Source of the DNA: Lama glama
Lineage: Eukaryota
Direction of reading: 5' to 3'
Assembly (NCBI GenBank): GCA_028534125.1
Contig: CM052816.1
Span: 2,170,001 to 2,232,000 of the forward strand
DNA length: 62,000 bases
The notes beneath the pieces are model-generated. The model did not search any database. It worked only from the letters and a program-made list of their open reading frames with translations, and was not told the DNA's origin. Position numbers and translations under genes: made by a program. The first letter of the stretch is position 1, and the number at the start of each line of letters is the position of its first letter. Positions 1-62,000 of the stretch are shown one piece after another.

Positions 1-774
1 CTAAGCTTTTGTTTCCTGGCCTCTTACGCTGGGCTAATAACACTCATGTGCTTGAACAGCCTTGAGCCCTGCAGTTCAGTGAATGGTAGTCCTTGCTTTT
101 GCACGTGTGACTCCTCCCCAGCCTCCCCCCATCCGACGTGGGACCTCTCATTCTTCAGCAAATCCTACCCTTTTGGTCCCAGTAGGTGTGTGGGCAGAGT
201 AAACATCCTGGGCACAGTCTCCAAGTCGCTCTCTCCTCTTTCAGGTGGAGCAGTTTGCAGGTACCGTGGCTGGACCGCTGTTTAGCTAGTTGCTTTGTGG
301 TTCTCTCACAGCAAAGGCTGCAGCTGCCCATGTTGGGTAGTAGAAGGTGGGGGCAAGGGAAACCCTTCCAGAGAGTACCAGAGCAGGGTCAGACCCTGCA
401 GCTGCCCGCCAGCTGGGCTGGAGTCGGAAGGGACCTCAGGAAGCCTCTGGGAAAAGTGTTTCATGAGCAGAGCAGGAAGAGGGCATGTGAATGTGTTCCT
501 TGCGACTGCTTCAGAATTCTGATTCGGATATTTATGCATGGGATCCTGGGGTCCACAGATCTAAGAAGGACAGAGTTCTCTGGTGGCACTTTGGTAGACA
601 ATTTCCGAGGCAAGGGACCACTTCATAGCCTCCCAGCTCCCCTCGGGAAGGCAGACGTGGTTGACCCTCCGAGAATACAGACTGCTTACTGGTTGGTTGC
701 TTGAAAAGTGAAAGACCATAGGTTTCCTTACAAATTATAGCTCAGATGTCCACTTCCTACCAAATCACACCGCA

Positions 775-1260
775 GAGCAAAGTCTGATTGTGTCACTCCC
801 TTGTGTACATAATAAAGTCTAAACTTGATATTCAGGATACTTTGTGATCAAGATAGCTGCCTTACGATTTCAGTTTGATTCTATTCTTGAGCCATGGGTG
901 CTAGAGATTTTCCACTTCGGTGCCTTTGCTCATTCTAGTCTTTGCACCTGGCACACCCACTTGCCGCACGCCGTCTCCACATTTCATGTTCTACCAGCCT
1001 GTTCTAGGAAGTCTTCCCAGCTCCATTTCCCCAACCCAGCTGGGAATGTGTGTTCTGCCTCTGAATTCCCATAGCACTATGTCTCACAGCACCTGGAGCT
1101 TTCTGCCTTGAGGTGCAGGTTATTTATTGATGCATTTTTGTCTCCCTGCTTAGTTTGTAAGTCTTTGAGGATTAGTTTCTGTTCATCTTTGTATTTTTCC
1201 AAAAGACCCAGCCTTTGTCCTACACACGTTAAGCCCCCCCGGTATGCACTGAATTTGTGA
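775..1260 (+). mobile_element. L2 LINE 3' fragment (old, degenerate)
   Basis: Collinear matches to the recalled L2 3' consensus: tctgattgtgtcactccc, gcctttgctcattct, ggaagtcttccc, cccatagcact, tgtaagtctttgagg, tgttcatctttgtat. Confidence 0.7.
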
Positions 1261-1304
1261 GGAGCACAGCGCGCTCATGGACCCCATTCACTGTGACGCT
1301 TCTT

Positions 1305-2160
1305 GATTCATTTACTGCAGAAAAGATCGCCCTGGGTGCCAGGTCTCAAAGTTACAGCAGAGAATGAGATGGACGCGACTCCTGTCCTCTTGTATACTGG
1401 TGGGGAGGTAGTTGAATGTGATTTCACGGACCTAAGTCTGGGATGCCTCAGACGCTGATTGGAGGGGCCCCAGCCAGATCAGGGAAGACTTCCTGAAGCT
1501 ACCGTTTAAGGCTAGGTCCTGACGGAGGAGGAGCAGAGGAACATTATGGTCTGAGTGGTCCCCCCCGCCACACACACACACAAACTCACATGCTGAAGCC
1601 CTGACTCTCAGTGTGACAGCATTAGGACGTGGGGCCTTTGGTGGGTGATTGGGTTTAGATGAAGTGATGAGGGTGAAGCCCCTACTATGGGATTAGTGTT
1701 CTTATAGAAAGAGGAAGAGAGACCAGATCTTGCTCTCTCTACCAGGTGAGGATAGGAGGAAGGAAACCAGCCAGTCTGTAAGCCAGGAAGAGGGCCCTCA
1801 CCAGAACCCTACCCCACCGCACCCTGATCTTGGACTTCCCAGCCTCCAGAGCTGTGAGAATAAATTTCTGCTGTTTAAGCCACCTTGACCTGTGCTGGTG
1901 TGTTATGGCCATCTGAGCAGATGGTTATAGCAATGAAGGTGAGGAGAGCATGAGAGTGTTTGGGACAGCGAAGTCAGCAGGGACAAGTCCTAGAGGAGGA
2001 GGGGACCCAGGCGCTTCGGGTAACCCTGAAAGGGGTATGATGCTGGCGCAGAGGGGACGAGATGGGAAATGAGTCCGGAGACGGCATTGTGGGCACTAGG
2101 GACCGTGTGAGAAGTACCGAGTTCTCTGAAAGTGATGGGGAGCCATTTGATCAATTCAGA
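1305..2160 (-). mobile_element. L2 LINE fragment interrupted by an MLT1A LTR
   Basis: Reverse L2 motifs lie on both sides of the LTR: gggtgccagg...acagcagagaatgagatggac and cagggaagacttcctgaag before it; gagatgggaaatgag...gtgatggggagccatt after it. Confidence 0.7.
1543..1929 (+). mobile_element. MaLR solo LTR, MLT1A/MLT1A0-like
   Basis: Starts ttatggtctgagt; contains ggggcctttgg, atgggattagtg, ccctcaccaga, ccctgatcttggacttcccagcctccagagctgtgagaataaatttctgctgtttaagccacc. Confidence 0.92.
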
Positions 2161-2349
2161 GAATTTGTTAAAATGTCTCAGTTTTACACTGGCCGTTCAG
2201 GATCCCATAGTGGGGATAAAGAGTGTCATTTGAATCGAAAAGGCTCTCACACAAAACAAAACAAAAACATCCCAGTTCCAGGAGCCAAGACTAAGGCACC
2301 TGAGCTGGAGCTAAAATCCCTCCTTCAAAGCTACGTTTTGCCTTAAAGT

Positions 2350-3050
2350 GTGAACACGCCAGGTCCACAGCGAGACATTATTCTCACAGCTCTCGCTGGC
2401 AGCAAGGAGCCGTGGAGGGTCTCTTGAAGTGAATGGGGATGCTTCTTGAGTGGCGTTTTGAGAAAGCACAATGGCCGGGGGTGGGGGGGGGGTTGTGTGT
2501 GGTGGGGGCGATGCTCTCGGCTGGCGCCGGTGGGTGCCTGATGAAATACATCTTGACGTGTCATTGATGTGCGGAGCCCGCGGCCTGTGAGGTCACCTGT
2601 CCCACCCCCTGCGCGGGCAGATTGTTCCTCACACTGTTTCTCAGCTCTTTGTCCGGCGGCTTTGTGCCCCTCAAGCGATGGGGCTTCCACCGCCTCCCTT
2701 GGGAAGCCATACCGCACTCGAATTGAGCCCGCTCTTAAGAAGGTTGCCCTGATCGGCGGCCCAAGTTTTCCTTTCTGTAATTACATCCCATCCCTCTCTG
2801 CTCTACCCCTTCGTGTGACCCCGAGCAATGCTTTCCCTTCATCGGTGTGCCTACACCCTTGCTCGGGGAGAGTATTTGATCCTCGGTCCTCTTTGTCGTC
2901 CCCGAGCTTTGCTTATCCCTGGCTGGTGCCGCGGGAACCCTTCTAAGTAGCTCCTGCTGCTCTTCTCTTTAATCCTCGTGGCTTCCCTTCTTTGATTTCG
3001 GTCCAATTTGCCTATTTCTTTCAGGGGTACCGAAGGGCCCCGAATGAACC
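2350..3050. promoter_or_regulatory. CpG-enriched patch (borderline CpG island)
   Basis: About 38 CpG counted by hand in 2341-3060; GC-rich; not obviously repeat-derived. Confidence 0.45.
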
Positions 3051-3524
3051 CCAGGCATCCTAACTGTAGTAGTTATTAATCTTTCATACGGCAGGCTTTC
3101 TCGATGATGCTAAACTGGGTTGGGTAGAAAATAAGAATCATTTAGAGAGACAGAGATGATGCAAACCCCCTGTGATAGGACTCTGGGCACTTCAGAGAAA
3201 AATGACTTTGACTCCAGGGACCGCCCCCCGCCCCCCCCCCAACCCCAGTCCTCTGATATTCATGCACCTACACTTCATTGTACTATTGAGGGCAGAAGAG
3301 GCGTGAATTTAGGCCGTGGAGGGATGGGAATGACCCTCCCCAATAAGTCTCACTGAATCCAGTCTATTCTCCAAGGCCCAGCTTTTGGATTCGGTCCTCC
3401 ACCACCCCTTCTTTGATCACCCACTTTGACGTGACCAGGTAACGGTTATCACTCCTTCCTGCGAATTTCCAGGGCACTTCCGTAGTGCCTGCTCTGTGGC
3501 CCTTTCTGTTCTCTGTTTTATCCC

Positions 3525-3650
3525 TGTATCTGTTCAGCAAGCATTTATCTAGCACCCACTCCGTTTCGTGCTATTATGGTGCACACAACAAGATTAAGAC
3601 CCCAAGATGGAATTCTTGCCCTCAAGGAGCTGCCGGGGCAGAGGAGGAAG
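3525..3650 (-). mobile_element. L2 3' end fragment
   Basis: ttcagcaagcatttatctagcacccact ... ttcttgccctcaaggagct matches the reverse L2 tail. Confidence 0.65.
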
Positions 3651-3814
3651 CAGTGCACAGCCACAGGGAGAGGCTGGGGTGGAGTGTGCCGGGAGGCCTG
3701 CGGAGCAGGAGTGACAGTGACTCTTCCCATTGTGGGTCGTGAGCTCATGCATGTGGGAAGGCTCACTGTCCCCCCGATGCCTAGCAGGTGCTTTCAAGGT
3801 AGTAGGTGCCCAGG

Positions 3815-3985
3815 AATATCTGTGTGGAGCGCTCATGCCTGCCAGGCCATGCGCTTTACGTGTGTCACCTCATGAACTTGTGAACAGCTTTCAGTACTAT
3901 TATTATTTCCACTGACCAAGGAGAAAACCAAGTCTCAAGGATATAAAGCAACTCACCTGAAGTCACACAGGTGGGAAGTGGTGCG
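3815..3985 (-). mobile_element. MIR SINE
   Basis: gcgctttacgtgtgtcacctcat, tactattattatttcc, actcacctgaagtcacacag match reverse MIR. Confidence 0.75.
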
Positions 3986-4742
3986 GCGTCCATTGTCCGT
4001 TCTCCTGTCTGCTGTTCTGTGTGCATGGATCGGCCATTTGTGCTCAGCTGAGGTGGGAAACTGAGGCAGGAAAGATGGCTCACAAGGAAGGTAATCAAAG
4101 GCCATTTTCCTGTTATGCCTGACGTCATCTGCCTCGTGCTGATATTGACAAACAGCAAGAATGGGATCCGCAAGGCATTTTGTGAGTCAGGTGCCCCGGG
4201 AGCAGGCACAGGTGTTTGTTTATCATTGCTGGTGTCAGACCAAGCTTCTCCCCTCCTTTTTTTTTTTTTTTTTAAAGAATCAGTAGCATCATCTTCATTC
4301 AGCCAGTCCATCTACTTGACCAAATCCTACTTGGGAAGGGGGCAGAGGAAAATGGCCATGCAGTGCAAAGATGGCAGAATAAAAATGATACATGAGTCAT
4401 CTGTGTATTTGGAAAAGCTCTGGGTATTTGGCAGATTTTTGGTGTCATGTTGATACTGTCTTGTGTACTCAGCACATAGTAGGTGTCGACTACCTGTTTG
4501 TTTAAATGAACACATGGCCACCACTTTTGTTCTGGTATATTTTATACTTTCTGGGGTGAGAGTTATTCTGTTGTATAAACGTGCTCCAGTCAAGAAATGG
4601 CTAATTATAGTGATGGGATAGCGTGAGCAGAGTCGCTAAAGGGAAGAAAATGAAATGCCTTTTTGTATATGCTGTCCCTTTATTAAAAGCTTTTTAGGGG
4701 GATGAGTCTAGTTTGTCTTCTGCTTGCTCTCCTAAGTGTTTG

Positions 4743-4745
<3 letters not shown>

Positions 4746-4785
<40 letters not shown>
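4746..4785. repeat. (GT)20 microsatellite
   Basis: Perfect dinucleotide run, read directly. Confidence 0.99.
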
Positions 4786-4786
<1 letters not shown>

Positions 4787-5259
4787 GGCGCAGTGAGACC
4801 CAGCAGCAGCAGATACTGGATGTTCCACCAGCAGCCGGTCCCGGGGTCACCAAGGCTAACCTGGGAGGGGGACAGCAGCACCTGTGCCCGTGGCTCCCGG
4901 GAGGCTCAGTGGGCAAGCGGGGTGGCCACGCTGCAGCAAGCACATTTGTGTCATGTCTCTGGAATGTTCCTCAGCTCCTTGGTGCCCATGGGCTGTGCTG
5001 AGTTCACCTTAACTGCACCCTTGGAGCACAGCCTCTGACCAGCTGCTCCCTCCAAGATCCCTCGGGCAGACCCCTTGTCCGCAGCGCCCGGGCAGAGGAG
5101 CACGGTAAGGGTCAGGGAGCGGACGAAGGGCGTGTGCCTGCCCGGGCACTTTCCTTGAGACCAGGCAAAAACTGGACTCACCATTTCTCAAGGCGAACAC
5201 TAGTGTCTGCTCTGCTTTTTAACAGCTTAAATAGGTTTCGGTTCCCGTAGATTAAAAAT

Positions 5260-5458
5260 ATACAGCGTAGCCATTAACAGCTCAGTCTGGAGCCAGCCTT
5301 CTGGCCTTTCGGCGTAGTCCTGCCACTTTCTTGATGAGTCTTGGGCAAGTTAATCTCCATGAGTCTATTTCCTCTTCTGTAAAATGGGGTTAATAATAGT
5401 GTCTACCTTGTAGACTTGTCATGAGTACAGTCATATACGTAAAGCATTTAGGTCAGGA
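5260..5458 (+). mobile_element. MIR SINE
   Basis: tctggagccag, ctgccactt, ttgggcaagtt, tttcctcttctgtaaaatggggttaataatag, cgtaaagcatttag. Confidence 0.9.
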
Positions 5459-5494
5459 CCAGGCTTTGCTTGTCCTGCTGCTGCTTTAGCAGAG

Positions 5495-5650
5495 ACGTTT
5501 AGTGGACACCGTGTGCCCAGTGCTGTGCCAAACAATGCAGATGCATCAACTCCTTTGACCTTCACAACAGCCTACTAGGGACACTGGGGCTTTGAGAGAT
5601 TAAATAACTTGAACTCGAATTCAAGTTCAGTGTCAGAACCTGCACTCTTG
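5495..5650 (-). mobile_element. MIR SINE (internally deleted), tail-to-tail with the previous copy
   Basis: tgtgcccagtgctgtgcc, ccttcacaacagcct, agagattaaataacttg. Confidence 0.7.
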
Positions 5651-5867
5651 CTAAGTGTCTGACACTGCCCAGGGCAAGGCCTGTCTGAGAGTCGATGTTT
5701 GAATGGCTCATATGAACTGTGGAAGACCTTTGAACTTGAGAGCTGGTAAAAGAGGAAGGAAAGGAAGAGTCCCAGATCTTTCACCCTAGAAGCTTTTGTT
5801 TCTGTCTTGCAAACCACCTCCCCTCCTAGCTCTACAGAGCAGCATAGCTTATCTTCCAGGTAACTTT

Positions 5868-6360
5868 ATACAATGGAATACTGCTAAAAAAAAGAATAAA
5901 ATAATGCCATTTGCAGCAACATGAATGGACCTGGAGATCATCATTTTAAGTGAAGTAAGCCAGAAAGAGAAAGAAGAATACCATATGATATCACTCATAT
6001 GGAATCTGAAAAAAAAGAAGAAGAAGAAAGAGGACATTAATGAACTCATCTACAAAATAGACTCACAGACGTAGTAAACAATCTTATGGTTACTAGGGGA
6101 AAGAGGATGGGAAGGGATGAATTTGGGAGTTAGAGATTTGCAGATGATAACTATTACATATGAAAATAGATGAAGAACAAATTTCTTCTGTTTAGCACAG
6201 GGAACTATATTCAGTATCTTGTAATAACCTTTAATGAAAAAAATATGACAAATATATGTATGTATATGCATGGCTTGGACATTGTGCTGTATGCAAGAAA
6301 TTGACACATTGTAACTGACTGTACTTCAATTTTAAAAAAAAGTCATACAAAAAAAAAAAA
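5868..6360 (+). mobile_element. 5'-truncated L1 (ORF2 end plus 3' UTR, camelid/cetartiodactyl type) with A tail
   Basis: caatggaatact, aataatgccatttgcagcaacatgaatggacctggagat, agtgaagtaagccagaaagagaaaga, agcacagggaactatattcagtatcttgtaataacc, then terminal A runs. Confidence 0.95.
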
Positions 6361-6944
6361 GAGCCAATCCAGTCTGGCAGTGGTGAGTAGAGTGTGTGTG
6401 TGTTGGGGTGGTGCATTATACGGTGCTGCACTGCAGACACTGAGGGAAGGAAGGAGCCAGCGTGCATGTCAATGGCACATGGCTCTAAGGTGTGAGTCAG
6501 CTCCCATGAGTGTTCAGGAGGGTCTGTGTCTTCCCTAGTGCTTGGTAATCATATGACACACACACACTCATACACCCATCACACATGCATTCTTGTTTAC
6601 CTGTGTGTCTTGGACATGGCAAAGATGTCCTGTGGTCCTGTACTCTGCTCTCGTCTACATGGTAGACATTGCACAAGGGCAAGTTCTGTTTTTCTGTGAT
6701 CTAAAGAAGAGCAGAACACAAGAAGAATAATTGAGAGGTAGGGCGATTACTACAGATCGTCATTCCATGTGGGTGTAAAGCAAAGGAGACGCTTGTTAAA
6801 AGATCTCTGCTTCAGATGTATTCATTCAGGTTCTTTCCTTCTGGGGTATGAGCAGATCCAAATTATTTGTTTTTCTGTTTAAAGTGAACCAAAAATAAGC
6901 CCAAACTGTATCCAGCACCACCTGTTTCTCCAGCTCTATGTTAG

Positions 6945-7075
6945 GTTACTTAACTCTTCAACACACTTTGAGAAAAGCCATGCACAGGTTAGAATCCACT
7001 GGCTCGGAGAGGTTCTGTCACTTTCTGAAAGTGACAGGTGAGCAACAAGACAAAGACGCAACCCTGGGTCTCTAT
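6945..7075 (-). mobile_element. MIR fragment
   Basis: ggctcggagaggtt...cactttctgaaagtgacag...aaccctgggtct. Confidence 0.55.
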
Positions 7076-8134
7076 TTATTCCAGCTCTGTTTCCTCTACC
7101 TCACAGGTCTGAAAAGGTTAGAACAAACAACAAACACACAAACAAACCATCCATGAATCCTTTGATGAGCAGTTTAACTTTATTTTATTTACTCTCCAGT
7201 TGGGAGAAATCTATGTTATTTTCTGAGCATCCGCAAAGCCCCCGTAAAGCCAGTTGGGTTAAGAATGTGATTGGGAAATGTTAGGCAAACAATACATCGA
7301 TCTCCTCATCTCCAGCTGACAAGGTAGCTTGTTGAGCACTACCTTCTCTGTCTTCATTTTTGTTGTAATTATGTTTTCCGTCGGAAGGAACATGGTTGCC
7401 TATCGTGGTAAGTTTTCTACTAGCAGCTGATTTCTCCCCTCTTTTCTCTGGTGGAAACTATTTTTCAAATATTCCTTTAGGAAACAGTCTCGGTGAAGAG
7501 GTTTAACTAGACATCCAAACATTTTCCCTTCGGTACCTTGAATTTTTATTTTTCAAAATTTAAATAATACCCAGTATGCATGTATTGACAGTTCTCACTG
7601 GTCGGGAAAAATGATACCCGCACAGCCAAAAAACTAAGCCTTGGCTACACATGTCCTTAGCCCTGTGCAAACTTCTTTAACCCAACTGACAAGTGGCTTC
7701 AGAAGTTCTAAGGAATCAGAGACAAGAGTGTCCATCATTGTAAAATGAATAAATTAAACCTGGAAGGAAAATACCCACTCCCGAGGCTCCGAGATAGCAC
7801 TATGAGATAATTCAGGGCTTCACATGTCCTCCTCTTGCCTTGTAAGAATCTGCAGGAAACTTTTATACAGACAGAGATTGCTCCTCTGGTTATGAAATGG
7901 GAAGGCATCTTTTAAAGGTGTGTTCTGGGAGTGCTGTCCTGAGAGCCCCAGAATAGTAGTTCCCAGCGTTTCAATATTCTCTGAGCTGCATGGGGCTGAA
8001 TAGTTATGAAAAAATGTTTAGACTGATTCTGTTGTAAATTATGTAATGGTGTATAATTTATAATTATAATACCATTATATAAAATTCCTAATACCAGCTG
8101 GGCACATTCTGAAAAAAGATTACTGAATTATTTT

Positions 8135-8720
8135 ATACTTTAAATATTTTTAAATGACTGAGTTTTCCAAAGTATAAAGACATTCAAATCATATTTTTAT
8201 TCCATTTTCCAGAGGTAACCATTGTTTGCATTTGGGAATTTGTTTTGTATTCATTTTTAATGCTTATATAAATAGATGTATTGCAATCTATAAATATGAT
8301 TTAATAATATATACATATTATTGTATATAACGCCTAATGTCTTTAACCCTCTTCTCTGTGTTTGTTATATTAAGATGTGTTCCTTGAGCATGTTTTTTAA
8401 TGACTGCATAATATTACATCATGTGAACAGATCATCATTTATTTAACCAATCTGCCAATGTTAGACATTTAAGATTTTAATTTTTCATTATTATACATAA
8501 TGCTTTGATGAGCATCTCTGACTTCCTTATGACAGATTCCTAGAAGTGCAATTACGGGATCAAAGGATGTGAATGTTTTTCAGCTCTTGATGGGCAACCA
8601 AAGTGCTTTCCAGAGAGGCTGTTCCAATTGGTGCCGCCCCACCCCTGGGTTGAAAGGGCTCAGCGCACTGCACCCTCACCGGCGCGGAATGCCAGCGTCT
8701 GTTCCCATCCTTGCACCCAG
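8135..8720 (-). mobile_element. Ancient L1 (L1M/L1ME-like) 3' fragment
   Basis: ccagaggtaacca, ttttaatgactgcataatatt, tttatttaaccaatc, agacattta, agattcctagaagtg...gggatcaaagg, gctttccagagaggctgt. Confidence 0.85.
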
Positions 8721-9779
8721 GAGCATCTTGGTGATTGCTAAAGTTTAAGGCGGGAAAACCACAAAAGCAGAAGCAGAAGTTTAAATTCCAGACAATACAC
8801 CCAAACTGGCCAAGGCCTTCTGGTTCTTCCAGAAACATCCTTCCCTTATTTTGCAGACAAGAATCTTTTGCTTCTAGGAAGCTGCCTCAGTACTTGACAG
8901 CCTCCCAGAGTATCAGCTGCCCCTCAGCCTCTCGATGTGTGTTCTTGTGTTTCGTGAATGAATGTGCATTAGATAGGGATTTTACCATCTTGTCCATACT
9001 TCGGAGCCATTCTAATGCTTTCCCTGTGCTCAGCCCTCCAATAAAAGGCTGGTGACCTCTTGTGCTTCCACGTCACACCAGATCATTTTGAGCTTCTGCT
9101 GCAGCTAACTGGTTGAAAAATGGCAAATTAAGTCAAAGTTTGATTTGCTCCACAATACTGAGTATTTAATTTTCCCGAGACGTTTTAGGGAATTGGCTAA
9201 TAATTTTGGTGGAGACAGTCTTTGAGGCCTTCCCCGAGGTCACCTAATCCAGACTCCTGCCCCAGAATCAAACCAGGTCAACCCAGAGACACAGTGAGGA
9301 AGGAAAAAGCAAGTTTAATTTCTTAGTAGTTAAAACAAGCATCTTGAAAAAGTCCCCCAAACTTCTGTTTGTCTTGATCTGTGGCTGGGAAGTCAGTTAA
9401 AAAAAAAAAGTGTAGAGTCTGTTCAGTTTGCTGTGAATTAACACCACCGCTGTTAAAGAATCGTTCCTGCTCTAAGTTATGAAACATGATGGGTCAGAAT
9501 GGGTTTCCTTCGGCATTAAAAGCAAATAAACCTTAGAAAAGGGAAGTTTGGTGTAGGAGATGATCACTATTATCTAAATCCTGGTTAAGATGTGACTTGC
9601 TACTTTGATGATGGGTTTGTCATTAATGGCAGTCTCATTAAAAGAGAAACAGAAACGTTGTGGAACTTTTATGTTATGAAAATGGGCAATGAGTTGAGTA
9701 ACCTAAACAAGAGTGACTGTTTGGAATTGCAGGGGTGGTATAACTTGATGAGAATAGGAGGAACAGGGGTTATCCCTGC

Positions 9780-9850
9780 CTGCTTTTGCTCTGACCTGGG
9801 GTAAATCACTTTGCTCAGTGTTCCCCATCTGTAAAATGGAGTCATTTTAT
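9780..9850 (+). mobile_element. MIR core fragment
   Basis: tgacctggggtaaatcactt...ctcagtgttccccatctgtaaaatgg. Confidence 0.8.
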
Positions 9851-10214
9851 TGCTTCCGAACCGTTTAAAGCTTTCAGAAGTGAAAATATCATTCTCCGTT
9901 CTTGGGAAGTGTGGAAATTCACAATGTGATAATTTCCCAAAGTGGGTCACAACAGCCAAATTGTACTTGGGCGGCTGAAACCATTTTAAAGGAAGAGGTA
10001 TCCAAAATGTCCTCGTTCATTTTCAAATCAAATGCTGAATGACACAGCAATGCCGTCCCTGCTGTCGGTGGTGGGGCTGCCAAGCCCCCAACCGCCCGCC
10101 ACGCCACGAGGCGGGCGGCTCTGGGCAGCAGAACAGCAACATCAGCGGCACAATGACCAGGCTCAGAGGAACATCTTTTCACCCCTCATCACTCCCTTTG
10201 ATTCCAGCTTTCCT

Positions 10215-11100
10215 TGATTAGTCATTTGCATGCTCATTTTTGTTCTGTTTCTCCCTGGCAGGGTCCGTTAATTACCAAACAGGGGAGACTTAAAAAAAAA
10301 AAAAACGAAAGAAAAAACAAAACCGAGTCAGCCTTGTTTGCTAAAGTTTTGTTTTAGGTCCAGTAATTCGAATTGGCAGCGAAAGGGAAGAAACTTGCAA
10401 CAGATACACCTGACTAAGTTGCATTTCGCATTTCTAGCACTCAAAAGTACAATGCTTATGGTAATGAATTTTATCTATTACGAGGGAAAACAATCACCTT
10501 TGATGACATTATAGAATAAACACATTTAACAGCATGCTGAATTGCTGAAGTATCATTTTCAACGACCTCATTAGTGTCACTTAATTAAAACTTCCTGCTC
10601 TTGACTTTGATGCTGGTACAGGCAAAAACACAGAGGGAATTGAACAAACAACAAAAAAAGAGGGGGAGGTGTGCATTTTCTAATGATAAATCGCAGAGGT
10701 TGCTAATGAAACCAAATTATGTACCTTTTTCCTGCAACTCCGATAAAATAATATGAAACACGCAGCAACTTTGCATCAAACAAATTAATCAGCTGTCAGC
10801 AGATTTGCCTTATAATAATCTCTTGCACTTATTGATCATTTAAAAAAGAGGGGGGGGCTTTTTTTTTCTCTGTACACAAGCATTAGGTTGGTGATAATTA
10901 AAGCCTCAGCTTCAGAAATGCCATAATAACAGTTAATTAGCAGGGTGCTATTTTCAACATAATTTGCTAATTAGGCAGTGAGCTGGTGTAGTGTATATAC
11001 CTAATTATGAAGGGTCTTGTGCTGTAGACACATGTGACTGGAGTGTAAATGACACCATTATAGGGGTCCTAGCAGATTTTTTGAAAATATAGTTTGTTTA
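10215..11100. promoter_or_regulatory. Candidate conserved non-coding element / developmental enhancer
   Basis: No recognisable repeat, AT-rich, very dense TAAT/ATTA (TTAATTAA 10581-10588), octamer ATTTGCAT 10224-10231, TGTCA sites. Conservation itself was not testable. Confidence 0.6.
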
Positions 11101-11879
11101 GAAGTGCTTACTTCTTTAGGGACTTCATGGTATAAGGACTATTCCCCTTGGTTGTTTTGCATGAGATTTAGAAGAAGCAGCATTCTATGGAAATGGAGCA
11201 CCTCTTTCATCTAGACAGTGGGCAGACAGGCTTTGTTGCCCAGTGCATAATGCAAGGGCTGGTAACTTAGGCACTGAAGTTATGCTTCCTCCACCAGTGG
11301 GGAATCATCCTCCATTTGTCTGCCACACACAATTCATCTGTGGACCAGGACGCTGTACATCTTGTAATACTATATGCCTACCGTACCTTGATTCTTCTGC
11401 CGCACACCGATAACCTATAACATGTATCTCCCTGACTGTCCGTCTCCTCTCCCTCCTGTGTTTCCTTCTATGTCATAAGGAAAAATCTAGCCTTTTCAAA
11501 AATGCATGTTTTATTTATGCCTGGTTTTTCTCCAGCCCACTCCCTAACTGTCTTGGATTAAAGAAAAAAAATTTTTTTTAAAGAGAAGAATGATGAAGTA
11601 TGAAAAGTAAGCATGCGCTCTCATGCGAAAGTCTCAAATTATATGCATATTAGCAATATTTATGAGTTTAAATTTGGCTTTTCAGCAGAGCATAAGCAGA
11701 GTGAGATCATTTGCAGACATATAAACTGGCTTCCTGGACTATAATAGCCTATTTCTTCGAAATGTTTTACCTTGTTTCAAATAAAACTATATTTCTTTAT
11801 TCCCTTTAAACGAAATGAAAACTTAATTCAATAATAAATGAGCTTCAGAGCAGCACAAGAGTCACTTAACTTAAATCTT

Positions 11880-12200
11880 TTTGTAGAGGTTCCCACTTAA
11901 GCAGCTTGAAAGACAGTAAATCACGCCGGGGAACGGACATCCCAATTTCACTGCCGTGCTGTAGAGAGCGGAATTAATGGCCTTCTCTTTAGAATGTATG
12001 GGTGCGCTTTCCAGCTGCTGAGCTTGACAGTGTTATAGCTCAATTAATGCGATTTTGATGTAATTGCAGATAGGGAACGCCGTGCTGAAAAATTATCTTT
12101 TTTCATCAGAATTACGTTTTATCACCCAGATGTGAACGGAGGAGGGCTTCAAGGCCGAATATGATGAGTAACGGGGGCCTGTGTTTTTGTTTTTAAATAA
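11880..12200. promoter_or_regulatory. Candidate enhancer/CNE
   Basis: Non-repeat; retained CpGs; AATTAATG twice, TGACAG, TAATTG. Confidence 0.45.
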
Positions 12201-12244
12201 TGTGTCTCTGAAAGGGGGAGAGAAGAATGAGTCAACTCAGTTAT

Positions 12245-25020: not shown

Positions 25021-27064
25021 GGCCAGAGCACATCTTTTGGCACTCGGCACTGGCGTCTTCCACCTCCGCTCCTTCTGCTCTTCCTTTCCCCACCTCCCCC
25101 CATCACTGCTCACGGCCAAAACCACGGCTGAGCTTTCGAAGAAACTTTTTTTGATAAACCTGGGCATCCCAACCTCCCCCCCCCACTTTTTCTTTTTCTT
25201 AAATGTAGGCACAGCTGGTAAGGGTTGATTGAAATGTTTTGCCATAGAAGCTGTGTTCATTAATTTCTTCAAGATGCTGAAGTAGGCATTAAGGTTGCCG
25301 GCTGGAGTCCTTCCCTGTGACATGTGGAACAGCAAGGGGCCTAATAGTCAGCCTTGTAACATCAACTGGTTACCCCCCTCGTGCGGCGTGAACCTTTCCC
25401 CTCCAGTGAAAAATGAACCTGTCTGAGACAAAAGCACAAACCACGCATGCAATGAGACAGTGCCATTATTCACACCCATATAGGCTGTTTTCAGAGATCA
25501 TTAAAAATCATATCTCCATGATATTAATAAGCACCTTCCCTGATCCAGGTCTCGGGTAACAGGAAGGTATATTTAGAGCCGCCCCCACCACCTACCTAAT
25601 CTGAGATCATGAATGCGGGAGGAAAAAAAAAATTCATGTAAGATAAAGGCTAACAAGCTGGTATGCTAGAAGCCACTTGGCTTTTTAAACAGCCGGTGTG
25701 TCCCAGCGTTCCTTGCTCCAGAGCTAGTCGGGGAAGAGAGAGTGTGGCCCCCAGCCACACCAAGTTGCTAGTGAGTGTTGCCTCCGTTCCTCAGGAATTA
25801 CTGATATCTGGTCTAAATGATTGGAATGAAGCATCTGCCAGCTCATTCATCTCCAAAAACTCCCACTGAATAACTGGTGACTCGTTTAGCCTGGTTTCAA
25901 GTAGACTTGCTTTTCATTTTCTGCAGTTAAACTAAAAGCTTTATTGTTTCACATACAGATATTTTATTTGCTGAGCATATTTATTTCAGTCTGTTTGTAT
26001 AGCATGAGTGCTTTCGCGGCCATATGTTATTGATTGAAAAGCCTCCACGAACTTGGATTCTGAATAGGCACTGTGTCCTTGGGAGGTGTCCGAGAGGCAG
26101 AGGCAGAGGGCCTGCCCGCTGCCGTGCCAAGCCCGTCCTGAGCTCCCTTTCTGCTGCTCTCCCTCCTCCCAGGCAATATGTAAATCAGAACTGGGGTCTG
26201 ATTCATTCTTCAGTTGTTTACATAGCCTCTCCCCAAATCTCGTGGGAGCACGCACAGAACCCTCTTTCCCCTTCTTGGGGTATAGGCACTCCTGCTAGAA
26301 TTACAAGGAACAACGCCAAGAGACCAGACTACCAAAGGCCATTTGAGAAAGCACTGATGGAAAATTCTCAGAAATCATTCAAGCCCACTGGCGTGTGTTG
26401 AGTCGGGGGAAATTTCCCCTCTGTGTAACATCTTTTCCTCCACTTAGTTTGGCTTTAGAACCATGAAAGCCCTGGTCTTAATCCTATTTCTGATGAGAGT
26501 TAATTTTCAGTGCAAGTTTTAAAAAATTTAATTGCCACTGATTACTGACATGCAATAGTAAAATAATATAAAAGAATGCCGCAAATGATTAAAGTAAAAC
26601 TTAACAACGTATGCATTAAAAAAAAATCCCATAACTCTACTTTTGTTAGGGGGGGGAATATTAAGTTGCATAATGTGACCCAGTGGTATGGGATAATTGC
26701 TTAAGAAGCTGTATTATACAGACATTTTGTATATTATATCCTCATGTGCGGTATTTCTGGTGATTAGTTCCTTAGCAGAGGGAGGCTCCCTTGAACGGAT
26801 GTTGATTATATCAGAATGTGGACCAAAAGCGATGCCAGGAATGGAGAGTGGGCACAAGTGTGCCAGCCATCCTCTGGAAACAGCGGAGAAAATGTCTCAG
26901 GAATTGCTCTGCAGTCAGCGCCCATACTGTCTGCAGGAATAACTCCTAGGTCACCTACAGAGTGCTACATATAATTTGATGGGGGCTGATATAGGGAAGG
27001 ATAGGAGTATAAGTGGTATATAAAACATGATACAGAGCTAATGAGGCAGGATTAAGCATCATAG

Positions 27065-27178
27065 GGGAGGAACTAACCTCTCTGAGTTTCATTTTATTTA
27101 TTTGTTTTTTTGTATCTGTAAAATGGAGCTGAAGCCGTACAATTTGCTCTACCTTTTTCGTAGGGCTGTGGTGAAAAT
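27065..27178 (+). mobile_element. MIR core fragment
   Basis: taacctctctgag...atctgtaaaatgg...tagggctgtggtgaaaatt. Confidence 0.75.
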
Positions 27179-27194
27179 TCCCCAAGATCTGTCC

Positions 27195-27370
27195 GTTTCT
27201 CACACTCTCCTGTTCATCAGTATCCCTTGAGGGTCGTCAAAAATACACATCTCCAGGCCCTTCTACCAAGAGATTCCAATTCCGTAGGTCTGGGACGGGG
27301 CTGGAGAATCTGTATACTGAAATATTTTCTCGTGGCTTTTATGATCCAGCCAATTTGGAAGGCATATACT
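27195..27370. mobile_element. MER5-family hAT DNA transposon
   Basis: tttctcacact, aaaatacac, caggccc, agagattccaattccgtaggtctgggacggggctggagaatctgtat. Confidence 0.85.
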
Positions 27371-30300
27371 GTATGTAAGTGCTCTATAAAATAGAGTACT
27401 CTTAAGGAGACATGACTTGCAAAGTAATTAAAAACGAGTTCAAGCCTGTGCCTTTACATAGCATGAAATTTTAATGGGAAAAATTCTAGATTATAGGAAT
27501 TCCAAGCATTAACTACACTCTGGAATTTGAGTTCTGGCCAGGTAAGTCACTGGGATCAGCGGATGAAAACAGTGGTTTTCTGAAATTCGCGGTGTTGGTG
27601 CAGAAATGAGGTCTCTGTGTGTCCATGTAGGAGGACCCATGAGAAGGGTCACTCACCCGACCCCACCCCCTCAACTCCCAGTAAGACACACGATGCCCAG
27701 ACTCGTTGGATGGGCTCTCGGTCAACAGCAGGTGCTTTTGAACCAAGTGTCTAGGTCAGTCTGTGAATGTTCTCTACAGTCAAATAGACTCTGGAGGTGA
27801 AACTGTCATTACCCTCTAAAGAAATGCACTTGGAGACATGGGAGAGGGAGCAGCTTCATGTCTGTGGAAGCACGTGGAAATGGTGATAGGGTTCAGGTAC
27901 AGCTGTATTTGTTAACCATTATTAATGCAGAGCCGCTTTGCACCATGTCAGGGTAGAGTAAATTGGATGACAATGAGATGACAGCATCATCTGATCTAAT
28001 ATCAGTGTTACTTAATAGTTACATTTTAGCGGCCAGGTTGGGCACATGCAGTGGGTGCTGAGATCCTCACTCAGCTCCCAGTGGTCCCAGCTGAGGATTA
28101 AAGCTGGAGCAGCAGGCATACTGCCGCGCTGAGGCACGCCCAGCCCTGCGCAAGGTGGGATGGGCTGAGTGGGAAGATTTGCTCACCCTCTGTGCCATCA
28201 CTGCTGAAAATGCCCTGATTCTTTAGCTTGCATGAGTTATGGATTGTGGATTGGTTTTAGGAGGGAGACGGGAAAAAAGATGGCTTCTTTTCCTCTTTCC
28301 TTTTCTACCCTGAGGATTATGGCAATTTTAGTAAAATTCCTATATGCATCAAGCACTTTTGGTTAATCATCTTGTTGTAACTAGTGGACTGCCAGGCTGG
28401 TGAGAGAAAGAATTAAATGGTGGTGTCTCTGACCTCTGGGAGCTGACAGCTTTCGTTAGTCATACTGAGTTAGGCATGAAGCACACAAAGATAAATTAGC
28501 AGGACTGAACATGAAAAGAGTAAATTAAAGAAGATCTAGGCATTTTGTATAAAATGGATGTTACGTTTAGTTTTAGTATTCAGTGCTTTAATGAAAGGGA
28601 GGAGATTTGTAGAGGTTCCCCCTTCAGATGGGTGACTCATCGAGGAAAGTTTTCTGGGACTTGCTGCAATTTCAGGATATGCTTTTGATGACTGAAGGTA
28701 AAAGGGAGACTAGAACATTTAGGAGAAGGAAATTCTCTCTGCTGGGCTGTGAGCACCTGCTCCAGCTTCCCCAGAAGCAGGAGTTAATTGGAAATTGAAT
28801 TTTGTAGATTCCGTAAGGACAGCAGTGTTTCCTTCTGGGGCTACAACTTGGACTTTACAATCTCCTATTGAATCGTCGCAACAAGTTTCAGCCAACCTTT
28901 GTTTGGGGACACTGCAGTACTTTTCGGGATTCTGCATGAAAGTGTTGTGTGCATTTAGTGAAGAAGGGGCTCACAGTGGCCAGGTCTTTCCACAAACATA
29001 AATGCCATTTGTTCTGAGAAATATTTAAAGATTGGAAAGAAGATCACCATGTATTTCTGAGATTTGAAGGCATGCATCAATTAATTTTTCATTGAGCAAA
29101 GGAAATCACATCTAAATAAAATATATGGTTTAAAAAATCATCTTTGCTGCAGAGATTACAAATACTATTTCTTTAGTATAGGATCTAATCACATCAAGGA
29201 AATTGAAGTTCACAGTTCTCCGTGAAACATTTTCCAAGCAAAGAGGTGTGTTTAGGATTTAATGGTGCCCCACCTCTCTCAACATATCCCTATGTTCATT
29301 TAGTTTCATGAATTTCTAAGTACTATTAATGGAAATGAAATGTGTCTTTTCCTAAGAGAAATATTGAGAGATTATGCTTTTGTGAAAGATAGGATGATCG
29401 GTCGACGTGTGAAAGGCATTTTTATTAAAGTGTCACTACACTTTAATAAATGCCAGAAGAGTCCTTTTCATCTTTGGAAGGACCACTGCTTGGTGGGTGG
29501 CCTGTTTCTGCTTAGAATAGTGAATATTTATTTCCATTTTACAGATTAGCACACCGAGACCAAAGGAGGACAAATTGTTTCCGGCTAGTGAAAGCGAGTA
29601 ATAAAATGTCAGACTTAACTCACAGCTCAATTAGGGTAGAAATGCCTCTTCATTTCGGACATACGCAATTGGGAGATCAGAAAGAATACATCTGATTATA
29701 TTAAAAGCCCTCCAGTTGGTTCTTCTGGGTTCCGGCTCTGGTCTTTCCCCTGCTTCTCATCTGATCTGTAACTGCAAAAACCCTCAAAATGACTAGTGCC
29801 ACTCATCCTAAAGAACAGGGTACCAGAAGAAGGCTGAGTTCTTCCTGACCCTCCCAGTGATCAGAGTGTGCCCCGAAGCGTGAGTTTTGATTCCCCTTAA
29901 TTTAGTATGCATAACTTCAAATGGTCCTAAAGGTCATAAAATGATCTGATCCTCTTTTATATGCAACCAGGGTTTTTGGTGTTCTCGGAAGCTGGGGTAT
30001 TTTTTCACATGAGCCCTTGTTTGACATTTGTTTTTAAAAACACAAGAAAACAAACAAATTGAAAAAAAAAAAACACTACAACCCTACCCTGAGCATATTC
30101 TGAGGGTCCATCAGAAAAGAAATTCAAACATTGGTTGCAGTTGGTGACACGTCCATACATTTCCCATCTCATGTTTCCGCTGTTATTTTTTGCTGCTGCC
30201 TATGAGCTTCATTTTCCCATGCGCCATAATATTGTTTTTCCCTGCTGGCTTCCCAGCCCGGGGGTCACAGCTCGTGTTTCACAACACAAGACACCCAACC

Positions 30301-31740
30301 ATAAATCTCCTTTAAATAATACAGGCGGCAGGAGGGTCACTGGCGAGAGAGCCAGTCGGTCTGAACAAAGTGGCATTGATGCATGGCAAATGGAACAGCT
30401 TGACCACGGCCCCGCTGGACAGGTAGAGAGTGGAGCAGCCTTTAGTTAAGGGGAGGGAGCCATGCACTCTGCACGGCTCCAAAGAGCCAACCAGTTCTGG
30501 TTCTCAGTAGGAGTTGGCTGCCAATCGTGGAGGCTTCCTGAGAATAATCACCTCACCTCTTCCCGGCTCCGGCTGGAATACCTGATTAACATAATTTGCG
30601 TTTGGAGGTGCAAACACATCTCTTCAGGTATAAATCTGCATTTCTTGAGACCTCTTAGCCATATTTAAAACGAAGTTGGGAACTGCCAGGGTGGAAGGAA
30701 CAACACACACCTGATCAGAATACACGATGTGCTTGTGGCGAGACTGTCTCCCTGTTGCAGGGCTGAGCAAGGTTAATTTAAGGGGACCGGAAAGAGCTTG
30801 GTGAAACTCGAACCTCATAGCTGGGGCAGAGGTAACGGAAGCCTCTACTCTGAGAGGCGGTCCATAGACGGGGAAGGAAAGAGATGAGGGTTTAGCCAAG
30901 GATTTGTTTTTATAGACAAAAATGTAGTAATATATTGACCCCCTTGGACCAAGGTATCATGTTAGGATGATACACGTGACTCTACCTTTTGTGAGTAGAG
31001 ACAATATATGTGCAAGCCTGCATAGATGCACATAGAGAACATGGACCATGTGTACAAAGATAGCGTGTTTGTGCATAAAGGTATATAGTGCCCGTGTACG
31101 CGTGTGTCACCTCCCCGGTTGTTTGGGAAATTGGTGAGCCTACAAGGTAATGTGTGTTGTGAGTAAGGATGGGGCCAGAAAGAGGAGCCACAAAGCTCCC
31201 CCCAAGATGTGATTTCTCAGGATTTACGTATTGTGCGTCTGTTACCAAGCTCCATCTCGGTAATTTTCACCTGCCAGAACTTGATGGTGGCGTGTTGGGG
31301 GGGGTGTGGGGAAGAAGAGCATCTCATTTTGTTCATGTTTTCTCGGTTAGTTACATTTTTTAAAGAAAAGTCAGTATGGCTTCTAATTCCTCGATTGCTT
31401 AACTCATGATAGTGATGTGGGGGCGGGGTTTCCACTGATGTGATTTCTAGAGTCTACTGCCTACCTGACAGATGCCCTGAGACAAAAAGACCGCGCATCC
31501 ACTCGTGGGGTGGTCATCCTGGTTTTGGTTGGTTACACCTCTGAGCATTTGCTATTTTTTATATTGTCGACATCAGTTGCCACTGTGATGTCAGAATTGC
31601 TCAGAAAAATACATTTTGGTTGTTGGTAGCGGTAGAAGAGGAGACCCGATTCTGTTCTTACTCATTTAAAATAACAAATGGTACTGATTACTCAACAGTT
31701 CATCTGATGGAACCAGGAGGCCTATGAGAATGGGAAGTTT

Positions 31741-31768
31741 TTGGTAACTAACTCTTGGTAACTAACTC
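31741..31768. repeat. Perfect 14-bp tandem duplication (TTGGTAACTAACTC x2)
   Basis: Read directly. Confidence 0.95.
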
Positions 31769-32032
31769 AGAAAATTTTGCTTTTCAGTTTATGCAGTTTC
31801 ACACAGGACATCTCAGAGATGAGTAAATATGTTGCAAAATGACTCTAAATGTCAACTAATCATTTAATAATATTCTAAAAGACATAAGCACTTTCTAATA
31901 TTTGCATGCTGTGTGCATCATTTCAGCCTCATCTTTTAAACTTCAATAATAAATGTATATTTGCCACTCTTTAAAAAAGTTACTTTTTTTTTTCTTTCGG
32001 TTTCTGACTTTGTTTCTTTGGAAGGCCTCTTA

Positions 32033-32192
32033 TGGTTCTTTTTTTAATTTTTATTTTTTAATGTTTCTTTTTTTTTTCTTCAGGGGAAGGCAATCAGGCT
32101 TATTTATTTTTTAGAAGAAGTACTGGGGATTGAACCCAGGACCTCATGCATGCTAAGCATGAGCTTTACCGTGAGCTATCCCCTGCCCCCCA
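32033..32192 (-). mobile_element. Camelid tRNA-derived SINE (vic-1-like)
   Basis: Minus strand reads ggggatagctcacggtaaagctcatgcttagcatgcatgaggtcctgggttcaatccccagtac (A/B boxes) then an A-rich tail; TSD ggaaggcctctta 32020-32032 vs ggaaggcttttta 32193-32205 (11/13). Confidence 0.92.
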
Positions 32193-32382
32193 GGAAGGCT
32201 TTTTAGACCTAAGAGACGCATATTACCAGCATCCTGCATGTCTGTGTCGTTGCTCTGCTCCATATATCCCTCCTGGTCTGTTCATCCGTCAGGATCCCCA
32301 TTAGACTGACTGCTGGCTGAAAGCAGGGCTGATGTCTCTCTGGGTCACTACTATACCTCTGATTTCTAGCCACAGTCACTTT

Positions 32383-32475
32383 TAGGGTGACCAAGTGCCC
32401 TGATTGTCCAGGGCTTTCTTGGTTTTAGTACCAAGAGTTCCAACCCCAGGGAGCCCTCGAGTCGCAGGCCATCTT
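32383..32475. mobile_element. hAT-Blackjack MITE (MER81-like), one end missing
   Basis: tagggtgaccaa terminus, ggttttagtac, ccagggagccctc. Confidence 0.7.
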
Positions 32476-32599
32476 AGCCCATAGGCGCTCATCCCTATTG
32501 AATAAATGAGATAGCCGCAGGAATGAATCATCCTACAGAGGTTACAGTTACGTGAGAGGAAATTGCACACAGCTTCTGCTTATAACTGGCTAGCATCGT

Positions 32600-32745
32600 A
32601 TATCTACCCGTCATTTCCCCTACCAATGATAAGGGATGGGAGGCCAGGACTGTGTCTCATCTATTTCTTTGAATTTCCCATGGTGCCCTAGAAACCCTTT
32701 CAAGTTATAACTCAGTCAAGTGCTAAACAAAATATGATCAAATGG
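32600..32745 (+). mobile_element. L2 3' end fragment
   Basis: gaggccaggactgtgtctcat...gtgctaaacaaaatatg. Confidence 0.55.
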
Positions 32746-32754
32746 TAAATTGTT

Positions 32755-32950
32755 CTGTAGCGTCAACTCAGACTCTGTTCCTTCCTGGCTCTACCATTTT
32801 GGGCAGGCTACTTGCTGTCTCGTCTTTCTCCATTGTCCTCACCTGTAAAATGGGGATGGATGAGAATAGCACCTTCGTCACAGAACTGGTGCCAGGAATC
32901 GCTGAGACAAAGGACGGAGCACAGTCTGCCCTACAGCAGGTGTGGTGTTT
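32755..32950 (+). mobile_element. MIR SINE
   Basis: cctggctctaccat, ttgggcagg, tcctcacctgtaaaatggggat. Confidence 0.8.
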
Positions 32951-33649
32951 GCAAACTTTCTCCTCCTCCCCTGCACCCCACCCTTCCTTCTCCAACCCAT
33001 GACAAATACTGAGTGCATTCAGTAGGTGACAGAGCCTTCTTGGTGGCACGTCTTGTTAAACTGAACTTAGAGTTGTTCCTGTGTAGAAGGGTTTGCCTGG
33101 GAAAAGAATACTTTTCTGTGCATGTGATTGGTTTCTGAAATGTCACATCTATTTCACCCAGAGTCTAGGTGACTTCTTTCCATGCAGCTGGGGTTGGAAA
33201 GACAGGCAGCCAAGCATGCGAGCTGTTACAAGTGGGACAGTGAGACTGTCGCTTACAATGTTCTGGGGCAGGAGGAACAATGAAATAACACCCCGACTTG
33301 CCAAGAGGGAAGCTTTGGGTGGAGCCATATTAATTCCACTTAACCCCTGTCTCCTCACTGTGCCTCCCCACGGTGGCAGAGCTGGGACCAGGGTATGTTA
33401 GTTGCAAGGTTTCTATGCAGCTCACCTTGACGAGACTAAAAGTCCACTGGAGTGAAATGAAAAAGTAAAATAAATCAGGAGTGATTTATAAGTAGCTCCT
33501 GTTCAGGGAGGCTTTTTTTTTTTTTATGGAAATCATCTCATGAAAGTGATGGCTTTCTTTTGCCCCCCTCTGCTGTGTACACATATCCTTCCTGCTACCC
33601 GCTAAACGGGGAAAGGGCAAAGGTTTCCCTACACGTTGCTTGTTTTGTT

Positions 33650-34230
33650 AATTTTTCCGGTGGCACGCAGTAGAACGGGGAGGAAGTGACACTGGAACGC
33701 CTTTAGAACTTGAGTCATTAAATCCCCTTTGCCCCAGCGCTGGCGACACGACACATATTTCAATAATGAGCAAGAAAAATTGGTTTATGATAGTTTAATA
33801 AAGGCAGAAGACAAACGTTGCCCCCGCGCAAAGGAACTGAATTACGCACTTCATGAACCAAATTAGTACCACAACGTTTGGCTTTGTTCAAAAGGTGATA
33901 CGCATTTACGGGCCCATTTTTCAGCAAGATAAATATGACACGCGCCAAGACTTCCCTGAAGTAAATATTGGGAATAATAAAAAACTCTGCCAGGGAAGGC
34001 TGAGCAATGACTTCACCCTCCCCCAGCTGCACCACGGTGCCCAAGTGCCACTGTCCGAACTCTCCAGCAAACTGCTCGTTTAATCGACTCATCTCATGAT
34101 TAAGAGAGTGCAAGGCCCTTTAATTTCCCAATAATAGTCAATATTCCTCAATTCTGGCTTAAATAAAATATTCACATAGAAGCTAGGGCGTTTTATGGCA
34201 TAAGCAAATTTGATTACCAAGTAACAAAAT
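33650..34230. promoter_or_regulatory. Candidate CNE with retained CpGs
   Basis: Non-repeat; many CpGs in AT-rich context; HOX-type TTTATGA, TTTACG, TTTATGG; CTTTGTT; TGAGTCA. Confidence 0.55.
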
Positions 34231-34654
34231 ACATTTTAAGGGCAGTTTGGAGTCACACGGCAGAAATGCTTATGTGAATAGGTGCCAATTGGGAGATTTT
34301 TTTTACAGAAAGTCCAAGCTATCACTCTAGGCCGAACTCTGTGATCCTCGTTTAGTTACAGCTTCTTCTGATTTGATTCCAGTTCAAGTTTTCTGCTTGC
34401 AAAATGGGCTGAATGTCTTTTTTCCCCTGCATGCAGATTTGCTTGGGAGAAGCTGGGGTGATAAAGAGGATACATTGAAATGTGATGGTTAATATGATAA
34501 CTCACTGTGCAGGTTGCCCATCTGTCTGTAGGCCACATTACAGCAGCTCCTGTAGCAGGGCCCTCTGTTGTCTCAGTGCTGGAGAACAGGCAAATTTAAT
34601 TGCTGTCTAAGCCAGGCAGTAATATAAATGAGTTGAGTAGTGAGGTTTGAAAAG

Positions 34655-34955
34655 GGCATTAGGGAGTGGTGGGGACTGGGGTAAATTGGTGATCCTATGC
34701 CCTGTCTAAAGTTGCAGTTTCTGCTGAGCCCCAGCTAACTATTGCCACACAGGAATGTGGACCTAGTATTGCTGGAACATCTCATTTTCCAAGAAATTTG
34801 GGAAATCTTGATTTTTCTGTGAAATCTCCTAATTTTTAAATGCTAGCCAATTAAAAAAAAAAAAACAAAACAACCGAAACCAAAAGCCAAAAACAGAAAA
34901 GCCCTGTATCCCCTATAAAACGAAGGCCATGGACTCAGAGTTTGTGACTTCTACT
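34655..34955 (-). mobile_element. MER102-like hAT-Charlie DNA transposon
   Basis: tagggagtggtggggactg, tgccctgtctaaag, attgccacacaggaatgtgg, tgtgaaatctcctaatttttaaatg, agtttgtgacttct. Confidence 0.85.
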
Positions 34956-35064
34956 TTGCAGTTTAGGGCCAGAAACAGAACAAAGCAAATACACCATGAT
35001 GGACAGCGTTTAGAACTGTGGCAGGGTTGAAGGTGCCAGCGCTGTCCTAAGCTGTGTGTGGTGT

Positions 35065-35200
35065 GGCTCCAGGGTTCCTCCCATCACACTATGAGCCAAT
35101 ACTACATTGTTTCCTGTTTTACAATTATGGAACCTGGAGCCCCAAAAGGCGGAGGTGGCATTTGAACTCAGATCAGCTCTGTGCACTCCTGAACACCACG
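35065..35200 (-). mobile_element. MIR fragment
   Basis: cctgttttacaattatggaacctggag...ggcatttgaactcagatc. Confidence 0.6.
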
Positions 35201-36759
35201 CCACAACCCCCTCCCCTTGATTTGGTGGGTGTGGCCCAATGGGATGTGGTCCCACGGGATGGGAGTCAGGGCCTGGGGCTTTGGTGTTGCAGTGGCCCCC
35301 TTCCTGTGAGAGTGGGTCCTGGATCTGATGCTCTGAGCTTGCACCTTACAAGGTAGAGGTAATATCACCTGCCCGATTTGCCCCGCAGGGTGTAGGGAAG
35401 GATTACACCAGGAGTCAGTGCAGAAGAGCACGGACAATTATGACGTGTTCTGTCAACCCGCGTGGTGGGGAGAGTAGTGCTCAGAATTAATCAGAGGATA
35501 CGGAGAGGTGAGGTGGTGAAGCCGCTGATGGTCTTTGGATCAAATACAATTAAAAAACAATCCCTTCTTGACTCTTCAACTCAATGAAGTGTCTATTTGT
35601 AGAAGTGGCTTAAAACTGAACTCACTTTGAAAATTAATCAGCCACTGCTAATGGCTGGAAAGTGAGCAGACTGCATTTATTTTCGGTGAAAAAGAGCATG
35701 ACAGAAAGAGATCCACCACCCGAACAGGAGTTAATAGCCCAAATCCTGCCCGTTGTCTGCCAGGCTCGTGACAGGGAGGACAGAGCATGAAGGCCCCCCA
35801 CTGACGGGGCCATCCACATCCCCCAATCAAGGGACTCCCCTTCGGAGAAGCGGGGGAGAGAGGCCATGGCTGGCCTGACTTGGAACTGTTAATTGATGCC
35901 GGCTGGTGGGGAAAACTCACCGTGACCCAGACACGGCGAGCCTGTACAGAGGGAAAGAGACATACAGGCAGGCAAGGCGGAGGGAAGACACCCTAAGACT
36001 GATGCGGAAAGCTGTTTACGCATGTGGGCAGTGAGCAGTCTTCCTATTTATAAACGAACGAGCTGGGCTGGGGAAGGGGAGCTTGCCGGTTATGATCACA
36101 GCCCCACAGGACAGGCTTCCCCACCTCAGGGGCGCTCTCCTCGCTCGCAGCCCAGGCTGGGAGGGTTTTCCTCTTCGTATGGGGCCTCAACCTAATGGTG
36201 GTGCTAATTTGTCCTCTGAACTTTTGTAAACTGAAGACCCCAGCTCTTTGACCTTGCAAGGTCTACTTTGTTTCAGGAAGATTTCCTCTGTGTTCTGGGT
36301 GTCCACGCATCCCTCTCCTCCGTCCCTGTTCACTCCAGCCTGGCAGATCTCTCACGACCCCTTGTGCAGAATCTTTTGCATCTGTGGGATTAGGGTCAGA
36401 CGACCCCCCACCTCCCCCATTTGGAACCCTTGCCTGTTCCTCTCTGCAAACAGCTGTGCGTCTTGGGGACCAGGCTAAAATCTACTCTGCTCCTACAAGG
36501 AGCCTCTGTTGTGGCCTCACCCTGCTCTGAGCACTCCATTACTCAGATCAGCTTGGGATTTGGGCACAGTCTCGTCAATGCCCCTGCTCTGTAATTGATC
36601 TGTAATTGCTTTAGAGGTGGAGTTTTGGTTGCACTGTGTGGTTGTCTCTAATTGGTGAGAAGCCTTCAGGTTAGCATCGTAAGAGTTTTCTCTCCTTTCT
36701 CATAGCAATAAAAAAAATTACACAGGTAAGCACTCCTTACTGTTAGTCCATGGAGGGTG

Positions 36760-36996
36760 GTATATTGTAGGGGTAAGAACCTGGGTTTTAGAATCAGAAT
36801 ACTTGGTTTTGAGTTTCCTCATTGCTACTGAAAGTTAGTGTGACCCTGGGGAAGTTACCACTCTCCTTAAACCTCTGGTTTCATAGTTCTAACAAGGGGA
36901 TTAAAAATAACCTGCATTGTATACCTAGCACATATCTTGGTTAAGTACCCAACACATACGTTGGTAAGCTTTTAATAAATGTTAGCTATTATTATA
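36760..36996 (+). mobile_element. MIR SINE
   Basis: ttttagaatcaga, gtgtgaccctggggaagttac, aataaatgttagctattatt. Confidence 0.88.
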
Positions 36997-37024
36997 ATGG
37001 TAAATTTTTGTGATCTGACTGAGT

Positions 37025-37320
37025 TTATCACCTAAGACTTTTCCTGGCTTCTAATTGGCAGATGTGCTCAGTTAAGTGCCAGCCGGATGTTGAATGAATG
37101 AATAGATGAACAAATGATTGAATGGATGAATTTACTTGAGCCACAAGACACAGATATATTTATCCATTTCTTGTTGACTACCTACTGAGCAGCAGCTGGG
37201 AGTATGGCCATGAATAAGACAAACAATACCTCTGCTCTCATGGGCTTAAATCCTAGTGGAGGCAGACAGATAATTAGGAAGTTGAATAAATAATCAAGAT
37301 CATTTTTCAGGTGGTAAGTT
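37025..37320. mobile_element. Two tail-to-tail L2 3' fragments
   Basis: tgttgaatgaatgaat tail on +, then ttgactacctact...tgaataagaca...cctctgctctcatgggctta...ctagtgg on -. Confidence 0.75.
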
Positions 37321-37730
37321 TTAGTGGTCCTAGGTGAATATGGGGGATATTAGAAAGAACTGGTTGACTGTAGCCAACCCAGTGGAGACCAGAGAGTGGA
37401 ATCACAAGTGGGTCCAGTGAGAGTTATGAGAGAAAGGCTTATTCTGTGTTGCTCCCAATTACAAGAATCCAAATAGGGGAAGTTAACAGAGAAGTTGCAT
37501 TCAACTCTGATTAGTTAGGACCCTGCTGGTTCAGGGGTCCAGGAGTAGCACAGGCTGCCTAGAGGGCAGCAGGGGTGTCACTAGAAGAGGAGGACAAGCG
37601 GACTCTAAGGGACATTCTGGCACCACTTGTAAAGTTGCTTTGGAAAATCTCTAAGGTTCTTTCCAGTGTAAACGTTCTAGGAGTCTTCCTTATCCAGTTG
37701 GCAGATGAGGATGTCTCTTAACTTCTTTTT

Positions 37731-37863
37731 TTTAAATTATTATTTGGGGGGGGGGTAATTAGGTTTGTTTTTTTGTTTATTTTAGTGGCGGTACTGGGGA
37801 TGGAACCCGGGACCTCATGCATGCTAAGCATCTGCTCTGCCGCTGAGCTTTACCCTCCCTGCA
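37731..37863 (-). mobile_element. Camelid tRNA-derived SINE (vic-1-like)
   Basis: Minus strand reads gggagggtaaagctcagcggcagagcagatgcttagcatgcatgaggtcccgggttccatccccagtacc...aaacctaattacccc; perfect 14-bp TSD cttaacttcttttt at 37717-37730 and 37864-37877. Confidence 0.95.
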
Positions 37864-37904
37864 CTTAACTTCTTTTTGATAAATCACACGTGGCGTCTGG
37901 GGAG

Positions 37905-38120
37905 GTGTTGTGGGAGAAGGAACACAGAAGAACACAGATAGACCATAGTTCAAATCCAAGTTCTAATACTATTTGCAGGACCTTACTTAATGTCTCTCAG
38001 CTTTACTTTCCTCCTCTGTAGAATGGGTAGATTCATAGGAATGATGTCAGGATTAAGTTAACTAAGGCATGTAAAGCACCTAGCATAGTAGCTGGTGTCT
38101 TATAAAGGGCAGTTGCTGTT
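37905..38120 (+). mobile_element. MIR SINE
   Basis: gttcaaatcc, ttacttaatgtctct, tttcctcctctgtagaatggg, aggattaa, gcatgtaaagcacctagcatag. Confidence 0.88.
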
Positions 38121-39371
38121 GCAGTTGATGTTTCTGTGGTTATTGTGATTATCACCAAAACTTGGGAGCAGCCACCTGAATGCTCTGCTTCAGGGGCCCC
38201 TTCCTGCTGAGGTAGCGACTGGGGAATAAGTCAGGGGAGCAGTTAGAGGCAGGTGGGAAACAGGTGGTGGCTGTCTTGTTGGAAAAATTAAGGGTCGGAT
38301 ACAGGCAACCAAGTCTCAAGCCCATTGCTCCTGTTACCACCAAGTCAGAACTACTCAGCGCTCTCTCATCCCAGGTGCCAGACAGTTCTTTTCTGTTTTT
38401 CCCCTTCTGAGCTGCCCTTACTGTTAATTAAAATTTGATTTGAGTAGGAAAGAAAGCGTTGGAGTAGAAAGTGATGGAGGGGAAAGGACACAGCATGATT
38501 TGTTTCCACAGCCCCCACCTCCCCTCCCCCCGGCGCCCCAGGCCTCCGGGGTGATGGCCCTGATACTACTTTCATATATGCCTTTGGGTCCAGATGTCCC
38601 TGAAAATAAATAAATAAAACCCCAGAGGGAAAATCATCAGCTCTTCTTCTCAGATAAGTACCTGCCGATTCTTCTGGTCCAAAAATGAGGTTGTGTAAAA
38701 ACGCCTTGCAGAGGATGGAGGACGCTCACAGGCAGAAGATGCACGGGACACATCTGGAGAGAACCCCAGCTGGGAACCCGAGGGCCTGACCATCTGCCAG
38801 AGGGCCAGATGCTGCTGCTGGAAGCCTCTCGCCTCCTGGCTTGTCATCTGGGTCCGATAATGCCATCCAAAAGAGGGACCACAGAGTGGGCGGGCAGTGA
38901 GCAATCCATCTTCTCCCACCCACAGTTTTTAATTGTGTGACATGGCCTGGGGGCACGGGAAAGGGGATTAAAACGTTTGCCCACAAAGCCACGCCTTCCT
39001 CATGGAAAAGGCCACCCTAAAACACATGGCTCTGGCCACCCAGAATGTATAAAAAATTATTCCACGAAGTAGCCCTTTCTTATCCTTTAATCTAAATAGA
39101 ATCTAAATAGAGAGGTTTAGCTGTGTAGTTGTCAGTGGGAATGGCCATCCTCCATCAACTTGGGAGTGTCTGGTGAGTTTGTAACCAACTGCATCAGTCC
39201 TTAGATTATAGGATTTCCCGTGTTGCAAGTGTTCTTCCTATTAACAGCTTTGGTATCTGATTTTGGCTAAAGCAGATCATTGGGATTCAGAGGGCCATCC
39301 TCTTCTCTTTCCCCTGTAGAAGCAATCAAGAGTCTGTGCATATGGCACTCATAAAAGGAAAATGATCAAAA

Positions 39372-39405
<34 letters not shown>
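39372..39405. repeat. Compound (TC)5(AC)12 microsatellite
   Basis: Read directly. Confidence 0.95.
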
Positions 39406-40864
39406 GGCTGTTAAACTCTGGATGAGATTACTGCTTCATGTGATTTCCACCATTCAAGAATGTCTTTCTGCCTCATAACTGCCCACTGACAGTCCTACAC
39501 AAGCAACCTGGTAAACACAGTAGAATTATCTCTTACCTTGTCTATATATTTTATGCCAAATCCATAGACACCTAGGAAAGTCTTAGCAATGGCATGTTTT
39601 CAACGCCAGGAAATGGTTGTATATTATATCTTTACGCTACTGTATATGCTTTAATTTAGAAAGAATTGCAGTATTTTTCTGGATATTGGCAAGGCTGAAA
39701 TTGTTTTAATTTTAAAGAGGCACTTGGTGGAATAGTTTAATGTGTAATTTTTAAGCTCCTGTAATTATCCAGACATATGGTTGTGTAAGTCAAGGACTGA
39801 GAGATGGTTATCTGTATCCAGCAGCACCGGGAGGATTTTAGTGGGTAAATCTGCACCCTAAGGGCTGCTGGTTACCCTCCCTTCATTAGGAGATTGGGGC
39901 ACCTTGTGCTGAAACCTTGCTGTCACTGTTCATTGTGAGCAAGCTGGGGTGTCACTGTGGAGAGGAGCTGTCGTAAGCCTCATCTCAAGAGTTTTCTGTT
40001 CTCAGGGCTGGTAGGACGACCAGCTTAGACTGCCTCCCACTGCCCTGCAACCTGGGTCCTTCCTCAAGCTTCATTGTCTTAGTGAGTTGCAACTTCTGCT
40101 CATTAGAAAAGCTAGGTTCCTGAGAGAGAGAAAAGATAATCCGCTGCTTATGGTGGGGATTCAGCCTCACTGGCTGCAATGCGACTAGTGGAAATTCTGA
40201 GGTTTTGAAAATAGCAGAAGTGGGAAAAATGAAAATGTGATGTCGATTTATATTCAACCTTGTCCTCTGTCCTTCTAAGGCTGACAAATGTCCCAATAAG
40301 AAAAACCTCTGGTATTGGGTTGTTGGAAAAAAATAAAAGCTACGTTTTGAAAATGAGAAGAAATATCTTGCTGTAAGACTGGGCAGATACCTCACGGCTC
40401 CATGATGGAAAGAACTTCTGATTCTGGTCAGTGATTCGTCTCATCGGCCTTGGGCACATTTGACTACAATGAGTAATTTCTGAGAAAGTATCATGAGGGG
40501 GAGGAACTTTTCTGCCAGCGTCAGAAATTCTTACGTCTGATGTCAAATGTGTAGTAATGATGGGGAACAGTTGCCAGTGCAAATATTGGCAAGAGAAGGG
40601 CAGCTAGTGAGATCAAGAAAGACCGGGGACCTTCGACTCAACGTGGATGTCTCTGGTGTTCGGTGGCTAATTACATACTTCCTATAATGATGCCACGTTT
40701 TTGATATTGCTTTAATGTTTACAGTTTCAAAGACCAAGGGTAAGCTTAGAAGGCATGGTCCTTAAATAGCAAGAGGTGAGAGTCTTCTGGGGAACTGGAC
40801 TCTGGCAAAACACTTCCTATCACACAGTTTCAGAATTGGCAATGACCTTAAACCATGGCGAACA

Positions 40865-40995
40865 GTAATGGGTAGCGCCTGTCAATCACTCCAGACACTT
40901 TGTCTGTCGACTTTCGTGTGTTGTCTCATTTCCTCCTCACTGCAGCCCAGCAGAGGTATATTTATATCCCCATTTTCCATTGCTGAAGCTCACAC
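40865..40995 (-). mobile_element. MIR fragment
   Basis: ccagacact, tgtctcatttcctcctcac, atccccatttt. Confidence 0.7.
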
Positions 40996-41359
40996 CACCC
41001 TTCACTGGTTGAGACAATCATTTTGCTCCTTTCCCTGATCTTATAAGAGGAAGGTGAAAGTGGACTTGGCCCAAACAGCCCTGGAACCTGGGGCAGAACT
41101 CGGACGTGAAGCTGAATTTTGCAGCTCTAGGCCAGTGTTCTTTCCACCATTGGATGGTGGCTCTTCTGAAATTTTGTTGCGTGTGGTTAGTATTGTCGAC
41201 TCGAGGAGTTCATTTATTAGTTTCACGTATGTATTAGCTCTTCTCTTGAACTTGATGCAAATATGAATGATTTTAGTTGATTTTAGTGCTGAGTGGCTAG
41301 TAGGTGCTTGATAAATACAAAACAACTGCTCAAAATGTCTCAAGTTAAATATGCGTTGG

Positions 41360-41520
41360 GCTGAAGTCAAGGGACAAACGTTCTGGCCCTGCCTCCGTGA
41401 CTGCCTGGCTGTGTGATCTTGGGCACATCTCTGAATCTCCAGTTGAGCCACCTGGTTATGTTAGGTAGGAGGGAAGACGTTCAGGATTCTCCTCATCTCC
41501 CTAGGAGAGAAATGAGATGT
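41360..41520 (+). mobile_element. MIR fragment
   Basis: ggctgtgtgatcttgggcacatctctgaatctc. Confidence 0.65.
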
Positions 41521-41699
41521 CAAAATTGGGAAGCCTTTGAGTTTTTTTCTACAAAAAGTTATAAAAATCTTATTTGAGGCATTTTGGCTGCCATTTTGAT
41601 GGACTAATGGCAGAAGGTGGCAAGATGACGGAAAAACAAAGCACCCGCCCACGTGAATATATCCTATGTGTGTAAGTCTGTACAACACACCAGCGCAAC

Positions 41700-41910
41700 A
41701 TCAGAGAAATCATACAGTTCAAGTCCCAACTTCTGCCACTTAGTTGTGTGACCTTGAGCAAATTACTCAAGCGTCTTGAGCTTTGATTTCTTCATCAGGA
41801 AACTATTGGTAAGAGCACTCCCTTTAAACAAGATTCAACAAGAGAATTAGGAAAAGTAAGTAGCACATGGGACGTTATGCATCATCAGGAAAGGCAGCTA
41901 TGACTATTAC
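41700..41910 (+). mobile_element. MIR SINE
   Basis: gttcaagtccca, tctgccacttagttgtgtgaccttgagcaaattactcaa, tttcttcatc. Confidence 0.88.
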
Positions 41911-42346
41911 TATGGAATGAGGCGTTTATTGAGTATTTAGTTTTTCAGAAATGTGTACAAAGACTAAGGAGATGCAGTAAAGTGTGGGGCAGGGCCGCTG
42001 CCCTCTGGATGCTTACTACCTAATCTGTCAGAGATGAAAAAACCTGCATACCGTCAGCATAGAAAATACTATTATACAGAAGATAAATGAATAATATAAT
42101 CCTCCACATAGGATCATACCATGCTTCTCAAAAGCTCTTTATCCTCGAGTGATTAAGGGATGTTTTATTTTGATTGCAAGTGATTTGAAACTTGGTTTCT
42201 GTGAAGAGTAAACAATTCGTATCATTATTCCCTTATTGTCTTTGTGTCTAAAGGATCTTTCCTTGTTCAGCCTGCCTTTGCCCTTAATTTTTCTTTCATA
42301 TGTTATCTGTTGTGTAGAATAATTTGGAATTTCTCTCTTTTCTTCC

Positions 42347-42402
42347 TTTTTTTTTTTTACTTTTTTTATTGAGTTATAGTCATTTTACAATGTTGTGTCA
42401 AA
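42347..42402 (-). mobile_element. Extremely 5'-truncated L1 (about 55 bp including tail)
   Basis: Poly-T plus attgagttatagtcattttacaatgttgtgtcaa resembles the reverse complement of the L1 end at 6297-6340; TSD ttctctcttttcttcc 42331-42346 vs ttctctcttcttttcc 42403-42418 (14/16). Confidence 0.8.
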
Positions 42403-42814
42403 TTCTCTCTTCTTTTCCATCCTTTTTGACCCTCTTCCTCTTCCTCATCCCTCTCTTTTCTTTTTTTGCTGCATCAAGAATGCATTTTAGGAGAAGCAAT
42501 GCTGGAAGGTGTCAGTAGTCCCTGAAGTATAATGTGGCTGATCTCGGGAGTTTTAATTTTAGAACTTGGAAGCTGCACATCAACAGCTGGTTGGGGAACT
42601 CAGACTACTCAAACTTCAGATATGTTTACAGACTGGGAGAGATTTCCACCTCTGTCTCAAGGGATCCAGGTTACAGGTTAGATAGTTCAGGCTATAACAG
42701 ACTTCAGAATCTCCCTTGTTTGGGTCAGTCCTCCCTGTTTCAATTGCTTACCTCTGTGCCCTCAGAAGTCTGTTACTTATTGGTGATCCGCCACTAGAAT
42801 GACAGCATTGTCCT

Positions 42815-42980
42815 CGAGCCCTGACCTGGAAACATACCTTCCCTCCTTTAAGCCCCAGTCTCCCCATCTGCAGGTTGGGCACAAAACTCAGGATAGTTGT
42901 GAGTGTTAAATGGGTGAATGCATGTAAAATGCTTGGGGTACGTAGTGAGCACTCAGTAAATGTTAGCTGAAGTTATTATA
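42815..42980 (+). mobile_element. MIR SINE
   Basis: agccccagtctccccatctg, gttgtgagtgttaaatg, atgcatgtaaaatgctt, gagcactcagtaaatgttagct. Confidence 0.88.
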
Positions 42981-43324
42981 GCATCGTCATTATTGTAAAA
43001 CGCCTCCAAAATATTATTTTCTTCACTGCTTTTCACACTTGCAAAATGCTGTGCAGAGCGTCCTGCTCCTGGTGAATGATCAGTGGATAATGTTGATGAG
43101 CAGCGTTTCCTACTGGCACTGACTTATTACTGATGTTGAGGGGCCTAGAAAGGAAAATGATAGTCTATTTTCTTCAGTTGGCAGGTGAGGAGGTTTGGAC
43201 AAGATTCTGAAAGAGATTTGGGCACTCATTATGGTTTTGTTTATAACATTTGATGTTCCCCTTCATCCATTCCACTGGTGGAGTGTCATGTAATACACAG
43301 TGTGTGTGGTACATGGTCTGTATT

Positions 43325-43403
43325 TCCTTTCTAAAATCTAAAGAATTCTGAACTGTGAAACATATGTGGCTCCTTAAGGGGTTCAGATGGCGGACTGTAG
43401 ATT
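43325..43403. mobile_element. TcMar-Tigger (MER46-like) terminal fragment
   Basis: aaaatctaaagaattctgaactgtgaaacatatgtggctcc...ggggttcagat resembles a recalled Tigger-type end. Confidence 0.45.
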
Positions 43404-43419
43404 CCGAGATGTGGAAGAA

Positions 43420-43560
43420 TTTGTGCTTTGTAATGCTTTCATATACATTAGCCCATCTGATGGTTGCAAAAGTCCATTGAAATCGGTAGGGTAGGCATGA
43501 GCCCCGTTCTATGCATGCGGGAATGGAGATTCAGAGGTTCTATGACCTTCCCTTGACACA
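43420..43560 (-). mobile_element. MIR fragment
   Basis: atgctttcatatacattag, ggtagggtaggc, atggagattcagaggtt. Confidence 0.65.
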
Positions 43561-46087
43561 GTAAATGGCTGAGTTCTTTCTACCACACTCTGCTCTTTGT
43601 GAAGCTGAAGGAACAAGTAATCCTGCCAGTAAGACCATGGAGGAGGTGATACCAGGCTTGAACTTTATAGGATGGGTCAGTCTCTAGATCCACAAGTAAC
43701 TGTAGAGAGGGAGGCACTCATGATTCTTGCCTTGGGAACTTCTTCATGTCACAGAGAATAATCTGCCTCTTGACTTAACCCGGCGTAGTTTCAAGAGGTA
43801 TGAAAAAATAAATCTGAAAGGGATAAAGATGTATTTAGGTTTTAAGAGAATTTTACTTCTTTATTTCTCTACCCTCTATCTGGTATTTCCTCATGTTTGT
43901 GAATATAGATGATTTTCAAGAACCAACGGAAAAAACCTAAATACCCTGTTCCCTAACTCAAGCTCGGAAAAAGAACAGAAATCAGATTTGATTCAAATGA
44001 TACATATTCTCCCAGCCTTATAGTTTTGCATGAGAATTGCATGGGGAAATTTAAAAATTGTTTCACTATACGTAACAAATACCCTGAGGACCCTGCCATT
44101 TTTGCCTGGAACTTGGACGAGGCATTTTAGCCAGCAGGTTCATTTTTCAGGAGCGACTCTTTTTCCTTTGGTCATTTGCAGGACTTGTAGTCTTTTGGCC
44201 AGAACTGCATAAAATACATTTTAAATGAAGCTTCTCAATCCTCCCCCACCAGTACCCCACCCCCCCCTTTTTTTTTAATGACTTAAGCTTCGATTATTTT
44301 AAATGTTTTAACAGAGCCTTTTGAAGAACACCACATCTCTGCAACATTTCTCAGATAATACTGTCCTAACCCCTGGAACACAAGCCCCATTTTGAAACAG
44401 TAATTTGGTCCCTGAAGGGCCCTTCGGGCTCTGTCCTGCTGCCTGCCCAGGCTGAGCTGTCTAGGAACAGAGTCCAAGACGAGTGGGGCTGGATTTATGC
44501 AGAGTAATTTAAAGCCTCCTGCCTGTTCTTGTCTTCCTTTAGAGAATATACTTGGAAATTCATTTTCAGTCTCAAGCATTCTTGGGACACCTGATTTCGT
44601 GGTTTTTGTTTTCTTCCTTCCCCTTTGTAGGACCTTTATTAGAATGCTGATGAACCTTGGCCTCAGCAAAGGATTAAGTGAGCAGATTCTTCGAGTAATA
44701 AATCTAAAGACATATTAAAAGCAAGGAAAAGGGATTTCCCCAGTGTTTTGGAGGGGGATTTATAAGTGCCAAAGGCTAAACAACTTACAAGAGAAGTAAG
44801 ATTGCTCCTTTTTCCAACCTGGACATGTTCTAATATTGTGACACAGGGTGGAATTAAGCTGGCTTACTAAGTAGAAACATGTAACATAATTGAAAATGCA
44901 CAATTCAGAGAGGAATTCTCAGCACAGCCATGTCCTGTTGTAAAGATTACGCTGATTTATAAGGAATGCCTTAGCTCCTAATCCCAGCCATGCAAGACCA
45001 CACAGTCGAGTCTTTTATAACCAGGGAAAGAGAAGAAAGGGCTTAATAATATATTTGCCCAAAATTGAATATACATTTGGAATTGGTGGTTGAGCAGGCC
45101 ATTCATTTCTTCTAAAACAATGTAGCAATGAAAACATTTTTATTACGTTTTGACGTGTGGATTTTCAAAGAAGTTCAGGCGTTCTCTATCTCAGAAATGA
45201 TGGGTATAGCCAAATCGCGGAAGAGTAATGAAAATGAATGGTGTGTGGGGGAGAAGAATAAATACTGTGGGACATAAACTGCTTAGAAAAGATCTGCAAA
45301 GAAGAAAAGTGTCAGGCTGCTGGAAATAAAACCAAAGGAATAACCTTATGTGTAAAGTCAGGCTTAGAAAAAACTGAGGTCTAAGGGGACCTTGGAGTTC
45401 ATGCTGAGGGAGCAAAATCATCATGGCTTGAAATCAAGGATAATAAAGAATAGAAATCGAGTGCACCATTTCTTTCTTTTTCCTTTTTTTCTTTTTCTTT
45501 TTGTAAAGCATAACTTCAGGAAGAGTCGTATCATATGCTCTGATCAGTGTGGGGAATTTTGAGAGCTTGTTTGTGCATCAGGGCAACGGATTCCAGCCTT
45601 GGCCAAGCTCCAAGTGGTCTGTTGATCCTTCCCCTCTAACTTGTTCCCTTCCTACCTATGAGACGGGGAAATCAGACTTATCACTCACACCGAATTAGAT
45701 GACATGTAGGTGGGAGAAGGCGATACTGTGTGTGTGTAGGGATAAAATGGGGGGAAAGATCTTTGGAAGAGAATGTTCCCTGGTAGGCTGCACATAGTAA
45801 TTGTGCACCAGATCAATAAGGGCCACACTAGTGCATATACAAAGCAAGGAGGGTATTTGATTGCGCAGTTGGGGAAAAAATAAATAAACAAATATTTTGA
45901 AATAAAATAAAAACAAAGCCAGTATTGACCTTTGCTTCATTTGCTTTTCAGTGAGATGAAAAGAATGAAAAATAAAATGCACCCAAAGATTCCTAGTCCA
46001 TAGGAATTAGAAAGCTGTAGAGTAAGAGAGAGTTGACTACTCGAGACATTTCCAGTTTAGAACTTACTGAGCCAAGCATAGCTAATT

Positions 46088-46206
46088 TGTGTGCGTGCAG
46101 TGTCCACATACATACACACATACACGCACATGTGCAACGTGCACACATATATACATGTGTGTTCATATGTGGGCACACATATACACATGTACAGACACAC
46201 ACGCAC
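46088..46206. repeat. Degenerate (CA/TA/TG)n alternating purine-pyrimidine low-complexity tract
   Basis: catacacacatacacgcacatgtgc...acacacacgcac. Confidence 0.85.
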
Positions 46207-46303
46207 TATTTAGCTGGCTCTAGGAGAAAAAATGCCCAGAGAAATAAAGATTAGCCTGAAGCTGAGACTAGGGAAGGGGTGGCTCTGGCAATGGCAAGGC
46301 TTA

Positions 46304-46549
46304 AGCACCGAATCTACTTTAATTCCGAAGGAAATAGCAGGGGAGGGCTGCTGGGCAGATTTATTTTTTGTTTGCAGAGAATGTGCGTTGGGGGGAAAAT
46401 ACACACACATATATCAACAGGAGAGGAAAGGGGTTTTGCTACTGCAGGAGGAGGAGGAGGAGGTCCTCCTCACAGTTACAGGGGTGTGATTCCAACTGAA
46501 GCCAATTTTCATTTCACTGAGTTTTCTAACTTCAGAAGCTGGCAAAAGA
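46304..46549 (+). repeat. Copy A of an old local direct duplication
   Basis: Aligns to 48210-48451; 46335-46383 is identical (49/49) to 48241-48289; 46503-46538 matches 48405-48440 at 34/36. Confidence 0.97.
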
Positions 46550-47689
46550 TGGGAATGGTATCTTAAAAGCCAAAATAAAGCAGCGGCAAGAAGACGACTT
46601 GGGGTTTAAAAAATACCACTCCACTGCCCCCCAAATCAGAAAGCATTGTTGTGCTTAAACGAGGACAATCACAGACCCAAAACTGAGTGTGAACTGTGGG
46701 AAGTGATGTGCGTCGACATCCCCTGACGTCAGAATCATCTGTGATTCTTTTGTGGAAAAGAGACTATAAGATACCAGTTTGTTTTCTGGATTAGCTTCCT
46801 GAACGGACAGAAGGTCTGTCTGGTACTCCGAATTCAAGGCGTTTGATTTGTCTTGAACATTTCAGTCGGGGAGAGAAGATGGACAGTGGCCCTTTGAATG
46901 CCCATCATGAGATAGACGCTAGCCCAGGGTGCAGGGAAAGAACAGGGCTGCTAAGTGGCAGTAAGTCACAGCGTGAAGACTTGGCTAAAAGAAGGGCAGA
47001 ACGAATGCCATCAAAACTTGTGAAGTTTTATTTTAAAATGTTAAATAGAACACCTACACCTTCAAGAGTGACCCACACCCAAGTCAGGAGAACATGGCAT
47101 GATCTCAGAGGCAGAATATTGAAACTCTTGTCTGTTTGACACCAGGCCCAGCAGCAGGGGGGTGGGGCTGGGAGGAGGGACCAAAAACAAAGGCAGCAGA
47201 CAAAATGAAAAGTGTAAATAGAAGTACTGAGTATACAGTAACCTAGAGGAAATTACTATAATGTTGCTCTCAGCTCGTGTCTCCATTTGTAACAATGAGA
47301 AAGAAATGACTGAGGTGTGTGAGATAACGCTATAGGAGTCCCATGGTTTAGACAGGAAAAAGGCCTGTGTCTTTAGGAAAGAAAAACAAAAAACTAATAG
47401 GGGCCTGTTGGGAAGCCTGGACGGTCCTGAGGGGCATAAAGAAGTGGCCGATGGCTATTTGTTTTGGTGTCAAACATGGGATAAGGGCTTTTAAATGAAT
47501 GAGCAAATGGAGATGATCTTTGACTTTCTTCGTAGGAAAAGCATAATTACTACAAAGAGTAAAGCTCTTGTGGCCAGAACAACAGGGATTAAACAATTGA
47601 AAAATACATAAGTACATTATTTAGGGAAAAAAACAATATTGTTGGATCCCTTATAATATTCCTTGTGTGAAAGTTTTTGCTTCGCAACA

Positions 47690-47790
47690 CTCTTTTGCAT
47701 TTAGCGTATATATTTCCATTCTATTCCTCACAACAACCTGGGGGATTAGAAGGGTGAATATTATTATCTCCAATTAACAGGAGAAGAAAA
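47690..47790 (-). mobile_element. MIR fragment
   Basis: attcctcacaacaacctg, atattattatctccaattaacaggagaagaaa. Confidence 0.75.
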
Positions 47791-48209
47791 GTAGAAAAAG
47801 GGAATAGAGAAGACCTAGATTTTGCTTTGGCTGTGTTGGTAGTTCACTCTGTCTCTTCACCAATTCCCTTTATCCCTCGGGACCTTGCATCTGCAAAATA
47901 AGAGTGTTTGAGCAAATAATTGATGGGGCCTTTCAGCTCCAAATTCTAGGAATCATTGATTGCCTAGTATTCCTAATGAATGAGGGATACCGCAGGTTGA
48001 AATTCTATTTTCTTGGCTCGGCATCATCATTGCTTTTGTTGCGTTCATTCTCAAGCTTTCTACTCATCTCTGCCAACATCTCTGAGGATTCGCTCTCCCC
48101 CGCCCCATAGGCGCCATTAGGCCTGAGAGCAATTACTAGGACTTGAACACATTTACTTCTGAATTTAAACCTTAAGAAATCAAAGCAGAATGACAGTGTG
48201 AACGCCTCT

Positions 48210-48451
48210 AGTACTGAGTCTGCTTTGATCCCAAAGGCAGTAGCAGGGGAGGGCTGCTGGGCAGATTTATTTTTTGTTTGCAGAGAATGAGCGTTAGGGG
48301 GAAAATACACACACACATATCAGCAAGAAGGGAGGAGGACTTTGCTCCCGCAGGAGAAAGAAGGGCTCCTTCTCAGAGTTATTGAGGTGTATTCCTGTTG
48401 AAATCAATTTTCATTGCACTGAGCTTTCTAACTTCAGAAGTTGACGAAAGA
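48210..48451 (+). repeat. Copy B of the local direct duplication (offset about 1.9 kb)
   Basis: See copy A; same orientation, flanks about 70% identical. Confidence 0.97.
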
Positions 48452-51400
48452 AGTTAACTTCAGTTCCCACTGAAATACTAGGTTTAAATATTATCTTTAG
48501 CAGAAGTTTCAGAGTCCTTCCTTTTAGCCATATTCTGCTTACAGATGCATTCCGTTCCCCCTTACCAATTTATTGATTTGGATCCTAAGGATTCATTCAG
48601 CAGGTATTGGTCGAATGCCTTCCACTGGCCAGGCCTCTTGTATTAAGTGTTTGCATTAGCATTTTGGAATGCCAGCCACTTTCTAAAAGGTGAGCAATTT
48701 GAGGTTGTGGGAAGTCAGGGTAGTTTGGCAGAGATGCGAGCAGATCTTGCTGAGTGAGGTCCACACTTGGACAAAAACTCTAACACAGTCCATGGGAATT
48801 TGACGACTAAAGACATTGGTGAGATGGGACAGCAGAGGAAGAGAATTATTCATCATCTTTGTGGGAGAAATAGAAGAAAGGAAATTCTGCTTGCGTTGGT
48901 TAGAAGGACACATCCACGTAGAGTAGGGCAGCAGGAGGAAAATTGGACGGGCAGGTGGAAAGGAGTTAAGGAGGAAGAGAATCTTAGGTCTGCAAAGGGA
49001 GGTGGGGGTGAGTATTTCTCGGGTGCTTGAGGCCCGAGGAGAATTTGATTATGGGGGAGATAAAGGGGACTAGCCAAAATACACTGAAGCAAATTCACAT
49101 AGGGACAGAAATCAAACCTTTTGGGTTATTATTTTTTGCAACTGTGGATTTTCCATTCCAAACACATCCATACCAGTTCCATGGCCTTTAATGTAATTTG
49201 TCAAATTTTATTGGGATCTGGTGGAGGTATAAATTTTAAATTGAAGAGGCATGGTCCTAGAAAATGTTTTCTGCCAACTCACTGAACAAATTTAGCACAT
49301 TGGATGTGAACGCTTTCTGTGGTTCTGTGGGTTTATTAGCTTTGTGATCGTAGACTTGGTCCAAGTTCTTGCCCCTTAGGAATGTACACAACTTTTTCTG
49401 AGAACAATTTGGCCCACTTAACATTTTATTAGCCATAATACATGCAAGCCATAGTCCATACTATGATATTTTGATTTTTAAGTCAGACATCAAGTCCACA
49501 CTCTACATACCCAGCATGCACACATTCAAAGAAGAAAAGAAAAAAGAGTGAATTTTAAGAGCCTCTTTAATTTCTTCACCAAGAGAGAAAAATGGAAAAA
49601 TAAACTCAGAAGTAGTAACTTTCAATATATGCCGCCTTTTGTGTGCCTCTTTCGGATCAAGTAAATAATTTGCAAGGGGACAAAAGGATGTGACTTCAGC
49701 TGAGTGTTCACCTGCCAGCTCTCCTTCATGCAGTCTGATTTAGAGATTGAAGCCCAGAAATCATTCTCACTCCTCTTGCCCCCTGGAAGCGGAGAACCCA
49801 GTCGTGAGGTTAATCATTTGAATTTTGCAAGTCATATTGAGACAAAACAGAAATAATTCTTCACCTTGGACCCTGGAAATTTGTTGGCAAACTTTTTAGA
49901 GCTCAAGGTTAGACTTTTCTTCCCCTTTGAATCATAAATATGAAATGCTCTAAATATATTGTCTGATAACTCCGTCTCCCACCAAACGAGTCCCACTAGG
50001 TGATATGAAATGGAGTGGAAACCACTTCTCGAATAGCAGGTTAGAGTGGAAATGAAGAGAGGAGTGGGAAAAGGACCTCCCGACCACAGAGGGGCTGACT
50101 GAGGATGCTGGTAGAAACGGCCCATGATGGCGATTATTCAAAACAGTAACTTCCTCATAAGCTCTTCTTCAGAGTTGCCTCGAACAGTTTATAAGGTTAG
50201 TGATCTAAGTTATTACATATGAAAATGAGGTTAAAGCCATTTCTGATCAACAGGACATTCCGGAGACGAGCCTGAGCATAAAGCTTATTAATTCTACAAC
50301 GTTACAGGTGTACGTCAGGAGGTACCGTGGCTCTTTCTGAAGAAGCTCTGTGTAAATCGAAATCTATTTTTTGAATCTAGGGAAATTAAACTGTGGTAAC
50401 TTTTGGTAAATTTTGATGTGCACATTGTTGATAAAGAAAGGCTGAATCTTTGGCCTGCCTGTTAGCACCTAGCAGAAATCCATGTATCTGCTAATTTTGT
50501 CGATTGTCATGGTCAAATCAGAATGGGGAGTTGTGGTCTTATAAATCAAAGAAAGTCATGAGAACAGAACAGAAGGATTCAATTTGCTCATTGAAAAAAG
50601 TGAAAAGACAGTCATTGGAAAAAAAAAGTTTATTTAGTATTAACTTGCTTTTGCCAGCCAGGGTACCCGAAAGAGACTGAATATTTGAATTGGGATCTTT
50701 GAAAAATGTAGGTTTGTACATCGATGGTGTCCCTTTTTCAAATGTAAAGTTTCCTTTTGTAAAGAGAATGTTCTTCCATCCTCTCTCTGTTTTGGAATTA
50801 AAACAAATACTCATTTTTCCCAAAGTGGCTGTATTTAATCTCTTAGTGGTGAAGCGGCACTACCTTATAAAGATGTTGCGTGAGGGTTAAATCTTTTTTT
50901 TTGTTTTATTTTAAAGAGAAACAGAAACATCATGGACTTGAAATTAGTTTGAGATTGACATAGACTCTGTGATTGGAATTCCCTACGACAAACACCCTCC
51001 TTGATCCCCAAATCTGAACAGAAATGCTTGAACCCGAGGAACATGGCTGTGAGTCTCCTGGACTTGGAAGCCCTCATATACAAAGCGAATGCCCATCCGC
51101 CTAACTTGGAATGTTACACTTTAGATGTAGCGTGGAATTTGTCAGTTATGGATGAGTCTTGCTGGAAGACACAGAGCGTCTGGCTTTAGATCAGCCCCTG
51201 ATTTGCCAATGCAGCGCACGCCTGTTGGGTTTCTGAAATTTGTGGTTTAGCTTGCTGGTCCCTCCTGCTTTTCCAGTGCCACATGCTGATGACAGAAATG
51301 CCTCACGTTATGACTTTTCTTCTCAGAGGCCGCATAGGTAACAGGTATATCTTTGCAGGTCGCCTAGGGGGCAGGCGTTGGTGGGTCCTGTTGAAGGTCT

Positions 51401-51697
51401 GGGAGGGAGAGTTGGGCACGGGCTGTGGCACACTTTTCCATTCACACTGAGCGTTGCAGCCAAGCCAGCTTCCTCGGCCGGTTTCCTTTCTTCCTCCTGC
51501 TTTAGAACAACCTCCTTCAAGCTGTGCGTTAGTTGGGGGCTGGGGAGGCGTGAGGTGGGCACAGGTGGAGAAGTACCTCCATGGCACTTTGCGTGGTACT
51601 CCCTATAGACCCAATCACACATTTGTTGACAATTTACTCTGCTAGGGAGAAAAAAATAAAAAAGATAGAGTATATCAAGCAAGCGAAAACAACGATC

Positions 51698-51920
51698 AAG
51701 AATGTAGACTTTGGAGCTTGGCAGACCTGGGCGTGAGCCCCGGTTCTGCCCCTCGGTAGTGCGGCAGGTGGCGGGACTTGCCCAGACTTTGTGGACCTTG
51801 TTTCCTTGTGTGTAAAGAAGCCAGTGTCTTGCTCACAGAGGCTTCATAAGGATTTTATGAGCAGATGTGGACAAAGTGCTGGCTGAGTGTCTGGCCCATA
51901 CCAGGTGCTCAGCAAACCTC
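51698..51920 (+). mobile_element. MIR SINE
   Basis: agactttggag, cagacctggg, cccggttctgcc, gtttccttgtgtgtaaa, agtgtctggcccata...ggtgctcagcaaa. Confidence 0.85.
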
Positions 51921-52439
51921 TGATAACACGGTGATGGTCGATGTGCTGTTCCTGCTCTTCACAGCTCCCCTGGGGCTCGGGCCTTAGCGGCTCGTCTTCT
52001 CCGTGTCACATACCCAGCAGGACCACCATCCAGCAGCGCGATCACCCCAAATGTGGACGTCACCGTGCTTCTACCATATTTGGCTGGGTTGACTCGTAAT
52101 AATTTGAAATGGACGGGACTTGATTTAGTATCACTGCAGCTATTCTATTCCATGAACCAGAGGGAGCTTCTGAGAACAGCAGAGCAGTGACTCCAGCGTT
52201 CAGAGGGGGAAATGTGAACAAATGACAGCGTTGTACCAGAAACTTTCAAGATGCAGGGCGTTTGTGTGGCTGTTGCGGCTGGTGTGTCCTAGAGGAAGGT
52301 GGGGTGTGTGTGTGCGCGCGTGAACGTGCTGGAGCACACGGCCTCCAGGAAGACCTCTGGGCTCCCAGTCAGTGCTGAGCTCACCACATGCCCCTAACTT
52401 TTCACCCTGCTGAGATGAAGCCGGTTGGTTTCTGCCTCG

Positions 52440-52830
52440 TTAGTTAATTGTGTATGTGGCTTTTCGGCTAGACTGTGAATGCCTCCAGGACAGGGGTCAC
52501 TTCTTTTTTATTATGATGTCTTCCTTGGTTCCTTGTGCAGTGCCAGAGGGCTTAGCAGGGTTTGGAGGCAGGCTGAACCCAGGCTCTGCAGAGCTTCTCA
52601 GCTGTGTGAACCTGAGCAAGCTGCATCACCTGCCGCAGCCTCGGCCTCCCCATCTGTAAAATGGGGCTAGTTACTCTTGTGGGATTGTTATGAGAATTCA
52701 ATACAGTAATTTTATAAGATCCTGAGCACAGTTCCTGGTGCTGATTCAAGGCTACCATTTATGGAGTACTTACCACTCTGTCGAACACAGTGCCTTTTCT
52801 GTAGGAGGAGCTCAATAGGGCTTGCTGACT
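52440..52830 (+). mobile_element. L2 3' end with a MIR (about 52555-52745) nested inside
   Basis: ctagactgtgaatgcctccaggacagggg (L2); agctgtgtgaacctgagcaag...ccccatctgtaaaatgggg (MIR); cacagtgcc...gctcaata (L2 tail). Confidence 0.8.
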
Positions 52831-55493
52831 GTTTTATTAACTACCCATGTAGCTCGGGTACATGTTTATCTACACTGATGTGCGTGTATATAAAAGTGAA
52901 GGAAGACTGTCAGAAGAAAAAGAGACATTCATTTTTGAAATACATTACATATATATGTCTATACATGTATGTATATGAACACATACGTGATACACATATT
53001 TCCCAAAACGGGTGTTCTCTTTTTTTTGCATGGCCTCCCTTCACTTTTTCCAACATTATATATATTTTTTTTTGAAGAAAAGAAGATTGATAGGATCAAT
53101 GTTGGTGGTTGCAGGCATTTTATCAGCTTGTAGATGGTCTTCTCCTCCATAAAGAAATAATAAAAAAGATGAAGGAGAAAAGAAACAAAAAAGATTGAAA
53201 ATGGAAACAGAGTCATTTGCCTCCTCCTTTCTCCCCCCCAAAGCCAATGTCCTTACCCACAGATCAGTAAATTTCTAACACCGTCATGCAGGTTCATGCA
53301 TGAACGGCAGTGCTGTGTGACATCTCAGGGTGTCCACGTGGGGCTGGGTGCTCGACAATGTGTGACATGACTGTGTGTATTGCTCTGTGAATATCCTTGT
53401 GTTAGTGGAACGCCCTCCTGGAGAAGACAGGTCAACAGACCACTGTCTTTGTAGTCCAAAATCAATTGCATCTCTACGAATTATTGAGTTGTTTGCCATT
53501 GCTTTGCTGTCCTTTTTTATTATAAGGGCTCGTTATTATGATACAGTTGGATAAGGATTTGTTTTCCTTCAAGAAACCTGGTGTGTTTTTGTCTTGTGGA
53601 TTGTCACAAAATGATGAGGAGTGTCCACCTTCTTCCTCACCTCTCTTTCCAGCTTGAGCATTTTAAATGTTCCAGTACTTGGATTCAGCCCTTCTCTGGT
53701 TGAGCATGAAGCTCCTAGCACATGGCAGCCCAGAAGATGTGGCAAGCTCTAGGGGCTCGAACTCATTTTAAGGAGAAAACACTCATTTTTCCTGTGACAA
53801 CAAGCATGACATTCACATGCCTGCGTCCAGCACCATCTTGCAGCTTTTGTACCAAACAGAGATGTTACTAAATGAACATTTCTTGCTCTTGTGTAAATAG
53901 ATAGATTAATGGCATTAAGTGAACGCCAAGGCTGCCTGAAATGTTAACTTCCTTATGGGGTTTTGAGTTTCTCTTATTTTTGATAAATGGACCAATCTGG
54001 CAATAAAAATCCTTGCACAGTAGGTTAATAATGTCATAGCTGAACTGTGAAATAGTAATGTGTGTACTATCTCTCAGCAAACAATAATCCTTGAAGCCTG
54101 ATAAATCTATTTCCAGCCCAATTGCTGTTCATTGTTACCCACGACTCCTCCTTTGCAAACACAGAGCAGTTTTGTCACGTGCATTTTTAAGCAGAGGCAT
54201 CCGGGAAGGCAAGGCACATGGGCCAGTGAAGGCAGGGGGAGACAGGTTTCTTTTCAGCTCGCCTGAGCCCCTGCTGCCCTCTGTGCCTAAAGACCCTCCT
54301 CAGGCTTCCTGCCTTGCTGGTATGGGGGTGGGGGGCGCTGTGTAACCTTCCAGTCCTTCTGGTGCCCAAAGCACGGTTGTGCGGCTGCAGGCAGAGAAGG
54401 ATTGGGATCTAGGAAGAAAAATCTCCCCCCAGGTGCTTCAGTTTTCATTGATCACTTAGTAGCAGGCAAGGTTTGGTGCTGTTTACCCCAAATCCCTGAT
54501 GACAAGAGAGGCGATGGAGAGGCTTCTCCACACTGGCTTCCTGTAGAGCTGGGAATACAGAATCTGGCAAATGTCTTCAGACAGCCCGCAGCACACACAG
54601 ACTGCGTGCAGAACACTTCAGCGCCGCGATTCTAAACAAAAGACAGCCAAATACCCTCTTGGTACTAAAACAGGAGGTGGGGGGTGGGGTGGGGAAGGGA
54701 GTTGCCCCTCCCCCGTCTTTGGCCAGTGGTGGGCAACTCCAAGGTAAAAAGTACACTGTGCTGGTGAGAAAGAGAACCCTGTCCCAAATCACGGCTGATT
54801 TGGAGGGAATTATTTAAGCATCAGAATCTAAGTAGCTTGGGGCACTGCACATAAACTTGACAAACAGGCTACTTTAGTCCTGTCTGACTGTATCAGCATA
54901 ATAGGGCAATGAAGCTTTTATTCATTCAAAGAAAGGTTGAGTTTGATTGGCAGGGCAGGCTGCCTGCACGCAAGTGGCTCTTTTCCCCAACACTTCACTG
55001 CTATCAATTACCGTTTTGAATACGAAGTGTTTCTAATGTAAAATAATGCCAACCTCTGCCTCTATCCTCAGGCCAGAAAGCTTCTTTGTGTTATTTATTC
55101 CCAGTCTGTGACTGCTCTGAACCTTCCTCTCTCTGCTGTTTGTCCCCTCCCCTCTTCTTCTTCCCTTTCAGTGTTTAAAAGATGTAACGTTGCCAGCAGA
55201 AGTGAGGTTCATGCAGAAAACATTCCTGTTCTTTATTTTAATCAATAACCTCCTGGGTGAATGACATTTCCACCTTCATGATTTAAAATCAGAAGATCTG
55301 GGGATGTCCGTGCTTGTGAATCACCCCAGGTTCCAGGAACAAAGGAGGCATTTTTGTTTTTCGTAATTTCCCCTTCGCACTGCAAACAACTGGGCTCTGA
55401 AGTTGATTTCATTTAGCAGTCAACTTCTGTCTAGAAAAATGTGCGCAACTGAACTGAACGCTGTTCTTATTTAAATCGGCAAGTGATTTGCTT

Positions 55494-55513
55494 TAGCTGC
55501 CATCTGTTGGCCG
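55494..55513 (-). promoter_or_regulatory. Candidate CTCF site
   Basis: Minus strand CGGCCAACAGATGGCAGCTA has one mismatch to CCASYAGRKGGCRS; a local cluster of CpGs is retained. Confidence 0.5.
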
Positions 55514-56972
55514 GTTCGCTATTTTAATTTGATGCCGGGACATTACCTGACTTTGTATATTGCATTTTGATCTGCATCATGTTTGAGAAATGTCTGAAAA
55601 TGATTCTAAGGGAGAGGACTTTGAAGGGTTCTGTTGAACAAATATGTACATATGTTAATACAGCGCTGGGCGTACAAGGGTGGTAACACACAACTGTGTA
55701 TATATACAGACAGCACGTCTTATGTCTTACCTAATAATCTTTATGTCCAGATTGATAATAAGTCCTTCAAACTTTGCTTTCTCCCACAATTTCCAACTAG
55801 CTCTCCCTCATTTAAAAATCCTTAACTTTAACTTTCACGATATCCTCACCCACTTTTCTGAAGCCGCAGTTTCTCTTGTTTGAAACTCTTTTGAGCAAGG
55901 CTTGGATGGCGGGGACAGCATGGTCTAGGACCTGTGTACCCCTGAGGTCTGCATGTGAACAAAAGACCCTCTCTTCTTTCCTCTCTCAGAGTCCCCAGAG
56001 TTTGATGGTATTTATGGAGATCCTCCTAAAAGAGGCAGCAGGGCAGTTTGAAGAATGTGTAGGGTGAGGCGTCAACAGGCCTGGATTTTCGTTGGTGGCT
56101 GAGCTTCCTGCGGCTGATTAGCTGCGTGAGGCTGGCCAGTCATCGAGCCCATCCGCACCTCCATCATACTGGGGACTCTCTGACTGCCCTTGCTTCCTGC
56201 CCTCATGGTCCAGAGAGCCTGCTTTAGGAGAGGGAGAGAAAGGAAGTCATGTGGACCTATCTCTGCCCCCAAGTGTTTCACAATCTTAAGACCACACGGA
56301 TTATTCATATTCAAAACACATTTTAGAACCACTGGGGCTAATCCTGTGCTGGATGGTCCTCCTCTCTGTTTTTTTTCTCTCCTCACTAATAAACTTCCTG
56401 CAACTTTTGAAAAAATTTTTTTTTCTCAGCCACACCTTTCACGGGATGTTAATTTCTCTATAAGTTTCTTCCTAAGAGTCTCTGTTATATTTACTCTGTG
56501 CCTTTCTTTTCTCCCAGTCATTAATTCAGGTAGAAGCACCCAAGGGTGTTTCCACTGGAACTTTCCTCTCTCGGAAAGCTTCTTTGCCAAACTCACCTTG
56601 ATGCATGCAATTCTCCCTTGGGCACGTGCGCGTATACATGCTACGTAAGACTGAATTCTGTTTGGCCACGCTGAAGACACAGGAAGTGCCTCCAGTTTCT
56701 ATGTTCACCATCGTGACCACTGATCACATTTAAGTGCCAGACTTCATACTGTTCAGACCAGCCACCCAACTCCAGGGACTTATGCACAAAACACTCCAGC
56801 AACAGCAGGGACACAGGAATCAGGGAAGAGTGAATAAGGGAACATACACTGGACAGAATAAAACTGAGTTTTAGTTTCAAATTTGGAATGATGGGAATCG
56901 ATGCTTTTCTTCCATTTATTGGACTTTAGGGGTATGTGAAGAAATTTGGGCTGGTTAAGAGTAGAAATGGGT

Positions 56973-57150
56973 GATCTTGGGTAAGTTACTGGCCTGAGCT
57001 TCAGTTTCCTCACTGAAAAATGAAGGCAGTAATATATTCCTACCTCATAGGGTTGTTGCGGGGGTGACATGAGATAATGAGAGAAAATGAGATAAAGCGG
57101 AGCAGGACAGCTAGCCCACAGTGAGGACGCAGCATTTTCTGTTGTTGCTA
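56973..57150 (+). mobile_element. MIR SINE
   Basis: tgatcttgggtaagttact, ctgagcttcagtttcctca, cctacctcatagggttgttg. Confidence 0.92.
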
Positions 57151-57313
57151 TTTTTGTGTGGAAGTCTTAACACCAGAAGCTCGTGTCTTAATTGAGGACG
57201 TTCTCTTAGAGAATTGGGGCACCAGGCTCTGTAGTCAGAAGTCACTCCAATCTACCCAATAAACCTCACTCTCTCTCTGTCTTCCCATGAAAACTTCTCA
57301 TGCTCATTTACAG

Positions 57314-57361
57314 TTTTTTGTTTTGTTTTGTTTCACGGTGTTTGTTTGTTTGTTTGTTTTT
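57314..57361. repeat. (GTTTT)n/(GTTT)n simple repeat
   Basis: Read directly; interrupted by cacgg. Confidence 0.85.
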
Positions 57362-57546
57362 GCTGGTAGTTATAAATACAGATCTGTCCCTTCACGCTAG
57401 CAGGTCAATATCCTCACTGCTTTTAGTTGCTAAATTGCAGGTGATTTATTATTGGTAAAAAATCCTTTTTGGATTCTGCATTTGCGTACTCAGTTTGTTG
57501 GTATTTTCTGGGTCACGTTCTGCTTGCGAATTTATTTAAACTTCTT

Positions 57547-57576
<30 letters not shown>
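57547..57576. repeat. (GCA)10 trinucleotide repeat (CAG/CTG family)
   Basis: Read directly. Confidence 0.98.
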
Positions 57577-57577
<1 letters not shown>

Positions 57578-58119
57578 GTTCCCTCTGGAAGGCAGAGCCT
57601 GACAGAGTTGTACTTGGTTTTAGTTCCATACAGCGGCCACGTGGGGTTATGTTCTTTTCCATCGTGACTCAGGGGCTGGCATTTGAGTTCTATTTCTTGC
57701 TGGTTTCACAGGCATCAGATGCTATTATTTCCATAGCGAGATATGACAAACGGAAACGACTTCTTCCCTAATTATTCTAATGAGGCTTCCTGAGCATTAT
57801 TGGACAGGAAATCCATGGAAAGAGTGCATCATCCCCAAACTTTGTACTCTCAGCATAGAATTAGGTCTAAAAAGGTCTTCAAAATAAAATACCAATTAAA
57901 AAGCATTGGGGGGTGCAGTATGCACACTGTGTTGGTAGTATTTGGTTATTGTCATAACTCAGGGTCACCAAAACGTCTCTTTAAAGGGAGAGCAGCCCAA
58001 TAGAGGTGAAATAATTTAGTCTCTCTTTCTTAGGAAGCTATAATAATATTTTTTGAACAGTCAGCTGAATGCCTCCTAAGTTGCCTGGGTGACTCAAGGG
58101 CTTAAAAAGTTCTTCCATG

Positions 58120-58380
58120 GAGATAAATAAGCTGTCAATTCATGATGAAGAAAATCAAACTCATGGTGTTGATCTTGGCCGAGGTGCCTGTGCAAGTATG
58201 AAAGAAATTTTTGCCGAGATGCAGCACAGCCCATGTGTTAGCAGTTAGCACTCCAGTGCCACGGTGCGCCTCTGCTAGCCTTTTCGAAAGATAAACGCGG
58301 TTGTCAAAATAAGGAAAAGAAAAGATTAACCCCTTCAGGTGCACGTAAATAATAAATGACACTCCAGCTGCCTGGAGTCT
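58120..58380. promoter_or_regulatory. Candidate CNE
   Basis: Non-repeat; retained CpGs; CTGTCA, TTGTCA, AGATAA twice, GTAAATA. Confidence 0.4.
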
Positions 58381-59289
58381 GCAGGAAGAGAAGAGGCAAC
58401 GGTCCAGAGAGTGGTTTTTAGTCGGTTGCTTGGGTTTCCTTTTCGGGACATCTCAGGCTTGGGCTGGGAACTTTGGGTTAGAAGCACTAAAGTGAAATCT
58501 GGGTGCAGTGGGAGAAGGAGATGATAGGGGGACAGACTTAAAGGAAGAACATGCCTAAAGCCGACCATTTACTTAAGTCCTCACACTCTTTCAATATACG
58601 GGGATTTTTCTCTGAACTGTGGTCTAGAGCAAGGCATATATTGGAGTGAGCACCTAAAACAGAATAGCAAACAGAATAATTCTGTTTATACCAGATGAGT
58701 GCGCTCGTGTAAAAAGACCTGCGTGTGTTACCCTCCTGATACTAAGATCCGGAACTGGGCATGAGCGGGGAGAGAGGGAGAGTCACACAGTTATCTCCTT
58801 TGCGTTAATAAAACCCAAAGAGGGCAATTAACACACAGCACTAGCCTGCCCATCGGTTGTTGTGGGAGGCGGGATCAATTTGTTGCTTTGCGCTTTATAG
58901 ATTCTCCAGGTATTTTTATGTTTTAAATCCAACACGAGGGGCACACCCAGTGGAGCAGCGGCTCAGAACTTTAAAACGGAGTCCTAGGGGAATGCCACAC
59001 ATTTTATGGAAAGGTTGTTTTTCTGGACATTTTTGTGGTGCAGGTGGTAGGAACTTCCTTTTTTTTTTTCTTCTTTTTTTCCTTTGCCCTCAGAGTTCCT
59101 ACAAAGCAGCAGGTAGAGTAAGATGGAAGATGCCAGTGGGTCTCACACTTAGGAAATCTCCAGTAAGAATCAATGGTTCCGTATCATCAAGGTGCGTCAG
59201 AGCTGAGGCTTAAGGAGAGGATTTGGACGTAGCTTCTGAAGAGCATGGCAGATGGGAAGGGTTGTGGGACTGCGTGTAGGAGACACTCT

Positions 59290-59410
59290 TAAACTCTCTA
59301 AACTTCTGTTTCCTCATCTTTAAATGGGAACAGTAACTGTATCTCCCTGGTATTAGGAGGCAGAACCTACAAAGCACAGCTCTCTGCTAATATCTGAAGT
59401 TGTTACTGAT
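59290..59410 (+). mobile_element. MIR fragment
   Basis: ctgtttcctcatctttaaatgggaacagtaa. Confidence 0.7.
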
Positions 59411-59469
59411 TCTTATTGTTGCTAATATGATTATGTCTATTATTATTGGTCTTGGTGTTTCAACTAGCC

Positions 59470-59590
59470 ATGTGATATTGAATATGCCCTAGAACAATTT
59501 TCAGCCGCTAAACTTTTCTCATCTGCAAAATGAAGGAGTTGGAGCAGATGATCTCTGAAGTTCTTTTCTATAGTCAGGTCCTAGAGTTCT
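59470..59590 (+). mobile_element. MIR3-like fragment
   Basis: tttctcatctgcaaaatgaaggagttggagcagatgatctctgaagttc. Confidence 0.85.
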
Positions 59591-60503
59591 CAGGGGCCGT
59601 TCTTTTTGTTGTCATCAGGAGAAAAAATGCACACATTCATACCGAAAGTGCCATAAATCTAGAGCTCTTGTAAGAAGGAACTGGGAAAAGCCTGAAAAGT
59701 TTTAGGCTGTAATTAAGAAAGTGGATTATGTAAAATTGATTTGTTGCTCAAACCACATGGATATTATCTGGGTATGTGTAAATAAGAAAGGGCTGAAAAA
59801 GGTGAATACTGATCTCTGCAAAATTCAAATGAATATTAACTCTTATTCAAATAGTACAAGTACATTGCACAGAGAAATCAATACATGAGTTCTTATGATT
59901 TCAGTTTTTTGAGCTGTGCACATCCTCTGGTCACAGAAGCAGCACAGGACTTGTGGTTTTGCTCATTTCCTAGTAAAGTGTGACATCTGGGCTTCTCCTT
60001 CAAATATAGCACCTTGTTTGCTCAGGCTTACGGCTCAGTTGCATTTGTTCTGTCTTATAAATGTAGTGGAAGCAGGGGTTACAGGTAATCCTGCAGGAAT
60101 AATTAGAAATAAAAGCTTGTTCATACCAGGGAGGTGTTTGAGTAGGATGCATTCTTGCTTGAGTTGCAAAGAAATGATACTGGTTTCGGTTTCAGTTTTG
60201 ATGCATTGGAACTCTATCCTTTGTGCAGAGTCCATTTGGAGAGGCTAAAGAAAAAAAAAAAATCACTCAGAATTCTCTGCCCAAGTTCCAGTTAAAAATG
60301 GCTTGTCCTTCCTCTGTTTCAAACTCTTCTACCGTATTGGCAAGTCTGCTCCTCCATTCCTCTGTTTGGATTTTAAGAAATAAATTCAAGAAAAGAAAAA
60401 TACATAACCATGGGCACTATTTCTGTAAAATAAGGGTGTGCCAGGGATCAAAGAGAAGCCTTGTCCTGGAATACAATTTGGCCAAAACTGCCTGGTGTGC
60501 GCA

Positions 60504-60538
<35 letters not shown>

Positions 60539-60542
60539 GTGT
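60504..60542. repeat. Interrupted (TG)n microsatellite
   Basis: (TG)12, a short TA interruption, then (TG)n; read directly. Confidence 0.95.
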
Positions 60543-62000
60543 TCATCTCTCCATGATTCATTCTGAGGGCTGTTTTAGCCTTCATAAAATATTCATGCTA
60601 GTTGTGCATGGTTCTATAATTGCCATCTCAGGCCTTGAATTATTTATAGGTTGTACTGTTCACATAGTCTCATTTACTGATAGAGAAGATAACACCGTAC
60701 GAGCAGATCCCAAACACTCTGAGGCCTGTTACTTTGCATTAAGTAGTGGAATTATATTACTGTAGGTGTAAAACGCTGGCCTTTTTTTCCTCCTCTCCCT
60801 TTAATATATCAGTTTTGTATTTATAATATGCTAATTGTCAGGGTGCCGTTAAGCCTCATAATTCCTGCCGAGTTTTGCAGAAATCAAGATGTGGCTGAAA
60901 TGATTTAGCTCTTGATCCCAGAATGATTGTTCTTAAAAAAAAAAAACAAAACCGTCTTTACACACAGCATAATTTATTGAAATGATGTATGACTCTACAT
61001 GCATACCTGAGCCCTTTTGTTGTGTACTATTGATCAGTTTGTATGTCTCAGTGTTAACCAACACGTGGTTGGTTTGGGGAGACATTTACAAGGAGCCTTT
61101 CAAGCTTGCTGTCCCTAATTAAATACCGAGTCTCAATTATGTGACAGTTTCTCTGCACCTATTTATTTTACCTTCCTAATGCTCCTTCCCCTTTTCTGCC
61201 AACTTGGTCTCTAGTCCACATACATTATACTGTTTTGAAATGTACTCCAGGGTCTGGAGAAAACTGCCATCGCATCTCTTCTTTCTTCGCATTATTTAGT
61301 TTCAAAAGAGCATGCTAATGTTAATCAGTATCAAAAGCCTGGCTCACCACAGAGCATACTTTCCTGGTATATCACTATGCTTTTCCATGTTTAAAGCAGA
61401 AAAAAAACAGATAGGAAAATTCATGGCAGCTCGTAACACACTGATGATGTATTTTAGTTCTCTCCTGCACCAGGGGAAACTCATGAATTTTCTGCTGGTT
61501 TAGGGACTTCCAACTCTATACAAATCATTCAGCAAACCTTCCTCCATCTCCTCTCCCAAGACTGATCCATCCTTCCCCGCGAGCCTTCCTTCCATCACGC
61601 AGGCTGCCCTCCCTTCTGTGTGCGGTGTGCACTTTCCCACACCTAGATCAGCCGACTCACTGTTTCTCAAGTGGACCTGCATACTGCTGCCGGAACGTGG
61701 GGTGGGTGATTTTAAGTTGGCAGGTAGACGATTTGTAAGTGGTACCCAAATGTGGCTTTAAATAACACTAAATTGAGCAAGGAGGAAATAATTCCATGTA
61801 AAATTTCTTTCAGTGCTTCTAACTAGGCCAGGGTATCCGTTCGGTGCTAATCTGTCTTTAAGGTCTCTCTCATACATGCTTCATCTCCCTCTTTAGTAAA
61901 TACCCTTCGGCAAGAAACAGTATCTAGCCAAACTTTAGCTAGTTTTTGTTTTCTTTTGTTTTCATGGACTTTCATTTATATTACTTCCCTTTATCTAAGG

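Follow-up and report, generated by a model that had tools for sequence, protein, structure and literature searches.

Why should two neighbouring copies of a non-coding sequence, about 80% identical over some 260 bp of camelid DNA, contain two short tracts in which they are nearly indistinguishable? The copies lie in a stretch of 62,000 nucleotides from Lama glama (assembly GCA_028534125.1, contig CM052816.1, positions 2,170,001 to 2,232,000), hereafter the window, to which all coordinates refer unless stated otherwise. A sequence-only reading of the window had attributed the near-identity either to purifying selection on both copies, as a duplicated enhancer or RNA element, or to local gene conversion. 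Both candidate processes are already known: enhancer-like pairs born of duplication are frequent, and there is ample literature on interlocus conversion. A search of openly accessible papers gave no description of the twin element, which may already carry an annotation somewhere, perhaps as a cCRE or a repeat.

Extent and patchiness of the duplication

Copy A (46286..46549, plus strand, 264 bp) and copy B (48191..48451, plus strand, 261 bp) stand in direct orientation, and the spacing of 1906 bp given earlier was reproduced. The duplication, previously put at about 245 bp, is real, but its homology reaches slightly further than had been supposed. Copy A is collinear with other mammals on either side, outgroup open reading frames (ORFs) aligning across it and into its unique flanks, and given this collinearity it is probably the parent position. 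The 264 alignment columns contain 52 difference events between A and B. Block 1 (46335..46409 in A, 48241..48315 in B, both plus strand) is identical at 73 of 75 positions and begins with an exact 49-mer (46335-46383 in A, from 48241 in B) that is the longest exact match between the copies; block 2 (46503..46538 in A, 48405..48440 in B, again plus strand) is identical at 34 of 36, and the 5' flank at only 22 of 31. These counts came out the same when repeated, and the linker of A (46410..46502, plus strand) is, as reported, purine-rich and diverged, with a 3-nt repeat expansion in A and a 1-nt deletion in B; its copy-specific changes are skewed from A/T to G/C.

The earlier contention that such patchiness departs from uniform decay is borne out. 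Substitutions between A and B number 4/111 in the blocks versus 44/145 outside them, and in 200,000 permutations the probability of a run of at least 49 matches was 2.7e-4 and that of a 75-column window with at most two differences 2.5e-5. CpG decay is not the source of the pattern, because just 4 of the 48 substitutions are of CpG type. Old MIR-like copies elsewhere in the window served as a control; the 22 of 78 pairs of these that aligned over at least 70 columns had a median identity of 0.60 and a longest exact run of no more than 14.

The 62-kb window contains no third copy, and no homology was detected on either side outside the ~260 bp, by shuffle controls and by 400-bp tiles compared with a reverse-complement null on the 1906 diagonal. 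The duplicated unit was therefore ~260 bp and not 1.9 kb, since A's flank and outgroup sequence can still be aligned across hundreds of bases and the flanks of A and B do not align to each other; a 1.9-kb tandem duplication was rejected on the same ground. Across the right end of B, at 48438-48462, lies an inverted repeat with a 9-bp stem, which may be a template-switch scar or due to chance. Just upstream of A only, a tract of ~120 bp of alternating purines and pyrimidines (CA/TA/TG; 46083..46205) draws sub-threshold Rfam matches and no others.

The arrangement recalls two long terminal repeats (LTRs) of an old LTR element, with 260-bp repeats and a 1.64-kb interior, dimensions that we take to be MaLR-like, or else two copies of an interspersed repeat. 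Direct orientation and size fit such an origin, both copies start with TG and an AATAAA is present. However, neither a target-site duplication nor terminal inverted repeats stand out above background (an old target-site duplication may have decayed), the ORFs of the spacer have no Pfam match, no further copy occurs in the 62 kb, and all 17 of the protein-level matches described below continue into the flank unique to A, not into flanks of unrelated sequence. The spacer also contains a weak SINE fragment (47704..47789, minus strand; nhmmer E 0.048), presumably of the MIR family and absent at +/-1906 bp, which counts weakly in the same direction. An origin as LTRs or interspersed repeats is most improbable.

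Orthologues of copy A in other mammals

Outgroup sequence was obtained through protein collections. The minus-frame translation of A matched P0004 (phmmer, E 6.7e-5), a 185-aa ORF from one ENA contig that aligns to 46860-46333 of the window at E 6e-62 and that is, to judge from this alignment, a spurious gene call spanning the orthologue of copy A together with unique flank. P0004 led to two further clusters, P0006/8/9 and P0007/P0010-21. Six of the 17 proteins were placed on the window by frameshift-aware alignment and the other 11 were judged by their near-identity to those six. We refer to P0004 (46860-46305) as outgroup 1, to P0008/9, with P0006, (~46645-46256) as outgroup 2 and to P0010 and P0019 (47011-46317) as outgroup 3. 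We take these three mammal-like outgroups to carry orthologues of A, because all of the proteins run into A's unique flank (46550..47011), which is alignable to the outgroup ORFs and of which 46550-46860 served as a local rate control. Over 121 flank sites the branch lengths are 17 on the camelid side, 7 for outgroup 1/2 and 17 for outgroup 3, which resemble neutral values for camelids against cetaceans and ruminants, an assignment that is our guess.

Other searches were negative within their scope. Exact-pattern scans of JGI metagenomes, IMG/VR and GTDB gave 0 matches; the plus-frame ORF matched no protein when queried at longer lengths; and a protein search with B's minus-frame ORF (near lengths) also gave none, this last search having missed proteins that were found later. 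Among ATAC sequencing runs, a query with 46280-46800 listed none, which counts as evidence in neither direction. P0005, a fish Ig-domain protein (E 2.6e-4), was set aside as a chance match.

Outgroup bases were inferred from protein translations, so that about 65-70% of sites are visible per lineage and all counts are small. Within block 1, outgroup 1 shows 5 visible differences from the state shared by camelid A and B (A=B), 3 of them within the 49-mer; outgroup 2 shows 3 visible differences and a 1-nt deletion; and outgroup 3 shows 7 visible differences and two indels, one of which is polymorphic within the cluster (P0016/19/20 versus P0010). All three outgroups differ from A=B inside the 49-mer, two of them by indels, and orthologues of A differ within both blocks. 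The expectation of a core invariant across species thus fails, each outgroup having 3-7 substitutions visible in block 1, with as many as two indels besides. At A=B sites, differences from outgroups 1 and 3 amount to 12 of 93 scorable sites in the blocks, 13/67 outside them and 65/270 in the flank, so that relative to the flank the blocks are mildly, about 2-fold, slowed across lineages (fitted factor about 0.4-0.5). The states in which A=B is unlike all three outgroups lie at 46346, 46408 and 46515 within the blocks, all three being changes from A/T to G/C, and at 46331, 46418 and 46470 outside; as densities, shared A=B changes stand at 3/51 in the blocks versus 3/33 outside.

In a sub-core at 46357..46400, the translations of all three outgroups would allow a FOX-type site, CATTCT, AATAAA and GGAAAA, which we assigned by consensus; 14 codons are unchanged in outgroups 1 and 2, and outgroup 3 has several changes. 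Both copies do contain the two motifs singled out earlier, the FOX-type site and an AATAAA on the minus strand, but these motifs are common, with 141 and 121 matches in the window, respectively. A KLF/SP-like G-box on the plus strand (46340..46347 in A, 48246-48253 in B) is common to the two camelid copies and broken at 46346 in all three outgroups. A full CRE palindrome at 46724-46731, 175 bp past A, was rejected as part of the element, as it is not kept in outgroups 1 or 3. A twin core promoter on the minus strand was also considered, in which AATAAA would stand ~30 bases short of the end of the block; its initiator-like site is not the same in A and B.

These comparisons bear on the leading suggestion of the earlier reading, namely the same strong purifying selection on both copies across mammals. 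The lower divergence of the blocks than of the flank and the unchanged codon-equivalents of block 1 speak for it, but all three outgroups carry block-1 substitutions, outgroups 2 and 3 carry indels, and the corresponding model fits poorly (see below). We regard pan-mammalian constraint of this kind on copy A as largely refuted by the orthologues and as quite improbable; the patchy near-identity points instead to a property of the camelid pair, not to an element frozen across mammals.

A coding origin, as a duplicated coding exon, a micro-ORF or a spliced cryptic exon, can be weighed on the same alignments. In one codon phase fall 15/28 substitutions, pN/pS is 0.28 in one minus frame, in which both block-1 differences are synonymous, and the plus strand of block 1 contains an acceptor-like T-tract followed by AG. 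The phase bias, however, has a corrected P of 0.06; both copies have an in-frame stop just upstream, an ATG is found in A only, and the matching plus frame is interrupted by a stop in B; frameshifts occur within the block in the outgroups, and the AG at 46377 is missing from outgroup 3; and there is no named protein homologue. A coding origin is barely credible, the least probable of the readings considered here. The proposal of an RNA element likewise found no backing, as the twins gave no gathering-level Rfam match (one sub-threshold bacterial match, in A only) and eight folds had z-scores of -2.4 to +0.6, with no stable fold common to both copies.

Age of the duplication and base bias

Polarised by the outgroups, the differences between A and B outside the blocks comprise 20 B-specific and 19 A-specific changes, with 5 left unassigned, so the outgroups agree with A at 20 sites and with B at 19. 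A duplication far older than the split between the outgroups and camelids would give an excess of B-specific changes, and a hand count of 21/41, with a 95% interval up to 0.67, limits the age to at most ~1.5x that of the split. We infer that the duplication took place at about the time of this split or later, and it may be camelid-specific. Within the blocks the same polarisation gives 0 changes in B (against 20 outside), there being zero B-specific changes at the polarisable sites of its block 1, and 2-3 in A (against 19).

Copy-specific changes are biased in direction: 26 run from A/T to G/C versus 9 in reverse, or 22:8 without CpG contexts, and the corresponding count in A's unique flank is 6:9 (Fisher P 0.03 versus the duplicate). 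Shared A=B changes run 5:1 towards G/C. This skew hints, weakly, at a recombination-active site. Interlocus conversion explains the shared skew and not the copy-specific one; the latter, which involves few sites, would be explained by allelic biased conversion acting locally where recombination is active.

Location of the twins

The twins probably lie in intron 6 of EBF1, a regulator in B cells, adipocytes and neurons. This placement derives from neighbouring genes and human coordinates, at a steady scale near 0.72, by which the window would correspond to human chr5:158.8-159.0 Mb; this region belongs to intron 6, a large one, and the plus strand would be the EBF1 sense strand. Human coordinates of ultraconserved elements (UCEs; PMC11276968), when matched in the expected orientation to AT-rich stretches of the window, put the twins at ~158.889-158.892 Mb (hg38), wrong-orientation placements scoring equally. 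The stretches that are AT- and TAAT-rich and UCE-looking (24640-25500, 10480-11040, 18450-18760 and 55380-55600) have roughly the spacing of the EBF1 intron-6 UCEs, with the same equality of scores for wrong orientations.

EBF1 contains 43 UCEs (PMC11276968), none of those listed lying between 158,882,226 and 158,914,248, where the twins are tentatively placed, and it has intronic enhancers (PMC7746190). Three probes of mouse Ebf1 enhancers gave no match in the window, the best reaching 20 of 30-33 bases. Ten short EBF1 peptide motifs had 0 matches in its six frames, and none of the 142 ORFs from 39,988 onward, among 390 stop-to-stop ORFs of at least 55 aa in the window, matched Pfam. Gathering-level Rfam matches were limited to two tRNA-derived SINEs. 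These two elements, at 32115-32184 and 37786-37857, are 82.5% alike over 80 bp, score as tRNA in Rfam and are presumably of a camelid type. A perfect (GCA)10 occurs at 57547-57576, in the same probable intron.

Gene conversion or selection

Six Poisson models were compared by AIC, using substitutions only. A model with no patch was the poorest (AIC 105.2), followed by equal constraint on all branches (90.5), neutral conversion (85.0), constraint on the camelid copies plus a shared part (83.6) and constraint on the camelid copies alone (82.1); the best of the six combined conversion with shared constraint, fitted at 0.52 (80.4). Joint probabilities came from simulations that choose blocks post hoc with parameters near the fits and hence represent best cases: equal constraint reached at most 0.015 (over six constraint values) and neutral conversion 0.02, against 0.28 when constraint was confined to the camelid copies and 0.32 when conversion was joined to constraint. 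Equal constraint in all lineages therefore fits ~20-fold worse than either conversion with mild constraint or camelid-only constraint, and the latter two are not separable with these data. Of the explanations offered by the sequence-only reading, local gene conversion remains a candidate, with the best AIC when joined to shared constraint, and purifying selection on both copies survives in its lineage-restricted form but not in its pan-species form.

Conversion without selection, in which a functionless duplicate underwent one or two late conversion events, is ahead of equal constraint by AIC, but it expects more shared A=B changes than were observed, as its joint probability reflects, and it is very unlikely.

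Lineage-restricted selection on twin enhancers deserves more weight. Under this reading both camelid copies keep the blocks at ~0.14 of the background rate, either because camelids gained a function, or a stronger one, along their own lineage or because the duplication just preceded the split and other lineages let A drift while keeping or losing B. Its AIC and joint probability, the near-absence of polarised block changes in B and A, the lack of enrichment of shared A=B changes in the blocks, the confinement of the G-box to the camelid pair and the wealth of UCEs (PMC11276968) and intronic enhancers (PMC7746190) at EBF1 are all in its favour. Against it, the very bases supposedly under strong constraint are substituted or hit by indels in the three orthologues of A, and 49 invariant bases are more than a few short motifs account for. 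Such selection is a close rival of the conversion reading given next, though one that we rather doubt. A more specific version, in which the twins form a candidate camelid regulatory element in an EBF1 intron, with ~110 bases, the G-box among them, frozen in both copies and the remainder driven to G/C by local recombination, is unlikely in our judgement, though far from negligible.

The explanation to which we lean, while giving it somewhat less than an even chance, is short-tract interlocus gene conversion sustained where mild selection kept identity high. On this model a ~260-bp piece of mildly constrained intronic DNA, probably a weak enhancer module of EBF1 intron 6, would have given rise to a second copy 1.9 kb downstream, at about the time when camelids split from the sampled outgroups or later; the extent and symmetry of this step are seen directly, and its locus and timing would follow from the placement and polarisation given above. 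As the copies diverged, two tracts evolving about half as fast in all lineages would have remained similar, and these may then have been overwritten from copy to copy by short-tract conversion, which we propose as the reason why camelid A and B share states that other mammals lack. A recombination-active site, faintly suggested by the excess of A/T to G/C changes, might supply the breaks. Any regulatory role would be that of a modest FOX/TEAD/NFAT-type module, as far as motifs indicate, and not of an ultraconserved element. The tracts have two marks expected of conversion, in that local identity exceeds uniform decay and the A=B states at 46346, 46408 and 46515 are absent from orthologues. Against this model, constraint confined to the camelid copies fits nearly as well; the blocks are not enriched in shared A=B changes, whose density conversion alone would raise, so that conversion fits only together with about 2-fold constraint; two separate tracts, of 75 and 36 bp, are required, both shorter than the efficient minimum in rodent cells (see below); and the G/C skew at copy-specific sites does not follow from interlocus conversion itself.

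Relation to known systems

Interlocus conversion of the kind proposed has parallels. Conversion among neighbouring Alus of ~300 bp within 10 kb has been described (PMC8230782, citing Aleshin and Zhi), and in human duplicates conversion is GC-biased, with 61% weak-to-strong changes in converted tracts and a mean tract of 250 bp (10.1101/135152). The twins resemble both systems as direct repeats of similar size and spacing and in that their high-identity tracts carry states absent from orthologues, and they resemble the biased conversion of 10.1101/135152 in that 5/6 of their shared changes are to G/C. Unlike Alus (PMC8230782), they are a two-copy unique sequence and not a repeat family, and conversion here would be read from the pattern of shared states. 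In rodent cells the minimal efficient segment is near 200 bp and conversion drops strongly at ~80% identity (PMC3924818); the tracts of the twins, of 75 and 36 bp, fall below that minimum, in surroundings only ~70% identical. Purifying selection can, however, prolong conversion (PMC3924837).

Duplication-born shadow enhancers offer the other comparison. In mouse, duplication signatures occur in 33.9% of 9,051 shadow-enhancer sets, and 31.5% of body-hit pairs are without flank homology (PMC13345019). Like such enhancers (PMC13345019, PMC7093719), the twins are a nearby homologous non-coding pair lacking flank homology at a probable developmental regulator locus; unlike them, they are known from sequence alone, and their near-identity is limited to the pair of one lineage. 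With the UCEs of the EBF1 locus (PMC11276968) they share what is probably the same intron and short near-invariant tracts between paralogues, but their blocks are shorter than 100 bp and are not 97% identical to other mammals. Their probable EBF1-intronic location is also reminiscent of the mouse Ebf1 +270/+280 kb C/EBP enhancers, which differ in lying across exons 7-9 (PMC7746190).

For those who scan sequence for function, this locus is a caution, as the near-identity of local copies mimicked deep conservation while being largely a property of one lineage's pair; it also illustrates that spurious gene calls in protein collections can serve as outgroup sequence for non-coding DNA. If conversion is the true explanation, the twins would represent natural homogenization of 36-75-bp tracts between copies ~70% identical nearby, well below the textbook minimum, and, once confirmed, would offer a clean test of how short or diverged a repeat can be homogenized in the mammalian germ line. 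If the more specific camelid-only reading is true, selection and biased conversion would be at work side by side in one short duplicate, and confirmation of such selection would make the twins a candidate for a lineage-specific dosage change in EBF1 regulation in camelids.
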